Of a DNA stretch of 64,000 nucleotides, positions 1 through 64,000 are shown one piece after another; within the stretch, counting starts at the first letter, position 1, and the number at the start of each line of letters is the position of its first letter. The position numbers were made by a program, and so were the translations under genes. The stretch spans positions 1-64,000 of the forward strand of contig JAVZNF010000003.1 in NCBI GenBank assembly GCA_038882935.1. The letters are read 5' to 3'. This DNA is from Archaeoglobaceae archaeon. Its GTDB lineage: Archaea > Halobacteriota > Archaeoglobi > Archaeoglobales > Archaeoglobaceae. Below the pieces are notes generated by a model, which ran no database searches, was not told where the DNA came from, and saw nothing but the letters and a program-made list of their open reading frames with translations.

Positions 1-1223
1 GGCAAAATGTTTCCCTCGTCGTCGACAACGACTGCAAGCGTATCTGGCATTGGAATGCCGATGCTTCCCTCTTTGTTCAATCCGTAAAGCGGGTTTGCAT
101 GCGTAACTGGTGAGGTTTCGCTTAAACCGTAACCTTCAACGAGCTTTCCTCCGGTAGCACTTTCGAAGTTTCTCTTGAGCTCCAGTGGCAACGGTGCAGC
201 TCCGCTTATACAAGCTCTGATGGATGATATGTTGTATTTCTTCCTCTCTGGGAAGTTCAAAACCGCGGCATACATCGTCGGAACACCGCAAAATATCGAG
301 ACCTTGTATTTGTCTATGAACTTCAGAATTGTCTTTATGTCCCTTGGATCCGGAACGAGGACGATTGTAGCGCCAAAGGCGATGGGTGCGTTGAGCGAGG
401 TTGTCATACCGTAGCTGTGGAAATACGGGAGGACTCCGATGTATACGTCGCTCTCCGGGTTCTTGTCTGGGAGCCACTCAAGAACTTGATAAGTGTTCGC
501 AACCAAGTTGTAGTGCGTGCTCATAACAGCCTTTGGCACACCAGTCGTTCCGCCTGTATAGAGAAATACTGCGACGTCTTCTTTCGGATTTATCGTTGGT
601 CTTTCCCTTGAAGGAGGATGTTTCACGACTTCGTTCCAAAATGCGACGTCTCCTCTTTTCTCAATCTTAACTTTCTGCTTTTTGAGTGGATACAATACGT
701 TGAGCGGGAAGGGCAAGAAGTCCTCGATCTTGCAGATGATCGCCTTCTTGAGTTTTCCCTCATTTAGTATTTTTTCTATTCTCGGATAAACCATCTCGAT
801 GAAGAAACCCGCTTCCGCTTCACTGTTCTCGACTATGTATCTAATCTCCCTCTCCGTGTAGAGCGGATTGCACTGCACAACAGTCGCACCAGTCTTAAGG
901 ACTCCGTAGTAAGCAATGACATAGTGCGGTGTATTCGGAAGATCGAGAACGACTTTGCTTCCTTTCCTTATCCCAAGGCTGTAAAGATACCCCGCAACTC
1001 GATCACTCAACTCATTCAGTTCTTTGTAGCTTATTTTTTTACCGTAAAAAATCAGTGCAGTCTTGTTTGGATTCTTTTTTGCACTTTCTTCGAGCAAGCT
1101 GTAGAGAGGTATCTCTGGGTAGTCTATGTGATCCCGAACGCCCTTGTCGTAGTGCTTTACCCATATCCGCTTAACTTCCTCAGGTCGAACTTCCATTATC
1201 GATTTTCCCTCGACTCCAAGCAT
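1..1223 (-). CDS. AMP-forming acyl-CoA synthetase / fatty-acid CoA ligase; 5' part of the gene, with its 3' end beyond the window edge
   Basis: Hand translation of the minus strand from the ATG at 1223-1221 gives MLGVEGKSIMEVRPEEVKRIWVKHYDKGVRDHIDYPEIPLYSLLEES... and downstream LYTGGTTGVPKAVMSTHYNLVANT (AMP-binding motif I) and GYGLSETSP (motif II). The frame stays open to position 1. Confidence 0.8.
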   Translation of the reverse strand, partial: MLGVEGKSIMEVRPEEVKRIWVKHYDKGVRDHIDYPEIPLYSLLEESAKKNPNKTALIFYGKKISYKELNELSDRVAGYLYSLGIRKGSKVVLDLPNTPHYVIAYYGVLKTGATVVQCNPLYTEREIRYIVENSEAEAGFFIEMVYPRIEKILNEGKLKKAIICKIEDFLPFPLNVLYPLKKQKVKIEKRGDVAFWNEVVKHPPSRERPTINPKEDVAVFLYTGGTTGVPKAVMSTHYNLVANTYQVLEWLPDKNPESDVYIGVLPYFHSYGMTTSLNAPIAFGATIVLVPDPRDIKTILKFIDKYKVSIFCGVPTMYAAVLNFPERKKYNISSIRACISGAAPLPLELKRNFESATGGKLVEGYGLSETSPVTHANPLYGLNKEGSIGIPMPDTLAVVVDDEGNIL

Positions 1224-1324
1224 GTGCACCCCTTCAAAGAATAAGTATAAATATCTTTTGACATCGACGCTTTTCGTTCGCGTGGATTTACAAAAGGTTA
1301 TTAAGTCGAAAGATCAGTGGCGAT

Positions 1325-2617
1325 GTGGAACTTGGCTGTCTTTCATTGTCACATAAAAAGGCGAAGGTTGAGGAGATAGAGAGAATCGTTAAAGATCCCA
1401 ATCTCCTTCTCATCTTGAAATCATACTCCTTCTCCGAATTCGCCCTTTTAACGACCTGTAACAGGTTCGAAGTCTATGCTTATAGCGACGAGGTTGCTTT
1501 AAAGCTTGAAAAATTAGCCAAAGAGCTCGGAATCGAAAATGCAGAGCTTTACATCGGTGAAGATTGCCTGCGCCACTTAATGCGAGTCTGCGCTGGTATA
1601 GAGTCGATGATCGTTGGGGAAAACGAGATCCTTGGACAAGTAAAGAGATCGATTTGCAGATGCGAAAACCTCGGCTTCGCGGGCGAGAATCTGAAGAGAA
1701 TTTTCTCAAAGGCTATTCAAGTCGGTAGTAAGGTTCGCAGAGAGACTGAAATATCAAAAAGAGCTTTGAGCATAGGTTCTGCAGCGGTTGAACTTGCGGA
1801 AAAGGTTCTCGGGTCTCTGCAAGGAAAGAAAGTTCTCGTTGTCGGCGCTGGAGAGATGGGGGAACTCGTGGCGAGGTCGATAAGGAAAGATGTGGAAACG
1901 ATCTTCATCGCAAATCGCACGTTCTCGAAAGCTGAAATGCTTGCGAAGAGGTTAAACGGAACTGCAGTCAAATTCGACAGACTCGAGGAATTCTTAAGGA
2001 TTTGCGATGTCGTGATCTCAGCAACTTCTGCACCACACGTCGTAATAACGAAGGAGATCGTAGAAAGGGCTATGAGCAAAAGAGAGAGAAAACTTGTCAT
2101 CATCGACATCGCATTGCCGAGGGACGTAGAAGATGCTGTGAAACTAATTCCAAACGTCGAACTATTCACAATAGACGACTTGAGAGAAATAAGCGAAAGA
2201 AATCTCACATCAAGACTTTCAGAAGTGAAGAAGGTTGAAGAGATAATAGAGAAGGAGCTTGAGCATTTTAAACTATACTGGAAAGAGCTTGAAGCGAAAA
2301 GGGCGATAGATGCGATGTATTCCCTCGCAGGAAAGTTCATAGATGAAGAAGTTGAAGAGTTGTGTGCAAAGCTCAAAAAGCTTGGGGTAAATGGGAATGT
2401 GAAACCCATGATTAAAGCGTTCGCGATCTCGCTCATAAAGAAGTTCTTGAGCGAGCCGACTGAGAAACTGAAAATTGCAGCGAGAAATGGAGACTTGGAG
2501 CTAATAAATGCGATTGTAGAGGTGTTTGGGGATGGTAAAGTTTCCAGAGTTGAGAATGAGAAGGCTGAGGAAGGAAAATCTAAGAGCGTTGTTTCGGGAA
2601 TCGAGGCTCAGGACTGA
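1325..2617 (+). CDS. hemA: glutamyl-tRNA reductase
   Basis: 430 aa with a GTG start. The N-terminus [19 protein letters not shown] resembles the usual HemA N-terminus (LSHKTAPVEIRE), followed by [10 protein letters not shown] and the NAD-binding [10 protein letters not shown]. Confidence 0.9.
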
Positions 2618-3497
2618 GGAGCTTGTAGTTCCGATTTTTGTCGATGAAACTGCGAAGGAGAAAAAGGAGATTTCTTCAATGCCCGGATACTATCGCATTC
2701 CAATACACGAGGTTGCAAAAGAGGTTTCTGAATGCATGGATCTCGGACTAAAGGCTTTCATCTTTTTCGGAATCCCAAAGAAAAAAGACGAAATTGGAAG
2801 TGAAGCTTTAAACGACGACGGAGTGGTCCAAAAAGCTGTTAGACTCGCCAAGAAGGAGTTTCCCGATGCGGTAATAATAACCGACGTATGCCTTTGCGAA
2901 TACACAACCCATGGACACTGTGGAGTCGTTAAAAATGGTAGAATTTTGAACGACGAAACCCTACCAATCCTCGGGAAAATCGCTGTAAGTCACGCAAAGG
3001 CTGGAGCGGACATCGTTGCGCCCTCGGGAATGATGGATGGAATGGTAAAGGCAATAAGAGTTGCGCTTGACGGCGAAGGATTTAGTGACGTCGCAATAAT
3101 GAGCTACGCTGCGAAGTTTGCATCGAATTTTTACTCACCTTTCAGGGAAGCTGCTGAAAGCGGTTACAAGTTCGGAGATCGAAAAACTTACCAGATGGAC
3201 TTCCACAACAGCAACGAAGCACTAAGAGAGATCGAACTTGACATCAACGAGGGCGCAGATATCGTTATGGTGAAACCTGCGCTTGCTTACTTGGATGTGA
3301 TCCGAAGAGCGAGAGAGAAATTCTTGGTCCCATTGGCTGCATACAACGTAAGCGGTGAATACGCGATGGTGAAATCTGCGATCGAAAGAGGTTGGCTGAG
3401 CAAGGATGCGATTTACGAAATCCTCATTGCGATAAAAAGGGCAGGGGCAGATTTAATAATCACTTATCATGCGAAGGAAGTTGCGGAACATCTCTGA
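2532..3497 (+). CDS. hemB: porphobilinogen synthase (delta-aminolevulinate dehydratase)
   Basis: N-terminal [13 protein letters not shown] matches the HemB signature (RPRRLR). The protein is about 320 aa. The start is 2526 or 2532 and overlaps the hemA 3' end by 86-92 nt. Confidence 0.9.
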
Positions 3498-3533
3498 GCT
3501 AATTTTATATTCTAAAACTTCGTAGGACTTGCG

Positions 3534-4538
3534 ATGAAGGTCGACATCGAAAAGCTTAGATTTGGCACCGAGCTTGTGAAGCGCGGATTTGCGAAGATGC
3601 AGAAGGGAGGAGTCATAATGGATGTTACGAACGCAGAGCAGGCAATAATTGCGGAAGAGGCAGGAGCGGTTGCGGTAATGGCTCTGCACAAGGTTCCAGC
3701 AGATATTAGGGCGAGCGGAGGGGTTGCAAGGATGGCGGATCCCAAGAAGATCGAAGAGATAATGGATGCAGTTACGATTCCAGTAATGGCAAAGTGCAGA
3801 ATTGGACACATCGCAGAGGCAAGAGCTTTGGAGGCATTGGGAGTTGATATGATTGACGAAAGCGAAGTACTAACACCTGCGGATACGTTCTTCCACATAT
3901 ACAAGAAAGACTTCACGGTTCCGTTCGTCTGCGGGGCAAGGAGTTTGGGCGAAGCCGTGCGAAGGATCTGGGAAGGCGCTGCAATGATAAGAACAAAAGG
4001 TGAAGCAGGAACTGGAAACGTTGTTGAAGCTGTGAAGCACATGCGCATAATAAATCACGCTATCTACTTGGTTCAGAACGTAAGCGAAGAAAAGCTCTAC
4101 TCCGTAGCGGAGAAGTTTGCTTCACGCTACTTGGAGCTTTCGAGACTCGTTAAGGATGAAATTGCCCTGGAGATTGAAAAAGAGATCGTCTACGAGAGAT
4201 TTACGTTTGACGAAATCGTAGATGGAATCTACGAAATACTACTTGAAATTAGAGATCTCGGAAGGCTTCCAGTTGTGAACTTCGCAGCCGGTGGCGTTGC
4301 AACTCCAGCCGATGCTGCGCTGATGATGCGCCTTGGCGCTGATGGAGTTTTCGTTGGTTCTGGAATCTTCAAGTCCTCAAATCCGCAAAAGTTTGCAAAA
4401 GCGATAGTTGAAGCAGTACAGCACTACGATGAGCCAGAAGTTGTTGCAGAAGTGTCAAAAGATCTCGGAGAGGCTATGAAGGGCGTTGAAGTTTCAAAAC
4501 TGAGCGAAAACGAGCTCTTGCAGACAAGGGGAGTATGA
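3534..4538 (+). CDS. pdxS: pyridoxal 5'-phosphate synthase, lyase subunit
   Basis: 334 aa. N-terminus [42 protein letters not shown] is typical PdxS/SNZ. Confidence 0.93.
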
Positions 4539-5125
4539 GAGTAGCGGTCGTCGGTGTCCAAGGCGACGTTGAAGAGCATGTTTTAGCAACGAAAATGGCG
4601 ATGAAAAATCTTGGAATAGATGGCGAGGTTGTTGCGGTGAGGAAAAGTGGTATAGTTTCAAAAAGCGACGCAGTCATAATTCCTGGCGGGGAGAGCACGA
4701 CGATAAGCAAGTTAATCTTCGCAGATTCTATCTCAAAGGAGATTGTAGAACTCGCAGAAATCGGAAAACCTGTGATGGGGACTTGCGCTGGTTTGATCGT
4801 ACTCTCAAAGTTTGGAGACGAACAAGTGGCGAAAACGAGAACAAAACTTCTCAAACTCCTAGATGTTAAAGTCAAGAGAAACGCCTTTGGTAGGCAAAGA
4901 GAGAGCTTTCAAACAAAGCTTGAGATGAAAAAAGTTGGAGAAGTTGATGCGATCTTTATAAGGGCCCCGATTATCGAAGAGGTTGGCAAAGACGTTGAGA
5001 TCCTCGCAGAGTTCGAGGGAAAGATAGTTGCGGTTCAACAGGGAAAGATCCTCGGCTTAGCTTTCCATCCTGAGCTTTCGACAACAAAGGTGCACGAGTT
5101 CTTTTTAAGTCTTGCTGAGCCTTAG
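4535..5125 (+). CDS. pdxT: PLP synthase glutaminase subunit
   Basis: 196 aa beginning [15 protein letters not shown], with a GTCAG nucleophile elbow. ATGA overlap with the pdxS stop. Confidence 0.9.
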
Positions 5126-5187
5126 GTTTTTAGGGGGCGTTTGTCGCTAAAGCCCAAAACTGCTCAGGTATCGGGATAGAAGGAGAA

Positions 5188-5244
5188 AATTATAAATATC
5201 TTAAACACGCAATACTAACAATTTAAATATTAGGAGGTGAAAGT
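5188..5244 (+). promoter_or_regulatory. A/T-rich TATA-like element (aattataaatatc) followed by a Shine-Dalgarno sequence GGAGGTGA 5 nt before the ATG at 5245
   Basis: Read directly from the sequence. A second TATA-like tttaaatatt lies at 5222-5231. Confidence 0.45.
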
Positions 5245-6132
5245 ATGGAACTCGAACTGACCCAGATCCAGAAAGATATACTGTATGCGCTGATAACGCT
5301 TTACAAGAAGAAGTCTGGTGGCTCTATAAAAGGGGAGGAAATTGCAGAGCTGATTAACAGAAACCCTGGCACTGTAAGAAACCAGATGCAAGCTTTGAGG
5401 GCTCTTGGACTCGTAGAAGGCGTTCCAGGACCAAAAGGTGGCTATAGACCGACCTCAAAAGCTTATGAGTTGCTTTCGATTACAAAACCAGAGGAGAGCG
5501 TTGTTGTCCCAGTGATAATAAACGACACCGTCGCCGAAGATCTCTCAGTCGAAGAGATCGATTTACCATCGATATCCCATCCAGAGATTTGTCAAGCGAG
5601 AGTAAGACTACTTGGAGACATAAAGAAGATCGCCCCAGGAGACAGGGTTACGTTTGGTCCTACGCCTGTAAACGAGATCGTAATTTCGGGCAAAGTTGTT
5701 GGCAGAGACGACACTGCAAACACCGTGATTGTAGACATCGAAAAAATCGTAGCCTTGCCAAAAGATACAGTAGGCGAGCATATGAGCTCTCCAATAATAA
5801 CGATCGATGCGGATGCGAAAGTTATCGATGGTGCAAAGCTCTTGGCTGAAAAACAAATCTATTGTGTTCCAGTGAAGAAAGACGGAAAATTCGTTGGCAT
5901 TTTAACGCTCGACCACATCACAAAGGCTGTCGCTGAAGGTAAGCTCGAAGCAAAGGTAGAGGAAGTGATGAGACCAAAGATCGTGCTCGTTGAAAAAGAC
6001 ACAAAAATAAGGGAAGCGATTAGACTCATGAGAGACGAAAAAGTCAGAATTCTCGTCGTTACGGACAAAGGCGAGCCTGTTGGTGTGATAACAGACCAAA
6101 AAATTTTGACGAAGCTCGCACCAGAGCAATAG
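5245..6132 (+). CDS. transcriptional regulator with an N-terminal winged-HTH and a C-terminal CBS-domain pair
   Basis: 295 aa. N-terminus QKDILYALITLYKKKSGGSIKGEEIAELINRNPGTVRNQMQALRALGLVEG is wHTH-like. The C-terminal IYCVPVKKDGKFVGILTLDHITKA and VRILVVTDKGEPVGVITDQKIL are CBS motifs. Confidence 0.7.
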   Translation: MELELTQIQKDILYALITLYKKKSGGSIKGEEIAELINRNPGTVRNQMQALRALGLVEGVPGPKGGYRPTSKAYELLSITKPEESVVVPVIINDTVAEDLSVEEIDLPSISHPEICQARVRLLGDIKKIAPGDRVTFGPTPVNEIVISGKVVGRDDTANTVIVDIEKIVALPKDTVGEHMSSPIITIDADAKVIDGAKLLAEKQIYCVPVKKDGKFVGILTLDHITKAVAEGKLEAKVEEVMRPKIVLVEKDTKIREAIRLMRDEKVRILVVTDKGEPVGVITDQKILTKLAPEQ

Positions 6133-6136
6133 TTTT

Positions 6137-6865
6137 TTATTCAAAACCTTTTATAAATGCTCTTACGTTTTTTCCGAGAACTCGATGATTATAACCGCCC
6201 TCGAGAACTGCAAAGCGCTTTGCATTTCTCTTTTCACAAATCTCGGCAATTATCTTCCCAATCTCCGTGTAGTCTTCGGTTTCAAGCAAACCTCCCCAGT
6301 CTTCTTTGTGCCTATCAAAACCCGCAGAGACAGCGACGACTTCGAAATCGCTTCCTTTGAGAAAATCCTCTATGCCTCCGATGTTATTACCGCTCATGTG
6401 GTAATACTTAACGCTCTCATCACCTCTGAAAACGTTCGCAGTTCCATCGCCAAAGTGAAGATCGAAGTCGACGATTACTGCGCTCTTAACTTTCCCTTCC
6501 ACGAGCATCTTCCTCACCGCGATTGCTACATTGTTAAAGTAGCAGAAACCCCAGGCACTGTCTGGACTTGCATGATGCCCTGGAGGGCGTATCAGAGCAA
6601 ACGCTGGCTCTGCAAAAGCGATTTTTGAAGCTAAGATTGCTCCACCGACTGCGAGCATTGCAACATCGAACACTTCTCCTTCGCTTTTCACGAACTCGTA
6701 GTGTGCCTTTGTGTGAACGAGGAGTATATCGTCTTCCGTTGCTTTCTCGGGCTGAACAAACTCGTAATCCCTTAGCTCCCGAACAATTGCTTCCATCCTT
6801 CCAGCTTCAGCGGCTGGATCGGATGCGTAAACCTTGTAGAAATCTGGATGGAACACGATTTTCAT
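6137..6865 (-). CDS. compact HDAC-family (arginase/deacetylase fold) amidohydrolase, acetoin-utilisation/acetylpolyamine-amidohydrolase-like
   Basis: 242 aa with RPPGHHA, GFCYFNNVAIA, DFDLHFGDG, SAGFD and LEGGYN motifs. Confidence 0.8.
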   Translation of the reverse strand: MKIVFHPDFYKVYASDPAAEAGRMEAIVRELRDYEFVQPEKATEDDILLVHTKAHYEFVKSEGEVFDVAMLAVGGAILASKIAFAEPAFALIRPPGHHASPDSAWGFCYFNNVAIAVRKMLVEGKVKSAVIVDFDLHFGDGTANVFRGDESVKYYHMSGNNIGGIEDFLKGSDFEVVAVSAGFDRHKEDWGGLLETEDYTEIGKIIAEICEKRNAKRFAVLEGGYNHRVLGKNVRAFIKGFE

Positions 6866-7659
6866 AATCCTATTTGGCTCGAGTTAAAATCTCTTTTGCT
6901 AACGTTCAGGAGCTCGTGATATGCGTCGACGTTTCTATCGGTTAAGGAGTAGTTTCGTTTTCTGTATTCCCTTATCCTCTCGAGGTCGAGCTCGGAAACG
7001 ATCGCTTCTTCGCAATCTTCACGCTTACTCTTCGCCAATATCCCATCGAAACTCGCAATCAAGCTCCTTCCAACGACTTCTGCTCCTGTGAAAGTTCTGC
7101 CGAAACCACCAGCTTTCACTATAGCGTAACAGTTGTCGAAGGATCTTGCGAAGTATAGGCAATGCCTAAGCTCTGTTCCAGGGAGATCGGAGTGTTTGAA
7201 AGACACAACTGGGTTCAAAGCTACTTCCACACCTTTAAGTCCAGCAACTCTACAGAGCTCCGGGTAAAGAATGTCTGCACAAACCAAAATGCAAAACTTC
7301 GCTTTCCTCACACTAAATACGTTCAATGCTTTCCCCGGGCTTATACCAAGAACTCTTTCGGTCTTAGTTGGGTGTATCTTGTCCTGATATGCAACCGCAT
7401 CTCCGTTGTCGAAAACAACTGCCCTGTTGTAGATCGTTTCCGCCTTATAAACAACGTTCCCAACCGCAACGACTTTGAATTCCCTGCTAATCCTCTTCAA
7501 AAAATCGATCGTCTTCTCGCTGATTGTAAGCGATAGTTCAGCGTAGGAAAAGTATTCCGGGAAAAGTAATATCTCAGCGCCTTTTTCGATTGCGCTCAAC
7601 GCTGTTTTCTCAGCACTTTTCATGTCTCCGATTCTGCATTGGATTGCCGAAACTTTCAA
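6862..7659 (-). CDS. carbon-nitrogen hydrolase (nitrilase superfamily)
   Basis: 265 aa. MKVSAIQCRIGDM...ILLFPEYF places the catalytic Glu, and the Lys/Cys context CILVCADILYPE follows. Its stop overlaps the HDAC-like start by 4 nt. Confidence 0.8.
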   Translation of the reverse strand: MKVSAIQCRIGDMKSAEKTALSAIEKGAEILLFPEYFSYAELSLTISEKTIDFLKRISREFKVVAVGNVVYKAETIYNRAVVFDNGDAVAYQDKIHPTKTERVLGISPGKALNVFSVRKAKFCILVCADILYPELCRVAGLKGVEVALNPVVSFKHSDLPGTELRHCLYFARSFDNCYAIVKAGGFGRTFTGAEVVGRSLIASFDGILAKSKREDCEEAIVSELDLERIREYRKRNYSLTDRNVDAYHELLNVSKRDFNSSQIGL

Positions 7660-8434
7660 CTCTCCTCACCCCGCAACAATCGATCTTCGCTCTAAACGGC
7701 TCCCCAAACTCCTTCAGGGCTTCGTATCCTCTATAAGCAAAAACTGTCTTTCCAAGCATTGCCATTGTTGCAAGACCGCCTTGGCTTTCGACTGCCTCGA
7801 CCACATCTCTCACAGGCTCTATCAGCCCAGTCTCCTCAGCGAATCCCCTTGAAGTTCTGAAGAGATTTTCGAGACTCGGAAATCGCATGAACTCCTTAAT
7901 CCACTTCTTTCCAATCTCGGAGATTTTACTCCTGTTTCCCGAAAGAACCTCCTTTGTTGAGATTTGTCCGAGACTCAAGAACTCGAACTCGAAGTTCCAA
8001 GCAAACCGCTCCACAATTGCTTTCGATGGGCAACTTGCGCTTTTTCTTATCACCAAACCAGAAAAAGCCTGGGTTACGACTGTTCCAAGACCCGTGAGGT
8101 TCACGACTTCTGCCTCGTGCGCAACATCGAAATTTTCAACTGCTGGCTTGTCGGAGAGAAAAGCAGTCGCGACCGCGCATGCGCCGCTCAAGCCAAAACC
8201 ACAGCCGAGCGGAAGAGAAGTTCTCAGATCAACTCCCGGGATTTTGAGTTTCTTGAGCACAAACTCCACGGTCGGAAACTTGATTTCTTTTCCGTTGAAC
8301 CGCAGGGAGTTCGAGAGGGTTGCGTAAACACCACGATCTATCGTAAAGCTAACTCCGTAACTTCCCGAGTCTTTTGGATCCGACTTTACCTCTGGAGCGA
8401 ATATACAGCTGATCGCAGAGGGACAGAAGATCAT
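7610..8434 (-). CDS. GHMP-family kinase, most likely archaeal pantoate kinase (COG1829); alternative: GHMP-type archaeal shikimate kinase
   Basis: GHMP motif PLGCGFGLSGACAVATAFL and N-terminal FAPE...GSYGVSFTIDRG. The start at 8434 forms an ATGA overlap with the coaBC stop. The first 22 codons of the six-frame ORF (to 8500) are rejected as an extension. Confidence 0.6.
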   Translation of the reverse strand: MIFCPSAISCIFAPEVKSDPKDSGSYGVSFTIDRGVYATLSNSLRFNGKEIKFPTVEFVLKKLKIPGVDLRTSLPLGCGFGLSGACAVATAFLSDKPAVENFDVAHEAEVVNLTGLGTVVTQAFSGLVIRKSASCPSKAIVERFAWNFEFEFLSLGQISTKEVLSGNRSKISEIGKKWIKEFMRFPSLENLFRTSRGFAEETGLIEPVRDVVEAVESQGGLATMAMLGKTVFAYRGYEALKEFGEPFRAKIDCCGVRRVESFGNPMQNRRHEKC

Positions 8435-9633
8435 ACGCAATCTTCGAGATAAATCTCGACTATTTTCCTTGCAACTTCGCTTTTCATTCCCTCGATCCAC
8501 TCCGAACGCTTTTCAGTCACAACGACGACCCTTGTTTCTAAGGTGCCCATGCCCTTCTCGAGAACGTCGTTCGCAACTACCATGGAAAGCTCATCGCTCT
8601 TCAACCTTTCTTTCGCAATTCCCTCCAGCTCTTCATCGCTAATTCCCGTTTCAGCCTTAAAACCGATTATTTTCCCATTGTAGACTTTTCTAACTTCTTT
8701 TATGATCTTTGGCGCTTCTTTCAGTGTCAGAACTACTTCTTTTGCGGTTTTTATTTTCTTCTTCTCCATCTCAACAACGAAGTCAGAAGGCGCAGCTGAA
8801 GAGACAAAGAGCTCGCAATCCTTGAGCTCCGCCAAAACTGCGTTCAGCATATCCCTAACAGAAATTACCCTTATTTCTTTGAAGTTAGGTAGATCGATTC
8901 CGAAGTTCTTCGAGGTTACAAAGGCAACGCTTGCCCCCCTTCGCCATAATTCCAACGCAATCTCCTTCCCCATCAGCCCAGAGCTTTTGTTGCTGATGAA
9001 CCTGATGGGATCTATGTGCTCATAAGTCGGTCCAGCTGTCACTACAACCTTTTTTCCTGCGAATTCCTTTGGATAAAGTGCTCTCTCGACGTGGAGACAA
9101 ATTTTTTCGATGTCTGCAAACTTTGCTTTCCCTTCCTCGATTTTTGGCTCTATTATTTCGATCCCCATTTTTCTAAGCTTTTCAACGTTTTCGAGAACTC
9201 TCGGGTTTTGAATCATAGCCTCATGCATTGCTGGAGCTACCAAAATCGGCTTTCCAGACCCCAAGGCGGTGGTTGCGAAAGTCGTTACCGCCGTGTCGTC
9301 GATTCCGTTTGCAATCTTTCCAATTGTGTTCGCAGTCGAGGGCGCAATTAGGTAAAGATCCGCAATCCCATCGACGCCGAGGAATTTCACGTGCTCAACT
9401 TCGCCTGTTATCTCTGTCACAACCTTGTTTCCAGTTGCAAATTGAAGCGCATAGGGGTGGATAATCTTTGTTGCGTTCTTGCTCATCACCGCATAAACTT
9501 CAGCTCCCCTCCTTATGAGTTCTCGGGCGAGCTTCACGGCTTCGACTGCTGCAATGCTTCCAGTTACTCCAAGAACGATTTTCTTACCCCTAAGCCTTTG
9601 GCTCTTCACGCCTCTTATCCTCTCCACGTGCAT
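8431..9633 (-). CDS. coaBC: bifunctional phosphopantothenoylcysteine decarboxylase / phosphopantothenate-cysteine ligase
   Basis: 400 aa. N-terminal flavoprotein domain KKIVLGVTGSIAAVEAVKLAREL and a C-terminal DFP ligase domain. Confidence 0.9.
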   Translation of the reverse strand: MHVERIRGVKSQRLRGKKIVLGVTGSIAAVEAVKLARELIRRGAEVYAVMSKNATKIIHPYALQFATGNKVVTEITGEVEHVKFLGVDGIADLYLIAPSTANTIGKIANGIDDTAVTTFATTALGSGKPILVAPAMHEAMIQNPRVLENVEKLRKMGIEIIEPKIEEGKAKFADIEKICLHVERALYPKEFAGKKVVVTAGPTYEHIDPIRFISNKSSGLMGKEIALELWRRGASVAFVTSKNFGIDLPNFKEIRVISVRDMLNAVLAELKDCELFVSSAAPSDFVVEMEKKKIKTAKEVVLTLKEAPKIIKEVRKVYNGKIIGFKAETGISDEELEGIAKERLKSDELSMVVANDVLEKGMGTLETRVVVVTEKRSEWIEGMKSEVARKIVEIYLEDCV

Positions 9634-10879
9634 ACTTCACTCCCCGCTCAAACACTCCAAACTCACCAAACTCCATCGCCTTCCTATACCTTACGCGCCT
9701 AAGCAAATCCTCGAGCGCATCCATACCTTCAAGCTTTCTGAGCTTTCCAAGCTGTATAATCTCCTCCGCCTTCGGAAATCCAGCTTCGGCGACCAGGATT
9801 TTCTGCGGAATCTGGACGCGCTCCTTCTTAACAATCCTTCTCAACGCAGACTCCCAAGCGCTTCTCCAAGGAACATCATAGGCGATCTCCTTTGTGAAGT
9901 AGTTCGTTCTCTCTACGATTATCAAATCGTACGGGCAAGCGTTTTCGCATGCTCCACAGTAGATGCAAAATCTCTCGTTAAAGTAAACCCTCTTCCTGTC
10001 CTCGGAGACAAACCAAACCTTGTTGAACTTGCATATTGCCAAGCAAGCACCACAACCAATCGGATCACACCTCGACATCCTTGCCTCGAAAAGTCTAAGA
10101 TTTCCCTCTATCGGCTTCAAGGTCTTCGCTGCGTCGTATGGGCAAACTTCCTCGCAGTATCCACAATTCGAGCAGATTTCTTGGTCTATTGTTATGTTTG
10201 CGATTTTTTCTGGCAACTCAAACGATATCCTTTTTCCTTCGACTTCTATCGCATTCTCAGGGCAGACCTCTTCGCAGAGCTTGCAGTAGTCGCAAAGAGT
10301 TTCATCGATCAATATGTCGCTGTAGGGCACTATATCGTTGGGAACGACTTTTTTCTCCACCATTCTAAAGACATCGCAAAACTCCGCACAGATTCCACAA
10401 AGGTTGCACTTTTCTCGATCTATTTTCACACTCCCTTTGATCCCTTCATTTCTCTCGGCGATATATTGCCTTCTCAGTAGAACTTCCCTTTTTATCGCCC
10501 CTGTGGGGCAGACTTTGTAGCAGAGTGTGCACTTTCTGCAACGCTCGTTCTTATAGGTGAACCTCACAGGTGAAAGAGGTAGAGAAGATTTCTCGATCTT
10601 CTCTCCATTTACGTAAAACTCGAAGGCGTTGAACGGGCAGAAAGAGTAACAGATTGCACAGTATGCGCATTTCAGGTGATCTATTATAACGGGGGGCATT
10701 TCCAAGCCTTTAGCAATCTCGTGCACCGGACCAAGTTCGATTGCGTTCACTGGACACGCGAAAACACAAACTGCACAACCATTACACTTTTTGTAATCGT
10801 AAACAAGCTCTCTTAGCTCGTCCTCTGTTTTTTGAATGCACTTTATCTTCTCCCCAACCTCAATTTCCCTTTCGATCAT
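9590..10879 (-). CDS. polyferredoxin with eight 4Fe-4S binding motifs
   Basis: 429 aa carrying eight CxxCxxCxxxC(P) motifs, e.g. CNGCAVCVFACP, CAYCAICYSFCP, CRKCTLCYKVCP, CDYCKLCEEVCP, CSNCGYCEEVCP and CIYCGACENACP. Confidence 0.85.
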   Translation of the reverse strand: MIEREIEVGEKIKCIQKTEDELRELVYDYKKCNGCAVCVFACPVNAIELGPVHEIAKGLEMPPVIIDHLKCAYCAICYSFCPFNAFEFYVNGEKIEKSSLPLSPVRFTYKNERCRKCTLCYKVCPTGAIKREVLLRRQYIAERNEGIKGSVKIDREKCNLCGICAEFCDVFRMVEKKVVPNDIVPYSDILIDETLCDYCKLCEEVCPENAIEVEGKRISFELPEKIANITIDQEICSNCGYCEEVCPYDAAKTLKPIEGNLRLFEARMSRCDPIGCGACLAICKFNKVWFVSEDRKRVYFNERFCIYCGACENACPYDLIIVERTNYFTKEIAYDVPWRSAWESALRRIVKKERVQIPQKILVAEAGFPKAEEIIQLGKLRKLEGMDALEDLLRRVRYRKAMEFGEFGVFERGVKYARGEDKRREEPKA

Positions 10880-11957
10880 AAAAACTCCTTGGGATTAAGC
10901 GTTGGAGCATCATGCAGTCCACAAGGACTAAAGCAACCATCGCCTCCGCAACGGGAACAATCCTCGGAACGATGCACGGATCGTGTCTACCCTTAACGCT
11001 TATCTCGACTTCCTCCATTTTCTCCAAATCCACACTCCTTTGCTTTCTCGAGATCGAAGGTGTTGGCTTCACTGCAATTCTCATTACCAACTCCTCGCCG
11101 TTCGTAATCCCTCCAAGAATTCCTCCCGCGTTGTTCGTTAAAAAACTTATCTTTCCATCCCTCAACATCATCTGATCGTTGTTCTCGCTACCCCTAAGCT
11201 TGGCAACATCAAAACCTCGACCTATTTCGAAACCCTTGACAGAAGGTATGCTCATCAACGCAAAAGCTAAGTAAGCGCTTATTTTTCCAAAAACAGGCTC
11301 TCCGAGTCCTGGAGGCACGTTTTTTGCAACTATTTCAACGATCCCTCCAACGCTGTCTCCCTCGCGCATCGCTTCCCTGATCCTCTCCTTCGCAATTTCC
11401 TCCTTCTCAGGATCTGGACACCTTATCGCACTCTTTTCTGCGATTTCAAAAGCCTTTTCGCTGTTTTCCACTCTAAAACTGATTCCTGCAATCTCTTTTG
11501 CGTATCCAAAAACTCTGATGTTGTATTTGGATAGGAGTAACTTTGCAATCGCCCCCGCTGCAACTCTTGCAACTGTTTCCCTCGCTGACGCTCTTCCACC
11601 TCCACGCCAGTCGTAGATTCCGAACTTCGCATAGTAGGCGAAATCCGCATGCCCTGGACGGGGGATGTTCTTAAGAGCCTCGTATGGCCTCGAATCCACA
11701 TCAACGTTCTTTATAATCATCGAAATCGGAGTACCGAGCGTGATGCCGTCGAGAACACCAGAAAGAATTTCCACTACATCCTCTTCCATTCTCTTCGACG
11801 CAAATTCCCCTCCGGGTTTTCTTCTTTCCATCTCCCTTCTTATGAACTCCTCATCTATTTTTAGCCCTGCTGGGCATCCGTCGATTGTGCATCCGACTGC
11901 TTTTCCATGGCTTTCTCCCCACGTCGTGACCCTGAAAACATATCCGAAGGAGTTCAT
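10860..11957 (-). CDS. aroC: chorismate synthase
   Basis: [32 protein letters not shown] is the canonical AroC N-terminus. The start is moved to the internal Met at 11957; the ORF-track extension to 12005 is rejected. Confidence 0.92.
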
Positions 11958-12046
11958 CAACCTACCTTTTTTCCTGGTGATTTTAATACCTTCGCCAACA
12001 CACAAATTCAGAAAAATTAATTAGCTGAAAAACTGCAGCGTAGCTA

Positions 12047-12892
12047 ATGAAAGCTCGAGACATTATGAATCCAAAGGTCATCTACGCAACTTTGCCGAGC
12101 AACAGAGACACTTTACTCCAGATGTTCAAAGAGTACGGAATTTCGGCGGTTCCAGTCTTAAAAGACGGCAAATTAGTCGGTATAGTGACGAGGAAAGACT
12201 TGCTAAGAAAGATCGATGAAAATCAGCTTGCGTTGCTGATGACACCAAACCCTGTAACAGTAAACGTGGACGACAGCGTTGAGAAAGTTGTGAAGATATT
12301 CAGCAAAACTCCGTTCCGAAGATTGCCAGTGCTGGATGGAGAGAAGCTTGTCGGCATCATAACAGTTAGAGACATCGTGAAAAAGATTGCCGAGATGAAT
12401 TTAGATGTTGAGGTTAGAAAATACGTGAGCCCGCAAATCGTCTGCGTTTGGGAAGAGACACCGTTGAAAGTCGTTGGAGAGATTATGAGACTTAGCAACG
12501 CTGAAATCTGTGGAGTTCTGAACGAAAACGATGAGCTTGTTGGAATTGTGGACGAGAAGATAATGCTCAGCGAGGCCCTAATCGAAGACTTCCTAATCCA
12601 GTCAACACACTCGTCTTCGAGCGACACCGACGACAAATGGAGTTGGGATGGGATGAGGGATCTTACGGTTAGATACTTTGAAATGAGCGTCGTAAAACTG
12701 CCCAAGGATCCTGTGAAGAGGTTCATGAAACCTGCAGATTTTGTCTATCCACAGACAAGCGTATCAAAGTGTGCAAAGAAGATGGTGAATTACGATCTCG
12801 ACTGCATTCCCGTGCTCGACTCTTTCAACAGGGTTGCAGGGATTGTGAAAGACAAGGAGCTGATAAAAGTCTTGCTCGATGTTCAAAAATAA
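12047..12892 (+). CDS. protein with four tandem CBS domains
   Basis: 281 aa with repeated CBS motifs (ISAVPVLKDGKLVGIVTRKDL, FRRLPVLDGEKLVGIITVRDI, CGVLNENDELVGIVDEK, DCIPVLDSFNRVAGIVKDKEL). Confidence 0.75.
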   Translation: MKARDIMNPKVIYATLPSNRDTLLQMFKEYGISAVPVLKDGKLVGIVTRKDLLRKIDENQLALLMTPNPVTVNVDDSVEKVVKIFSKTPFRRLPVLDGEKLVGIITVRDIVKKIAEMNLDVEVRKYVSPQIVCVWEETPLKVVGEIMRLSNAEICGVLNENDELVGIVDEKIMLSEALIEDFLIQSTHSSSSDTDDKWSWDGMRDLTVRYFEMSVVKLPKDPVKRFMKPADFVYPQTSVSKCAKKMVNYDLDCIPVLDSFNRVAGIVKDKELIKVLLDVQK

Positions 12893-13487
12893 AGAAGAAG
12901 TTCGTGAATTCGTTTGGAAGAAAATAGCACCATTTTGCAGTTTTCCTCCCCCATACGGGAGGATACCGAATTTCAGAACAGCGAAAAAAGCCTGTGAGAA
13001 GATAAGAGAATTGGAAGAATACCAAAGGGCTGAATGCATCTTCTCCGCTCCGGATTCCGTTCTTCTTAGACTGCGGGAAATAGTTCTTGAAGATGGAAAG
13101 ACACTTCTCGCAGTTCTTCCAAGAATGACGGGTTTTGTTGTCCTAAAGGAAAGGGTAAAGCCTACGATTGGAGCCCTAAAACATGCCAAAAGGGCTGACC
13201 TTGCAAAGCTGAAGGGAAAGGTTGGAGTGTTTGCACAGGGTTGCGTTGCGGTCGATTTGAATGGAAACAGAATAGGGAAGGGGAGTGGATTTGGAGACAG
13301 AGAGTACGAGATATTGAAAAAGAGTGGAGTCTTGGCTGAGAATGCAATCTTTGTAGTCGTTGCCCACGAAATCCAGGTGTTTTCGGACTTAAGCTATTTG
13401 ATGCAAGAACACGATGCCAAGGCAGACGTGATCTTGACACCGGAAAAAATAATAAGGGTTAGATCTGATCGAAGGTCATTATTCTGA
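12879..13487 (+). CDS. 5-formyltetrahydrofolate cyclo-ligase family protein (COG0212-like)
   Basis: 202 aa. IFSAPDS...[14 protein letters not shown]...[12 protein letters not shown] fits the 5-FCL fold motifs. Confidence 0.6.
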
Positions 13488-14610
13488 GCGAAGTTGGTAG
13501 CTTGACAACGCTTCCTAGCTTAACACCTATGATGTAGTTTATATCCTTCTTCGCCGCCACGTCAACGAGTCTCTGCGTTATCACACCGTCGAAGATTATT
13601 ATTGAGCCCCGAATGTTGTTGTTCTTTAAAGTTTTCACGAGATCTCGTACCGGGACTTCTTTTATCAGGTTCAGGTTCTTGTCCAAAATCCTCGCAAGTA
13701 GCTTTCCTTCCACTCTTTCCTTGTGGGCCTTCAAGTTCTCCGGGTTTTGCTCCTTTACTTCCTTCTTCAAAACGTGTATTTGCTCAACTGGAACCTTGTT
13801 TCTTAGCGATTTCAGAATCTCCTTTAACGTCAGATCCTCCACTCCCTTCCCCTCTGGCGCTCTCGCAACAAAGTCTATGTCCGCAACTTGAAGTAACTCC
13901 TTTAGGATTAGTTCTCCCCCTCGATCACCATCGAGAAATGCGGTGACTGTTTTCTTTTTGCTCAACTCAATAATCGTTTTCGGTATGTTTGTCCCTTCGA
14001 CAGCTATAACGTTCCGTATTCCATGCCTAAGTAAGTTTATAACGTCTGCCCTACCTTCCACAACGATTATCGCATCCGACTCATCGATCGCCGGTCCTGC
14101 GGGGAGCTTTTCTTCGCCGTATTCAACGACTTCATCGACTCTAAGAGATTGCTTTACTAGCTCCGTAATTTTCTCTGACTCGATCTCCGGTTCTTCGAAC
14201 AACTCCTTTAGAATTTCCATTGACCTCTCAACTATCTTTTTTCTCTTCGTCGCCCTGACGTCTTCGATCTTCTTAACTTCAATCCTCGCAGAGCAAGGTC
14301 CAACCCTTTCGATTGTTTCGAGCGCTGCAGCGATAATTGCGGTTTCGATTTTGTCGAGACTTGAAGGGATCTTTATCTCGCCGTAGCTCTTTCCGCCCCT
14401 GCTCTCAACCTTGACTTCTATTCTTCCTATTCTGCCAGTCTTCTGCAGTTCCCTGAGATCGAGATCGTTGCCAAGTAATCCCTCAGTTTGACCAAAAATA
14501 GCACCAACTACATCTGGACGCTCAATAACTCCATCAGCTACGATTTCAGCGTGAATGAGATACTTAGTTGTATCCGGCACCTTCATCATAGAACCATCCT
14601 CTAAACTCAT
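13459..14610 (-). CDS. dnaG: archaeal DnaG-type primase (Toprim domain)
   Basis: 383 aa. [28 protein letters not shown] is the conserved archaeal DnaG N-terminus, and the Toprim region [11 protein letters not shown]...[11 protein letters not shown] follows. Confidence 0.9.
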
Positions 14611-14642
14611 CCAAAAAACGTTGTCCTCACTCCATAAATAAC

Positions 14643-14996
14643 TTATCCGCTCCTAGTGAGTTCCTCAATGGCCCTTATAACTTCTTTTCTCGTGAAAGGT
14701 TTCTTTAGAATCATATCGACACCAGCTTCCATCGCCTTTTCTCCTTTTGATCCCGCATATGCGGTGATTGCTATAATCTTGGCTTTTGGATTGATTTTCT
14801 TTATTTCACGAATTGCATCTATTCCCCCCATCACAGGCATCATTATATCCATCAAAACGATGTCTGGTTTTTCCTTTTCGTATTTCTCAACAGCCTCTCG
14901 TCCATTTGACGCTTCGACGACCTTATAATCTTTCAGCATAATCTTGAGGATTTCTCTCATCGCTGTCTCATCATCGACAATCATCACGCTTTTCAT
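14643..14996 (-). CDS. single-domain response regulator receiver (CheY-like)
   Basis: 117 aa with [16 protein letters not shown] and the conserved Lys in KKPF. Confidence 0.88.
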
Positions 14997-15090
14997 CGTG
15001 AAACGTGCGCTAAAGAATTTAAAAGCCTATCGCAAAACTTTGAGTTGAAAAATTTCGAAAACGTTATTTATTAGTGAGCGAAGTTTACGC

Positions 15091-16050
15091 ATGGCAGTTA
15101 AAATCTATGTTGTTGGGCACAAAAACCCGGACACGGACACGGTTTGTTCTGCAATAGCGTTTGCGTACCTCTGGAACAAATGGAAGGAAACTGGGGCAAT
15201 GAGCGATGTTATGAAAATAGAAGATGAAGCGGTTCCAGCGGTTCAAGGCGATCTCAACGCAGAAACAAAATTTGTGCTCGATAAATTCGGGATGAAAGCT
15301 CCCGAGAAGCTTCTGGATGCGACAGGAAAGAAAGTCGTGCTCGTAGATCATTCCGAGAGAGCACAAACCTTAGACAACATCGACAAGGCTGAAATCGTTG
15401 CAATCGTTGATCACCACAAAATAGGAGACGTTACAACACCCAATCCCATACTGTTCTTCAACTTGCCAGCAGGAAGTACCGCGACTGTTCTAAAAGTCTT
15501 GTTCGACAAAACCGGAGTGCAGATTCCGAAAGATATTGCGGGGATAATGCTTGCTTCGATCCTGAGCGATACCGTGATATTCAAATCCGCAACAACAACT
15601 GCGCTCGATAAGAAGGTTGCAGAAGAGCTTGCCAAAATAGTGGGTATCTCAGATCTGACAAAGTTTGGAATAGAAGTGAAAGGAAAGCTATCGGAAGTCG
15701 CAGGAATGACTGCAAAGCAGATCATGATGAGAGACTTCAAGGACTTCAACATGGGAGGAAAGAAGGTAGGCATTGGACAAATCGAACTCCTCGACCTCTC
15801 GCTAATCGAATCGAAAAAGGATGAGATCTACGAAGAGCTCGTGAAAAAGAAGACAGAAGGTTACCACAGCGTGTTCCTGATGCTCACAGACATTATGAAA
15901 GAAGGGACTGAACTACTTGCGGTAACCGATGATCCAAAAGTAGTCGAAAAAGCGTTCGGCAAGAAACTCGAGGGGAGAAGTGTCTGGCTACCAGGAGTAA
16001 TGAGCAGAAAGAAACAAGTTGTTCCACCGTTGGAGAAGGCATTTTCTTAG
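15091..16050 (+). CDS. ppaC: manganese-dependent inorganic pyrophosphatase (family II, DHH)
   Basis: IYVVGHKNPDTDTVCSAIAFAYL and the DHH motif VDHHKIGD. Confidence 0.9.
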   Translation: MAVKIYVVGHKNPDTDTVCSAIAFAYLWNKWKETGAMSDVMKIEDEAVPAVQGDLNAETKFVLDKFGMKAPEKLLDATGKKVVLVDHSERAQTLDNIDKAEIVAIVDHHKIGDVTTPNPILFFNLPAGSTATVLKVLFDKTGVQIPKDIAGIMLASILSDTVIFKSATTTALDKKVAEELAKIVGISDLTKFGIEVKGKLSEVAGMTAKQIMMRDFKDFNMGGKKVGIGQIELLDLSLIESKKDEIYEELVKKKTEGYHSVFLMLTDIMKEGTELLAVTDDPKVVEKAFGKKLEGRSVWLPGVMSRKKQVVPPLEKAFS

Positions 16051-16083
16051 CTTTCTTGCCTTTCATCCAAATCTTTTTTATCC

Positions 16084-17349
16084 GTGTTCAGACGTTTTTC
16101 TGTGAGAATAGAGAGACCCCGTGGAACGAGGGATTTTCTTCCAGAAGAGATGGAGAAAAGAAGAGATGTCGAGAAGAGGTTACGAGAAATTGCAGAGAGC
16201 TTTGGATACAGAGAAGTTGCAACTCCAACTTTTGAGCACTCGGAGCTCTTTAAACTAAAATCCGGTGAGGGAATAATCGAAGAGATGTATGTTTTCAAAG
16301 ACAAATCTGAGAGAGAGCTCGCACTTCGCCCTGAGCTAACAGCACCAATAATAAGAATGTTCGTCAACGAATGTAGCAGAATGCCAAAGCCCCTGCGATT
16401 TTACTACATTGGCAACTGCTTCCGTTACGAGCGCCCACAGAAGGCGAGGTATCGAGAATTCTGGCAGTTTGGAGTTGAGCTTATCGGATCCGATTCGTAT
16501 TTGGCTAACGCGGAAGTAATTTTCTTAGCCTATAAAATGCTGAAAAGCCTCGAAATAGATTTTGAGCTTAACATCGGTCATGTTGGAATCTTAAGATCGA
16601 TCTTGAGTCCCTTGGGCGACAAAGCGGAGAGGGCGATGAGACTGATCGACAAAAACGATAAAAATGCCTTAAAGAGCTACTTTGATGAACTTCAAGTCGA
16701 TGATGAGCTTGAAGAGAAAGTCTTTAGAGTTATGGAGTTAAAGGGTGGCAAGGAAGTTATCAGAGAGGCGAAAGAGGCCCTTGACTTCGACTTCGACTAT
16801 TTGGAGAAGCTTTTGATGATGCTCGACTCGCTAAAGGTTGACTACAACCTCAACCTTGGTATCGCAAGGGGGTTAGATTACTACGTTGGCGTTGTTTTCG
16901 AGTGCTACGCAAAAGATCTTGGAGCTCAAAAGCAGATCTGTGGAGGAGGTAGCTACGAGCTTGCGACACTGTTTGGTGGTGTTAAAACTCCAGCAACCGG
17001 CTTCGCGATTGGCTTCGATAGAGTCTGCGAACTCGTGAAAGACACTCGCAAAAAGCAACCCGTTATTGCAGTTGTGAATTTCCCCGGATTTGAGAGCTTT
17101 GCGTTTGAGATTGCAACAAAAATACGCAACTCAGGCTTCGTTGCGATCGTCGATGTTATGGGGAGAAACCTAAGAAAACAGCTCAGCTATGCGAACGACG
17201 TAAAAGCTGACTACGCTGTGATAATAGGCGAAGAAGAATTCAAGTGTGGGGAAGTGAAGGTGAAAAATCTCTCGAGCGGTGAGCAGTTCAGCGTTAAAAT
17301 CGAAGATCTCACCACTTTTCTTTCTGAGCTAAAGACAACAGGAACATGA
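16084..17349 (+). CDS. hisS: histidyl-tRNA synthetase
   Basis: 421 aa with RPRGTRDFLPEE, class-II motifs and the HisA box. Confidence 0.92.
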   Translation: MFRRFSVRIERPRGTRDFLPEEMEKRRDVEKRLREIAESFGYREVATPTFEHSELFKLKSGEGIIEEMYVFKDKSERELALRPELTAPIIRMFVNECSRMPKPLRFYYIGNCFRYERPQKARYREFWQFGVELIGSDSYLANAEVIFLAYKMLKSLEIDFELNIGHVGILRSILSPLGDKAERAMRLIDKNDKNALKSYFDELQVDDELEEKVFRVMELKGGKEVIREAKEALDFDFDYLEKLLMMLDSLKVDYNLNLGIARGLDYYVGVVFECYAKDLGAQKQICGGGSYELATLFGGVKTPATGFAIGFDRVCELVKDTRKKQPVIAVVNFPGFESFAFEIATKIRNSGFVAIVDVMGRNLRKQLSYANDVKADYAVIIGEEEFKCGEVKVKNLSSGEQFSVKIEDLTTFLSELKTTGT

Positions 17350-18727
17350 AAACTGGTATTATTTCAAGACGTCCAACCCACATGTTCAGGATTAGAACAA
17401 GCTTCGCAAAATAACTGAGCTCCGAAAAACTTGGCGCACCAAAAACCGGTCCAATGTTTCCAAGGCTCGAAGCCGAAAAGGAGAGCGATGTTTCGAGATC
17501 GTAGCCCATCAAAGTGAGAATCAAAGATGAAAGAAAGAAAATGAAAATGTAAAGGATGAAGAAAGCTACGATTTCCTCGACGTTTTCTTTTTCGAGAACG
17601 TAACTGCCGTATTTTATCGACTTAACAGTCCTCGGCTCCATTAACTTGTAGATCTCCATGACGACGTATTTGAGCAAGATCACAAATCTTATTACCTTCA
17701 AGCCACCCGCAGTCGACCCACTGCAACCGCCAACCAACATTAAAACCAAAAGCACCATCTTCGCAGAACTGCTCCACTCGTTGACGTTCGCAGTTGTGAA
17801 GCCCATCGCAGTGAAAGAGATTGCCTGAAAAGCTGAGAATCTCAGCGATTGTAAGGTATCGCCATAGTTGGGAATGTTCACAATCGTAAGTATGAGCGTT
17901 GCAGCAGCTATAAGCGCAGTGTAAACACGGAGCTCGAGATCTGCGAGGGAGCGCAGTTGTTTGTTCGTAAGAGCGTAAATAAGTGCGAAATTCAAACCAC
18001 CTATAAAGCCAAAGAACGCTATAACTGCTTCGATTCTCGCATCTTTAAACTTTGCGATGCTCTCCGAACTCGTGGAAAATCCGCCTGTGGAGATCGTAGT
18101 AAGCGCATGATTCAATGCATTGAATAAGTCTAAGCCGAAGAAGTATAGAGCTAAGATCTCGAGAATCGTAAGCACAAGGTAGAGCTGAAAGATCACCATC
18201 GCGACGTCACGAATTCTCGGCTTTACTTTTGGCAGAACTATCGTGGGATACTCGGCATAGAAGAGCAAAGATTTCTTTCTCATGGTGGGCAAAAATATCA
18301 GGGTAAGAACTACAACGCCAAAACCGCCGAGCCATTGTATAAAGCTCCTCCAGAATAAAATCGATGCCGGCAAAAGCTCAGGAGTTAAAACTGACATTCC
18401 GGTTGTTGTAAAACCAGACATACTTTCAAAAAAGGCATTGAGGGGGTCAATCGAGTAGAAGAGAAAAGGAATCGATCCAAAAATCGGAATTAAGAGCCAT
18501 ATGATCGCAACACTGATGTATGCGTCTTTTTCAGTGGAAATCTCGGGCTCTTTCTTCCTCGAGGCAAGTATAAAAATCAGTCCCATCGTAAAAGTCGACA
18601 AGAACGCAACTAAGAACGGCAAAAGACTCTCTCCTTCAAACAGCGAGATTGTCAGGGGTAGTAAAAATGCAAACGAGAAAGGTACCAATACTCTTCCGTT
18701 TGTGGCAAAAATGTAGTTGTAATTCAT
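17309..18727 (-). CDS. trkH: Trk-type K+ uptake membrane subunit
   Basis: Polytopic membrane protein of TrkH/KtrB type. The start is placed at MNYNYIF (18727), which gives an ATGA overlap with the trkA stop. Confidence 0.85.
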   Translation of the reverse strand: MNYNYIFATNGRVLVPFSFAFLLPLTISLFEGESLLPFLVAFLSTFTMGLIFILASRKKEPEISTEKDAYISVAIIWLLIPIFGSIPFLFYSIDPLNAFFESMSGFTTTGMSVLTPELLPASILFWRSFIQWLGGFGVVVLTLIFLPTMRKKSLLFYAEYPTIVLPKVKPRIRDVAMVIFQLYLVLTILEILALYFFGLDLFNALNHALTTISTGGFSTSSESIAKFKDARIEAVIAFFGFIGGLNFALIYALTNKQLRSLADLELRVYTALIAAATLILTIVNIPNYGDTLQSLRFSAFQAISFTAMGFTTANVNEWSSSAKMVLLVLMLVGGCSGSTAGGLKVIRFVILLKYVVMEIYKLMEPRTVKSIKYGSYVLEKENVEEIVAFFILYIFIFFLSSLILTLMGYDLETSLSFSASSLGNIGPVFGAPSFSELSYFAKLVLILNMWVGRLEIIPVFMFLLSLAQKEKW

Positions 18728-20034
18728 CCAAAAATCTCCCCGATCTTGTCTAGGTCTTCCCAAGACGAGCTCAAAATTACCCGATCGTTGTCCATCAACT
18801 GCATGTCCGCATATGGCAAGAGGCCCCTGCTCTCCCTAACAACAGCGATAACAATTGAGTTCTCAGGCAGATTGAGCTCAGATATTCTTTTGCCTACAAC
18901 TTTATCGCTCTTGACAACAACCTCGACTATCAAAGAGCCCCTTACCTCGGCCAAGGTCTTTACTTCGATCTTTTCCATCATCAACTGCTTCAGAACTTCG
19001 ATGACCGTGATGCTTCGAGGGTTTAAAACTTTGTCAACACCCACTCTCTCGAACACCTCTACGTAGTCTCTATTCTCAACCTTTGCAATAGCTTTCTTTG
19101 CGCCAAACTTCTTGCAGAGCAGAGAAATCATGAGGTTCTTCTCGTCGCTATCTGTCATCGCCAGAATCGCATCTGACTTCCCCACCTCCTCTTCTACAAG
19201 CATCTTCACGTTGAGATAATCTGCGTGTATCACCTTTATATCTTTGAACTTCTCGTTCAACTCTTCACATGCCTTCTTACTTGCACCAATAACCTTCACA
19301 TTCACCCGAGTTTTGCTGAGGATTTCAACAATATAACTGCCGATGTATCCGGTTCCAAAGACTGTAACTCTTTTCACAGAAGGAACTCCAAAAACTTCTC
19401 TGAGTCTCCTTATCTCCGAACTCTTCCCGAGGATCTCTATTCTGTCCCCGGGCTCAATTTTTTCAATTCCGGGAGATAGAATTTCACCATTCCTAAAAAT
19501 AGAAACAACAAGCGTTTCTGGAGGAAGCTTGATTTCGTTGAGACTGTGCCCAACGAAGGGGGACTCCTCCGCAACCTGAATCTCCAGAAGCTCCATTTCT
19601 TCGCCGAGGGTTACAACACCAAGAACAGGAAGTAGACCCGCAACTCTGACCGCTTCCTGTGCAAGCGCCAAAGATGGGCAAACAACCACATCAAACCCGA
19701 GGGGATGGAATTTGACAACTGGGGATTCCGTGTATTCTGGGTTTTCTATTCTTACAAGGGTTTTCTTAGCCCCGAGTCTTTTCGCGGTCAGAGCAGAGAT
19801 TAGGTTAACCTCGTCGTTACCAGTCACAGCCAAAAAGTAATCTGCCTTCTCTACTCCGGCCTCTTTCAGGACTTTTAGATTTCCAGCATTACCTCGGATT
19901 GTTATTACGTCGAGCTCTGCAAAACGTTCCAGCTTATCTTTGTCCTTGTCTATTACGTAGACATCGTTTTTCTCACAAAGAGATTTTGCCAACTCATAGC
20001 CAACTTCTCCCGCTCCTGCGATCACTATTTGCAT
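18724..20034 (-). CDS. trkA: Trk K+ uptake NAD-binding subunit with two RCK domains
   Basis: MQIVIAGAGEVGYELAKSL, with a second Rossmann motif VTVFGTGYIGSYIVE. Confidence 0.9.
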   Translation of the reverse strand: MQIVIAGAGEVGYELAKSLCEKNDVYVIDKDKDKLERFAELDVITIRGNAGNLKVLKEAGVEKADYFLAVTGNDEVNLISALTAKRLGAKKTLVRIENPEYTESPVVKFHPLGFDVVVCPSLALAQEAVRVAGLLPVLGVVTLGEEMELLEIQVAEESPFVGHSLNEIKLPPETLVVSIFRNGEILSPGIEKIEPGDRIEILGKSSEIRRLREVFGVPSVKRVTVFGTGYIGSYIVEILSKTRVNVKVIGASKKACEELNEKFKDIKVIHADYLNVKMLVEEEVGKSDAILAMTDSDEKNLMISLLCKKFGAKKAIAKVENRDYVEVFERVGVDKVLNPRSITVIEVLKQLMMEKIEVKTLAEVRGSLIVEVVVKSDKVVGKRISELNLPENSIVIAVVRESRGLLPYADMQLMDNDRVILSSSWEDLDKIGEIFG

Positions 20035-20743
20035 TGCTCTTCACTTTTTTTGAATGTTTATATCTTTTACTCATTCCAACAAGCAAAAGACCGAGCTCAA
20101 ACATTGTCCCAAAGAGGATCAGGACCAAGATCTGGCTTATCCCGCTCAGGTTTGTGGGTGAGTTGAGTATTAACATCACAATCAGCAAATAAATCGGAAG
20201 CCTTAGTTTTTTCATTGTATCATAGTCCACGATTTTAAAGCGATCGAGCAGATAAACCGCTAGGGGAATTTGAAGCGAGATTGCAAAGAAGAAAGCTATG
20301 TTAACTGCGTTTCCAAGAGTTCTCCCGACTGAGAAAAACTCCTCCCCATAGGAGAACCTGTAGAGAAACGGAACAAGGAACTTGAAGGCAATGATTATCC
20401 CAAACAAAAAGAGAACGTAACTCGGGATCAAAACAGTTTTCAGAAACTTTCTCTCGTTCTCATACAACCCGGGCTTAGCAAAGAGATACAGCTCGAGCAT
20501 CAGATAGGGATAGATCAAGATTAGCGTGAAGACAAGAGAGAGCGATAAGTTTAAAAAAATCCACTCCGTTACGCTGAACGCGAACATCTCTTCGCCAACG
20601 AGCTCACTCCAAAGCAATTTTATGATCTTTGGCGAAAAAATGAACACAACCGGCATAAAAACCAAGAGCAATATAAAGACTCTCCTGACCCTGCTTCTGA
20701 GCTCCGCGAGATGCTCAAATAAGCTCTGCTCTTTATCCTCCAC
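19994..20743 (-). CDS. tatC: Sec-independent protein translocase TatC
   Basis: (V)EDKEQSLFEHLAELRSRV aligns with the E. coli TatC N-terminus [20 protein letters not shown]. I place a GTG start at 20743; the ORF-track ATG at 20812 adds 23 residues with no counterpart. Six predicted TM helices. Confidence 0.8.
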   Translation of the reverse strand: MEDKEQSLFEHLAELRSRVRRVFILLLVFMPVVFIFSPKIIKLLWSELVGEEMFAFSVTEWIFLNLSLSLVFTLILIYPYLMLELYLFAKPGLYENERKFLKTVLIPSYVLFLFGIIIAFKFLVPFLYRFSYGEEFFSVGRTLGNAVNIAFFFAISLQIPLAVYLLDRFKIVDYDTMKKLRLPIYLLIVMLILNSPTNLSGISQILVLILFGTMFELGLLLVGMSKRYKHSKKVKSNANSDRRSGRSWL

Positions 20744-20795
20744 AAAAATAACTTGTAGACAAAATTTAAGGTGTTTTGGCCCAGATAAAAAACTT

Positions 20796-20981
20796 TTAAC
20801 TCTTAACGCCAAGTATTGATTTCGGGGACCTCTTTATCCTTCTTCTTTTCTTGCCCTCTGAAGTGAACTTCTGATTTGGTCCTGGCTTCTTGTAGTTCTG
20901 CCACTTCGTAGGCACAAGCCTATACTCGTTGCTGTTCCTCTTCTTGATCTTTATCCAAGTTACACTCCCCGTCTTCCCCAT
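20796..20981 (-). CDS. small, highly basic 61-aa protein of unknown function (nucleic-acid-binding or ribosomal-like)
   Basis: MGKTGSVTWIKIKKRNSNEYRLVPTKWQNYKKPGPNQKFTSEGKKRRRIKRSPKSILGVKS. It has no Cys and no TM helix, and the KR-rich C-terminus gives pI above 11. On the coding strand a TTTTTAAAA element lies about 20 nt upstream of the ATG, consistent with a leaderless mRNA. Confidence 0.45.
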   Translation of the reverse strand: MGKTGSVTWIKIKKRNSNEYRLVPTKWQNYKKPGPNQKFTSEGKKRRRIKRSPKSILGVKS

Positions 20982-21061
20982 TGCCCTTCATTACGATCGC
21001 ATTTTAAAAACTTTACCCTACAAGCACAAGGAATATATGCAGTTTTCACTTCCTACATATC

Positions 21062-22522
21062 ATGAAAATAGTTCTCACCGCTGAACGTTGTCTCATGAGC
21101 AACTACAATGGAGCACTCTTCCTCGGATTCATGGGCTGTGCACCGAAAAATCTGGTACCCTCGCCCTTATTTTTCAGATTCGTATGTCCACCAGTTGCAA
21201 TGGATAAGAACGGTGCAGTATTGGCTCCAAACGGAACAAGAAAGATCGAAGCGGCTCTGATCGAAAATGGCTTTGAGGTTATCGTCGTTCCGCCAGAGAA
21301 GATCGAGAAGTTCGCTAGGAAGGCAAAGGCTATTGGGATTACAACAAACGACCCCCTTGGCTTGGGACCAGCGTCGAGCACGTTTTCCGGGAGGTATGGG
21401 CTCGTAAAGGAAGAATCCTACAACGCTTTTTGCTTCAAGAGACTCGTGCAAAAAGTGAACGAGGTGAGCGATGCGAAGATTGTCGTTGGTGGTGCAGGCG
21501 CTTGGCAGTTGGCGGACGAGAAAATAATGAATGAGCTTGGAATAGACGTTGTTGTGATTGGGGAAGGGGAGAAAATTGCTCCCGAGATATTTGGAAAGAT
21601 TTTGAATGGCGAGGACGTCCACGGGATTTTCTATGGCGATGTCGTCGAACAAATTCCCGTGAATCGCCGTGCTACAGTTGGTGGAATCGTTGAGATAGCG
21701 AGGGGTTGCGGAAGAGGATGCAAGTTCTGCCAACCAACGCTTCAAAGGCTCAGGAGCCGACCTTTGGCAGATATAATTGAGGAGGTGAAGGTGAACGCAA
21801 AGTTGAACAAGTTCGCTACCCTTCACGCTGAAGACGTGCTCAGATACAAAGCAAACGGGTTTGAAGTGAACAAAGGAGAAGTCTTAAAGCTCTTCTTCGA
21901 AACTTCCAAGATCTGCAAAATTGGGATCAGCCACTTCTCGCTTGCAACTGTTGCGAAAGCTGAGAGCATAGTTTCAGAGATTTCTTCAATCCTTGGAATT
22001 CCAAACAAAAATCAACCTTGGCTCGCTGGACAGACAGGGATCGAAACTGGAAGCCCAAAGCTCATCAAGGAACACATGCCGGGAAAGGTTTTACCATTCA
22101 AAGCCGAAGAGTGGTGCGATGTGGTTGAAACAAGCTTCGGAATTTGCGCCGACAATCACTGGATTCCATGCGCAACCCTCATCATAGGGCTTCCCAACGA
22201 GACCGAAGAGGATGTATTGAGGACAATAGAGCTCCTCGGGAGGCTTAAGAACTACAAGAGCCTAATTGTTCCGCTCTTCTTTGTCCCAGTTGGGACAATG
22301 AAAGCGACAAAGCATTTTTCAAGTGAGGATCTCAAGCATTACCACTGGGAGCTGATGATAACTTGCTGGAAGCACGACACGAAGTGGATGCGAGTGCTTG
22401 CAAACGAATACCTTGCGAAGATGCCAATGTTGAGCAGGTTTTTCCTTCAGAGATTCATAGACTGGGCAATCAGAGAAGGAGAGAGAAGATTGGAGAAAAT
22501 GCTTAGCGCAAAACTACACTGA
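21062..22522 (+). CDS. B12-binding-domain radical SAM protein
   Basis: 486 aa. The N-terminal region is Rossmann-like and resembles a B12-binding domain. The radical-SAM cluster motif is CGRGCKFC. Confidence 0.7.
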   Translation: MKIVLTAERCLMSNYNGALFLGFMGCAPKNLVPSPLFFRFVCPPVAMDKNGAVLAPNGTRKIEAALIENGFEVIVVPPEKIEKFARKAKAIGITTNDPLGLGPASSTFSGRYGLVKEESYNAFCFKRLVQKVNEVSDAKIVVGGAGAWQLADEKIMNELGIDVVVIGEGEKIAPEIFGKILNGEDVHGIFYGDVVEQIPVNRRATVGGIVEIARGCGRGCKFCQPTLQRLRSRPLADIIEEVKVNAKLNKFATLHAEDVLRYKANGFEVNKGEVLKLFFETSKICKIGISHFSLATVAKAESIVSEISSILGIPNKNQPWLAGQTGIETGSPKLIKEHMPGKVLPFKAEEWCDVVETSFGICADNHWIPCATLIIGLPNETEEDVLRTIELLGRLKNYKSLIVPLFFVPVGTMKATKHFSSEDLKHYHWELMITCWKHDTKWMRVLANEYLAKMPMLSRFFLQRFIDWAIREGERRLEKMLSAKLH

Positions 22523-23491
22523 TTCGAGCTTCAGGAGCTCTTTCCTTGCATCTGAGAGCAGTTCGTTGAGATATCTGGAAACGGACTTCTTCAAATCCAT
22601 CGGATGTAGCCTCTTTGCCTTGAAATCCTCGACTAAGGATTCAAAGCTCGTGTATTCGATGTCTCCGCCGAACTTCGCATCTCTTTCAACCTTGAGCTTT
22701 TCGAACGCTGGAAAAACGTAGTGTTTCACAAGGTCGATTATCGGATTCCCTTCGACGATTCCTTGTGGACAGTAGGCTTTCATAATCTTTCTCTCCACCT
22801 CTTCTTCGGAGTCACGCAGAGATATGTAGTTCCCCTTCGACTTGCTCATCTTTTCCCCATCCAATCCTGCGATTATTGGTGTGTGGATACAAACCGGAGC
22901 CTTGTAACCAAGCGCAGGCAAATTCTCTCTTGCTAGCATGTGTATCTTTCTTTGATCGATTCCACCGACTGCGACGTCGACGTTCAAGTAAGCTATGTCG
23001 AGCGCTTGCATCAATGGGTAAATCATTTGAGAAACCATCGGGTCTTCTTTTCTCCTACTCACTTCATCCATGCTCCTTTTGGCTCTGTTGAGCGTTGTAA
23101 TCCTCGCAAGTCTTAGAACATCGAGCACGTAGTCTTTCTTGAGCTGGTAATCGCTTCCAAGAACAAACTTCGTATTCTCCTTTTTTAGTCCAAATGCTAT
23201 AAAAGTCCTCATGTTTCTCTCCGCGAGCTCCCTTATTTCTTCGAAAGTGCCCTTCTCGTTTAGGTATGCGTGAATGTCCGCCAAGAGAACGACTATCTCA
23301 AAACCCGCTTTCTGCAGATCTTTGAGCTTGTTAACCGTGATTAAATGCCCCAAATGAATTTCCCCGCTCGGCTCATAGCCCACATAAGCTCTTGGCTTTT
23401 CCTTTGCTTCGAGAAGTTTCTTAAGTTCTTCGACTGTCACTATTTCTTCTGCATTCCTCGATATCAGCGCTATCTTCTCTTCAAGATCCAT
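22514..23491 (-). CDS. tyrS: tyrosyl-tRNA synthetase (archaeal type)
   Basis: 325 aa with HIGH (HLGH) and KMSKS motifs. Confidence 0.92.
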   Translation of the reverse strand: MDLEEKIALISRNAEEIVTVEELKKLLEAKEKPRAYVGYEPSGEIHLGHLITVNKLKDLQKAGFEIVVLLADIHAYLNEKGTFEEIRELAERNMRTFIAFGLKKENTKFVLGSDYQLKKDYVLDVLRLARITTLNRAKRSMDEVSRRKEDPMVSQMIYPLMQALDIAYLNVDVAVGGIDQRKIHMLARENLPALGYKAPVCIHTPIIAGLDGEKMSKSKGNYISLRDSEEEVERKIMKAYCPQGIVEGNPIIDLVKHYVFPAFEKLKVERDAKFGGDIEYTSFESLVEDFKAKRLHPMDLKKSVSRYLNELLSDARKELLKLESV

Positions 23492-23601
23492 AGCGCTATT
23501 CTCCCAAGGTTTTTAAATTCTCTTGCCCCCAAATTCTGCCAAGATTTAAAGTTATTTTTGAGCTTAAGCAAATTTAAAAAGTCGTTCTGCAACGAACTAC
23601 T

Positions 23602-25077
23602 ATGCATTGGGCTGACGTCATAGCTTCGGAGCTCATTGAAATTTCAAGCTTTCATCGCATAGCCACAGGTATTTCGCCTTCAGGCCATATACACCTCGGG
23701 AATCTGAGAGAAATGGTCACTGCGGATGCAATAAGGAGAGCGTTAATCGATGCAGGTGGAAAAGCGGAGCTAATATACATCGCGGACGACATGGATCCCC
23801 TGAGGCGGAGATATCCCTTCCTCCCCGAGAAATACTCCGAATTCGTGGGAATGCCTCTCTGCAACATCCCCGATCCTTCAGGATGCCATGAAAGCTATTC
23901 CGAGCACTTTTTACAGCCTTTCCTCGAGTCGCTCGAAGTCCTTGGGATTCCAGTAGAGGTCAGAAGAGCGAGCGAGATGTATAGGCAGGGTCTATACGAG
24001 GATGCGATAAAAACTGCGCTGAAGAACTGCGATAAAGTTGCGCAGATAATAAGGGAAGTCACGGGTAGAGAACTCGAAGAAGATTGGTATCCATTCATGC
24101 CAATCTGCGAGAAATGCGGTAGGATAAACTCGACAAAAGTTACGGGTTTCGATGATGAGTTTGTATACTACACATGCAAATGTGGAAACTCAGGAAAAGT
24201 CAGTTACAAAGGTGGAGGAAAGCTTAGCTGGCGACTCGACTGGGTTGCAAGGTGGAAGATCCTAAAGATAACGTGCGAGCCATTCGGAAAAGACCACGCA
24301 GCTGCTGGAGGTAGTTACGATACCGGAAAAAGGCTCGCAAAAGAGATCTTCGATTACCCACCACCTTTCCCTGTTCCATACGAGTGGATCCATCTAAAAG
24401 GCGTTGGCGCAATGAAGAGCTCAAAGGGCATCGTCATACCGGTTAGGGAACTCATCGATGCCTTACCTCCGGAGATCGTGAGATACATAATAATTAGGGC
24501 AAAACCCGAAAGACACATCGAGTTCGACCCCGGCATTGGATTGCTCGAGATTATCGATGAGTTCGAGGAAAAGTTTAAGGAAAAGGATCGAAGTGTCCAG
24601 CTTAGCTTAGTTCACGAAGTGAAGTATTCCAGTGTCCCCTTCAGACACCTTATCGTCGTTGGGCAAATTGCAAACTGGGATTTGAAGAGAACGATCGAAA
24701 TTTTGGAGAGAAATGGATACAGATCCGAAAACCTGAAGGAAGACGTGGAGAGAAGGCTTGCGTATTGCAAAGTCTGGCTTGAAAAATACGCCCCAAAGAC
24801 CTTGAAGTTCGAAATAATAAGCGGAAAAGTCGAGCTAAGCGAAGAAGAGAAGAAATTCGTTGAAAAATACGCAGAAGAGCTCAAAGAAGAAATGGATGCG
24901 GAAACGATCCACAAGCTTGTTTACGATGTTGCAAAAAAGTGCGGAATTGATGCAAACAAAGCTTTTAAGGCGATTTACAAGATCTTAGTTGGAAAAGACT
25001 ACGGTCCACGGCTTGGTTACTTCATAAAGTCTTTGGGTGTTGATTGGGTGAAAAAGAGGTTCCATGAGGCGAATTGA
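23602..25077 (+). CDS. lysS: class I lysyl-tRNA synthetase
   Basis: 491 aa. PSGHIHLGNLRE is the HIGH motif, AMKSSKG is the KMSKS-like motif, and a Zn-ribbon CEKCGR...CKCG is present. Confidence 0.9.
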   Translation: MHWADVIASELIEISSFHRIATGISPSGHIHLGNLREMVTADAIRRALIDAGGKAELIYIADDMDPLRRRYPFLPEKYSEFVGMPLCNIPDPSGCHESYSEHFLQPFLESLEVLGIPVEVRRASEMYRQGLYEDAIKTALKNCDKVAQIIREVTGRELEEDWYPFMPICEKCGRINSTKVTGFDDEFVYYTCKCGNSGKVSYKGGGKLSWRLDWVARWKILKITCEPFGKDHAAAGGSYDTGKRLAKEIFDYPPPFPVPYEWIHLKGVGAMKSSKGIVIPVRELIDALPPEIVRYIIIRAKPERHIEFDPGIGLLEIIDEFEEKFKEKDRSVQLSLVHEVKYSSVPFRHLIVVGQIANWDLKRTIEILERNGYRSENLKEDVERRLAYCKVWLEKYAPKTLKFEIISGKVELSEEEKKFVEKYAEELKEEMDAETIHKLVYDVAKKCGIDANKAFKAIYKILVGKDYGPRLGYFIKSLGVDWVKKRFHEAN

Positions 25078-26047
25078 GGCTGGAAGCTACTACAGTTACC
25101 TTCCCAAAGGATGCAAGCTTTGTAGAAGAGGTGCAAAGCTGACGCTGTTTATAACTGGGCTCTGCAAAAATTCTTGCTTTTACTGCCCAGTCTCAAAACA
25201 GAAAATTGGAAGAGACGTAATCTTTGCGAACGAAAGAGAAGTGAAGAATATCGACGATTTCTTTGCGGAAATAGAAGCAATGGACGCAGAGGGAGTTGCA
25301 ATAACTGGCGGGGAGCCTTTGCTAAAGGTTGAAAGAGTCATCGAGTTTGCAAAGCTTTCAAAAGAGCTTGGACTCCATGTTCACCTGTATACCTCAATCC
25401 CTGCGCAAATAGACTTGCTTGAAAAAATAAACGTTGACGAGATCAGATTTCATCCGCCAGAGCTTAGAGATGTGGAAAAATATGCAGATTCGATAAGAGA
25501 TTCAAAAGATCTTGGCATTGACGCTGGATTCGAGATCCCAGCGATTGCTTTCGAAACAAAGATCGTTGAAATCGCAAATGAGCTCGATGCCTTTATAAAC
25601 GTGAACCAACTCGAGGCGAGTGAGAGTAACTGGTTCGCTTTGGAAGAGAGAGGATTTAAAATCCAAGACTACTACGTTGAGACATTCGAAGTTGTGAAAC
25701 TATACGAGCGAGCGAAAAAGTTCCACTACTGCACTGCAAAGTTCAAGGATTCTGCACAATTCAGAAGGAGGTTGATAAGAATGGCCATGAACCATCCAGA
25801 CTTCTACTTGGTAACAAGAGATGGAACTTTGCTCTACACGAGGATTGAAGGCAATCTCGATGTTGCGGAGAAAATCCTTAAAAAGGCAAAGGTTGAATAC
25901 ATACGCTTCGAAGACTGCATTGAAACGAGCTTGGAAGTTGCAGATGGCGATCTTAAAGAGAAGCTGAAATTGCGCGGACTTAAGGTTGCGATCGCTGAAA
26001 GGTATCCGACCGTGAATAGAACGCTGATCGAGCTCATGTGGGTTTGA
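25064..26047 (+). CDS. radical SAM protein related to pyruvate formate-lyase activating enzymes (COG2108-like)
   Basis: 327 aa with CKNSCFYCP (CxxxCxxC) and a SAM-binding GGEPLL motif. Confidence 0.75.
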   Translation: MRRIEAGSYYSYLPKGCKLCRRGAKLTLFITGLCKNSCFYCPVSKQKIGRDVIFANEREVKNIDDFFAEIEAMDAEGVAITGGEPLLKVERVIEFAKLSKELGLHVHLYTSIPAQIDLLEKINVDEIRFHPPELRDVEKYADSIRDSKDLGIDAGFEIPAIAFETKIVEIANELDAFINVNQLEASESNWFALEERGFKIQDYYVETFEVVKLYERAKKFHYCTAKFKDSAQFRRRLIRMAMNHPDFYLVTRDGTLLYTRIEGNLDVAEKILKKAKVEYIRFEDCIETSLEVADGDLKEKLKLRGLKVAIAERYPTVNRTLIELMWV

Positions 26048-26346
26048 GTATGGAGGTCGAAAAGAGAATTAAAAACTATCTGCAGAAGGATAAAAGCGGA
26101 TTACGGAAAGAGCTACTTTTAATTCTGCTCGACGGGAAAAAGCACACGAGCGAAGAAGTTTGTGAGATTCTAAGGAGTAAGGGTTTTGCTGTCACAAGAA
26201 AAAGGGTTTCCGCGATGCTTGGTGTCGTGAGCTCAAAGATCGGAATCGTAAAAACCGAGCTTGGAGAGAGGAAAAAGTATTATATAAAGCCAGAATATGT
26301 CGAGCTTGTTGAAAAAGCTATCAAAGCCAGTTTACAAAATCTATGA
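26038..26346 (+). CDS. small winged-helix protein, hypothetical
   Basis: About 100 aa. The real start is probably MEVEKRI at 26050. EEVCEILRSKGFAVTRKRVSAMLG is HTH-like. Confidence 0.5.
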   Translation: MGLSMEVEKRIKNYLQKDKSGLRKELLLILLDGKKHTSEEVCEILRSKGFAVTRKRVSAMLGVVSSKIGIVKTELGERKKYYIKPEYVELVEKAIKASLQNL

Positions 26347-27082
26347 AAAGAGGCTTGAGAGATTCGTGCTAAAAAACGAGATTCCGAGACACATAGCCAT
26401 AATCATGGATGGAAACAGAAGGTTTGCAAAGAAACTTGGGCTGGAGGAATCGCAAGGACACGAATTTGGCTCAAAAAAAGCGGAAGAGGTCTTAGAATGG
26501 TGTTGGCAATTGGGGATCAAGATGCTAACACTCTACGCCTTCTCAACCGAGAACTTCAAGAGAAGCGAGGAAGAGAAAAAGAACATCTTCAGAATCTTCG
26601 AAAGAGAGCTTAAAAGACTCTTAACAGACAAGACGACCTACGAAAGAGAAGTAAGAGTCAGAGTGGTCGGAAAAAGAGAGCTTCTCCCAGAAAAGCTTTT
26701 GAGGCTCGTTGAAGAAGTCGAAAAAGCTACTGAACCTCATGAAAAATGCTTCCTCAACATAGCAATTGCGTATGGGGGAAGGCAAGAGTTAATAGATGCG
26801 ACTAAGAAAATCGTTGAGAAGGTGATGAGGGGCGAACTAATGCCATCGCAGATCGACGAAAGAGTTGTTGAGGAAAATCTCTACAACGAGCATGAGCTAT
26901 ATGCAAAGGTAGACATAGTGATAAGGAGCGGTGGAGAGCAAAGATTGTCAAACTTCCTTCCCTGGCAGACCACGAACAGCGTGGCCTATTTCTGCGATGT
27001 CTTCTGGCCCGAGTTTAGGAAGATAGATCTGTTGAGAGCGATAAGAGAGTGGCAGAGGAGGAGGATATGTCAAAGAAACTGA
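26297..27082 (+). CDS. uppS: undecaprenyl/dehydrodolichyl diphosphate synthase (cis-prenyltransferase)
   Basis: IPRHIAIIMDGNRRFAKK and a C-terminal RSGGEQRLSNFLPWQ motif. The start is uncertain (ATG 26297 or a downstream GTG near 26372). Confidence 0.88.
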   Translation: MSSLLKKLSKPVYKIYEKRLERFVLKNEIPRHIAIIMDGNRRFAKKLGLEESQGHEFGSKKAEEVLEWCWQLGIKMLTLYAFSTENFKRSEEEKKNIFRIFERELKRLLTDKTTYEREVRVRVVGKRELLPEKLLRLVEEVEKATEPHEKCFLNIAIAYGGRQELIDATKKIVEKVMRGELMPSQIDERVVEENLYNEHELYAKVDIVIRSGGEQRLSNFLPWQTTNSVAYFCDVFWPEFRKIDLLRAIREWQRRRICQRN

Positions 27083-28281
27083 TGTATGAGTTTAAGAGAA
27101 AACTCGAAGAGCTCGATAGCTATCGCGGAAAGGGAACAGAGCTCATAACTCTCTACATACCTCCCGACAAGAACTTAGCAGATGTTGCAAACCAGCTTAG
27201 GGAAGAGCTAAGCCAAGCTTCAAACATAAAATCGAAGCAAACACGAACGAACGTGATCGCAGGACTCGAGGCGATTTTGAACCGATTGAAGCTATACAGA
27301 AAGCCACCTGAACACGGTATGGTTATCTTGAGCGGTTTTGTCACGATCGATGGAAAAGAGAAGCACATAACCGAGATAATCGAGCCTCCTGAGCCAGTGC
27401 CACTATACAAGTATCACTGCGACTCAAAGTTCTACCTTGAGCCATTGAAGGATATGCTGAAGGAGAAAAAGGTCTACGGTTTGATCGTCATCGATCGAAG
27501 AGAAGCAACCATAGGTTTGCTGAGGGGGCGACGAATCGAGGTTCTTGACTACGACACGTCAATGGTTCCCGGAAAGCACAGGCAAGGCGGACAGAGTAGC
27601 GTTAGGTTCGAAAGGCTCAGAGAGCTTGCAATCCACGAGTTCTACAAGAAAGTCGGAGAAATGGCGACCAATGCTTTCTTGCCTCACAAGGACAAACTCG
27701 TCGGGATCATCATCGGCGGTCCATCGCCGACAAAAGACGAGTTTTATCAAGGCGAATATATGCACCACGAACTGCAGAGAAAGATCCTCGGCTTGTTTGA
27801 CGTAGGCTACACGAATGAGAGCGGACTTTACGAGCTCGTAGACAAAGCAAAGGATTTGCTGTCTGAAGTCGACTTGGTTAGAGAGAAGGCGCTGATGAAT
27901 CGCTTCCTTTACGAGATCTCACGAGATGGTCTTGCTGTATACGGAGAAGAGGAGATAAGAAAGTATCTGGAGATCGGTGCAGTCGACACTTTGCTGATTT
28001 CTGAAGATCTGAGATACGAGAGAGTCCGCTACCGCTGTCCGAGTTGCGGAGAGGAGAGAGTTGTGACGCTAAGAGACAAAGCGGTTTCGAAGCAGGTATG
28101 CGAAAAGGATGGTGTTGAGATGGAAGAGATCGAGAGGGTTGACGTCGTCCTTGAGCTATCCGAGGTTGCTGAGAGAATGGGCACAAAGGTCGAGTTCCTA
28201 TCCACTGAAACAGAAGAAGGAGAAGTTCTCCTGAAAGCCTTTGGCGGAATTGCAGGGATTCTGAGATTCAAGCCTAAGTAA
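27049..28281 (+). CDS. prf1: peptide chain release factor aRF1
   Basis: 410 aa with NIKS (SNIKSKQTR) and GGQ (HRQGGQSSVRFERL) motifs. Confidence 0.93.
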   Translation: MAEEEDMSKKLMYEFKRKLEELDSYRGKGTELITLYIPPDKNLADVANQLREELSQASNIKSKQTRTNVIAGLEAILNRLKLYRKPPEHGMVILSGFVTIDGKEKHITEIIEPPEPVPLYKYHCDSKFYLEPLKDMLKEKKVYGLIVIDRREATIGLLRGRRIEVLDYDTSMVPGKHRQGGQSSVRFERLRELAIHEFYKKVGEMATNAFLPHKDKLVGIIIGGPSPTKDEFYQGEYMHHELQRKILGLFDVGYTNESGLYELVDKAKDLLSEVDLVREKALMNRFLYEISRDGLAVYGEEEIRKYLEIGAVDTLLISEDLRYERVRYRCPSCGEERVVTLRDKAVSKQVCEKDGVEMEEIERVDVVLELSEVAERMGTKVEFLSTETEEGEVLLKAFGGIAGILRFKPK

Positions 28282-28282
28282 A

Positions 28283-29092
28283 CTACTTAAGAAGGAGCAG
28301 GACGTAAATCCCGGTCATTATAGAGATCGTCCCCAAGATCGAACGCCTCGAGAAAACTTCAAGCCTTCTTAGGAAAATTGCTGTCAAGACCAGAGTGAAT
28401 AATGGATGCGAGCTCGTTATAGGTTCGATTACAGTCACCGGTGTGTCTTTGAGAACAATGTAGCGAACCATATGCGCAAGTCCGCCGAGAGCGCCACCCA
28501 CAACAAAGGGTTTCGTGTTCTTCAAAGATTTTCCGATCATAAAAGGTGTTAAGAGTGCTGTAGAAATTGCGAAGCCGATAAAGAGTGCGAAGAAGGGGTT
28601 GTATTCTATGGCGTTACCGAATCTTATAAAGTAAGAAGAGAGACATGCGAACAAACCCGTTAAGATCGCAAGGGAAATCCCAATCCAATCCGGTTCCCCT
28701 TTCACCTTCGATAGCAAAAATATTCCCGTAAATATGAGCACAGATCCGATGATGATCCAGAAGTTCAATAGCTCCCCAACAAACAAGCCGATTATGGTTG
28801 CGAAGAGAATTCTCGTCGACGAAAGAGGAGCGGAGAGGTTTGCACCGATTCTGCTTATCGCATAGTAAAGGCAGATCCTCGCGAGGAAGAACTGCAGAAC
28901 ACCTGCAAGAGTCATGTAGAGCAGGAACTCTTGATTAAGGGTTGGATTGAGCAGAGAAGGGGAGAACATGAGTGTCGAGACGAGAAGACTTGCGTAAATT
29001 CCGTTGAGCGTTTCAGATTTCTCGCTTCCAATCCTCACGAGGATGTGCTGAAGACTAAAGAGCAGTGGGATTAGCAGTGCAATACAGTTCAT
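28283..29092 (-). CDS. EamA/DMT-superfamily membrane transporter
   Basis: 269 aa with about 10 TM helices and two EamA-like halves. Confidence 0.7.
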   Translation of the reverse strand: MNCIALLIPLLFSLQHILVRIGSEKSETLNGIYASLLVSTLMFSPSLLNPTLNQEFLLYMTLAGVLQFFLARICLYYAISRIGANLSAPLSSTRILFATIIGLFVGELLNFWIIIGSVLIFTGIFLLSKVKGEPDWIGISLAILTGLFACLSSYFIRFGNAIEYNPFFALFIGFAISTALLTPFMIGKSLKNTKPFVVGGALGGLAHMVRYIVLKDTPVTVIEPITSSHPLFTLVLTAIFLRRLEVFSRRSILGTISIMTGIYVLLLLK

Positions 29093-29222
29093 CGTTCAAA
29101 TTCCGTCATGGTTTTAAATTTTTTGCTGAATTGTTATCAACAAAGAAGAATTCGAAAAATTTCGTTGCAAAGCTTAAGCTCAGAACTGACAAATTTTAAA
29201 TTCAGAGGAAGAAACTGCGTGC

Positions 29223-29582
29223 ATGAAAGTTTTGCTCACACTCCTTGCCGTCGGAGCACTCGATTCAGCTTATCTCTTCTACACGAACTACGTTTTATAC
29301 ACTTTGCCATATTGTCCGATAAACGCTTGTCTTCCTCCTGCAGAACTCATCGTTCCGAGTTACGTTTTCGCAATTCTCGGACTTCTGTGGTTTCTTGCAG
29401 GTATTGTGCTGACTTTCATAAAAAAGAGGGTTATTTTGAGAATCTGGCAATTCTTGGGCGTTGTTGGTGCGATATCTCTTTTCAGCTACTCCTGGGCAAT
29501 CCAATACCACTGCTTATACTGCTATTTAGCCCATGCTCTCGCAGTTGCTTCAGTCGTTCTATCTTGGAAATCGCTTAAATAA
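29223..29582 (+). CDS. minimal vitamin K epoxide reductase (VKOR)-family membrane protein
   Basis: 119 aa with 4 TM helices. The loop Cys pair PYCPINAC and the CxxC at the start of TM4 (HCLYCY) match VKOR topology. Confidence 0.65.
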   Translation: MKVLLTLLAVGALDSAYLFYTNYVLYTLPYCPINACLPPAELIVPSYVFAILGLLWFLAGIVLTFIKKRVILRIWQFLGVVGAISLFSYSWAIQYHCLYCYLAHALAVASVVLSWKSLK

Positions 29583-29600
29583 ATTGAGAAAAGTTTTGCC

Positions 29601-30062
29601 ATGCAGATCGGGGTTGTTGGCTCTGGAAGTTGCGATGAAGAGCTCTATGCCATCGCTTTTAGGGTTGGACAGCTCATCGCGGAAAAAGGTCATGTGCTCG
29701 TAAACGGTGGTCTGGGTGGTGTGATGGAGGCGAGTGCAATGGGTGCAAAGAGCAGGAACGGAATCACAGTTGGCATTCTGCCGAGAAAGGCGAAGGATGC
29801 GAATCCATACATCGACATAAAGATCGCTACCGACATGGGGCATGCTAGGAACGTCGTAATCGTTCATTCTTCGGATGCGATAATCTCAATTGGAGGCGAA
29901 TACGGAACGATCTCCGAGATTGCGATTGCCTTAAAAGAAGGAAAACCCGTTGCATCGATAAAGCCAAAGGTGGTAATAGAGGGGATGCGGATTTTCCAAA
30001 ACCCCGAAGAAGCGGTTGAATTTGTGATCGAGGCGGTAAAAAATCAAATTAGTTCGAAGTGA
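29601..30062 (+). CDS. LOG-family / TIGR00725-type Rossmann-fold nucleotide-binding protein
   Basis: 153 aa with VVGSGS...GHVLVNGGLGGVMEA and the PGGYGT-like SIGGEYGTISE. Confidence 0.7.
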   Translation: MQIGVVGSGSCDEELYAIAFRVGQLIAEKGHVLVNGGLGGVMEASAMGAKSRNGITVGILPRKAKDANPYIDIKIATDMGHARNVVIVHSSDAIISIGGEYGTISEIAIALKEGKPVASIKPKVVIEGMRIFQNPEEAVEFVIEAVKNQISSK

Positions 30063-30355
30063 ACTATTGTTACAAACTCTGACTCGTCGATCTCGCCGTA
30101 AATTTTTTTCAAGGCCCTTATCAGCTCATCTTTTCCCGAAAACCCATCTACAATCGCATCTTCGTCGCTTAGCTCCGAGACGCGCTTAACCACGACTTTT
30201 TTAACTTTAGCCATTGCGAATGGCTTGCTGTCAACGGTAAGCTCCACAATTTTTCCCACTGGGTAGCTTCGGATGCCTCTTCTTATCGTTGTTTTCTTTG
30301 CTCTGCTCAGTATCGCTGGCACGAATTCGGTATCGAAATTTATGCGCTCCATCAC
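30044..30355 (-). CDS. ASCH (PUA-like) domain protein
   Basis: 103 aa. FVPAILSRAKKTTIRR is ASCH-like. The start forms a TGATG overlap with the encapsulin stop. Confidence 0.6.
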   Translation of the reverse strand: MMERINFDTEFVPAILSRAKKTTIRRGIRSYPVGKIVELTVDSKPFAMAKVKKVVVKRVSELSDEDAIVDGFSGKDELIRALKKIYGEIDESEFVTIVHFELI

Positions 30356-31362
30356 TCGAGAACTACAACTGCGTTTGGATTCTTCAACCTTAGATCTATC
30401 GCCTCCATGGCAATGAAGGCAATCTTATCTCCCTCCGGACCCAGCTCTCTGATTTCGAGATCTTGCCCAACCACGATGTCCGCACAACTCGGCGTGTTCG
30501 CAAAAACCACGACTTTCTCCTCGATCGCTGGTGTTACGATTATCCCACCGGTGAACACTTCTTTCAGAATTTCAACGACCATTTTTCCCCCTTTTTCGTG
30601 AACTTTCAGCAGTTTCGAGAATCTCTCTGGGCTCAGAATTACTGCATATGGTCCTGCAGACACTTTTGCCACTTCTCTCATCGCTTTCAACAGCTCTTCA
30701 ATGCACTCATCGCTTTTTTCCCAACTACCAAGCTTCATCTTCTTCCCAGCCATGAAACCTTCGATTATTTGTCTCTCTTCTGCCCTAACAAGCATCTCTC
30801 CCGCTCTAACTGCGATCGAAGGATCGAAACTACCATCGCTTAGCTCTCTAAGCCCTACAAGGAACCTCTGCGTTATCAAAGGAATCGCCTTGAACTCTTG
30901 GCGAACAACCTTCACTTCACCATCTCCCTCGATCACATCAACCCTGTAGGATTGCGCAGACACCTTTGTCTTTGGTATTAGATTCATCAATTTTCTGCAT
31001 CTCGTAACCCCTTCCATGAAAGAGCTACTTAGGACTGCGAGATAGTTTTGTTCACCTCCATCGAGCGCAGTTTTTATGCCTGTCTTCTCCTCCACTTCTT
31101 TAAAACCGCCTTTCAACTCGCTCACTTGCTCAGCATCGAGGTTGAGCAGAAGAGCTGTGAACTCACCAACGTGCGCTTTTTCCTCCCTTGCAACATCAAG
31201 AAATATCTTCTTGCAGTTCTCATCTGGGCTAAACCTCGCCATCTGCTCGTATAAGCTGATTGCATCGAGCTCAGCCGAGATTGCAAGGCGCAAAGCCTCC
31301 ATAAGCTCTTCTCTACTGTATGGCTTGTCCCTAACAACCAAAGTTGGATTAATCGATAGCAT
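30352..31362 (-). CDS. family-1 encapsulin shell protein with a fused N-terminal ferritin-like (EncFtn/Flp) domain
   Basis: 336 aa. The N-terminal roughly 100 aa carry LAISAELDAISLYEQMA...VAREEKAHVGEF (EExxH diiron-like). The C-terminal part aligns with T. maritima encapsulin: GPYAVILSPERF with GPYTLVINTDRW, TGGIIVTPAIEE with GGKIITTPRIED, IVVGQDLEI with LILGQDLSI, and the end LRLKNPNAVVVLE with QVVNPEALILLKF. Confidence 0.8.
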   Translation of the reverse strand: MLSINPTLVVRDKPYSREELMEALRLAISAELDAISLYEQMARFSPDENCKKIFLDVAREEKAHVGEFTALLLNLDAEQVSELKGGFKEVEEKTGIKTALDGGEQNYLAVLSSSFMEGVTRCRKLMNLIPKTKVSAQSYRVDVIEGDGEVKVVRQEFKAIPLITQRFLVGLRELSDGSFDPSIAVRAGEMLVRAEERQIIEGFMAGKKMKLGSWEKSDECIEELLKAMREVAKVSAGPYAVILSPERFSKLLKVHEKGGKMVVEILKEVFTGGIIVTPAIEEKVVVFANTPSCADIVVGQDLEIRELGPEGDKIAFIAMEAIDLRLKNPNAVVVLE

Positions 31363-31411
31363 AACAATCGCTTAATCGCTTCTTTATAAAACTTTCCAGG
31401 GATTGCGCAAA

Positions 31412-32356
31412 TCAAAACTCTTTCCAGAGCCCGTTCAGCTTCCAGAGAACTTTCTTTGCAATCTCTATTTCTCTCAAATCAACCTTTTCACGTGTCGTGT
31501 GACAATCCCTAAGCTCTCCCGGTCCCCAGACAACGACGTCGAACTTCTTTACAAGGTTGCAGGCATCGGTCCAAGAGGGCATAACCGTAAACTCTGGCTC
31601 AAATCCCGCGTTGCGGATCGCTCTTGCAAGGATTTCCGCAACTTTCCCGCTGTAGAATCCATCCACCGCTTCAAGTATCACTATCTCTGCATCGACTTTT
31701 CTCAGCTCTTCCATCGCCGACGAGAGCTGATTTGGTTCGAGCAGGAAATCAAATCTAGCTGTGCAGTACTCTGGAATAACGTATTCATAGCCTCCACCAT
31801 CGATTCGAAGAATGCTGACCCTGAACTTCTTTGAAAGCCGAAGGTATGCGTTTATTGCTTTTTCAATTGCATTCGTTCCGTGCTCGGGCATAGAAGCGTG
31901 ACAAGGAAAGCCTTTGAACGTCAGATCAGCCTCGATACAACCAAAATGCTTCGACGCAATCCTCAAATTCGTCGGCTCCATCACCACGGCATATTTACCA
32001 TTCCAGTAACTCAAAAACTCCTTTGAACCCTTTCCCGTCTCTTCCTCTTCGCAAAAGAAGGCCATCGCATAATCAACGCCTTTCTCCGCAACCTCAAGCA
32101 TCGCAGTCAAACTTGCTTTTGCGTCCGCAACTCCTGTACCGTAGGCGAAACCATCCTCTATTCTGAACTCCGCCTTGATCGGAACTGTGTCTAAATGAGT
32201 TGCAACTACAAATTCGCTTTTTCTGTTCACCAAGAGGAAAGATTCGCTCTCAAAAACTTCGTAGCCACGCTCCTCTAAGAAGTTTCGGACAAACTCCTTT
32301 ATCTCTCCCTCCTTCCCGCTCGGGGAAGGGATTTCCATGAGTTTCTTGAGGAGCAC
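31412..32356 (-). CDS. M20-family metallopeptidase / ArgE-DapE-LysK-like deacylase
   Basis: 314 aa with EIPSPSGKEGE, ATHLDTVP and GVADAKAS motifs. Confidence 0.75.
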   Translation of the reverse strand: MLLKKLMEIPSPSGKEGEIKEFVRNFLEERGYEVFESESFLLVNRKSEFVVATHLDTVPIKAEFRIEDGFAYGTGVADAKASLTAMLEVAEKGVDYAMAFFCEEEETGKGSKEFLSYWNGKYAVVMEPTNLRIASKHFGCIEADLTFKGFPCHASMPEHGTNAIEKAINAYLRLSKKFRVSILRIDGGGYEYVIPEYCTARFDFLLEPNQLSSAMEELRKVDAEIVILEAVDGFYSGKVAEILARAIRNAGFEPEFTVMPSWTDACNLVKKFDVVVWGPGELRDCHTTREKVDLREIEIAKKVLWKLNGLWKEF

Positions 32357-32395
32357 TTCAAAGGGTTTAAAAGCAGGAATTTAAATTTTCCGTCT

Positions 32396-32860
32396 GTGAT
32401 AAGGGTGGTTCGGGAAAGTGATGCGATTGCTTTCGTTGAAAGCTATCTTCTCAGCTACAAAGGGCTCGAAGAATACGCATACAAAACGAGAAGAGAAGTT
32501 AAGAACTACTTCAAGTGGCTGTTAAAAAGAGACTCCGATGGATTTATGGTTGCAGAAGAGAGAGGAAGAGTTCTCGGGTTTGTAGCGTGCGATACAAACT
32601 GGTTTAGTTTGTTCGAACTGAAAAAAGTTGGAGAAATTCACGAGATCTTCGTTGTTCCTGGATTCAGAATGAAGGGTATTGGCTCAAAGCTACTCGAGTC
32701 CGCAATCAACTACGCAATACAAAAGGAGAGAGAAGTCATGGAACTTTGGGTTGGGGAGAGAAACGAGGTTGCAAAGGTTTTCTATAAGAAAAAAGGATTC
32801 AGAACTGCTGGAAAAGTTGGAAAATGGGTGAGGATGACCAAAGAACTTGTTACAGATTAA
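32396..32860 (+). CDS. GNAT-family N-acetyltransferase
   Basis: 154 aa. IFVVPGFRMKGIGSKLLESAINYA is the acetyl-CoA binding motif. Confidence 0.8.
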   Translation: MIRVVRESDAIAFVESYLLSYKGLEEYAYKTRREVKNYFKWLLKRDSDGFMVAEERGRVLGFVACDTNWFSLFELKKVGEIHEIFVVPGFRMKGIGSKLLESAINYAIQKEREVMELWVGERNEVAKVFYKKKGFRTAGKVGKWVRMTKELVTD

Positions 32861-33108
32861 TACCTTGCTTTTTATTCACATGAATTTAATCGCCATTTAT
32901 CTCCGAGATTGTTTACTTTCAGAGCAAGCGAGTTTGTGTAAGAGGATCGAAGTTGTCAATGTTGCGATATAAAGTGGGACAGGGATCGGATGCGGTTTGC
33001 ATCTGGATCATATCACTCTGCTCAATGCTCTTGAATCCCCTAAAAATTTTATAGCCAAAATTTTGAAAAGTTTTTAAGAATTACAGAAGGTCTCCATAAA
33101 CAACCTTT

Positions 33109-33693
33109 TTAATCACTCGCAGGAAAAGGCTTAATCCTCAGCTTCATGAACTCTTCCTTAATCTCGACATTGTATCCTATAAATGGCAAGACGATCTCTA
33201 AAAAGCTCTTTACAAAATTCTTTAGGAATTCACTGCTAAGCACAAGCGTATATTCTCCATCCTTTGCTGTAAATCTGAACAAATTGCAAGCTTCAAGCCT
33301 TCTGAGGACATATTCAAGATCCTTTCCTGCAAATTCGTCGGCGTGAGCTCTTGCTATGTCTCTGTGAATCTCCCAGAATTGCTCTTTCTCAGGATGAGAA
33401 CCAAGAAACTTCATTAATGCTATGAAGTAATCTATATCGAGCACAACGTGTTTTCCATTTCTTAACATCTCAACATATCTCATTATTATTTCCTTTCTGA
33501 CGTTCTTGAGCTCTCTGAATTCGTAGTAAAACTTCAGAACTTCCCTTATTAGCTCGCTTTGTGATTCAAATTCCCCTCTTAGCTCGTTCATAATTTTTAG
33601 GCTCTTCTCATCCAATGCAACCGTTACTCTTACAGGGTTCTTCACAAAAATTAAGAAGAGTCCAGATTTAAAAATTTTTCGTAAAGTGAACAA
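33109..33693 (-). CDS. ribbon-helix-helix (CopG-like) transcriptional regulator with a C-terminal domain of about 150 aa; candidate regulator of the divergent amt-glnK genes
   Basis: [38 protein letters not shown] is an RHH N-terminus. The true start is probably downstream of the annotated Met. Confidence 0.55.
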
Positions 33694-33795
33694 TTTCCTA
33701 AAAGTTATTTAAAATTTTCACGGGAAATTTTGATTTATGAAAAATTAAGAAGACTTATTAAAAAGATTTTTAAATCCACCATTTGCTCAGGATTT

Positions 33796-34965
33796 ATGGA
33801 TGGGGGAGATATTGCTTGGCTTATAACCGCAACTGCGATGGTTATGTTGATGACACCAGCGCTCGGATTGTTCTACGGCGGAATGGTTAGGAGCAAGAAC
33901 GTGATCTCAACGATCACACTTTGCTACTTAGCCTATGCGCTCGTCAGCGTCCAATGGGTGATCATTGGCTACACTCTTGCTTTTGGAGGCGATCAAGCTG
34001 GTTTGATCGGCGGATTTGAGTATTTGGGGCTTCAGAGTTTGAATTTAGTAGATCTTGGTTTTGTGGCATTCCAAATGGTTTTTGCTGGGCTTACAATAGC
34101 GATAGTAGTCTCTGCAATGGTCGAGAGAATTAAGCTGTCCTCCTTTCTGATCTTTGCCCTACTTTGGACTACGCTGGTTTATGATCCAATTGCTCACTGG
34201 GTCTGGGGCGGGGGATGGCTTGCAAAGCTCGGCGCTCTTGATTTTGCAGGTGGCACTGTGGTGCACATAAGCTCAGGATTCTCCGCTTTAGCCTTGGCAC
34301 TTGTAATTGGAAGGAGAAGCAATTTAAAAGGAGTAATTACAGAACCTCACAATGTTCCAATGACTCTGCTCGGCGGTGCTTTGCTCTGGTATGGCTGGTT
34401 CGGCTTCAACGCTGGAAGTGCTCTGCAAGCAAATGAGATAGCCCTTAATGCATTCTTGGTTACAAACACATCTGCAGCTTCAGGAGCATTGGCTTGGATG
34501 TTTGTCTCATGGCTAAAGGGCAGACCTGGTAGCCTTGGAATGATCAGCGGAGCGATTGCGGGGCTTGTTGCGATAACTCCTGCTGCTGGCTACGTAGATG
34601 TGCTGTCTTCAATTGCAATAGGTAGCATCGCTGGAATTGGTTGTTACTTTGCCATGTTGCTTAGAACAAAGCTCGGAATTGATGAAAGCCTTGATGCATG
34701 GGCTATTCATGGTATTGGCGGACTATGGGGGTCGATAGCTACTGGAATATTTGCAAGGATCAACTCGGAAGGTCTGATACTCGGAAACTATTCCCAACTC
34801 TACGCCCAGATAATTGGAGCATTCTCAGGAGCTATCTACGCTTTCGTGGTTACCTTTATACTTGCAAAGCTAATCTCCGCTCTAATAGGGCTAAGAGTTG
34901 AAGAGGCTGAGGAATACGTTGGTCTTAACATTGCCCAACATGGTGAGATAGCTTATTCGAGGTGA
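33796..34965 (+). CDS. amt: ammonium transporter
   Basis: [35 protein letters not shown] is the canonical Amt N-terminus. The start is moved to the internal Met at 33796. Confidence 0.9.
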
Positions 34966-34970
34966 GTGAG

Positions 34971-35297
34971 ATGAAGATGATCTTGGCAATAATACGCCCG
35001 GAAAAGTTCGAGGAGGTAAAGAACTCGCTGGAGAGAGAAGGTATCTTTGCTTTAGCAACATTTGAGGTAAGAGGGCGTGGAGAGCAGAGGGGAATAAAGC
35101 TCCAGTTCCGAGGCAGAGAAATACAAGTAGACATGCTCGAAAAGCTCGCAGTTATGGTGGTCGTTGATGATGAGATAGCTGAAAAGGCTACAGAGCTCAT
35201 AAAGGAGAGTGCAAGAACTGGAAAGCCCGGAGATGGAAAGATCTTCGTTATTCCAGTTGAGAAGGCGATCAGAATTAGGACTGGAGAAATAAGTTAA
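34971..35297 (+). CDS. glnK: nitrogen regulatory protein P-II
   Basis: MKMILAIIRPEKFEEVKNSLEREGI...T-loop RGRGEQRG. It lies immediately downstream of amt. Confidence 0.92.
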   Translation: MKMILAIIRPEKFEEVKNSLEREGIFALATFEVRGRGEQRGIKLQFRGREIQVDMLEKLAVMVVVDDEIAEKATELIKESARTGKPGDGKIFVIPVEKAIRIRTGEIS

Positions 35298-35298
35298 A

Positions 35299-35320
35299 TT
35301 TTTTATTTTTATATTTTTAG
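35299..35320 (+). terminator. oligo-T archaeal terminator after glnK
   Basis: The tract ttttttatttttatattttt begins directly after the glnK stop. Confidence 0.5.
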
Positions 35321-35412
35321 TCTCCTAATATTTATACAAATCCGTACGTTTGGTTATAAGCCATACGTTTACAATCGTAAAATTTATATTCATTCCCTTT
35401 CGCCATCAAGGG

Positions 35413-35826
35413 ATGAGAATCGTCGTTAAGCCAGAAGTCTGCATGGGATGCCAAATCTGCGAAATCTGGTGCTTGGTAGCGCACTCTATGTCAAAAGACA
35501 TCTTAAATGCCTTCCTTCTGGAGAAGCCAAGAGCGAAGCCAAGGATTGTGGTTGAAAGAAACCTCTCAGAATACCTTATTTTGCAATGCAGAAACTGCGA
35601 AGAGCCGAAGTGCATGTTCGCATGTATCAGCGGGGCGATCTATAGAGACAATGGAGTCCTGAAATACAATGAAGAGAAGTGTGTTTCATGCTTAAGCTGT
35701 GTAATGGCTTGTCCTTATGGTGCTGTGAAGTTTGAAGATGGGAAAATCGTCCGATGCGATCTCTGCAACTTAGATCCTGTCTGCGTAAAAGTCTGCCCAA
35801 ATAAGGCATTGGAAGTGGTTTCATGA
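35413..35826 (+). CDS. 2x[4Fe-4S] ferredoxin-domain protein, first gene of the glutamate synthase operon
   Basis: CMGCQICEIWC, CRNCEEPKC, CVSCLSCVMACP and CDLCNLDPVCVKVCP motifs. The start is taken at MRIVVKPEV; the upstream MVISHTF extension lacks coding character. Confidence 0.75.
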   Translation: MRIVVKPEVCMGCQICEIWCLVAHSMSKDILNAFLLEKPRAKPRIVVERNLSEYLILQCRNCEEPKCMFACISGAIYRDNGVLKYNEEKCVSCLSCVMACPYGAVKFEDGKIVRCDLCNLDPVCVKVCPNKALEVVS

Positions 35827-37100
35827 AGTTCGAAAACGTGATCATCGGTAATTCTTCCGCAGGGATTGGATGCGTTGAGGCGATAAGAGAGATAGACAGC
35901 GATGCAGATATACTCATGGTTTCCGCTGATCGACAGGCGTATTCAAGAGCTCTAATCCCCTATTACCTCAGAGGTAAGATTGAATTAGAGGGTTTGCTTT
36001 ACAGAAGGCAAGAGTTCTTTGAGAGGCTAAACGTTGAAACAAGATTTGGCATTAGAGTTGAGAAGATAGACGCCAACAAGAAGGAAATAACGCTCGAAAA
36101 TGGCGAGATTGTTGGATACGAGAAGCTTCTGATCGCAACTGGCGGAAAACCGTTCATTCCAAAAATTGAAGGGCTGAATGCTCAAGACTTCTTCACTTTC
36201 CAGACGCTCGAAGATGTGCTAAGAATAAAGGAAGCGGTTGAAAAGGCTGAGAGTGCTGTAATTCTTGGCGCTGGCATAATAGGGCTGATGCTTGCGGAAG
36301 CGCTTGTTGAGAAGGGATTAGAAGTTAAAGTTGTGGAACTCGCGGACAGAGTTCTCGCTCCAGTGCTTGATAAAAAGACTTCTGAGATCGTGCAAAGGAA
36401 ATTCGCTGAAAAAGGTGTTGAAATTCTGCTGAACAACACCATCTTAGAGGTGCGAAGGAACGAAAAGAAAATACTAAGGCTAAGGGATGGAAGGGAAATA
36501 GAGACGGATCTACTCGCAATCGCTGTGGGTGTTGTTCCGAACGCTGAATTGGCAAAGAATGCGGGAATAAAGGTAAACAGAGGAATAGTTGTGAACAAAA
36601 GAATGGAAACTTCTGTAAAAGATGTTTACGCTGCAGGAGACTGCGTTGAAATATTCGACAGCATTGCCAAAACGAGTAGAGCAATACCCCTCTGGATCAC
36701 AGCCTACATGGGCGGAAGAATTGCGGGATTTAACATGAGCGGGATTCCAAGGGATCTTAGCTTTGTTACCGCAATGAACTCGATGCACTTCTTCGACTAC
36801 TACATAATCACCGCTGGTCTGAGCAATTCAGAAGATGGTGAAGTGATTTCGAGACTTGAAGGTGATAACTACAGAAGGTTCGTGCTAAGAGATGGAAAGA
36901 TCGTTGGTTTCATAATCGCTGGAAAAGTTGGAAGAGCAGGTATATTCACGAGATTGATGGAAGAAGAATTGGACGTTTCTGGATTTAAGGATAAGCTCCT
37001 TAACGATAACTTCGGCTATGTTGACATTCCTGAAGCAATTAGATGGAATTTGCTAAAGGAAAAGGTAAAGTTTGGGGTGGTAAGGGATGCGTGGATTTGA
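35823..37100 (+). CDS. FAD/NAD(P)-dependent pyridine-nucleotide oxidoreductase lacking a redox-active Cys; proposed NAD(P)H:ferredoxin-type electron donor
   Basis: 425 aa. IIGNSSAGIG binds FAD and ILGAGIIGLMLAEAL binds NAD. The NADH-oxidase active Cys position reads SRALIPYY, so it is not a Nox or CoADR. ATGA overlap with the ferredoxin gene. Confidence 0.75.
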   Translation: MKFENVIIGNSSAGIGCVEAIREIDSDADILMVSADRQAYSRALIPYYLRGKIELEGLLYRRQEFFERLNVETRFGIRVEKIDANKKEITLENGEIVGYEKLLIATGGKPFIPKIEGLNAQDFFTFQTLEDVLRIKEAVEKAESAVILGAGIIGLMLAEALVEKGLEVKVVELADRVLAPVLDKKTSEIVQRKFAEKGVEILLNNTILEVRRNEKKILRLRDGREIETDLLAIAVGVVPNAELAKNAGIKVNRGIVVNKRMETSVKDVYAAGDCVEIFDSIAKTSRAIPLWITAYMGGRIAGFNMSGIPRDLSFVTAMNSMHFFDYYIITAGLSNSEDGEVISRLEGDNYRRFVLRDGKIVGFIIAGKVGRAGIFTRLMEEELDVSGFKDKLLNDNFGYVDIPEAIRWNLLKEKVKFGVVRDAWI

Positions 37101-38187
37101 AAAGGTTCACGACGCCTGTGGGCTCTTTGGAGTTATAGACAAAAGCGGTAGTAGATTTGATTCAGATATGGTTGTTACTGCGATGAAGAACATGAAAGTT
37201 AGGGGCAACGGCTTAGGAGGAGGTTTTGCTGCTTATGGAATTTATCCTGACTTTAAGGATTACTACGCTCTCCACGTTATGCTCGAAACTCCTGAAGTGA
37301 GAAAAGATGTTGAAAGCTTTTTGGAAAAGAACTTCGATGTTGTAAATGCTGAAGAAATACCCACTAATTCGGAGGCAAACGTTTTCAGACCACCGGTGTT
37401 TTGGAGATACTTTGTAATGCCAAAAAACGATGAGGGCGATGACTACGTTGTTTCGAAGGTTATGGAGATAAACACAAAAATAGAGGGAGCTTATGTTATC
37501 TCCTCAGGCAAGAACATGGGTGTATTTAAGGGCGTTGGATTCCCTGAAGACGTGGCGGAGTTTTTCCTGCTCCATGAATACAGGGGTTATATGTGGATTG
37601 GACACTCAAGATTTCCAACGAACACCCCTGGCTGGTGGGGAGGAGCGCATCCCTTCAACATCCTCGATTGGAGCGTTGTGCACAACGGTGAGATCTCATC
37701 CTACGGAACAAACAAGCGCTATTTGGAAATGCGAGGCTACTTCTGCACTCTTTTAACGGACACGGAAGTGATGGCTTACGCAGTAGACTTGCTGATGAGA
37801 AAACAAGGATTACCGATCGAGATCGTGGCAAAGATCTTAGCTCCACCGATGTGGGATCAAATCGACAGGATGGATGAGAAAAGCAAGAAGATCTACACAG
37901 CTCTAAGGATCACATACGCTCCCCTGCTCATCAATGGTCCTTGGACGATCATTGTAGCAAGGCATGGGGAGATGTTTGGGATCACAGATCGCATAAGGCT
38001 AAGACCAATAACTTCAGGAGAGAAGGGAGATCTATTCTTTGTCTCTTCTGAAGAAGCAGCAATAAGGGCTGTATGTGGAGAACTGGATAGAGTTTACACA
38101 CCAATGGGCGGGGAACCAGTAGTTGGAAGACTTTACAAATTTGAAAAAGCGGAGAGAAGGTCTCAGAGAGGTGAAGTTTTTGCTTAA
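37087..38187 (+). CDS. gltB: glutamate synthase glutamine amidotransferase domain (class II, Ntn)
   Basis: The Ntn nucleophile context is CGLFGV and the R-rich class-II GATase fold follows. The Cys sits at position 11, which implies a propeptide. Confidence 0.85.
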   Translation: MRGFEKVHDACGLFGVIDKSGSRFDSDMVVTAMKNMKVRGNGLGGGFAAYGIYPDFKDYYALHVMLETPEVRKDVESFLEKNFDVVNAEEIPTNSEANVFRPPVFWRYFVMPKNDEGDDYVVSKVMEINTKIEGAYVISSGKNMGVFKGVGFPEDVAEFFLLHEYRGYMWIGHSRFPTNTPGWWGGAHPFNILDWSVVHNGEISSYGTNKRYLEMRGYFCTLLTDTEVMAYAVDLLMRKQGLPIEIVAKILAPPMWDQIDRMDEKSKKIYTALRITYAPLLINGPWTIIVARHGEMFGITDRIRLRPITSGEKGDLFFVSSEEAAIRAVCGELDRVYTPMGGEPVVGRLYKFEKAERRSQRGEVFA

Positions 38188-38197
38188 AAAAGATGAA

Positions 38198-39709
38198 ATG
38201 TTTAGCTTCATGCTCCCTGAATTTCTCGTGGAGAGAAGAGGGGATCGGTGTATAAAGTGCAGGGTATGCGAGAGACAGTGCGGTTTTGGTGTTCACAGCT
38301 ACGATGAGATGAGCAATACGATGAGAGCTGACGAGATGAAGTGCGTCGGTTGCCAACGTTGTGCGGTGATGTGCCCAACAAAAGCGCTCATCATTCGCCC
38401 TCATCCCTCGGATTATCGCCCCAACGCCAATTGGACAAGAGAAAAAATACAGGACTTGAAGAAGCAAGCTGAAAGCGGTGGAGTTATTTTAACGGGAAGC
38501 GGTTGCGACAAGCCCTATCGCATATACTGGGATCACATCGTGTTGAACGCTGCCCAAGTCACAAATCCAGCAATAGATCCGCTAAGAGAACCAATGGAGC
38601 TTCGAACTTTCCTTGGAAGGAAGCATGACAAGCTTGAGTTCTCTTTTGATGGTGGAGAAGTTGAGCTCGTAACAGAGCTCTATCCGAACGTGCAAATCGA
38701 GACTCCGATCCTATTCTCAGCGATGAGCTACGGAGCTATAAGCTACAACGCCTTCAAAAGTCTTGCGATGGCTGCAAGCGAGTATGGAACTCTTTTCAAC
38801 ACTGGCGAGGGTGGATTGCCAAAAGAACTAAGGAAGTTTGGTAAAAACGCAGTAGTGCAGTGTGCAAGTGGCAGATTTGGTGTTGATCCAGAATACCTGA
38901 ACGTCGCTGCAATTGTGGAGATAAAAATAGGGCAAGGAGCAAAGCCCGGAATCGGTGGTCATTTGCCGGGAGAAAAAGTTACTAAGCCAATCTCTGAGAC
39001 AAGGATGATCCCTGAAGGAACCGACGCGTTATCGCCTGCTCCACAGCATGACATCTATTCGATCGAAGATCTGAGCACGCTCATATATGCTTTGAAAGAA
39101 GCCACGAATTACGAGAAGCCAGTAAGCGTTAAGATTGCAGCGGTTCACAACGTCGCAGCAATTGCAAGTGGTATTGCAAGGGCGGGAGCGGATATAATTG
39201 CAATCGATGGCATTCGAGGAGGCACCGGAGCAGCGCCAAAGATTATAAGAGACAACGTAGGAATTCCAATTGAGCTTGCGATTGCTTCGGTAGATGAAAG
39301 GTTGAGAAGGGAAGGGATAAGAAACAAGGTCTCATTGATCGCTGCGGGAGGCATTAGGAATAGCACAGATGTCGTGAAAGCCATAGCGTTGGGAGCGGAT
39401 GCGGTTTACATTGGCACTCCAGCATTAATTGCGATGGGTTGCACTCTATGCCAGAAGTGCCATACGGGAATTTGCAACTGGGGAATTTGCACACAGGATC
39501 CGCAGTTATCTAAGAGACTGAATCCCGAAATAGCTTCAAAGAGACTTGTAAACCTGTTAAAGGCTTGGAGTAATGAAATAAAGGAGATGCTTGGGGCAAT
39601 GGGAATAAATGCAATCGAAAGTCTGCGAGGCAACAGAGAGATGCTTCGCGGTGTTGGTTTGCAGGAATGGGAGCTCGAAGTTCTCGGTATAAAGGGGGCG
39701 GGAGAATGA
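38198..39709 (+). CDS. gltB: glutamate synthase FMN-binding/synthase domain with an N-terminal 2x[4Fe-4S] ferredoxin domain
   Basis: CIKCRVCERQCG and CVGCQRCAVMCP, the FMN/substrate region GGTGAAP, and the C-terminal 3Fe-4S-type motif CTLCQKCHTGICNWGIC. Confidence 0.88.
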   Translation: MFSFMLPEFLVERRGDRCIKCRVCERQCGFGVHSYDEMSNTMRADEMKCVGCQRCAVMCPTKALIIRPHPSDYRPNANWTREKIQDLKKQAESGGVILTGSGCDKPYRIYWDHIVLNAAQVTNPAIDPLREPMELRTFLGRKHDKLEFSFDGGEVELVTELYPNVQIETPILFSAMSYGAISYNAFKSLAMAASEYGTLFNTGEGGLPKELRKFGKNAVVQCASGRFGVDPEYLNVAAIVEIKIGQGAKPGIGGHLPGEKVTKPISETRMIPEGTDALSPAPQHDIYSIEDLSTLIYALKEATNYEKPVSVKIAAVHNVAAIASGIARAGADIIAIDGIRGGTGAAPKIIRDNVGIPIELAIASVDERLRREGIRNKVSLIAAGGIRNSTDVVKAIALGADAVYIGTPALIAMGCTLCQKCHTGICNWGICTQDPQLSKRLNPEIASKRLVNLLKAWSNEIKEMLGAMGINAIESLRGNREMLRGVGLQEWELEVLGIKGAGE

Positions 39710-40527
39710 AGTTTTACGATCTCTTCCTCGATTTTTCAAGAAAATTAGATGAGTTAATCCCAAGAATTAGAGTCCAAGAAGACGTTGCAGAGATCGATGC
39801 AAAGGATTTGATGCACAAGGAGCTCAACGATCTAATACGTTATGCGGTCTTTGAGCATAACTGCAACAAGATCAGGCTTTTGAATGTCGTGGGACAGAGA
39901 TACATTGGAACGAGGATCTTTTCAAGAAATCCAAGGGAAATAAGCGTTGAAATCTTCGGATGCCCAGGCAATGATCTCGGAGCCTTTCTTGCGGGTCATA
40001 AAATTGTTGTTCACGGCAACGCTCAAGATGGAGTTGGCAACACGATGGACGATGGCGAGATAATAGTCCACGGCAGAGCGGGAGACGTTGTTGCGATGTC
40101 GATGCGTGGCGGTAGAATTATGATCAGAGACGACGTTGGCTATAGAACCGCGATTCACATGAAGGAGTATAAAGAGAAGGTACCAGTGCTTATCGTGGGT
40201 GGAACGAGTCAGGACTTTTTTGGAGAATACATGGCCGGCGGAAGAGTTATTCTCTTAGGGCTTTACAGTGCAAAGCATAGGGGAAGATACATAGGCACTG
40301 GAATGCATGGCGGAATCATCTACGTTCGTGGAAAACTTGAGCCCTGGCAAGTGGGAAGAGAGGTTGGGATTTTAGAGCTAAGTAGCGAGGACTTCAGGTT
40401 TCTTGAAAAGCACGTTGGAGACTTCTGTAAAGAGTTTGGATTCGATGCAGACGAGGTCCTCGGAGATAAATTCTTAAAGCTTTTACCTGTGTCAAAGAGA
40501 CCATACGGAAACGTATACGTCTACTAA
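39706..40527 (+). CDS. gltB: glutamate synthase GXGXG structural domain
   Basis: Repeated GXGXG beta-helix motifs (GCPGNDLGAF, VHGNAQDGVGNTM, VHGRAGDVVAMSM, VGGTSQDFFGEYM). ATGA overlap with the preceding gene. Confidence 0.85.
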   Translation: MKFYDLFLDFSRKLDELIPRIRVQEDVAEIDAKDLMHKELNDLIRYAVFEHNCNKIRLLNVVGQRYIGTRIFSRNPREISVEIFGCPGNDLGAFLAGHKIVVHGNAQDGVGNTMDDGEIIVHGRAGDVVAMSMRGGRIMIRDDVGYRTAIHMKEYKEKVPVLIVGGTSQDFFGEYMAGGRVILLGLYSAKHRGRYIGTGMHGGIIYVRGKLEPWQVGREVGILELSSEDFRFLEKHVGDFCKEFGFDADEVLGDKFLKLLPVSKRPYGNVYVY

Positions 40528-40528
40528 T

Positions 40529-41212
40529 ATGAGAGCCCTTGCAATCAGACATGTTGAAATAGAGCATCTGGGATTACTTGAAAGAGTTCTTGAAGCTCTA
40601 AATTTCGAATTTGAATACCTTGACGCTTATAAGAATCAATCCTTAAACCGCAGTATTCGAGATTACTCGCTCGTTGTCGTTCTTGGAGGACCGATGGGTG
40701 CCTATGAAGAAGAACTCTATCCTTTCCTAAAGCGGGAGTTCCATATAATTGCAGAAGCGATAAAAAATAGAATTCCTTTGCTCGGGATATGCCTTGGAGC
40801 GCAGATGATTGCAAAAACTCTTGGAGCTAAAGTTTACAGAGGCGAGAATGGAAAAGAAATTGGATGGATTAATGTTCGTAAAGTGGCAAATCACGAGCTT
40901 TTTTCTGAATTCCCAGATGAGCTTAGAGTTTTGCAATGGCATCAGGACACGTTTGATTTGCCAAATGGAGCTCACAGAATTTATTCTTCCAAAAAATACG
41001 CGAATCAAGCATTCGTTTTCGATAAAGCGGTAGGTTTACAGTTCCACATTGAAGTAACGAGGGAGATGGTTAAACAGTGGGCCGAAGTTTACAGCGATGA
41101 TTTGAGCAATGAAGGCTTAAGCAAAGAAGAAATTCTTGAATACTCGAAGAGGGATGAAAAGTTCAATGCGGAAATGATAGAGAGTTTAATCTCAAGACTG
41201 CTCAATTTTTAG
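40529..41212 (+). CDS. class-I glutamine amidotransferase-like protein
   Basis: 227 aa. LLGICLGAQMIA is the G-x-C-x-G nucleophile elbow, and the His/Glu region LQFHIEVT follows. It starts 2 nt after the gltB3 stop. Confidence 0.75.
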   Translation: MRALAIRHVEIEHLGLLERVLEALNFEFEYLDAYKNQSLNRSIRDYSLVVVLGGPMGAYEEELYPFLKREFHIIAEAIKNRIPLLGICLGAQMIAKTLGAKVYRGENGKEIGWINVRKVANHELFSEFPDELRVLQWHQDTFDLPNGAHRIYSSKKYANQAFVFDKAVGLQFHIEVTREMVKQWAEVYSDDLSNEGLSKEEILEYSKRDEKFNAEMIESLISRLLNF

Positions 41213-41456
41213 ACTTCTACGACCTTATCTCGGCTTAATCCTCGGCCTTCAATTTTGCGTAACCCTGACAAATTATCGCTCTGGGAGAGCTTAAACTCCT
41301 AAAAGCTGATTGAATAATCGCAATATTGGATGAGTATATTTTAAATTTCCTCAATTTTTTGAGATATTTCTCATACAAACACAGAAAATTGCCCTTTAAC
41401 TTAAAAATTCTTTATATGTGTTTATCTGTATTGGTTAAAGTCTATTAGTTTGGAAC

Positions 41457-41464
41457 GTATATAA
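41457..41464 (+). promoter_or_regulatory. TATA box (tatataac) about 55 nt upstream of the ATG at 41518, within a 275-bp AT-rich intergenic region
   Basis: Read directly: ggaacgtatataaccaaaaaattttt. Confidence 0.4.
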
Positions 41465-41517
41465 CCAAAAAATTTTTATGCTTACCAATGTCAAGATCGC
41501 GAGACGGAGGTGGTAAA

Positions 41518-43122
41518 ATGGAGAGAGTACAGATGAATTCGGCATACCTGAATGCGATGTCCACTACTGGCACAAGGACGAGAGTTCGCGACGTGAATCC
41601 GCAAAGTGGAATGTGCCCAATTTGCGTCAGCGACTGCCCGTTTATCTGCGAAATTGCTCTTTCGACCTTCAGAGCAAACGAAGCTTTGTATCCGGAGCCA
41701 AAGTATTTTGGCGAGAGCACAGCTTCTTCGCTAAAAGACTACGGCTTGGACTGGGCGCACTTCAATTTACTTCCAAGGCTTAGGGGTGCTGAGGGCATTG
41801 AGCCGGATCCAGACCTTGCGATTTTCCCCAACGCGAGCGTTGAGTCAAAGATCGGAAAAACTAAAGTGAGATTCCCGCTTGCAATGGGTGCGTTTGGTTC
41901 AACTGAAGTTGCGCGCCGCTACTGGGACGGACTCGCTGTTGGTGCCGCCTTGGCTGGTTGTATTCTCATAATCGGCGAAAACGTCTGCGGAGTTGATCCA
42001 AAGTCGGAATTCAAGGATGGAAAAGTCGTGAGATCGCCAGAAATGGAAAGAAGAGTTAAGAAGTTCAAGGAATTCTGGGATGGGAAGTATGGAGACATAG
42101 TAGTGCAGGTAAACGTTGAGGACACCCGCTTTGGTGTTTACGAATACGTTGTTTCGAAGCTCGAAGTTGATACTGTTGAGATCAAGTGGGGACAAGGAGC
42201 GAAGGCTATAGGCGGAGAGATTAGAGTAAGAGATTTGCAAAGGGCGATTGAGCTAAAGAAGAGGGGCTACGTTGTTCTGCCCGATCCCGAGGATCCAGTG
42301 GTTCAGCAGGCTTTCAAGGATGGTGTAATTGATGGCTTTGAGAGGCACAGCAGAGTTGGAATGCCCACAGAGAAGGGGCTTGAGGAGTTCGTTGAAGAGA
42401 TCCGTGACTTAGGGGCGAAGAGTGTTACACTAAAAACGGGTGCTTATCGTCCAGAAGATGTTGCATGGCAGATGAAGGCTGCAAGTGAGGCAGAAGTGGA
42501 TTACGTAACCTTCGATGGTGCGGGCGGCGGAACTGGAATGAGTCCAGTACCAATGATGAATGAGATGGGGATTCCAACGGTTTACCTCGAAGCTCTCGTG
42601 CTCAAGGCTGCGAGAAAGCTGAAGGAAAAGGGCAGATATGTGCCCGACATAAGCATAGCTGGTGGCTTCATCAACGAGACCCAGATCCTTAAAGCCATAG
42701 CGATGAGCAACTTCGGAGATGGACCAATAGTGAAGACAGTTACAACTGGAAGAGCACCATTGACTGCGGTTATGAAGTCTGAATACTTCGTAAAGCTTGC
42801 AAAAGAGGGCAAGTTGCCGAAGAGCTTTACCGAAGTTTATGGCGACAAGCCAGATAAGTTCTTCGCCCTTGCAGATGAATTCAAGGCTAAGTTTGGTGAA
42901 AAGATTGGCAACGCAATTCCATGGAGCGCGGTAGGGCTTTACAGCTATGTTTACAGGATGAGCGTTGGTATGAAGCAGTTGCTCGCTGGAATGCGAAAAT
43001 TCAAGCTTGAACTTGCAAATCGAAACGATCTCGCCGCTTTGTCGCCGTTGGCAAGCGAAGTTACTGGAATTCCAATGATTCACAAAGTTGACGAGCAGAT
43101 CTTTGATAGCATTCTAAGTTAA
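41518..43122 (+). CDS. stand-alone glutamate synthase FMN-domain paralog (GltB2-like, archaeal 'gltB' type)
   Basis: FDGAGGGTGMSP and the N-terminal Cys motif CPICVSDCPFICE. The start is taken at MERVQMN; the MSRSRDGGGK extension is doubtful. Confidence 0.75.
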   Translation: MERVQMNSAYLNAMSTTGTRTRVRDVNPQSGMCPICVSDCPFICEIALSTFRANEALYPEPKYFGESTASSLKDYGLDWAHFNLLPRLRGAEGIEPDPDLAIFPNASVESKIGKTKVRFPLAMGAFGSTEVARRYWDGLAVGAALAGCILIIGENVCGVDPKSEFKDGKVVRSPEMERRVKKFKEFWDGKYGDIVVQVNVEDTRFGVYEYVVSKLEVDTVEIKWGQGAKAIGGEIRVRDLQRAIELKKRGYVVLPDPEDPVVQQAFKDGVIDGFERHSRVGMPTEKGLEEFVEEIRDLGAKSVTLKTGAYRPEDVAWQMKAASEAEVDYVTFDGAGGGTGMSPVPMMNEMGIPTVYLEALVLKAARKLKEKGRYVPDISIAGGFINETQILKAIAMSNFGDGPIVKTVTTGRAPLTAVMKSEYFVKLAKEGKLPKSFTEVYGDKPDKFFALADEFKAKFGEKIGNAIPWSAVGLYSYVYRMSVGMKQLLAGMRKFKLELANRNDLAALSPLASEVTGIPMIHKVDEQIFDSILS

Positions 43123-43145
43123 TTTTTTTCTTTTAAATTTTAAGT
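43123..43145 (+). terminator. oligo-T terminator
   Basis: The tract tttttttcttttaaatttt follows directly after the stop codon. Confidence 0.45.
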
Positions 43146-43364
43146 TTTCTGGCTTATGAAAATAACTTCGACCTTCTCTCCTCCCTGCTTCGTGAGGCGA
43201 TTTGAGCACGCTATTATACCTCTAGGAAGAAAAATGCTTCAGTCGGAAGAGTACTGGTCTCATTTCTGTATAGAACAGGATAATAGATCTAAAAGGTCTT
43301 TCTTAAACCAAAATTTTATTTTTCTTGCAAACCCCAATTTCGAAAAAATGTCAAGGGATCCAGA

Positions 43365-44909
43365 ATGAGATACGACACAATATTGGTTTTGGACTTTGGA
43401 GGGCAATACTGTCACCTCATAGGAAGACGTGTAAGAGAGCACGGAGTGTACTCTGAAATTGTTCCCCACGACATAAGTGTAGAAGAGGTCAGAGCTCTGA
43501 ACGAGAAGTTCAACGTCAAAGGTCTGATCCTATCCGGTGGACCTGCAAGTGTTTTCGAAAAGAACGCCCCAAAAGTGGATAAAAAAATCTTAGATCTCGA
43601 ATTGCCCATTTTGGGCCTGTGCTACGGGCACCAGCTTATAGCTCACTTGGCAAATGGAAAAGTTGGACCCGCAAACGTAAAGGAGTTCGGTGTCGCATAT
43701 GCAATCATAGAAAAGCCTGTTGGAGTTCTAAAGGGCTTAAATAGAATAGAAAAAGTTTGGATGAGCCACAGCGACGTTGTTTTTTCAATTCCTCCCGAAT
43801 TCGAAGTTTTAGCGCACACCGAAAACTGTCCAGTTGCTGCATTTAGGCATAAAGAAAAACCGATTTATGGATTGCAATGGCATCCAGAAGTCATTCACAC
43901 TGAGAAGGGCATGCAGATGATTCGAAACTTTCTCTTTGAAGTGTGCGGTTGCGAAGCCAATTGGAAGATGGAAGATATCATCGACCGGATGGTCGAAGAG
44001 ATTAAGGCGGAGGTCGGAGATGGTAAGGCAATAATAGCGTTAAGCGGAGGTATAGATTCGAGTGTCGCTGCTATGATTGCCGCAAAAGCCATAGGAAACA
44101 GATTAACAGCAGTTTTTGTTGATCACGGTTTCATGAGGGAAAATGAGCCAGAGTTCGTGAAGAACACTTTCCAACAGTTTAAGATGAATCTCGTAGTCGT
44201 TGATGCGAGAGAGAGATTTCTAAAAAGGCTTAGAGGCGTAGTTGACCCGGAAATGAAGCGGAAGATCATAGGCGAAGAGTTTGTCCGAGTTTTTGAGGAA
44301 GAGGCAGAAAAGGCTGGTGCGGAGTATTTAATCCAAGGAACGATATACCCAGATAGAATAGAGTCGGGAATTAGGAAGTTCTCGGATAAAATAAAGAGTC
44401 ACCACAACGTTGCAGGGATTCCGGCACGTATTAAGTTTAAGAAGATTGTCGAGCCTTTGCGAGATCTCTACAAAGACGAGGTTAGGAAGATCGCAAAACT
44501 ACTCGGACTGCCAGACGAGATCGTTTTTAGGCAACCTTTTCCTGGCCCAGGGCTGGCTGTGAGGGTAATTGGGGAATTAACTGAGGAAAAGCTTGAGATC
44601 GTAAGGAAGGCGGACAAAATCGTGCGAGAAGAGATTGAAAGAAGTGGCTTGAGAGACAAGCTTTGGCAGTATTTTGCGGTTTTAACAGACACGAAGACGA
44701 CTGGGGTTAAAGGTGACGCCAGAGCTTATGGATACGTCGTCGCGGTTAGAGTCGTGGAGAGCAAAGAAGCCATGACTGCGAGCTTTGCAAAAATCCCATA
44801 CGAGGTGCTGGAAAAAATCTCGACGAGGATAACCAACGAAATCCCACAGGTTACAAGAGTGGTTTACGACATAACGCACAAACCGCCCGCAACGATAGAG
44901 TGGGAGTAA
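43365..44909 (+). CDS. guaA: GMP synthase (glutamine-hydrolysing), fused GATase and ATP-pyrophosphatase domains
   Basis: 514 aa. [20 protein letters not shown]...LGLCYGHQL is the GATase part and SGGIDSSV is the PP-loop. The C-terminal end is conserved. Confidence 0.92.
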
Positions 44910-44933
44910 AAAAGATGATCCAAAAAATAAAAA

Positions 44934-45455
44934 TCACTCAACTTTTATCTTCTTCCCAGCTCCAGCTTTCTTTACCAAGGTAACTTCGAGAACTCCGTTG
45001 TTGTATCTCGCTCTCGCAGAGTCTGGGTCGACTTCTGCTGGTAGGTTCACGATCTCGTGATACTTCCTGCTTTCCCCTTCTGCTTTGATCTCGAGAGATC
45101 TCTCCGTAGCTTTGAGCTCGATGTCTTCCTTCCTCACCCCGGGCATCTCTGCGATCACTTGGACTTCGTTATCAGTCTCGATCACATCAACCAACGGCTT
45201 TCTCTCCTCGATTCCGGTTTCCTTGATCAAAGGCTTAGTTCCGAACTCCCTTATCTCTGGCTTTCCATCAGGACCGATTCTTATGGAGAATCCACGAACT
45301 ATTGGTTTGAACTCGCCAACCTCCCCAAATCTGAACGCCCTCTCGATGTCCCTCATCATTCTCCTAAATACCTCGTCGAACTCCGCAAACGGATCCCAGC
45401 CCCAGAAGTCTTCGTCATCTTCTTCCCTATCCTTCCTTCTCCTCCTCCAAACCAT
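44934..45455 (-). CDS. hsp20: small heat shock protein (Hsp20/alpha-crystallin)
   Basis: VIAEMPGVRKEDIELKATERSLEIKAEG...ARYNNGVLEVTL is an alpha-crystallin domain. Confidence 0.9.
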   Translation of the reverse strand: MVWRRRRKDREEDDEDFWGWDPFAEFDEVFRRMMRDIERAFRFGEVGEFKPIVRGFSIRIGPDGKPEIREFGTKPLIKETGIEERKPLVDVIETDNEVQVIAEMPGVRKEDIELKATERSLEIKAEGESRKYHEIVNLPAEVDPDSARARYNNGVLEVTLVKKAGAGKKIKVE

Positions 45456-45466
45456 ACATCATCACC

Positions 45467-48495
<3,029 letters not shown>

Positions 48496-48508
48496 CCGAT
48501 CACCGTTA

Positions 48509-48523
48509 CTAACTAAGTGTTAG
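48509..48523. promoter_or_regulatory. palindromic operator CTAAC-N5-GTTAG (HSR1 binding-site type), 14-28 bp upstream of the hsr1 start
   Basis: The sequence ctaactaagtgttag is read directly. The same motif class was reported for A. fulgidus HSR1 targets. Confidence 0.65.
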
Positions 48524-48530
48524 TGAATTT

Positions 48531-48540
48531 AGTATATAAA
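48531..48540. promoter_or_regulatory. TATA element (agtatataaa) in the 87-bp divergent intergenic region, usable by hsr1 (-) and by the enoyl-CoA hydratase gene (+)
   Basis: Read directly. It lies 36-45 bp from the hsr1 ATG and 43-52 bp from the + strand ATG at 48583. Confidence 0.5.
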
Positions 48541-48582
48541 CTTTTCGGTCCAGCTATTAAATACGAGGATAGAGTTGATAGT

Positions 48583-49344
48583 ATGAGTCTAATTTCAATT
48601 GAAAAAAGATCCCATACGCTGATCGTTACGCTGAACAGAGCAGAAAAGAGAAATGCGATAAACTTCGAAATGGCTGAGGAACTTGAAAGAGTTTGGAGAG
48701 ACTTCGAAGAAGACGATGAGATATATGTGGGGATAATAACTGGCGCTGGAGGTAACTTCTGCTCAGGGGCGGATTTGAGCGATCTGGAAAGACTTGCAAA
48801 CAGAGTTTTGAATGAAAACGGACCGCTTGGCTTTACAAGGGCGATTCCATCCAAACCCGTGATCTCTGCAATCTCCGGCTATTGCGTCGCTGGTGGACTT
48901 GAGATTGCTCTCTGGACTGATATCAGAATAGCCGACGAAACTGCTAAATTTGGAGTTCTAAATAGAAGATTTGGCGTTCCGCTAATCGATGGTGGAACGC
49001 AAAGGCTGCCAAGAATTGTTGGTTTAGGCAATGCGCTGGATCTAATTTTGACTGGGAAGCTAATTGACGTAAAGGAAGCCTACAGAATAGGACTCGTGAA
49101 TGAGGTTGTTCCTAAGGGTCTAGCATTAAAAAGGGCTTTAGAAGTTGCGGAGATGCTCTGCTCTTACCCACAGTTGGCAATGAAAAATGACAGAAAAGCA
49201 GTCTATCTCGGGCTCGGGATGGGGCTGGAAAAAGGCTTGGAGATCGAAGCCAAGCTGGGGGTTGAAACAATACGGAATGACGCTGTTCTCCAACAAGCGA
49301 AGAAGTTCTTCGAGGGAAAAGGCAGACACGGCAAGATCGATTAA
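48583..49344 (+). CDS. enoyl-CoA hydratase/isomerase (crotonase fold)
   Basis: VTLNRAEKRNAIN...GAGGNFCSGADL...AISGYCVAGGLEIAL. The start is taken at MSLISIEK. Confidence 0.85.
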   Translation: MSLISIEKRSHTLIVTLNRAEKRNAINFEMAEELERVWRDFEEDDEIYVGIITGAGGNFCSGADLSDLERLANRVLNENGPLGFTRAIPSKPVISAISGYCVAGGLEIALWTDIRIADETAKFGVLNRRFGVPLIDGGTQRLPRIVGLGNALDLILTGKLIDVKEAYRIGLVNEVVPKGLALKRALEVAEMLCSYPQLAMKNDRKAVYLGLGMGLEKGLEIEAKLGVETIRNDAVLQQAKKFFEGKGRHGKID

Positions 49345-49449
49345 AAATTCCAGCGAAGTTTATCATGCGACATCTTAAATACAAGATCGGAAATTACGGC
49401 AGTTCTTCCCAAACGGAAAAGCCTTATATACAAATTCCAGAGTTAATCC

Positions 49450-50055
49450 ATGGATGTGCTGTTAAATCCTGACAAATTTTTCATGGAGCACAAAGAGATG
49501 AGTTTTAAGCTCCCAATTGCGATTGTGGCAATCTCTGCAATTGTCTCGGCGACTTCAGCCTACTCAGCTTCTCAGATTATCTTTAAGACGCTGCCAATCG
49601 AATCAGGAGGCCTAAATCTTCTTCCACTTTTCTCTGCGTTTGCTGCGATTTCCGCGTTTCTGGGCGCATTTCTGTTCTGGGTGGTATTCGCTGTGATTCT
49701 CTACGCCATATCTGCGATATTCAAGGGTAAAGGTAACTTCACAACTCTGATGAAGTTCTTAGCCTTCAGCTTCATTCCCTCGATAATACTCAGCCCAATT
49801 TATCTATACCTCAACGCAGAGCTCCTCGGATCGCCGACAATGGAGAATCTCTACGCAATCGTGATCTTCTCGGCTGTAGTAGCACTTTGGCAATTCATCT
49901 ACTTCGTTTTCGCAGTTAAAAACGCAAGAGAACTCAGCGTTAAGAAATCTGCGATTGTCTGCGCAATCCCACTCGTGCTCTGGTTTGCCTACTCGATCTA
50001 CTCACTTCAAAACCAACTCGAAGTTCTGCAAATGCTGAAAAGTCTTCAAATCTAA
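49450..50055 (+). CDS. Yip1-like polytopic membrane protein
   Basis: 201 aa with 5 TM helices. Confidence 0.5.
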   Translation: MDVLLNPDKFFMEHKEMSFKLPIAIVAISAIVSATSAYSASQIIFKTLPIESGGLNLLPLFSAFAAISAFLGAFLFWVVFAVILYAISAIFKGKGNFTTLMKFLAFSFIPSIILSPIYLYLNAELLGSPTMENLYAIVIFSAVVALWQFIYFVFAVKNARELSVKKSAIVCAIPLVLWFAYSIYSLQNQLEVLQMLKSLQI

Positions 50056-50057
50056 TT

Positions 50058-50558
50058 ATGTGTGTGCTCACCGCTGAAGAAATAAGGAGGAGAATCGAAT
50101 CTGGACTCATAAGCAATTACATCGAACTCGAGACTCAACTGCAACCGAATGGGTTCGATTGCACCCTGAGGAGCATTAGAAGACTAAAATCTGCTGGAAA
50201 AATTGACTTCAGCAACACAGAGCGAGTGATTTCAGAGAGCGAAGAGATGGCGTTCGAAGACTGGGTTTATCTAAGCCCTGGAGTGTACAAAGCGATTCTC
50301 AACGAAGTCGTTCGACTTGGCAACGATTTAATGGCGATAGCAAAGCCGAGGAGTTCTCTCCTGCGATGCGGCGTGAGCATTGAAACCGCCGTTTGGGATG
50401 CTGGATACGAAGGGAGAAGTGAAGTTCTCCTGGTTGTCCATAACCCCCACGGAGTCTGGTTGAAAAAGAACGCAAGAATTCTGCAGCTGATCTTTATAAA
50501 ACTCTGCTCAACAACGCACGGTTACAGCGGGGCATACAAGTTCGAGAACATATTTTAA
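50058..50558 (+). CDS. dcd: dUTPase-superfamily enzyme (dCTP deaminase / dUTPase)
   Basis: 166 aa. AVWDAGYEGRSEVLL matches the GxIDxGYxG motif of trimeric dUTPase/Dcd. Confidence 0.65.
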   Translation: MCVLTAEEIRRRIESGLISNYIELETQLQPNGFDCTLRSIRRLKSAGKIDFSNTERVISESEEMAFEDWVYLSPGVYKAILNEVVRLGNDLMAIAKPRSSLLRCGVSIETAVWDAGYEGRSEVLLVVHNPHGVWLKKNARILQLIFIKLCSTTHGYSGAYKFENIF

Positions 50559-50577
50559 GCTGTGAGCAACTTCAAAT

Positions 50578-51459
50578 ATGCTCGAAGTCGAGCTCAGCAG
50601 ATTAAAGCTCAAAAACCCTCTGATCCTTGCAAGTGGAATTCTGGGAAGCTACAGCTCATCGCTCAACGAAATCGCAAACGATGCTGGAGCAGTTGTTACG
50701 AAATCGGTTTGCTTAGAGGGCAGAGAGGGTTACAGAAATCCGACAGTCATAAACTGGAAGTACGGACTAATAAACGCAGTCGGATTGCCATCGCCGAAAG
50801 CCTTGGAGTTTGCGGAGGAGCTTAAGAAGTTCAGTTTTGCGTCCCCGCTGATAGTAAGTGTATATGCAAAGAGATCGGAAGAAATGGAGAAACTCGCTGA
50901 GATATTTGAATTTACAAACGCCTTCGAAGTTAACCTTAGCTGTCCCCATGTCAAGGGAGCTGGAATCGAGATCGGAAGAGATCCAGAGCTTTCCAAAGAA
51001 CTCGTAAGGGCTTTGAAGGACTCGACTGAGAAGCCTGTATTTGCAAAGATATCTGCAATTCACGACTACTTAAAGCTCAGCAAAGAACTCGAAAAAGCTG
51101 GTGTGGATGCGATAACGATAACGAACACAATTCCAGGGATGAAGATAGACATAATCTCGAAAAAGCCAATTCTGAGCAATCTATACGGCGGAGTTAGTGG
51201 GCACGCAATAAAGCCCATAGCGTTGAAGTGTGTGTTTGATCTCTACACAGAGCTTGAAGTCCCAATAATCGGATGCGGTGGAATAACGAGTTTCGAGGAT
51301 GTTTTAGAGTTCGTGATGGCTGGTGCAACTGCAGTCGAGATCGGATCTGCGGTTTTTTACAGCAAAAAAATATTTTACAGCCTAAAAGAGAGCCTAATAG
51401 CTTTCTTGAGGGCAAACAACGTTCGAATTGCTGAATTGATCGGTTCAGCACATCAATAG
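50578..51459 (+). CDS. pyrD: dihydroorotate dehydrogenase catalytic subunit (class 1)
   Basis: KNPLILASGILG...NLSCPHVKGAG...CGGITS. Confidence 0.8.
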   Translation: MLEVELSRLKLKNPLILASGILGSYSSSLNEIANDAGAVVTKSVCLEGREGYRNPTVINWKYGLINAVGLPSPKALEFAEELKKFSFASPLIVSVYAKRSEEMEKLAEIFEFTNAFEVNLSCPHVKGAGIEIGRDPELSKELVRALKDSTEKPVFAKISAIHDYLKLSKELEKAGVDAITITNTIPGMKIDIISKKPILSNLYGGVSGHAIKPIALKCVFDLYTELEVPIIGCGGITSFEDVLEFVMAGATAVEIGSAVFYSKKIFYSLKESLIAFLRANNVRIAELIGSAHQ

Positions 51460-51475
51460 ACTCGAGCCAAGAGAG

Positions 51476-51856
51476 TTGGAGAAGATATATATAGCTTCAA
51501 AACTACGAGAAACGATGTTTGTGAACTCATACTTGGATGAGATTCGCAGAGTTCTCTCTGGAGAGTTCGAACTAATACCCGAGCTTCTTGACCCAGAAAA
51601 GATAAGGGGCTTATTCGAAAAGGACTGCAAAACCATTGTCGAGGCGGTGCAAAAAAAGAGCGTTGATATAGAATCTGCAAAGAGGAACTTTTTCCTCCTG
51701 AAGAGCTACGTTGTTACTCAACTGCTAACGCATTGCGAAAGGTTGAGGAAACTGGCGGAAGAGAAGGGAATTAAAGTCACAACAACACTTGGGGAAGGGG
51801 ATGTAAACGATATTGCGATTATGATCGACGAAGCTGAGAAAAGCCTTCAGCATTAA
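51476..51856 (+). CDS. hypothetical helical protein
   Basis: 126 aa with no recognisable motif. Coding-like composition. Confidence 0.45.
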   Translation: MEKIYIASKLRETMFVNSYLDEIRRVLSGEFELIPELLDPEKIRGLFEKDCKTIVEAVQKKSVDIESAKRNFFLLKSYVVTQLLTHCERLRKLAEEKGIKVTTTLGEGDVNDIAIMIDEAEKSLQH

Positions 51857-51950
51857 AGCCAAAACTTTTTTAGATCTGGCTCTTTTCCTGATTCTATTCA
51901 ATGAGGGAAACGTAAACGAGATATCCTCAGAGGTCAACGAATTGCAAGAT

Positions 51951-52736
51951 ATGATACTGCTGACGAACGATGACGGAATACATTCTGCTGGACTAAGAAG
52001 GGCATATGAAACTCTTGCAGAGATCGATGAGGTCGTTGTAGTTGCACCGATAACGCAAATGAGCGCAGTCGGGAGGAGTATATCGATAATGCACCCAGTC
52101 AGGATCTACGAGATGGAGATAAACGGAATGAAGGCCTTTGCAATCGATGGAACACCAACGGATGCGGTGATTCTTGGGATTTACGAGATAATCAAGGATA
52201 TTCCCGACCTTACGGTTTGTGGGATAAATTTAGGGGAGAACTTATCCACGGAAGCTGTCACAACTTCGGGAACCGTTTGTTCTGCTTTAGAAGCTGCAAC
52301 GCAGGGAAGCAAGGCAATAGCGATTTCGATGGAGATGCACGATAGGGAGAAGTTCGAACCAACTTGCGACTACGATTTCGAGAACGCCAAAAAAGTGCTG
52401 AGATGGGTTGCGAGAAAAGTTATCGAGGAGGGATTGCCAAAGAACGTTGACGTTTTGAACGTAAACGTTCCAAGGCGGTTCAATGGGAAAATAAAGATCA
52501 CAAGGCTTGCAAGGAAAATGTATGAGACAAGGGTCGAGAAAAGAGTTGACCCGCGAGGAAGAGAGTATTACTGGATCCACGGAATCGAGGTCGAGAGCGC
52601 AGAAGAGGGTACGGATATATATGCGCTGAGAAAGGGTTTTGCATCTATAACGCCCATAAGTCTGAACATGTCCACCATAGTGCTCGAGGGATGGGAAGAT
52701 GAGTGGGAAAGTCAACGCTTCGAAATTAGCGCTTGA
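51951..52736 (+). CDS. surE: 5'/3'-nucleotidase SurE
   Basis: MILLTNDDGIHSAGL is the SurE N-terminal signature. Confidence 0.9.
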   Translation: MILLTNDDGIHSAGLRRAYETLAEIDEVVVVAPITQMSAVGRSISIMHPVRIYEMEINGMKAFAIDGTPTDAVILGIYEIIKDIPDLTVCGINLGENLSTEAVTTSGTVCSALEAATQGSKAIAISMEMHDREKFEPTCDYDFENAKKVLRWVARKVIEEGLPKNVDVLNVNVPRRFNGKIKITRLARKMYETRVEKRVDPRGREYYWIHGIEVESAEEGTDIYALRKGFASITPISLNMSTIVLEGWEDEWESQRFEISA

Positions 52737-53367
52737 GCTGATAAAAGATGGTGTTGTCCTTGGCATAGGCTCTGGAACGACTGTAGAGGTTTTTCTCAAC
52801 CTTCTCGGGGAGAAAATAAGGAGTGAGGGGATAAAGATCTACGGAGTTCCGAGCAGTTACCAGTCAATGCTTCTGGCAATAAAGAATGGGATAAAGATCG
52901 TTGATCTCGCAGAAAACGAGCCAGAGATCTGCGTTGACGGTGCCGATCAAGTTGATTCAAAGCTGAACTGCATAAAAGGTGGTGGAGGGGCGATGACAAG
53001 GGAGAAGATTGTCGCGTCTGCGAGCAAAAAGGTTGTGATAATCGTGGACGATACAAAGCTTTCAGAAAAGCTTTCAATACCAGTCCCGGTCGAAGTTCTT
53101 CCCTTTTCATACGGATACGTTCTGCGCAGACTTTCAAAGATGTGCAAACCGAAACTGAGAGAGGGTAGCGGAAAGGTTGGGCCCGTGATAACGGATAACG
53201 GGAACTTCATCATCGACTGCGACTTCGGGGTATTCGAAGATCCAAAAAGTGTAGAACAAGATCTTAAATCGATTCCTGGAATTCTTGAAACCGGAATCTT
53301 CCACGCAGAGATGATCGACGCTGTGATCGTTGGAAACAGCAAGTCTGCAAGGATTGTGAAAAAGTAA
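52699..53367 (+). CDS. rpiA: ribose-5-phosphate isomerase A
   Basis: VVLGIGSGTTVE...CVDGADQVD...KGGGGAMTREKIV. Confidence 0.92.
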   Translation: MSGKVNASKLALELIKDGVVLGIGSGTTVEVFLNLLGEKIRSEGIKIYGVPSSYQSMLLAIKNGIKIVDLAENEPEICVDGADQVDSKLNCIKGGGGAMTREKIVASASKKVVIIVDDTKLSEKLSIPVPVEVLPFSYGYVLRRLSKMCKPKLREGSGKVGPVITDNGNFIIDCDFGVFEDPKSVEQDLKSIPGILETGIFHAEMIDAVIVGNSKSARIVKK

Positions 53368-53370
53368 AAA

Positions 53371-54276
53371 TCAGAGATACTTTGAGATCACGTCCTTAAG
53401 GTAGATCTTGTGTTGCCCGAGCTTTCCGCCGTAGTTTCCAGCAGAGAGCTTCAAAACGCCGTCGATCCTGCTCGCAACCTTTAAGCAGAGAGCCATCGCC
53501 TTCTCTACTGCCTCAAGGCTCACACCGTTTATCACAATCTCAGGGATCGACTTCACACCGTCTGGAACCTTAGAATCAGGGATCTTTCCCTTCAGCGTCG
53601 GGCAGAAGTAGTGGTTTGTGGTTGGACCTATCTCCGGATACTTAGTTTCGGGTTTGCTTCCCGCAGAACAGATGTCGAAAGACGTTATCACTCCCTCGAG
53701 CTGTTTCAAAGCTTCGACGCAAACTTCGCCAGCCTCGAGCGCGGAGTCTTCGCTGTCGCAGAAGAGCCAGATATTTCCGCCTGCGATTCCATTCGCATAA
53801 CCGATGTAGCGCTCTATGACGAATTCTCCGAACATTATCGGAACGACGATCACCTTTCTTCCCCACCGCTCCTCCTCCCATTCGTATCCGTCGCCACATC
53901 TGCCAACGTTAAGCTCGGCGTCAAATTTGGTTTCGCTTTGAGTTGCGTTGAAAACCCTCGTAGTTGGAACTACGAGGATTCCCTGTCTAAGTCTCTTGCT
54001 CATCTCCCTCATGAGCACGTCCATGAACTTCTTAGATTTCTGAACCCACACCTGGCAAATTGCACCAATTCTCCCATCCGGTGTTTCGTCTGGAGACAAC
54101 CACTTCTCAATTCCGCCCTCGGATTCACCAAAAACAGTTGAGGGTAAAGAAGTTGCAGAAACCGCAGCTTTTTCCAAAAGCCATCTGTGCTTCGCAGTTA
54201 CGATGAACCTCGAGTAAATGCCGTCGAAAGCTTCGCAGTAAGTATCCTCAACCGGAACTCCGTTAACCTCGAGCAT
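53371..54276 (-). CDS. ftr: formylmethanofuran:tetrahydromethanopterin N-formyltransferase
   Basis: MLEVNGVPVEDTYCEAFDGIYSRFIVTA and the C-terminal SAGNYGGKLGQHKIYL match Ftr. Confidence 0.88.
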   Translation of the reverse strand: MLEVNGVPVEDTYCEAFDGIYSRFIVTAKHRWLLEKAAVSATSLPSTVFGESEGGIEKWLSPDETPDGRIGAICQVWVQKSKKFMDVLMREMSKRLRQGILVVPTTRVFNATQSETKFDAELNVGRCGDGYEWEEERWGRKVIVVPIMFGEFVIERYIGYANGIAGGNIWLFCDSEDSALEAGEVCVEALKQLEGVITSFDICSAGSKPETKYPEIGPTTNHYFCPTLKGKIPDSKVPDGVKSIPEIVINGVSLEAVEKAMALCLKVASRIDGVLKLSAGNYGGKLGQHKIYLKDVISKYL

Positions 54277-54349
54277 GTCTTGAGTAGCCCAGAGATTTAA
54301 AATCTTTTTGAGACCAAAAATATTTATAGAAAGGGGCTAAAAAGGTAAC

Positions 54350-54613
54350 ATGGTTGCGCGGATTCGCTTGAGGATCCTCATCTTTGCGCTCGCAGTAGCT
54401 TTTGGTGTTCTAAGCTTAGCAACTGGCTTGGTGCTTTACTTCTGGCCACACGGTCCAAGAGCGGGACAACTAATAGTTCTTGGCATGACAAAATCCGAAT
54501 GGGGTGAAGTTCACACATGGGTCTCCCTCTTGGCCCTAATCGTAATCGCGGTGCATTTGATCGTCAACCGCACCTCTATTAAGCTCTACTTCCGATGCCT
54601 TAAGGAACTCTAA
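54350..54613 (+). CDS. small two-TM membrane protein (DUF4405-like)
   Basis: 87 aa with two hydrophobic helices carrying conserved His residues. Confidence 0.45.
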   Translation: MVARIRLRILIFALAVAFGVLSLATGLVLYFWPHGPRAGQLIVLGMTKSEWGEVHTWVSLLALIVIAVHLIVNRTSIKLYFRCLKEL

Positions 54614-55146
54614 GGGTTGAAGATCTCATCTGAGTTCGTTGTGAAGTTCTTGCCGAAGCCCGCGTGCATCACGAAACGGTAGCTTAGATCTGGCTTTTGT
54701 CCTTTGAACGCGTCGCCTACAGTTGTGGAAACGATTTCTGCGACGAAGAACGTGTGGTCTCCAGTTTCAACTTCGTTCACAACCTTGCACTCTAAGTTCG
54801 CCTGGCACTCCTTGATCGATGGAACCTTGACCTTCTTCGAGGGAATTAGCGTGAGCTTCAGCTTCGAAAACTTGTCTTCCTTAGCTCCGCTAACGGTTCC
54901 CGCAATCCATACGTCTTTGAGAAGTTCTATCGTTGGAACCGCTACTACAAATTCCTTGCACTCCTTTATCAGCTTGTTCGTGTATCTCTTATGCCCTATT
55001 GCGACACCGAGCATTTGCGGTTCGAAAGACAAGGGCGTTACCCAATCGGCGGTCATCACATTTGGCTTCTCAACGCCAGAAACAATCAAATAAGTTCTCA
55101 AAGGATACAAAAGCTCAAGCATCCTCACACCTCCTAGTTTTTTCAT
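54610..55146 (-). CDS. flavin reductase-like / flavoredoxin (FMN-binding split barrel)
   Basis: LIVSGVEKPNVMTADWVTPLSFEPQMLGVAIG is the flavin reductase domain signature. Confidence 0.8.
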   Translation of the reverse strand: MKKLGGVRMLELLYPLRTYLIVSGVEKPNVMTADWVTPLSFEPQMLGVAIGHKRYTNKLIKECKEFVVAVPTIELLKDVWIAGTVSGAKEDKFSKLKLTLIPSKKVKVPSIKECQANLECKVVNEVETGDHTFFVAEIVSTTVGDAFKGQKPDLSYRFVMHAGFGKNFTTNSDEIFNP

Positions 55147-56038
55147 CGATCAATGAAATGAAATCATCTGGAGATGCGACGCTCTCGAGCTCTTCCTTAT
55201 GGACAAAAACAACGGATTCAATTTTCTTTTTCATTTCTCTCTCGGTTATGTAAGCTGCATCCGCACAAACTATTTGCGAAACTTTGCCGATCAGCATAGC
55301 TCTTTTCTCGATTTCCCTGATCTGCTTCAAACCCATAAGAATGTCTCTGTTCTCAACTCTCGAGACCGCATCAAAGGGTGTGTGCTTAACTGTGTACACC
55401 GAGATCCCAATTTCTCTCAGCTTGCAGACTATCTCGTTCTCCTCTTCGCATTCCTCGATCTTCTCGTTCTCTACGAACTCTCTGAAGTCTATTTTCTTTA
55501 TCACGTTTCCAAAGAGTTCCTCGATTTTTATCGCAACGTCTACACTTGCATCAGAACCTTCTTCGTAGTTCATAACAGTTCTTTTCGAAACTCCAAGCTT
55601 CCTTGCGGTCTCTCCTATGCTTATTCTAAGGGCTTCCCTAGCTTTCCGCATTTTCTCAGCATCGATCTTCACGTAGTAACCGCCGGGAGCGGAGTAGATG
55701 TATGGAAGCTCTCCCCGCAGGTAGTCGTAGAACGTTGCGAGATTTATCACAGGCAGATTGTAGCGTGTGTAAACTACTCTTCTTTCGAGAAAATCAGTTT
55801 TGAATCTCTCGCCGATTACAATTGCGATCGCATTTAGGATTTTTGCCAACTTTTTCATCTCTTCTGCGATTTCAGGCTTTAGCGAGTCTACATTGTAGAG
55901 AACTTTCAAAAGAAGGATTTTTTTGTTCTTTTTTGCAATTATATCAAAGCATCTTGGTTTAGTATCAACTAACTCGAGCAGTTCGTAACCCTCTTTCCTC
56001 AGGAGCTTTATAACATTGCTCATCAGCAGTGACTGCAC
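55115..56038 (-). CDS. archaeal HTH-XRE transcriptional regulator (COG1395-like, HTH in the middle of a ~300-aa protein)
   Basis: ISIGETARKLGVSKRTVMNYEEG is an XRE HTH flanked by conserved N- and C-terminal domains. Confidence 0.6.
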   Translation of the reverse strand: MQSLLMSNVIKLLRKEGYELLELVDTKPRCFDIIAKKNKKILLLKVLYNVDSLKPEIAEEMKKLAKILNAIAIVIGERFKTDFLERRVVYTRYNLPVINLATFYDYLRGELPYIYSAPGGYYVKIDAEKMRKAREALRISIGETARKLGVSKRTVMNYEEGSDASVDVAIKIEELFGNVIKKIDFREFVENEKIEECEEENEIVCKLREIGISVYTVKHTPFDAVSRVENRDILMGLKQIREIEKRAMLIGKVSQIVCADAAYITEREMKKKIESVVFVHKEELESVASPDDFISLIDEKTRRCEDA

Positions 56039-56060
56039 CGCAATTAAGATTAGGCAAATT

Positions 56061-56070
56061 AGTATATAAA
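56061..56070. promoter_or_regulatory. TATA element agtatataaa in the 78-bp divergent region between the COG1395 regulator (-) and the herA-operon leader gene (+)
   Basis: Read directly. It lies 23-32 bp from the minus-strand ATG and 47-56 bp from the plus-strand ATG. Confidence 0.45.
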
Positions 56071-56116
56071 GAATTTGGTGAGGAAATGATTAAATTTCCA
56101 GACGAAAAAGATTTCT

Positions 56117-56758
56117 ATGGACTTGCTTCGCCTCGAGTTCGACCTCCAGCACCACTTGGTTCTTTCAAAGAAGAATGATTTTGATCATGCACTTATAAGA
56201 CTCGTACTCTCTACGCTCGCAAATCCATTTGAGATTGCGAACCTAAACAAAAAAGATCTCAGGATTAACAAAGGAGTTTTCACGGTTCGTTTTCAAAGCA
56301 GATTTTCTCCAATCGACGAAGATACTTTCAGACTCGTGAAGTCGCTTGAAAAAGAGAGACCTTTTGAGCTCAAAGAGAGCGAAATGGATGAGATCGTTGC
56401 AAAGTATTCTCCAAAGGATCGAAAATACACGACAAAAGGATTGAGAAAGGCTATGGTGAATTATCTGAAGGATGCGTCGTTTTTTGAGATCGAGATCGAA
56501 AAGCTTGAGTCAAAAGAGCTCTTCGACTTCATGCTCGACTTCAACCCGCTTTACTCAGGATCTTGGCTCGACGAGGAGGGTCTAAAAGAGTTTGTGCTGA
56601 ACTACTCCGCGATCAACAGGATCGAGGATGCAAAGAGGGTTGCAGAAGAGACTGGAATCGACTACGAGTTCGTATCACAGGTGATGAGAACAGAAAAGAG
56701 CCTCTTCGTCCTCGCAGATAAGTTCAAGGCGAAAAATTTATCTTTTGAAGATGAATAG
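56117..56758 (+). CDS. hypothetical 213-aa protein, first gene of the herA operon; weak resemblance to a catalytically degenerate tyrosine-recombinase core
   Basis: Its last 14 nt overlap the herA start. LANPFEIANLNKKDLRINKGVFTVR and YTTKGLRKAMVNYL resemble integrase box I and box II with the catalytic Arg and His replaced. Confidence 0.5.
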   Translation: MDLLRLEFDLQHHLVLSKKNDFDHALIRLVLSTLANPFEIANLNKKDLRINKGVFTVRFQSRFSPIDEDTFRLVKSLEKERPFELKESEMDEIVAKYSPKDRKYTTKGLRKAMVNYLKDASFFEIEIEKLESKELFDFMLDFNPLYSGSWLDEEGLKEFVLNYSAINRIEDAKRVAEETGIDYEFVSQVMRTEKSLFVLADKFKAKNLSFEDE

Positions 56759-58307
56759 AAGCGTGGAATCGATCGGCTTCGTCCTTGGGGAGAGTTCGAT
56801 AACTGAATTTAGCTTCGCAGTTAATCCCGCAAAAATTCCAAAGTTCGGGGAGTTTGTTGTAGCTGAAAATCGTGACCACGAAGAAGTTCTTGGGCTTGTT
56901 AAAAACGTGATAAATTCTAATCGCCTGCTCGAAAACGGCATTAGCTTTGAGTATGCGCTCATGAACATCAAGAGCTCTAAAAAAGTCCTCGAGAGAAATG
57001 AAGTGATCATTGCGAAGGCGAAGATACTTGGAGTTCTGAAGGAGAACGAAATTCTGCCAAACCGTGTTCCTGTAAAGGCGTGTGCAGAGGTCAGGCTTGC
57101 AGATGATGAACTACTAATTTCGATCTTCAAGAACTCGAAGGGGATTTCGATCGGAAACCTGATCGCAAGACAAGAAATTCCCGTTTACGTCGACTTAAAC
57201 CAGCTCGTTCTAAGACATTTCGCAATACTCTCCGTCACAGGCGGAGGAAAGTCCAACGCTGTATGCCTGCTCGTGAACGACATGGTGCGAAAATACGATG
57301 GAAGCGTGATACTAATAGATCCTCACGGAGAATACGTGGGATTCGTTTTTGAAGATGGAGACGAAAGAAAGAAGAACGTAATCTCCGCTGGCATAAGGCC
57401 AGAAAGACTCGAGCCATGGGAGTTCTGCTCCTTGATCGGGATCGACAGAGATGCGTCTGTGCAGAGAATGCATCTCGAAAGGATTTTTCTGACTGTGAAA
57501 AACGAAAACTTGAGCGGACTGGAGTTCATGAAAAGGGTGCTTCAAATTGCAGAAGAGTGGATAGCGTCGCAGGGAGAGATAGAATACGTTGATGCAATGG
57601 GAATTCGCAGAAGGGCGAAGATCACAAGAGAAGACTTAAACCCGCTTTATAGGGTTAAAGAATACGTTCTAACCTTCCTGCGGAGATACGAAGAGCTCAT
57701 GACCCAGAGAGATATGCTCGCAAATCTGAGAGAAGGTTACCTGAACATCGTGAACCTGAGTGGATTCGATGAGGAGCAGATGAGGGTCGTGGTTGCTTAT
57801 CTCCTCAGAAATATCTTATTAGGGAGAATAAGCTACGTAAGGGGAAAGAACAGAGAATACTGGGAAAAGAGTTGCCCAATAGTCCGAAAGCCGTTGCTTA
57901 TAATATTCGAAGAGGCACACATCTTCGCAGGGAAAGGAGATGTTGCGATTTGGATGAGCAGAATTGCAAGAGAGGGTAGAAAGTTCGGCATAGGGATGGG
58001 GATTGTTTCCCAAAGACCAAAAAAGATAAGCGACGACATCTTAAGCCAGTGCAACACGAAAATTGTGTTGAGGATTGTTGAGCCAAGCGATCAACGATAC
58101 ATTCAGCAAGCGAGCGAGCAGATAAGCGAGGATCTTCTCAGCGACATTTCTTCGCTGGGCGTTGGCGAAGCTGTGATTGTTGGACCAGCGGTCAAGATTC
58201 CGGTGGCGGTTAGGATCAGGAAATTCGGCGGAAACTATGGTGGTAGGGATATCGACGTTGTTTCAGAGTGGAAAAGGGAGGATGTAAGGTTAGAGGACCT
58301 CGTATGA
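56745..58307 (+). CDS. herA: HerA-type DNA translocase/helicase (FtsK-HerA superfamily ATPase)
   Basis: 520 aa. Walker A ILSVTGGGKSNAV and Walker B LIIFEEAH, with an N-terminal HAS barrel. Confidence 0.88.
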   Translation: MKMNRSVESIGFVLGESSITEFSFAVNPAKIPKFGEFVVAENRDHEEVLGLVKNVINSNRLLENGISFEYALMNIKSSKKVLERNEVIIAKAKILGVLKENEILPNRVPVKACAEVRLADDELLISIFKNSKGISIGNLIARQEIPVYVDLNQLVLRHFAILSVTGGGKSNAVCLLVNDMVRKYDGSVILIDPHGEYVGFVFEDGDERKKNVISAGIRPERLEPWEFCSLIGIDRDASVQRMHLERIFLTVKNENLSGLEFMKRVLQIAEEWIASQGEIEYVDAMGIRRRAKITREDLNPLYRVKEYVLTFLRRYEELMTQRDMLANLREGYLNIVNLSGFDEEQMRVVVAYLLRNILLGRISYVRGKNREYWEKSCPIVRKPLLIIFEEAHIFAGKGDVAIWMSRIAREGRKFGIGMGIVSQRPKKISDDILSQCNTKIVLRIVEPSDQRYIQQASEQISEDLLSDISSLGVGEAVIVGPAVKIPVAVRIRKFGGNYGGRDIDVVSEWKREDVRLEDLV

Positions 58308-59545
58308 AGTTTGCCCACTTCGCAGACCTGCATTTGGGTTATGAGCAATACAACCTCCCTTGGCGGGCTGAAGACTTTGCAACTGCGTTCAAAAACGCAG
58401 TTAAGATTGCGATCTCTGAAAAAGTCGATTTTGCAATAATCGCAGGCGATCTCTTCCACAGGAGCGTCCCAAACCCAAAAACTCTGAATGATGCGATCGA
58501 AGCTCTTAGCGCTTTCAAAGAAAACGGAATCCCAGTTTTCGCGGTCGAAGGAAATCACGACAAGAGCATAAGGGAGATGTCTGCCTACAACCTCTTGGAG
58601 AACCTCGGACTGCTCAACGTCCTCGGGTTTAGGAGAGAGAGAGTTGAGAGCGACAACGTTACCAGCGTCAAGGTTGAGAACGTCTACTTAGTAAAGGGTG
58701 TCTACAAGGACGTTGAAATAGTTGGGGATAAACACAGAACGAAATGGCAGTTGGAAAAGTTCCTCCCGCTTATGAAACCAGAAGGAAAGAGCATACTCGT
58801 GCTTCATCAATCGGTCAAGGAAGTTGTAGACTTCCTGGACATAAGCTGGGATCTAACGATTGACCAGCTCCCAGAAGCAAAATACTACGCGCTTGGACAC
58901 GTGCACATGCACAGAGAGAGAAAGATTGGCGATGCTTACCTTGTTTATCCTGGATCCATCGAGAGATACGATTCCCGTGAGGCGTCGAGTTTCTTCTTTT
59001 ACAAGGATAGACTCGAAGTGAAAAACGGAGAAGGCAAAGGCTTTTGCATAGTCGAGAACTTCAAGCCAAGGTTCGTAGAAGTTGAGACCCGAGACTTATA
59101 CGCGATCTCTATAGATGCGGAGAAAAGGATGGAGGCGGAGAAGAAGTTCTTTGAAGTCCTCAACAAGCTTAACAGCTCCGCAATCGCAGTTGTAAAGATC
59201 ATGTGTTCCGAGCATATGGATTCCAAGAAGATCCTAGAGCTCGCCCTGAGTCGCCTTCGACATGCGGAGATCAACTTCAAAAGAAGAGAAATCGAGGAGA
59301 TTTCGAGGTTCGTGAGCGAGAACGAGTTCTTCAGCGACTTTGAAATGAAGCTGTTAGAGATTCTAAGGGAGGAGGACGAGACAAGTATAAAATCTGCCCT
59401 AGATTTCATCAAAGAACGTTTCTCGATCGACGAAGTTAAACGAGAGGCACAAATTGCCGGAGATAAAGATAGGGCCTCGGAAGGGAAAAAGGAAGAGAAA
59501 AAGGAGGTTGGGAAGAAGGTGAAGACACTTCTAGACTTCATATGA
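58304..59545 (+). CDS. mre11: Mre11 nuclease (calcineurin-like phosphoesterase)
   Basis: MKFAHFADLHLG, GDLFH, GNHD and GHVH motifs. ATGA overlap with the herA stop. Confidence 0.9.
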   Translation: MKFAHFADLHLGYEQYNLPWRAEDFATAFKNAVKIAISEKVDFAIIAGDLFHRSVPNPKTLNDAIEALSAFKENGIPVFAVEGNHDKSIREMSAYNLLENLGLLNVLGFRRERVESDNVTSVKVENVYLVKGVYKDVEIVGDKHRTKWQLEKFLPLMKPEGKSILVLHQSVKEVVDFLDISWDLTIDQLPEAKYYALGHVHMHRERKIGDAYLVYPGSIERYDSREASSFFFYKDRLEVKNGEGKGFCIVENFKPRFVEVETRDLYAISIDAEKRMEAEKKFFEVLNKLNSSAIAVVKIMCSEHMDSKKILELALSRLRHAEINFKRREIEEISRFVSENEFFSDFEMKLLEILREEDETSIKSALDFIKERFSIDEVKREAQIAGDKDRASEGKKEEKKEVGKKVKTLLDFI

Positions 59546-62184
59546 TCCTGAAAGAGCTCGTGTTAAGAAATTTCAAATCGCACTCAAACACGAGGATTAG
59601 GTTCGAGAGAGGGATAAACCTAATCGCGGGAAGGAACGGTGCGGGAAAAAGCTCAATACTTGAAGCAATTCTCGTCGCTCTTTACGGAGTTCGTCCTCCG
59701 CTAAGAAAGGACGATTTAACGAGAGTTGGCGCCACTGACTACAGCATAGAGCTCCAATTCGAGTTGGGAAACAAGAGCTACAAGATAATTAGGAACAGTG
59801 CTGGAAATTCTGAGCTTCGTGGCGACTTTTTATTGGAAGGGGATAAGAGAATAAACGAGTGGGTCGAGAAGAACATATCGCCATTCCATGTTTTCACAGG
59901 AGCAGTTTACGTAAGGCAAGGGGAGATAGAAACGATAATCTCAGACGAAGCTGGTAGGGAGAAGATAATCAGAAAACTAACGAGAATTGAAGACTACGAG
60001 AATGCTTGGAAGAACTTGGGGCTCGTTATAAGAGAACTCGAGGCAGAAATGAAGAGGTATGCGGAGGTTCTGAAACAGAAAGAGGACTGCGAGAAAAGGT
60101 TGAGAGAGAAAGTGAGCGAAATCGAAAAGATTAGCAAGGAGATAGAGGAGACAAAGAGAAATGTTGCTGAATTGAAAAACAAACTTGCTCTCATTGCCAA
60201 AGAGAGGGAGAAGTTCGAGGCAATTAGGGAGCAATTGCTGAAGCTCAGAGAAGAAACTTTGAAAGTCGAAGCAGAGATAAAGGAGTTAAAGAGTAGAGTT
60301 GAGCTACTCGAGTCGCAAAGAAAAGAGCTGGAGGAAAGAAAGAGATTGTTAAGGAGAAAATACGAAAGATTCTTGGAGCTTCAATCTCCGGCAAAACGCT
60401 ACGTGGAGTTGGAGACTCTGCACAAAGAGATCACGAAAGCGATCCAAGAACTCGAAAAGTCACTAAAAAGCTATGAGATCGAAAAGGAGAGGTTGATAAA
60501 CGAGGCAAAAAGATGCGAAGAGGAGAAAGAGAACCTGAGGAAACTAGAGGAGGAGATCGAGAGGACAAAGAGCAAGATCGAGCTTTTGAGAGCAGAGGCT
60601 GAAAAATGGAACTCGATCAAGTCCAAGGTTGACAGAAAGGAGCAGATCGAGAAGATCTTTGCCGAAAAAGGATACAGCGCAGAAAAGATCGAACAGATGT
60701 TTTCAGCAATACAGAAAGCAAGGGAGAGAGATAAAAGTCTAAAAGATGAGCTCGGAAAAGTCCGTGAAGAGAAAGGAGCGCTTGTTTCAGAGGAGAAGAG
60801 ACTTGAAGAAATTCTTGAGAAGTTAAAAACTGCGGAGGGCTCGTGTCCAGTATGTGGTAGAGAGCTCACCGAATCGCACACAAAAGAGTTGTTGGATAAG
60901 TATTCTATGGAGTTAAATAGAGTAAAAGCCAAGATTCTCAAAATTGAAGAGATCGAAAGAAAGCTCGGGGAAGAAAGAAAGAAGATCGAGAACGTTCTTT
61001 CCAAACAAGATGTTGTTCTGAGATACAAACAGCTCGTAGATGAGTTTCGAAAGATAACCGAAAGTCTCAAGGACTTGGATGTCGAGAAGTTGAGAATCGC
61101 TTCGCAAGAAATGGAGAAGTGCGTCGCAAGAATAGAGATGCTGAAAGAATCGCAAGATAGACTTGCCGAGGTTATAAAGAGGGAGGAAGAAGTAAAGAGA
61201 GCACTCGAAACCATAAAGCTCGAGATTGAAAGAATAGAGGATTCGAAAAAGAAGCTAAGAAGTAAACTCAGAGAAGCTGGTTTTTCGGATCTTTTAGAGC
61301 TTGAAAAAGAGCTTGGGAACTTGAGAAGCTCCTATGAGGAGTGGGTTTCGCTTAAAAATTCCGAAATCGAACTAAAAGACGTGGAAGCGAAGATTGAGAT
61401 CGTTTCTTCCGAGATTGACAAAGCAAAGCTGTTTCTTGAACAGAAAATCAAAGACTTCGAGATTGAAAAGACGTTACTAAACAAGGTTGCAACCCAATAC
61501 GATGAAAAAAAGCACAAAGAAGTTGAGAGCGAAGAGAAAAAAATTTCTAACGAGGTCTCGGGATTTGAAGAACGTCTAACAGTTTTGGAGAGAACCTTGG
61601 AAAGTCTTGCGAAAGACAGGGATTACCTAACCAAACAGCTTCAGGTGATCTTGGAAAGTGAAAAGAAGGCTAAAGCAATAGAAAAAGCCTTACCTGAGCT
61701 CGAGAAGATTCGTGAGAAGTTCGCGAGCTATAAGAACATTGTCGCAGAGATTGCGCTGAAAGAAGTAGAAAAGTATGCAAGCGAGATCTTCGAAGAGTTC
61801 ACAAGCGGAAAATACTCGGGGATAAGGTTGAAGAGGGTTACCGAATACGGGAAAGAGAGGTTGAAGATCTTTGTTCTCCACCAAGGCGAAGAGAGAGATA
61901 CAGGATTTTTGAGCGGGGGAGAGCTTGTAGCGCTTGGGATAGCGTTTAGATTGGCCTTGTCGATGTTTGAAGCAAAGGGAAAGATCCCAATACTGATCTT
62001 AGATGAACCAACACCTTTCCTTGATGAAGAAAGAAGGAGGAAGCTCGTCGACATAACCACAGACTACTTGAGAAGGATTCCACAGGTAATCGTTGTTTCG
62101 CATGACGAAGAGTTAAAGGATGCGGCTGACAAAGTCATAACAGTTGACTATCGTGGTGGTGTTTCCTTTGTGGAAGCTCAGTGA
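59542..62184 (+). CDS. rad50: Rad50 ATPase (SMC-like) with a zinc hook
   Basis: 880 aa. Walker A GRNGAGKSS, a long coiled coil, the hook CPVCGREL, the signature LSGGE and D-loop DEPT. ATGA overlap with mre11. Confidence 0.92.
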   Translation: MILKELVLRNFKSHSNTRIRFERGINLIAGRNGAGKSSILEAILVALYGVRPPLRKDDLTRVGATDYSIELQFELGNKSYKIIRNSAGNSELRGDFLLEGDKRINEWVEKNISPFHVFTGAVYVRQGEIETIISDEAGREKIIRKLTRIEDYENAWKNLGLVIRELEAEMKRYAEVLKQKEDCEKRLREKVSEIEKISKEIEETKRNVAELKNKLALIAKEREKFEAIREQLLKLREETLKVEAEIKELKSRVELLESQRKELEERKRLLRRKYERFLELQSPAKRYVELETLHKEITKAIQELEKSLKSYEIEKERLINEAKRCEEEKENLRKLEEEIERTKSKIELLRAEAEKWNSIKSKVDRKEQIEKIFAEKGYSAEKIEQMFSAIQKARERDKSLKDELGKVREEKGALVSEEKRLEEILEKLKTAEGSCPVCGRELTESHTKELLDKYSMELNRVKAKILKIEEIERKLGEERKKIENVLSKQDVVLRYKQLVDEFRKITESLKDLDVEKLRIASQEMEKCVARIEMLKESQDRLAEVIKREEEVKRALETIKLEIERIEDSKKKLRSKLREAGFSDLLELEKELGNLRSSYEEWVSLKNSEIELKDVEAKIEIVSSEIDKAKLFLEQKIKDFEIEKTLLNKVATQYDEKKHKEVESEEKKISNEVSGFEERLTVLERTLESLAKDRDYLTKQLQVILESEKKAKAIEKALPELEKIREKFASYKNIVAEIALKEVEKYASEIFEEFTSGKYSGIRLKRVTEYGKERLKIFVLHQGEERDTGFLSGGELVALGIAFRLALSMFEAKGKIPILILDEPTPFLDEERRRKLVDITTDYLRRIPQVIVVSHDEELKDAADKVITVDYRGGVSFVEAQ

Positions 62185-62188
62185 TGAG

Positions 62189-63274
62189 ATGGTAGAAAGT
62201 CTCGAGAAGGAGATCGAAGAGATTTACAAAAAAGCAGAAGAGTTGGCTAAAAAGGTTAATGGATGGAAAGAGATACCAGCAGCTACAAATTGCGTTGTTT
62301 GCGGAGTAGATGGTAGCAGAGGCATAGAAAGGCTTTCTAGTGCTGTTCTTTACGCGATCTCAGCAGTAGGAGTCGGCAACGAGGTCAGGGAGATGAGCGA
62401 AGTAACAACGCTGAGACCCCATTTGAACGTCGAAGAACGCATAAGGCTCCACATGCACACTTCAGAGTTTAGAGTTGGATGTTTTTCCGAAGAAGAAATG
62501 GTCCTGATCGATGGATCGCTGAGAGGAGCTTTTATACGCCCAGCTTCGTATCCAGAAGACGTAAACAAACTCTACACTAACTATGAGCTTGAAAACTTTG
62601 TTGCAGACTTTGTCGAAGTTCTCGAAGAGCATTTCAAGGACATAGAGAGAGACTTGGCAACGGGAAAAGCGAAAAAAAACTACCTGATCTCGAGAAGCGA
62701 GATTCTGAAATGGATGGAGAATTCATACAGAATTGGCGAGAGAAGTTTCGAGGACTTTACGATACTCGCAGAATATATCGAATATCTCCACTCACTTAAT
62801 CGTTTGCTTGATAAACGTGTTTTCTTTATCGCAAAAAGCTTCTACACACACGAGTTTGACTCAGAAATCTGCGATTCTGCGATCCTCGATGTTTTCGCTC
62901 TAAAAAATTTCGGCTTTCTTAAGTCCGGATATCTCGTTTTTAAACCTTCTTTCAGCAAATCACTGCCTTTTTTCGTTCAGAAAAACAGAAGGCAATTCAA
63001 GAACCTGTTTAAAGAAGTAAACTCTGCCTTTGTCAGACTCGAGGACAACAGCAACATCTACCTGCTCGAAACCACGGAAAAAATAGATGACGAAGTTATC
63101 TCAAAACTAAAAGCTCTTGAATTCGATGGGTATCCGCTTCCCTTGCTCCAAGCACACAAAATTGCAAAGATGAAGAGATCCGAGCTCCGAAATTTGATCG
63201 CGAATATAGTGTCTACACTAAACCCAGAACTCGCACAACTGCTGAGGAGTGGTAGAGACATTCTGGAAGAATAA
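62189..63274 (+). CDS. nurA: NurA 5'-3' nuclease
   Basis: VCGVDGSRG is the NurA catalytic Asp motif. The protein is about 360 aa and starts 4 nt after the rad50 stop. Confidence 0.8.
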   Translation: MVESLEKEIEEIYKKAEELAKKVNGWKEIPAATNCVVCGVDGSRGIERLSSAVLYAISAVGVGNEVREMSEVTTLRPHLNVEERIRLHMHTSEFRVGCFSEEEMVLIDGSLRGAFIRPASYPEDVNKLYTNYELENFVADFVEVLEEHFKDIERDLATGKAKKNYLISRSEILKWMENSYRIGERSFEDFTILAEYIEYLHSLNRLLDKRVFFIAKSFYTHEFDSEICDSAILDVFALKNFGFLKSGYLVFKPSFSKSLPFFVQKNRRQFKNLFKEVNSAFVRLEDNSNIYLLETTEKIDDEVISKLKALEFDGYPLPLLQAHKIAKMKRSELRNLIANIVSTLNPELAQLLRSGRDILEE

Positions 63275-63303
63275 ATCTTAAAATTCCAACATGAGTTATA
63301 GAC

Positions 63304-63780
63304 ATGGAAGAGTTCGAAGCCGAGATAAGGAGAATTCTCGACGAGAAGTTCATAGAAAAATCCAAGAATCTGAAAAAGTCGGGGCACATTTTCAACCCAA
63401 TTTTCTATCTCTTCTTCACACGTCTCGTAGAGCTCTCAGCGATATTCAGGAACATAGTCTTGCCCAGCAGATACGAGATCGAGGAGCTTTTCACGATGAG
63501 AAAGGACTTTCTCCAAATAGACTACAGAACTCTGACCGAGATCATAAAAATAGCATGGATTCACGAAAGAAGCAAGGGCATCGAGTTTAGCTTCAGCAAG
63601 AACACGGATGACTTGCTCTATCTCCTGTACCGAATGGGGAGAATCCAGAAGGAAATCGATACCGCGATAATAAAGCACGCAGAGTGGAAGAAGGAAAAGC
63701 TTATAGAGCTATACATGAGCCTACTGCGCATACTTTTGGAGATCGAGGATGAAATAAATAGGAGTATTGCTACGCAGTGA
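63304..63780 (+). CDS. hypothetical helical protein trailing the nurA gene
   Basis: 158 aa with no recognisable motifs. It starts 30 nt after nurA. Confidence 0.45.
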   Translation: MEEFEAEIRRILDEKFIEKSKNLKKSGHIFNPIFYLFFTRLVELSAIFRNIVLPSRYEIEELFTMRKDFLQIDYRTLTEIIKIAWIHERSKGIEFSFSKNTDDLLYLLYRMGRIQKEIDTAIIKHAEWKKEKLIELYMSLLRILLEIEDEINRSIATQ

Positions 63781-64000
63781 TCTGCTCCGCAGTTTCGTAG
63801 AGTAGCGTTATAAACCTTGCAAAGAATATACCGTAAGCTGGATTTAGAACGAAGTTCAGAACTCCGCCGACAAGTGGGATATTGCTGATTATAAAGTTGA
63901 CAACCGCAAGAGCTACGTAAACGAGCAGCAGTCCAACTATATAATTTCCCCAGCCTATTCGTCGGATGTGCTCGAAAATCGCGGCAAAGTTGAACGCTTC
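63770..64000 (-). CDS. membrane protein, 3' (C-terminal) part; 5' end beyond the window
   Basis: Hand translation of the minus strand gives ...NYIVGLLLVYVALAVVNFIISNIPLVGGVLNFVLNPAYGIFFARFITLLYETAEQITA* with the stop at 63770-63772. Confidence 0.5.
   Translation of the reverse strand, partial: EAFNFAAIFEHIRRIGWGNYIVGLLLVYVALAVVNFIISNIPLVGGVLNFVLNPAYGIFFARFITLLYETAEQITA

Follow-up and report, generated by a model that had tools for sequence, protein, structure and literature searches.

PfV of Pyrococcus furiosus (PF1192), which was crystallised as a virus-like particle (2E0Z), is the closest described system to the encapsulin reported here, and both share one architecture, i.e. an EncFtn-type ferritin-like (Flp) domain (5N5E in P. 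furiosus), a short linker and a shell of the HK97 fold. Genes for family 1 encapsulin cargo typically adjoin the shell gene. The systems of R. rubrum, H. ochraceum, T. maritima and M. xanthus (EncA/B/C) have a homologous shell (E values 1e-9 to 1e-17), a homologous ferritin-like cargo and likewise a presumed role in iron oxidation and storage, but there the cargo is a separate protein with a C-terminal targeting peptide, whereas at the present locus it is fused to the N-terminus of the shell. Residues 1–99 of PfV form a ferroxidase-active decamer (bioRxiv 10.1101/431494).

The encapsulin gene is followed by a gene for an ASCH-domain protein, which has the size (about 102 aa) and the fold of E. 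coli YqfB (9KYF/1TE7) and, at the GxKxxTxR-type octapeptide, aligns its Lys, Thr and Arg with those of YqfB. Related enzymes are the archaeal tRNA N4-acetylcytidine (ac4C) deacetylases of the GKTR type. Archaeal GKTR-type ASCH proteins, among them some from A. fulgidus, deacetylated ac4C in vitro (bioRxiv 10.64898/2026.02.27.708502). An operon with TmcA or Flp is a trait of the orthologues of our ASCH protein and has not been described for YqfB. In A. profundus, Ferroglobus placidus and Geoglobus, an orthologous ASCH protein (65–70% identical) is encoded, and its start is joined just as tightly to the stop of the gene before it, which there codes for the ac4C acetyltransferase TmcA (about 765 aa) and here for the Flp-encapsulin. 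The reading we prefer, with a probability of roughly 0.75, is that the locus codes for a PfV-type iron cage together with a YqfB-type, ac4C-hydrolysing ASCH protein that was relocated from TmcA and is not a cargo of the shell.

The Flp-encapsulin fusion

The window, i.e. the whole stretch of 64,000 nucleotides that was analysed, contains one open reading frame in which an EncFtn-type ferritin-like domain is joined to a family 1 encapsulin shell. Its parts were assigned as follows:

30352..31362, minus strand: Flp-encapsulin fusion gene of the PfV type, 336 aa plus stop (open reading frame, Pfam, phmmer, NCBI identity)
31060..31362, minus strand: N-terminal EncFtn-type Flp domain, residues 1–101, with E31, Y38, E61 and H64 (NCBIfam, phmmer, alignment, model)
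31051..31065, minus strand: flexible linker, residues 100–104 (model pLDDT and family alignment)
30355..31050, minus strand: HK97-fold encapsulin shell domain, residues 105–336 (AlphaFold2 model and Foldseek)

A preliminary description made from the sequence alone had named a PfV-type fusion with an EExxH and a terminal NPxAxxxL motif in an Archaeoglobus-like background, and all of this was borne out, the background by how identical proteins of metagenome-assembled genomes are named. Judged by its sequence, the protein is a PfV-type, Flp-fused family 1 encapsulin and is already annotated publicly, as a 100% identical NCBI entry from a metagenome-assembled genome reads 'family 1 encapsulin nanocompartment shell protein [Archaeoglobaceae archaeon]'. 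The Pfam models Linocin_M18 (PF04454; 85 bits, cut-off 24.3) and Rubrerythrin (30.9 bits) matched, and phmmer aligned 2E0Z over residues 1–336 (E=2.7e-124) with 57% identity over the full length. The NCBIfam equivalog encap_f1 stayed below its cut-off of 100 (80.3 bits) and matched with profile positions 53–261 alone; most likely the shortfall arises because the first 52 profile positions are unmatched, and homology is not in doubt. The C-terminal motif is present as KNPNAVVVLE. At 336 aa the protein lacks nine residues relative to PfV with its 345 aa, most of them from the linker and two loops, and its host belongs to the Archaeoglobaceae instead of the Thermococcales.

The predicted structure agreed with these assignments. 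Mean pLDDT of the model was 85, and the best Foldseek match was 2E0Z_A (E=7e-34, target-normalised TM score 0.94, rmsd 1.4 Å), followed by more than 40 encapsulin chains, with dozens of family 1 encapsulins among them. The linker was modelled with pLDDT below 50 and is the part of the family alignment that varies most in length. The possibility that the locus derives from a prophage or a virus-like particle was weighed and dismissed, as its surroundings contain no phage genes, housekeeping genes flank it and its product is an Flp fusion.

For the Flp domain, phmmer matched the P. furiosus EncFtn structure 5N5E (E=1.7e-43), and the NCBIfam model EncB_fam covered residues 13–94 with 70 bits, below its cut-off of 90. 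Helices were modelled at residues 17–43, 48–75 and 77–94. The EExxH motif reads E60-E61-K62-A63-H64, and E31, Y38, E60, E61 and H64 are invariant across 26 fusion homologues, with the same ferroxidase residues in PfV. The single polypeptide therefore includes an EncFtn-type domain of the two-helix kind, which carries both the Glu/Glu/His ligands of a ferroxidase centre and the tyrosine.

From the 57% identity to PfV, the protein is predicted to assemble into an icosahedral shell that is closed and within which iron is mineralised. The HK97-fold domain (about residues 105–336) would self-assemble, by homology to PfV probably with T=3 symmetry, 180 subunits and a diameter of about 30 nm. The EncFtn-type domains would face the interior and, by pairing, build di-iron ferroxidase centres (E31, E61 and H64, with Y38). 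Fe(II) would enter through shell pores, be oxidised and accumulate in the lumen as a mineral.

The ASCH gene and its overlap with the encapsulin gene

Three features describe the second gene and the signals around the pair:

30044..30352, minus strand: gene for a YqfB-type ASCH-domain protein of 102 aa, a predicted ac4C amidohydrolase/deacetylase (Pfam, model, Foldseek, profile)
30350..30354, minus strand: TGATG overlap of encapsulin stop and ASCH start (sequence)
31383..31397, minus strand: BRE/TATA-like element GGAAAG-TTTTATAAA (read from the sequence, function putative)

The open reading frame of the ASCH gene (30044–30355, minus strand) gives 103 aa from a GTG and 102 aa from the ATG at 30352–30350, which is the start used by gene callers on identical public contigs. 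The overlap with the encapsulin gene noted earlier was confirmed: the minus-strand junction reads CTCGAG-TGA-TGG, with one base common to TGA (30354–30352) and ATG. Pfam assigned the ASCH domain with 52.6 bits (cut-off 21.2). In the model (pLDDT 95, above 90 throughout) the protein is compact and without tails, and both termini lie in beta-strands. The best Foldseek match was E. coli YqfB (9KYF; TM score 0.85, rmsd 1.6 Å, 21% identity), and a YqfB profile match (E=0.0026) aligned K19, T22, R24 and D69 with K21, T24, R26 and E74. The acid is thus Asp69 in place of Glu74, and the glycine found in the octapeptide of most homologues is an arginine in the window protein. With 19.1 bits the protein missed the cut-off of 93 of the NCBIfam ac4C amidohydrolase equivalog (PRK04980) and thus does not count as an equivalog of the enzyme from enterobacteria; the claim is one of YqfB-like action, not of YqfB identity.

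The gene most likely codes for an RNA ac4C hydrolase and normally stands behind TmcA. The predicted reaction is hydrolysis of the ac4C acetyl group, with free ac4C or ac4C within tRNA/RNA as the substrate, and indirect support for this comes from the TmcA operon link of its orthologues and from the published activity of archaeal GKTR-type proteins.

The BRE/TATA-like element, with its TATA-like part at 31383–31391, ends 20 nt 5' of the encapsulin ATG, inside a gap of 49 nt behind the M20 gene. At equal distance an element like it precedes the fusion genes of three contexts that are unrelated to each other (L005; L006/L166; L007/L094/L098), and it does so at most loci with a shell-less Flp gene. 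Contexts A, B and C show both the overlap and such an element. The TGATG overlap recurs in L006, L007, L094 and L098, and the Flp-only loci have equivalent overlaps with ASCH (ATGA or TAATG). Read in this way, a promoter just 5' of the encapsulin ATG would drive a bicistronic transcript, from which ASCH would be translated by stop/start coupling. A scan for sigma-70 promoters and terminators gave counts at or below the shuffle expectation; for an archaeon such a scan is uninformative.

Gene order of ASCH in Archaeoglobi

The orthologous ASCH gene lies directly 3' of TmcA in A. profundus and overlaps the end of TmcA in Ferroglobus, Geoglobus and locus L090, and the order TmcA-ASCH was seen in these three named lineages and in about 40 metagenomic loci. 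Among 75 classified loci, TmcA stood immediately upstream of ASCH in 40 and was separated from it by an insert in 7. An ASCH gene behind an Flp-shell gene or a shell-less Flp gene was found in only one clade of Archaeoglobaceae. No TmcA was found within the 64-kb window. In the assemblies of the window's own species (GCA_038732925.1, GCA_038728225.1 and GCA_038888755.1), in which encapsulin and TmcA were matched by a comparison of NCBI accession blocks, TmcA lies on a different contig, where Metallophos/MoaE and no ASCH gene come after it. Two TmcA clusters (P0248 and P0234) were rejected as the TmcA of this species; they belong to other Archaeoglobaceae species with the order TmcA-NifU-AF0631-VIT1.

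Most likely, TmcA was the ancestral operon partner of ASCH in Archaeoglobi, and ASCH was relocated to a place behind Flp, with or without the shell. That the Flp-linked ASCH proteins are monophyletic inside the TmcA-linked ones had a weak bootstrap value of 30/100; bootstrapping used a custom neighbour-joining procedure and, for Flp, a subset of the sequences. The window's genome may contain a further ASCH paralogue that is more distantly related.

In the literature, no report of a linkage of encapsulin to ASCH or of ASCH to TmcA was found, and the matches to 'asch' seem unrelated by title and abstract; the preprint on ASCH erasers does not mention the coupling to TmcA (bioRxiv 10.64898/2026.02.27.708502). 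Tight coupling of TmcA to a YqfB-type ASCH across Archaeoglobi is genomic support for a pair of ac4C writer and eraser (or salvage enzyme) in hyperthermophiles. That ASCH was re-coupled in one clade, to a gene of the ferritin-like kind, is a useful comparative by-product. The encapsulin itself adds little; with it, the well-characterised self-loading iron cage of the PfV type is extended to Archaeoglobaceae of hot springs.

Persistence of the Flp-ASCH pair

In some loci, ASCH is preceded by a shell-less Flp gene of 100–101 aa that ends exactly at the fusion linker. Loss of the shell with ASCH kept apparently happened in two separate events, as the junctions differ. Natural shell-less derivatives of fusion encapsulins exist, and they match the laboratory EncFtn construct of residues 1–99. 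Together with the TmcA coupling and the re-coupling to Flp, they offer ways to test how ac4C is turned over and how fusions of cargo and shell are made and broken.

This distribution bears on a different explanation, in which ASCH is a functional partner of the ferritin-like domain and not of the shell, either by direct Flp-ASCH interaction or in a co-regulated stress module, where, for example, iron or oxidative stress would induce iron sequestration together with ac4C removal or salvage. The stop/start overlap of the pair, with or without shell, is kept in every locus seen, the pair has its own promoter-like element and retains both in at least four unrelated flanking contexts, it outlives the loss of the shell, and the catalytic residues are intact in both Flp and ASCH. 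From this persistence over contexts and after shell loss, there is a modest chance that a real functional link could exist. However, there is no biochemical logic by which a ferroxidase would belong with an ac4C hydrolase. The linkage does not extend beyond one clade of family level, other lineages with Flp fusions are without ASCH, and it is TmcA that dominates as the partner of the orthologue. In addition, a gene without its own start signals needs the upstream gene for its expression, and the pair might be preserved by that alone. We consider a partnership with Flp unlikely on balance, and doubtful in particular that the pairing is adaptive, i.e. that a YqfB-type ac4C hydrolase was rewired from the TmcA operon into an iron or oxidative-stress module. 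If it were adaptive, deacetylation of RNA or nucleosides would be co-induced with the ferroxidase or physically dependent on it, with or without a shell, and, as a corollary, fusion encapsulins could revert naturally to free, shell-less EncFtn decamers that still function.

Another proposal would be that ASCH is an RNA-binding adaptor or reader for TmcA and not a hydrolase, stranded by rearrangement and now drifting. Some ASCH/PUA-like domains do bind RNA, but YqfB itself does not, and nucleic-acid-binding ASCH proteins have a pI of about 9 (bioRxiv 10.64898/2026.02.27.708502), which is above the 7.95 of the present protein. The gene has indeed lost its TmcA neighbour in this lineage, but K19, T22, R24 and D69 are invariant in TmcA-linked, Flp-shell-linked and Flp-only-linked ASCH, and this speaks for catalysis having been kept by purifying selection. 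An adaptor function thus appears quite improbable, and the relocated ac4C hydrolase is kept as the preferred reading.

Neighbouring genes

The preliminary description had also put forward ASCH and the flanking M20, LOG and VKOR genes as co-cargo or accessory candidates. That ASCH or one of these neighbours (M20, SLOG, VKOR-like) serves as encapsulin cargo or shell accessory is highly improbable: translational coupling to the shell gene and the usual adjacency of family 1 cargo genes would fit, but the compact ASCH fold has no space to accommodate a targeting peptide, a motif of the type [LIVT]x[LIV]G[ST]L is absent from the C-terminal 30 residues of all neighbours, ASCH included, shell-less Flp genes are still coupled to ASCH, orthologues are coupled to TmcA, and no ASCH gene was found next to the fusion encapsulins of Thermococcaceae (in the locus examined), Thermoproteota and Bacillota. 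In the preferred reading ASCH is not cargo because it has no tail and no targeting-like motif, and because the fusions of other lineages lack it.

Conservation of the other neighbours was surveyed by tblastn of M20, SLOG, VKOR-like, GNAT, EamA, RHH and eRF1 against 84, later about 170, loci. All seven were rejected as accessory genes, as they recur in near-identical relatives only. M20, GNAT, SLOG and the VKOR-like gene stood beside the encapsulin only in relatives with at least 86% ASCH identity and were missing in relatives of at most 82% identity and in contexts B and C. In the preferred reading M20, SLOG and the VKOR-like gene are incidental neighbours.

Their identities held up in part. 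The M20 deacylase was confirmed (NCBIfam 'acetylornithine deacetylase', 364 against a cut-off of 348), whereas the supposed LOG gene belongs to SLOG cluster 4 (TIGR00725) and reached 51.7 bits with the true LOG model (cut-off 300), and the VKOR match was weak and below threshold (30.6 vs 120 bits). When all open reading frames of the window of at least 80 aa were scanned for the targeting peptide, the sole match was an implausible 81-aa frame at 929–1174.

The fusion encapsulin

The reading of the fusion gene as an encapsulin is supported, and the system is already known and annotated. The open reading frame was found exactly as in the preliminary description:

30352-31362, minus strand: Flp-encapsulin ORF, 336 aa

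The EExxH motif noted there reads E60-E61-K62-A63-H64 and the C-terminal NPxAxxxL motif lies in KNPNAVVVLE. In Pfam, residues 120-321 match Linocin_M18 (85 bits against a cut-off of 24.3), in agreement with the profile check that had been proposed, and residues 22-93 match Rubrerythrin (30.9 bits). In NCBIfam, EncB_fam scored 70 bits across residues 13-94, and encap_f1 scored 80 bits over profile positions 53-261 only, which is under its equivalog cut-off of 100. Among PDB sequences, P. furiosus PfV (2E0Z) aligns end to end with the whole protein (E=2.7e-124, 1-345 against 1-336), as expected for the suggested PfV-type fusion, the P. furiosus EncFtn domain (5N5E) matches the N-terminus (E=1.7e-43), and the C-terminal half matches family 1 shells of T. 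maritima, M. xanthus, Q. thermotolerans and others. An AlphaFold2 model built from 26 sequences (mean pLDDT 85, linker 100-104 disordered) superposes on 2E0Z_A, its best Foldseek match (E=7e-34, target-normalised TM 0.94, rmsd 1.4 Å), and the subsequent matches are encapsulin shells only; the outcome that had been named as refuting, absence of an HK97 fold, thus did not occur. The ferroxidase-centre residues E31, E61 and H64, like Y38, do not vary among 26 fusion homologues and match the di-iron site reported for EncFtn decamers of Pyrococcus, Haliangium and Rhodospirillum (bioRxiv 10.1101/431494).

In a large protein database, a 100% identical protein is already named 'family 1 encapsulin nanocompartment shell protein [Archaeoglobaceae archaeon]', and about 60 full-length fusion homologues are present in Archaeoglobaceae (76-99%), Thermococcales (54-60%), and Korarchaeota and Thermoproteota (30-36%); a genome scan added Bacillota fusions at about 26%. 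Thus, architecture and distribution of the fusion are known and the protein is annotated. Of most use are the comparative results: TmcA and ASCH (ac4C writer and putative eraser or salvage enzyme) are paired across Archaeoglobi, one clade has ASCH re-coupled to a ferritin-like gene instead, and apparent shell-less derivatives of the fusion encapsulin occur naturally.

Neighbouring genes

The gene overlapping the fusion is the sole conserved companion:

30044-30355, minus strand, from GTG, or from ATG at 30352-30350 (102 aa): ASCH ORF

Gene callers chose the ATG on identical public contigs. The reported TGATG overlap is present on the minus strand (...CTC GAG TGA TGG...), where one base belongs to both the TGA stop and the ATG, and it is identical in every Archaeoglobaceae fusion locus examined. 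At 30044-30062, ASCH (minus) and the SLOG cluster 4 gene (plus) converge, sharing 19 nt at their 3' ends.

The suggestion that neighbouring genes encode accessory or cargo proteins is not supported, since those other than ASCH are confined to the closest relatives and no neighbour protein has a targeting-peptide-like C-terminus. For ASCH itself, three results alter the preliminary interpretation: its coupling to shell-less ferritin-like genes, its absence beside the fusions of Thermococcaceae, Thermoproteota and Bacillota, and the position of its orthologues behind TmcA. The M20 deacylase was correctly recognised (ArgE/LysK type, above the NCBIfam PRK08652.1-2 cut-off), the presumed LOG is a SLOG cluster 4/TIGR00725 protein that failed the true LOG model, and the VKOR match exists but is weak and sub-threshold. 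According to tblastn against related public loci (L numbers), the encapsulin has M20 and GNAT beside it in its nearest relatives alone, L005 (89% identity in the encapsulin; the contig stops inside ASCH) and L092 (ASCH 100% identical). SLOG, VKOR-like and EamA genes are restricted to near-identical loci (L092, L001-L004), and none of these five neighbours was found by tblastn in L006 (82%) or L007 (80%). The M20, GNAT, SLOG and VKOR-like neighbours are incidental. Gene-cluster comparison gave three unrelated contexts of the fusion gene:

Context A, GNAT/M20 ... SLOG: window, L005
Context B, Trx-HEAT ... pyruvate-ferredoxin oxidoreductase: L006, L166
Context C, ~431-aa ORF and 137-aa ORF ... 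432-aa protein: L007, L094, L098

By eye, the ~431-aa ORF resembles phenylacetate-CoA ligase and the 137-aa ORF an ACT domain. The surroundings of the encapsulin gave no sign of a prophage or mobile element. Elsewhere in the region lie housekeeping genes (window 33730-35297 and 26297-28281), including those for an ammonium transporter and an accompanying P-II protein, and overlapping ORFs for UPP synthase and aRF1; a glutamate-synthase cluster follows farther along the identical public contig L001.

ASCH and TmcA

ASCH orthologues (48-70% identical) lie directly 3' of TmcA, the NAT10-type RNA cytidine N4-acetyltransferase, in A. profundus, Ferroglobus placidus, Geoglobus and a fourth lineage, and overlap the TmcA end in three of these four. 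Among 75 classified ASCH loci, some of them redundant, TmcA is immediately upstream in 40 and upstream with an insert (HicA/HicB-like pair by eye, two genes, or 1.7 kb) in seven; the remainder comprise Flp-shell fusions (12), Flp only (5), another gene or ASCH alone (8), and loci that are too short (3).

L085 1682-4318: TmcA-ASCH pair
L087 1714-4303: TmcA-ASCH pair
L088 1714-4315: TmcA-ASCH pair
L090 1711-4321: TmcA-ASCH pair

Further pairs, usually overlapping, were seen in about 40 of L092-L155, many of them metagenomic contigs. The junction is prone to insertion: a small ORF pair, HicB/HicA-like by eye, separates the two genes in L130 (547-1061) and L141 (1116-1628), a 295-aa gene and a 183-aa ORF (macro-domain-like by eye) in L120 (2504-3939), and ~1.7 kb of mostly non-coding DNA in L133 (2265-4000). 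A lone ASCH, divergent from a histidyl-tRNA synthetase-like gene (by eye), was found in L104, L122, L140 and L142.

In a neighbour-joining ASCH tree, the Flp-linked genes form one clade within the TmcA-linked ones with weak support (30/100; Flp-shell subgroup 72/100). The broad taxonomic spread of the TmcA-ASCH arrangement is a stronger argument than this tree for its being ancestral.

TmcA is absent from the 64-kb window. NCBI protein accession blocks link the window's encapsulin and ASCH to a TmcA: encapsulin MEM0088841 and ASCH MEM0088840 go with TmcA MEM0088295 (cluster P0263), and encapsulin MEM0266026 and ASCH MEM0266027 with TmcA MEM0265728 (P0263). The 97% relative P0004 goes with TmcA cluster P0259 in 4/4 assemblies. 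Direct look-up confirmed the link in three of the assemblies with the identical encapsulin locus (GCA_038732925.1, GCA_038728225.1 and GCA_038888755.1): TmcA lies on another contig, after a thermosome gene, and the genes behind it are Metallophos, MoaE and others but not ASCH. Therefore, ASCH was uncoupled from TmcA in the window's lineage. In other hot-spring Archaeoglobaceae, TmcA is followed by NifU, AF0631-like and VIT1 iron-transporter-family genes, likewise without ASCH. The loci showing one or the other of these two arrangements are:

L156-L165 (e.g. L156 3001-6534): TmcA loci
L167 4001-7499: TmcA locus

Predicted function of ASCH

The AlphaFold2 model of ASCH (pLDDT 95) is compact, with both termini in beta-strands. 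Its closest structure is 9KYF (TM 0.85, rmsd 1.6 Å, 101 residues), E. coli YqfB, the ac4C amidohydrolase; other ASCH proteins scored lower. YqfB was also found by the ASCH family profile (E=0.0026), and K19/T22/R24/D69, which are invariant in TmcA-linked, Flp-shell-linked and Flp-only-linked ASCH genes, align with K21/T24/R26/E74. However, identity is 21%, the acidic residue is Asp in ASCH and Glu in YqfB, the window ASCH falls under the NCBIfam equivalog cut-off (19 versus 93 bits), and RNA-binding archaeal ASCH proteins have a higher pI than its 7.95. ASCH proteins with GKTR or GKER octapeptides, including three from A. fulgidus, are reported to strip tRNA ac4C in vitro and also to hydrolyse free ac4C nucleoside (2026 preprint, 10.64898/2026.02.27.708502); this preprint does not discuss gene neighbourhoods, including the TmcA-ASCH pair. 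Taken together, the reported activity and the operon link to TmcA make ac4C hydrolysis, as eraser or in nucleoside salvage, the best-supported predicted function.

Probable loss of the shell domain

In five loci, ASCH is preceded by a ferritin-like gene, and no shell domain was found within them:

L013 2697-2999: shell-less EncFtn-type gene, 100-101 aa
L017 5001-5306: the same
L096 2866-3171: the same
L097 3693-3998: the same
L102 3699-4001: the same

The proteins are 77-78% identical to window residues 1-101, have intact ferroxidase residues and end at the linker start; the overlap with ASCH takes two forms, gaATGAcg and TAATG, each in a group of its own. A tree of Flp domains unites the ASCH-linked Flp in a clade (165/200) with a fusion subclade (165/200) and a Flp-only subclade (134/200). 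As the nearest outgroups are all full PfV-type fusions, loss of the shell domain is more parsimonious than gain, and the Flp-only genes apparently derive from the fusion encapsulin in this way. Both the ASCH tree and the presence of two kinds of junction point to repeated loss, whereas the Flp tree places the Flp-only genes together. The natural proteins match a laboratory 1-99 PfV construct forming ferroxidase-active decamers (bioRxiv 10.1101/431494).

In L017, an apparent tRNA-gene 3' end (~4920-4975, ...GGTTCAAACCCCCGCGGACCCA) directly precedes the pair. tRNA genes are common integration points.

Promoter-like element and retention of the pair

31383-31397, minus strand: archaeal BRE/TATA-like element GGAAAG-TTTTATAAA, in the 49-nt gap after M20

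The encapsulin ATG follows this element by 20 nt. The element recurs at the same distance in all three contexts (A-C) and is recognisable in most Flp-only loci; because of this recurrence, promoter, Flp(-shell) and ASCH are regarded as the conserved or moving unit. Judged from the sequence, it would probably be transcribed as a bicistronic mRNA that is leaderless or has a short leader, and ASCH would probably be translated by termination-reinitiation. The pair is retained in at least four contexts, preferably read as a need of ASCH for an upstream gene for its expression; that retention instead reflects a real functional tie between Flp and ASCH seems unlikely.

Between the TATA-like element and the ATG, a direct repeat GCGATT-AA-GCGATT (window 31366-31379, minus) is confined to the window's lineage, the L005 sequence having diverged there; it could be an operator or chance.

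Beside the fusions of Thermococcaceae, Thermoproteota and Bacillota, no ASCH was found by tblastn or by Pfam on downstream genes. The genes located there include MscS, desulfoferrodoxin (Bacillota), a rubrerythrin-like gene, a ZIP metal transporter (Thermoproteota) and others:

L046 6252-6644: gene beside an other-lineage fusion
L026 6049-6519: the same
L010 6157-6924: the same

The desulfoferrodoxin, rubrerythrin-like and ZIP neighbours would fit an iron/oxidative-stress neighbourhood in those lineages.

Follow-up and report, generated by a model that had tools for sequence, protein, structure and literature searches.

Six open reading frames, all on the + strand, occupy positions 35413–41212 of the 64,000-nt stretch of Archaeoglobaceae DNA analysed here (the window). 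Based on the ORF list and Pfam searches, they encode, in order, a ferredoxin (fdx, 35413–35826, 137 aa; Fer4_11), a flavoprotein oxidoreductase (oxr, 35823–37100, 425 aa; Pyr_redox_2, E 5.5e-60, plus Rubredoxin_C), GltB1 (37087–38187, 366 aa; GATase_2), GltB2 (38198–39709, 503 aa; Fer4_7 and Glu_synthase, E 1.2e-149), GltB3 (39706–40527, 273 aa; GXGXG, E 7.3e-32) and a class-I GATase (40529–41212, 227 aa; GATase, E 1.9e-22). A preliminary description of this DNA had listed these genes and called for profile searches, and all six are present in the order and with the domains it gave. The genes are tightly packed. As read from the sequence, fdx/oxr and gltB2/gltB3 are joined by ATGA overlaps and oxr/gltB1 by a 14-nt overlap, as described before; the gap between gltB3 and the GATase gene is 1 nt rather than the 2 nt first reported, and a 10-nt gap separates gltB1 from gltB2, whose start (ATG at 38198) is backed by the N-termini of homologues. 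Beyond the 3′ end of the operon there is another Glu_synthase-like gene (41488–43122).

The operon sits directly 3′ of two further + strand genes, amt (33730–34965; ammonium transporter Amt; Pfam Ammonium_transp, E 6.9e-127) and glnK (34962–35297; PII signal protein GlnK; Pfam P-II, E 6.2e-27), again in line with the earlier account. glnK begins on the last 4 nt of amt, whose own true start may be further 3′ than the TTG at 33730. We treat amt as context only, a marker of a nitrogen-assimilation neighbourhood; in 17–20 of 80 other genomes, amt and/or glnK are found no more than 10 kb away from the cluster. The 115 nt between glnK and fdx (35298–35412, + strand) are AT-rich, with T-runs (T6, T5, T5) immediately after the glnK stop and TATA-like boxes, one of which, TTTATATT (35384–35391), lies ~22 nt before the fdx ATG. 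Together, these elements suggest that amt-glnK terminates here and that the GOGAT operon has its own putative promoter, from which a single, possibly leaderless, mRNA would be made. The NrpR operator GGAA-N6-TTCC does not occur anywhere in the window.

One genome per species was scanned with an alignment of the flavoprotein, which yielded 80 loci. Synteny with gltB genes proved near-obligate across domains: oxr adjoins them in 78 of the 80 loci, spanning Archaea and at least 10 bacterial phyla, and in 78/80 genomes with a relative of the flavoprotein the fdx-oxr pair is contained in a split gltB1/gltB2/gltB3 cluster. Because the same gene set recurs in this many independent genomes, the arrangement is not due to chance. 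Of the two non-matching loci, one ends at a contig edge; in the sole real exception (L076), the pair is flanked by a NarJ/TorD-like chaperone on one side and a molybdate transporter on the other. A copy of fdx is found directly upstream of oxr in 78/80 loci, with a median gap of 11 nt.

The position of the pair within the cluster varies. The order fdx-oxr-B1-B2-B3 is seen in Archaeoglobi, Desulfotomaculia-like Bacillota, Armatimonadota and Chloroflexota; B1-B2-fdx-oxr-B3 in 47 loci, including Thermoanaerobacter, Clostridia, Thermotogae and Altiarchaeota; and B2-fdx-oxr-B1-B3 in Syntrophales. Orders without the pair, B1-B2-B3 and B2-B1-B3, also exist. Present in three different cluster positions, fdx-oxr therefore behaves as a two-gene cassette. 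All four junctions of the Archaeoglobus fulgidus fdx-oxr-B1-B2-B3 operon, which is divergent from glnA, are 4-nt overlaps. More generally, glnA is adjacent to the cluster in 31/80 loci, and an ANTAR nitrogen regulator adjoins it in Clostridium thermocellum and in one surveyed locus (L080). In pairwise comparisons, oxr diverges in step with gltB1 and gltB2 (r 0.87–0.88; Mantel 0/999), a correlation as strong as that between gltB1 and gltB2 themselves (r 0.90). No oxr-gltB gene fusion was found, which weighs against the electron-input reading set out below. Synteny, the three positions, co-divergence and the co-induction reported in C. thermocellum (see below) indicate a functional association of the ferredoxin and the flavoprotein with the split GOGAT.

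GltB1 is assigned by sequence as the class-II (Ntn) glutamine amidotransferase subunit, with a 10-residue propeptide followed by the nucleophile Cys11, a catalytic residue invariant in 68 sequences; GltB3 is likewise assigned as the subunit corresponding to the GXGXG C-terminal β-helix domain. GltB2 begins with a ferredoxin domain of its own, as had been proposed, in which all 8 Cys are invariant (predicted 2x[4Fe-4S]), and continues into the FMN synthase domain. The 3Fe-4S motif once ascribed to it is not what we find: four invariant cysteines (C415, C418, C421 and C426) lie beside the FMN domain, where three are canonical. GltB2 is 60–80% identical across the surveyed loci, and its PDB matches are GltS alpha subunits (E 3e-70). 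The class-I GATase matches the NCBIfam model PRK07053 (202 bits, below the cut-off of 250). Its homologues adjoin split GOGAT clusters in 7/80 loci (e.g. Thermoanaerobacter L015 and L016) and also in L097 and L125, and A. fulgidus has none. It is a lineage-specific extra, an accessory member of the operon.

The ferredoxin had been taken for a 2x[4Fe-4S] protein. In fact, it contains 16 Cys in four CxxCxxCxxxC-type motifs, from which four [4Fe-4S] sites are predicted. These ligands are highly conserved: 14 of the 16 occur in every one of the 79 aligned sequences, and the other two in 78/79. Its best NCBIfam models are the N-terminal part of PadI (84 bits), HydN and the N-terminal part of AegA, and its PDB matches include HycB4 (5e-20) and AorA (8c0z_C, 1.2e-14).

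The product of oxr is an FAD/NAD(H) flavoprotein of the ferredoxin-reductase / AorC / PadH type. PadH is the best NCBIfam match (300 bits, below the cut-off of 475), and AorC (8c0z_E, E 1.5e-45, residues 4–402) is the best PDB sequence match. An AF2 model (pLDDT 89.5) gave Foldseek TM scores of 0.81–0.86 against ferredoxin reductases, rubredoxin reductases and AorC, in a fold search by which AorC could not be told apart from other ferredoxin reductases, CoADR or Nox. Across the alignment, GxGxxG and Glu/Asp172 are conserved in 100% of sequences and Arg42 in 96%. Since the first dinucleotide motif reads GNSxAG, in which Ser takes the place of the second Gly (86% of sequences), we only infer that the protein binds FAD. 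The acidic residue Glu/Asp172 ends β-2, as it does in NAD+-using AorC, and the β-2 motifs are similar (VVELADR in oxr, VVEMGDR in AorC). These motifs predict NADH, not NAD(P)H in general, as the substrate.

We consider it fairly probable that the genes at this locus make up a multi-subunit glutamate synthase in which fdx-oxr is a dedicated electron-input cassette and NADH the donor. The cassette and the GltB proteins would form a physical complex. NADH would enter at the 425-aa flavoprotein and reduce its FAD, which would hand on electrons one at a time to the 137-aa polyferredoxin. After crossing the four [4Fe-4S] clusters there, they would reach the N-terminal domain of GltB2 with its two [4Fe-4S] clusters, and then, via the Cys4 cluster beside FMN, FMN itself. 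Glutamine would be hydrolysed by GltB1 and 2-iminoglutarate reduced at the FMN site of GltB2, with GltB3 as a structural GXGXG subunit. The cassette would thus fill the role of bacterial GltD as a non-homologous stand-in. A wire from NAD(P)H through FAD and [4Fe-4S] to GltB2 had been suggested in the preliminary description. Full-length homology to the solved AorC/AorA pair of PDB 8c0z makes an NAD(H)-to-FAD-to-FeS wire the natural reading, and in this respect the suggestion stands; the number of ferredoxin clusters (four, not two) and the predicted donor (NADH) needed revision.

The main competitor, which we regard as unlikely, is a ferredoxin-dependent GOGAT: reduced ferredoxin enters via the polyferredoxin or the ferredoxin domain of GltB2, and the flavoprotein either links that FeS chain to NAD(H) as an alternative or overflow route or renders the complex confurcating or bifurcating, with NADH and reduced ferredoxin both required at once. 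The cassette is optional in split GOGAT clusters. Roughly 40% of the informative ones in the metagenome sample (~22 of ~51) are without the flavoprotein, and for methanogens another input subunit has been put forward (PMC3448663; see below), which speaks against the earlier idea that the cassette supplies what archaeal split GOGATs in general lack. Most cassette loci (73/80) are bacterial. GltB2 in the flavoprotein-free clusters keeps its 8-Cys N-terminal domain; ferredoxin input is therefore probably ancestral, and electrons in these clusters presumably arrive from soluble ferredoxin or another module. Evidence from C. thermocellum points the same way, as NADH-/NADPH-dependent GOGAT activity was sought in extracts and not detected, and the changes in H2 and ethanol that followed deletion were interpreted as ferredoxin-linked, which fits ferredoxin consumption (PMC9888227; PMC4676874). 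One might speculate that in the negative assays an FeS complex of five subunits had been damaged by oxygen or had fallen apart. The AorA/AorC chain of AORAa serves several donors and acceptors (PMC10413684). However, NADH (about –320 mV) is reducing enough for 2-iminoglutarate, and bifurcation is therefore thermodynamically unneeded. In addition, AorC-/PadH-type flavoproteins fall outside the four known bifurcating families listed (PMC12318220), and a strictly conserved, dedicated two-gene cassette would make a costly side valve.

Much less plausible is a role in protection from oxygen or ROS, with an NADH oxidase-like flavoprotein that, together with the ferredoxin, keeps an oxygen-labile FeS glutamate synthase reduced or scavenges O2. 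Relatives of oxr routinely carry the annotation NADH oxidase or NAD(P)H-nitrite reductase, and oxr strongly matches Nox and CoADR structures, but the redox cysteine of those enzymes is never present: the position is Ala43 in oxr and Pro or Ala, with 0 Cys, in 81 aligned sequences, as its reported absence had implied. Moreover, the closest sequence relative of oxr is FeS-coupled AorC, not Nox; its partner is always a four-cluster polyferredoxin; and the pair is set in among the gltB genes themselves, not just in their vicinity. N-methylglutamate synthase also uses split GltB-like trios, and this, with the second Glu_synthase-like gene downstream, could suggest that the cassette serves a related amidotransferase or N-methylglutamate-synthase-like enzyme, not glutamate synthase. 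We give this idea the least credence of all, given amt-glnK directly upstream, glnA beside the A. fulgidus cluster and many others, the ANTAR regulator, the close resemblance of GltB2 across loci and to GltS alpha subunits, and the GOGAT-loss phenotype of the C. thermocellum cluster deletion (PMC9888227).

The electron-input cassette we favour can be compared with several known systems. Bacterial NADPH-glutamate synthase, GltB/GltD, catalyzes the same reaction by the same logic, from an FAD flavoprotein to low-potential [4Fe-4S] to the FMN-side cluster (PMC8097209), and the GATase_2, Glu_synthase and GXGXG domains here are homologous to its alpha subunit, GltB. Those three domains are separate polypeptides in our operon, however, and GltB2 carries a 2x[4Fe-4S] domain of its own and an FMN-proximal motif of four Cys, compared to three in GltB. 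Unlike GltD, the reductase is of the AorC/PadH/ferredoxin-reductase type without FeS clusters, and it is accompanied by a separate four-cluster polyferredoxin.

Both cassette proteins are homologous over their full length to subunits of the Aromatoleum aromaticum tungsten aldehyde oxidoreductase (8c0z), oxr to AorC (E 1.5e-45) and fdx to AorA (E 1.2e-14). In 8c0z, AorC (FAD, NAD+) docks on AorA, and an Fe4S4 chain including the AorA clusters carries electrons (PMC10413684). Here, too, a four-cluster polyferredoxin goes together with an FAD/NAD subunit, and oxr shares with AorC an NAD-type Rossmann motif and a YSR-x-IPY loop, which in AorC touches an AorA cluster. PadI and PadH of NADH-dependent phenylglyoxylate dehydrogenase resemble fdx and oxr as well (84 and 300 bits), although the PadH and PadI equivalog cut-offs are missed and identity to the Aor and Pad proteins is ~28–35%. 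The catalytic partner differs (glutamate synthase versus a W-enzyme or a TPP-enzyme), as does the proposed direction of electron flow, with NADH feeding the enzyme here and electrons leaving to NAD+ in Aor and Pad. At 137 aa, fdx is also shorter than AorA (192 aa), which has a filament-forming C-terminal helix.

The same idea, that an archaeal glutamate synthase has a separate FeS input subunit, was already proposed from genomic context for methanogens, with an F420H2-dehydrogenase subunit as the input (PMC3448663). That subunit is FrhB/FpoF-like and uses F420H2, whereas an FAD/NAD(H) flavoprotein is found here; none of the six operon proteins matched FrhB-type families in the Pfam and NCBIfam searches. 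Another known system is C. thermocellum gogat (Clo1313_2032-2036 / Cthe_0197-0201), which, judging from published annotations and related Clostridia loci (L054, L069), comprises the same five gene families. It is bacterial and differs in gene order (B1-B2-fdx-oxr-B3). The gene cluster itself had thus been noticed in bacteria before this analysis and treated as a unit, with ferredoxin as the assumed donor and no role given to the flavoprotein (PMC9888227; PMC4676874). Deletion of Clo1313_2032-2036 as a unit resulted in a GOGAT-loss phenotype, with 160-fold GDH induction under N limitation (PMC9888227). Clo1313_2030-2036 are co-regulated, and the cluster is regulated with glnA and the ANTAR regulator (PMC4676874). 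Finally, protein levels of Cthe_0197, 0198 and 0200, the last being the flavoprotein, rise together by 38-, 7.6- and 46-fold (PMC3478167).

The six open reading frames of the glutamate synthase (GOGAT) operon all lie on the forward strand where the preliminary description had placed them, and the domains predicted for them are matched by Pfam. The ferredoxin gene fdx (35413–35826; Fer4_11) is followed by oxr (35823–37100), which encodes a flavoprotein with a Pyr_redox_2 domain (E 5.5e-60) and a Rubredoxin_C partner-binding domain. Next come gltB1 (37087–38187; GATase_2), gltB2 (38198–39709; Fer4_7 and Glu_synthase, E 1.2e-149), gltB3 (39706–40527; GXGXG, PF01493, E 7.3e-32) and a class-I GATase gene (40529–41212; Pfam class-I GATase). 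Two ATGA overlaps and one 14-nt overlap join these genes as described; the remaining two junctions, gaps of 10 nt and 1 nt, depart from that account. Pfam matches within the window also place amt and glnK directly 5' of the operon, as had been stated.

The spacer between glnK and fdx spans 115 nt. Read directly, it begins with runs of six, five and five T residues and contains TATA-like boxes, the nearest noted some 22 nt 5' of the fdx ATG, suggesting that the GOGAT operon probably has a promoter of its own, separate from that of amt-glnK. Matches to the NrpR operator, GGAA-N6-TTCC, numbered zero across the window, with two expected by chance, and Rfam and tRNA scans of the 64-kb window returned no matches. 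Scans for sigma-70 promoters and intrinsic terminators, bacterial-type signals unsuited to an archaeal host, revealed no enrichment. Divergent from amt lies the gene for a 194-aa protein (33109–33693, reverse strand) with a ribbon-helix-helix (CopG) domain and no NCBIfam match, which may regulate the amt-glnK/GOGAT region locally.

Downstream, 275 nt 3' of the operon, a 544-aa protein with a Cys-rich N-terminus (41488–43122, forward strand; CPICVSDCPFIC) matches Glu_synthase (PF01645) only partially and falls in no NCBIfam family. Five of 80 other genomes (loci L010, L028, L032, L036 and L049) have relatives with 47–48% identity within 10 kb of the GOGAT cluster. Distant lineages, too, have the class-I GATase next to their split GOGAT genes (L015, L016, L097 and L125), including clusters that lack fdx and oxr, and it lies beside an enzyme already equipped with a class-II glutaminase, GltB1. 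Thermoanaerobacter carries the window's gene set rearranged, as amt-glnK-GATase-gltB1-gltB2-fdx-oxr-gltB3.

The three GltB proteins carry the signature of a glutamate synthase. GltB1 has its nucleophile, Cys11, after a 10-residue propeptide, and this residue is invariant in 68 sequences. GltB2 combines an FMN synthase domain (PF01645) with a 2x[4Fe-4S] ferredoxin domain N-terminal to it, and GltB3 contributes the GXGXG domain on its own polypeptide. Across 68 GltB2 sequences, the eight N-terminal Cys residues and C415, C418, C421 and C426 are all invariant. In canonical glutamate synthase (GltS), three Cys residues ligate a [3Fe-4S] cluster. A 3Fe-4S motif had been described by the FMN domain of GltB2; a cluster motif is indeed present (residues 415–426; 39440–39475), with four Cys in the arrangement C-x2-C-x2-C-x4-C, each invariant in 68 sequences, instead of the canonical three. 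The motif of split GltB2 proteins may instead hold a [4Fe-4S] cluster. Two cluster representatives of GltB2-like proteins (P0131 and P0134, about 1000 aa) show a further fused architecture in the GltB2 family: an N-terminal Fer4 domain is followed by some 450 residues that Pfam leaves unmatched, another Fer4 motif and, last, Glu_synthase.

The small ferredoxin, previously described as a 2x[4Fe-4S] protein, instead contains 16 Cys in four motifs, and hence four predicted clusters. Fourteen of these Cys do not vary among 79 aligned sequences, and the remaining two are conserved in 78 of them, marking fdx as a putative four-cluster polyferredoxin of the HycB/HydN/AorA type. For oxr, the described lack of the Nox/CoADR redox Cys was borne out: position 43 in the SxxxC loop is Ala in the window protein and, among 81 aligned sequences, Pro in 66, Ala in 14 and Cys in none. 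As the redox-active Cys never occurs at the flavin loop in this alignment, we rejected oxr as a Nox/CoADR enzyme. In the second Rossmann motif, G149, G151 and G154 are 100% conserved, and position 172 is always acidic (Glu or Asp). This acidic residue closes β2 and, under the classical Rossmann rule, points to NADH as the donor. The first dinucleotide motif (residues 9–14; 35847–35864) reads G-N-S-x-A-G/A. In 86% of GOGAT-linked flavoproteins, Ser replaces the second Gly of GxGxxG, a clade signature; AorC, the FAD/NAD+ subunit of Aromatoleum aromaticum tungsten aldehyde oxidoreductase, has GNGPAG.

To place oxr in its genomic context, we aligned it with 21 homologues (42–63% identity), scanned one genome per species with the alignment and took the best 80 loci, 7 archaeal (Archaeoglobus, Hadesarchaea, Altiarchaeota and unclassified lineages) and 73 bacterial (Bacillota, Chloroflexota, Armatimonadota, Thermotogae, Planctomycetota, Desulfobacterota, Syntrophales, Elusimicrobiota, Nitrospirota and others). 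The protein nearest to oxr comes from an Archaeoglobales MAG (98% identity). The proposed link to gltB held in this survey: oxr adjoins gltB genes in 78 of the 80 loci (tblastn with window proteins), and fdx lies directly 5' of oxr in 78/80, with a median gap of 11 nt. Three gene orders were found, fdx-oxr-gltB1-gltB2-gltB3 as in the window, gltB1-gltB2-fdx-oxr-gltB3 (47 loci) and gltB2-fdx-oxr-gltB1-gltB3; fdx-oxr thus acts like a two-gene cassette that has entered the three-gene gltB cluster at several alternative sites. In A. fulgidus, each junction of the five-gene set is a 4-nt overlap, and the set runs divergently from glnA. A Thermotogae MAG (L030) has the order gltB1-gltB2-fdx-oxr-gltB3, and Thermotoga maritima presumably carries the same cluster, with a gene named 'NADH oxidase'. 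Published annotation of A. fulgidus names only GltB1-3 (AF_0952-4; PMC8359953).

Pairwise divergence of oxr correlates with that of gltB1 and gltB2 (r 0.87–0.88; Mantel 0/999), as tightly as gltB1 and gltB2 correlate with each other (r 0.90). All five window proteins share their nearest neighbours, Archaeoglobus MAGs followed by Bacillota and Armatimonadota, indicating that the unit has moved as a whole. In-frame fusions of oxr or fdx with a gltB gene are absent from the 80 loci, and GltB2-like representatives of 700–1100 aa contain extra Fer4, GXGXG or unassigned regions and no Pyr_redox domain. Of the two loci at which oxr does not adjoin gltB, one (L051) is cut off by a contig edge. The sole true exception (L076, 154–4266) encodes, between a NarJ/TorD-like chaperone and an MFS molybdate transporter, a 192-aa polyferredoxin and an oxr 41% identical to that of the window; this fdx-oxr pair is more divergent and probably serves a Mo/W enzyme. 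Taken together, these data make a functional tie between fdx-oxr and GOGAT highly probable.

Some loci show variant arrangements. In three from Chloroflexota/Dehalococcoidia (L027, L052 and L060), fdx and oxr are 0.65–1.1 kb apart, compared to the usual 0–20 nt, indicating an extra gene inserted inside the cassette; L027 and L052 also have a gltB1-gltB2 gap of about 0.85 kb. A Clostridia MAG (L080, 92–4505) has purA-fdx-oxr-gltB3 followed by an ANTAR regulator gene, with gltB1 and gltB2 not nearby. Thus, the cassette can stay with gltB3 alone, the other two subunits being encoded elsewhere.

The cassette had also been put forward as a candidate for the missing electron-input subunit; as a general answer for archaeal split GOGATs it did not hold up. 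A scan of metagenomes, started from a GltB2 cluster representative with 62% identity to window GltB2, yielded 56 loci. About 29 of these contain fdx-oxr; 17 have only gltB1, gltB2 and gltB3 (ordered gltB1-gltB2-gltB3 or gltB2-gltB1-gltB3), and 5 have gltB1-gltB2-gltB3 followed by two other ferredoxin genes, so that about 22 of about 51 informative clusters lack the flavoprotein. Nor is the cassette specifically archaeal. The five ferredoxin-bearing loci (L111–L114 and L127; e.g. L112, 5434–11189) read glnA-gltB1-gltB2-gltB3, then ferredoxins of 145 aa (Fer4_11-like) and 185 aa; their GltB2 is 74% identical to window GltB2, and the cluster may be a ferredoxin-only input variant. One cassette-free contig (L098) belongs to a Gram-negative bacterium. 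The 8-Cys N-terminal domain of GltB2 is kept in cassette-free clusters; it looks like the universal electron port, with the cassette as an optional adaptor.

Reviews regard the class and donor of archaeal GOGAT as still to be verified (PMC2483277, PMC8097209). The gene cluster is widespread and already recognised in bacteria, one species having had it treated as a unit, and the gain here is a mechanistic assignment, not a new system. In Clostridium thermocellum, five genes with the same families, Clo1313_2032-2036, form the gogat cluster (PMC9888227, PMC4676874). They share their regulation with glnA and an ANTAR regulator (PMC4676874), and at the protein level the amidotransferase (38-fold), synthase (7.6-fold) and flavoprotein (46-fold) rise together (PMC3478167). 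Deletion of the cluster abolishes the GS-GOGAT route (PMC9888227). Neither NADH nor NADPH ever supported detectable GOGAT activity in this organism, and ferredoxin is taken as the donor (PMC9888227, PMC4676874). In the limited set of papers searched, we found no published report of a GltD-substitute role for the flavoprotein and ferredoxin, or of a link to AorAC/PadHI; this is weak evidence.

We consider the cassette very likely to be an electron-input module of the window GOGAT, as the preliminary description proposed. NADH would reduce FAD on oxr, which would pass electrons to the four [4Fe-4S] clusters of fdx and on to the 2x[4Fe-4S] domain at the GltB2 N-terminus; from there they would reach the Cys4 cluster, FMN and 2-iminoglutarate, with ammonia tunnelled from GltB1. 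The gltB1-3 product is predicted, indirectly from gene context and from the bacterial deletion strain, to make two glutamate from glutamine and 2-oxoglutarate. We infer the identity of the donor and a stable complex of fdx-oxr with GOGAT, and hold the path as a whole to be reasonably probable. The negative C. thermocellum assays, the one pertinent biochemical result, weigh against it and favour a GOGAT driven by ferredoxin, for which NAD(H) would be an additional or concurrent partner; we judge this unlikely.

Somewhat more doubtful is that fdx-oxr is a portable 'NADH adaptor' acquired in evolution by unrelated FeS enzymes, namely tungsten aldehyde oxidoreductase, phenylglyoxylate oxidoreductase, a Mo/W enzyme in L076 and GOGAT, and that in GOGAT it goes beyond GltD replacement. 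The cassette could then make GOGAT need or accept NADH and reduced ferredoxin at once, a dual-donor or confurcating arrangement, or could build an AorAB-like polyferredoxin wire joining several GltB protomers. Either one, if true, would account for the failure of assays with NAD(P)H alone in C. thermocellum. That fdx-oxr instead affords oxygen protection seems very improbable beside its tight association with gltB genes. We give scarcely any credence to gltB1-3 encoding an enzyme other than GOGAT, given the nitrogen-assimilation neighbourhood and the loss of the GS-GOGAT route when the bacterial counterpart is deleted.

Glutamate synthase is nitrogen's entry into biomass when ammonium is scarce. 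To our knowledge, the electron donor of split, archaeal-type GOGAT has never been shown biochemically. With a concrete five-subunit assembly defined, this old question becomes a straightforward reconstitution problem. If the cassette confers NADH dependence, metabolic models of many anaerobes, among them Archaeoglobi, Clostridia, Thermotogae, Chloroflexota and syntrophs, would need revision; those of C. thermocellum now charge GOGAT to ferredoxin.

Comparison with known systems sets oxr apart from GltD and from the proposed F420 module. GltD has an N-terminal 2x[4Fe-4S] domain and an adrenodoxin-reductase-like FAD/NADPH domain, whereas oxr has no FeS domain by Pfam, and no GltD model is among its 25 best NCBIfam models (PadH, CoADR, NirB, NorW and others). 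We likewise rejected an F420H2-dependent FGltS, since none of the six operon proteins gave an FrhB/FpoF-type Pfam or NCBIfam match; this family was defined in methanogens, where an FrhB-like F420H2-dehydrogenase subunit was proposed from genome context (PMC3448663). The best NCBIfam models for oxr and fdx are PadH and PadI of NADH-dependent phenylglyoxylate dehydrogenase. Neither equivalog cut-off is reached (oxr, 300.2 bits against 475; fdx, 84.3 against 700, in the N-terminal part of PadI), and the cassette proteins are relatives, not orthologues, of this pair. Another NCBIfam match of fdx is to the N-terminal region of E. coli AegA/YgfT. There, this domain is fused to a GltD-like flavoprotein, on the same design principle as fdx-oxr.

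The closest solved relative is the tungsten aldehyde oxidoreductase (8c0z). AorC (8c0z_E) is the best PDB relative of oxr (E 1.5e-45, residues 4–402 of 425), and fdx matches AorA with E 1.2e-14. An AF2 model of oxr (pLDDT 89.5) superimposes on AorC with TM 0.86 and rmsd 2.3. A fold search with this model gave TM 0.81–0.86 for AorC, rubredoxin reductase and ferredoxin reductases; scores are alike for AorC, ferredoxin reductases, AIF, CoADR and Nox, which confirms the family and does not tell its members apart. In 8c0z, the FAD subunit AorC holds NAD+ and sits against the AorA polyferredoxin, its Arg41-Met42 loop placed between FAD and an AorA cluster (PMC10413684). The corresponding oxr loop is YSRALIPYY (AorC, YSRMAIPYL), with Arg42 96% conserved, and its NAD motif is VVELADR (AorC, VVEMGDR). 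As with AorA and PadI, the adjacent partner carries four Cys4 motifs, a predicted 4x[4Fe-4S] protein. Judged from sequence, the window GOGAT is a putative glutamate synthase whose input module is of the AorC/AorA type in place of GltD. It would represent a third, non-homologous electron-input solution beside GltD and the proposed F420 module, and GOGAT input modules would illustrate module swapping among redox enzymes.
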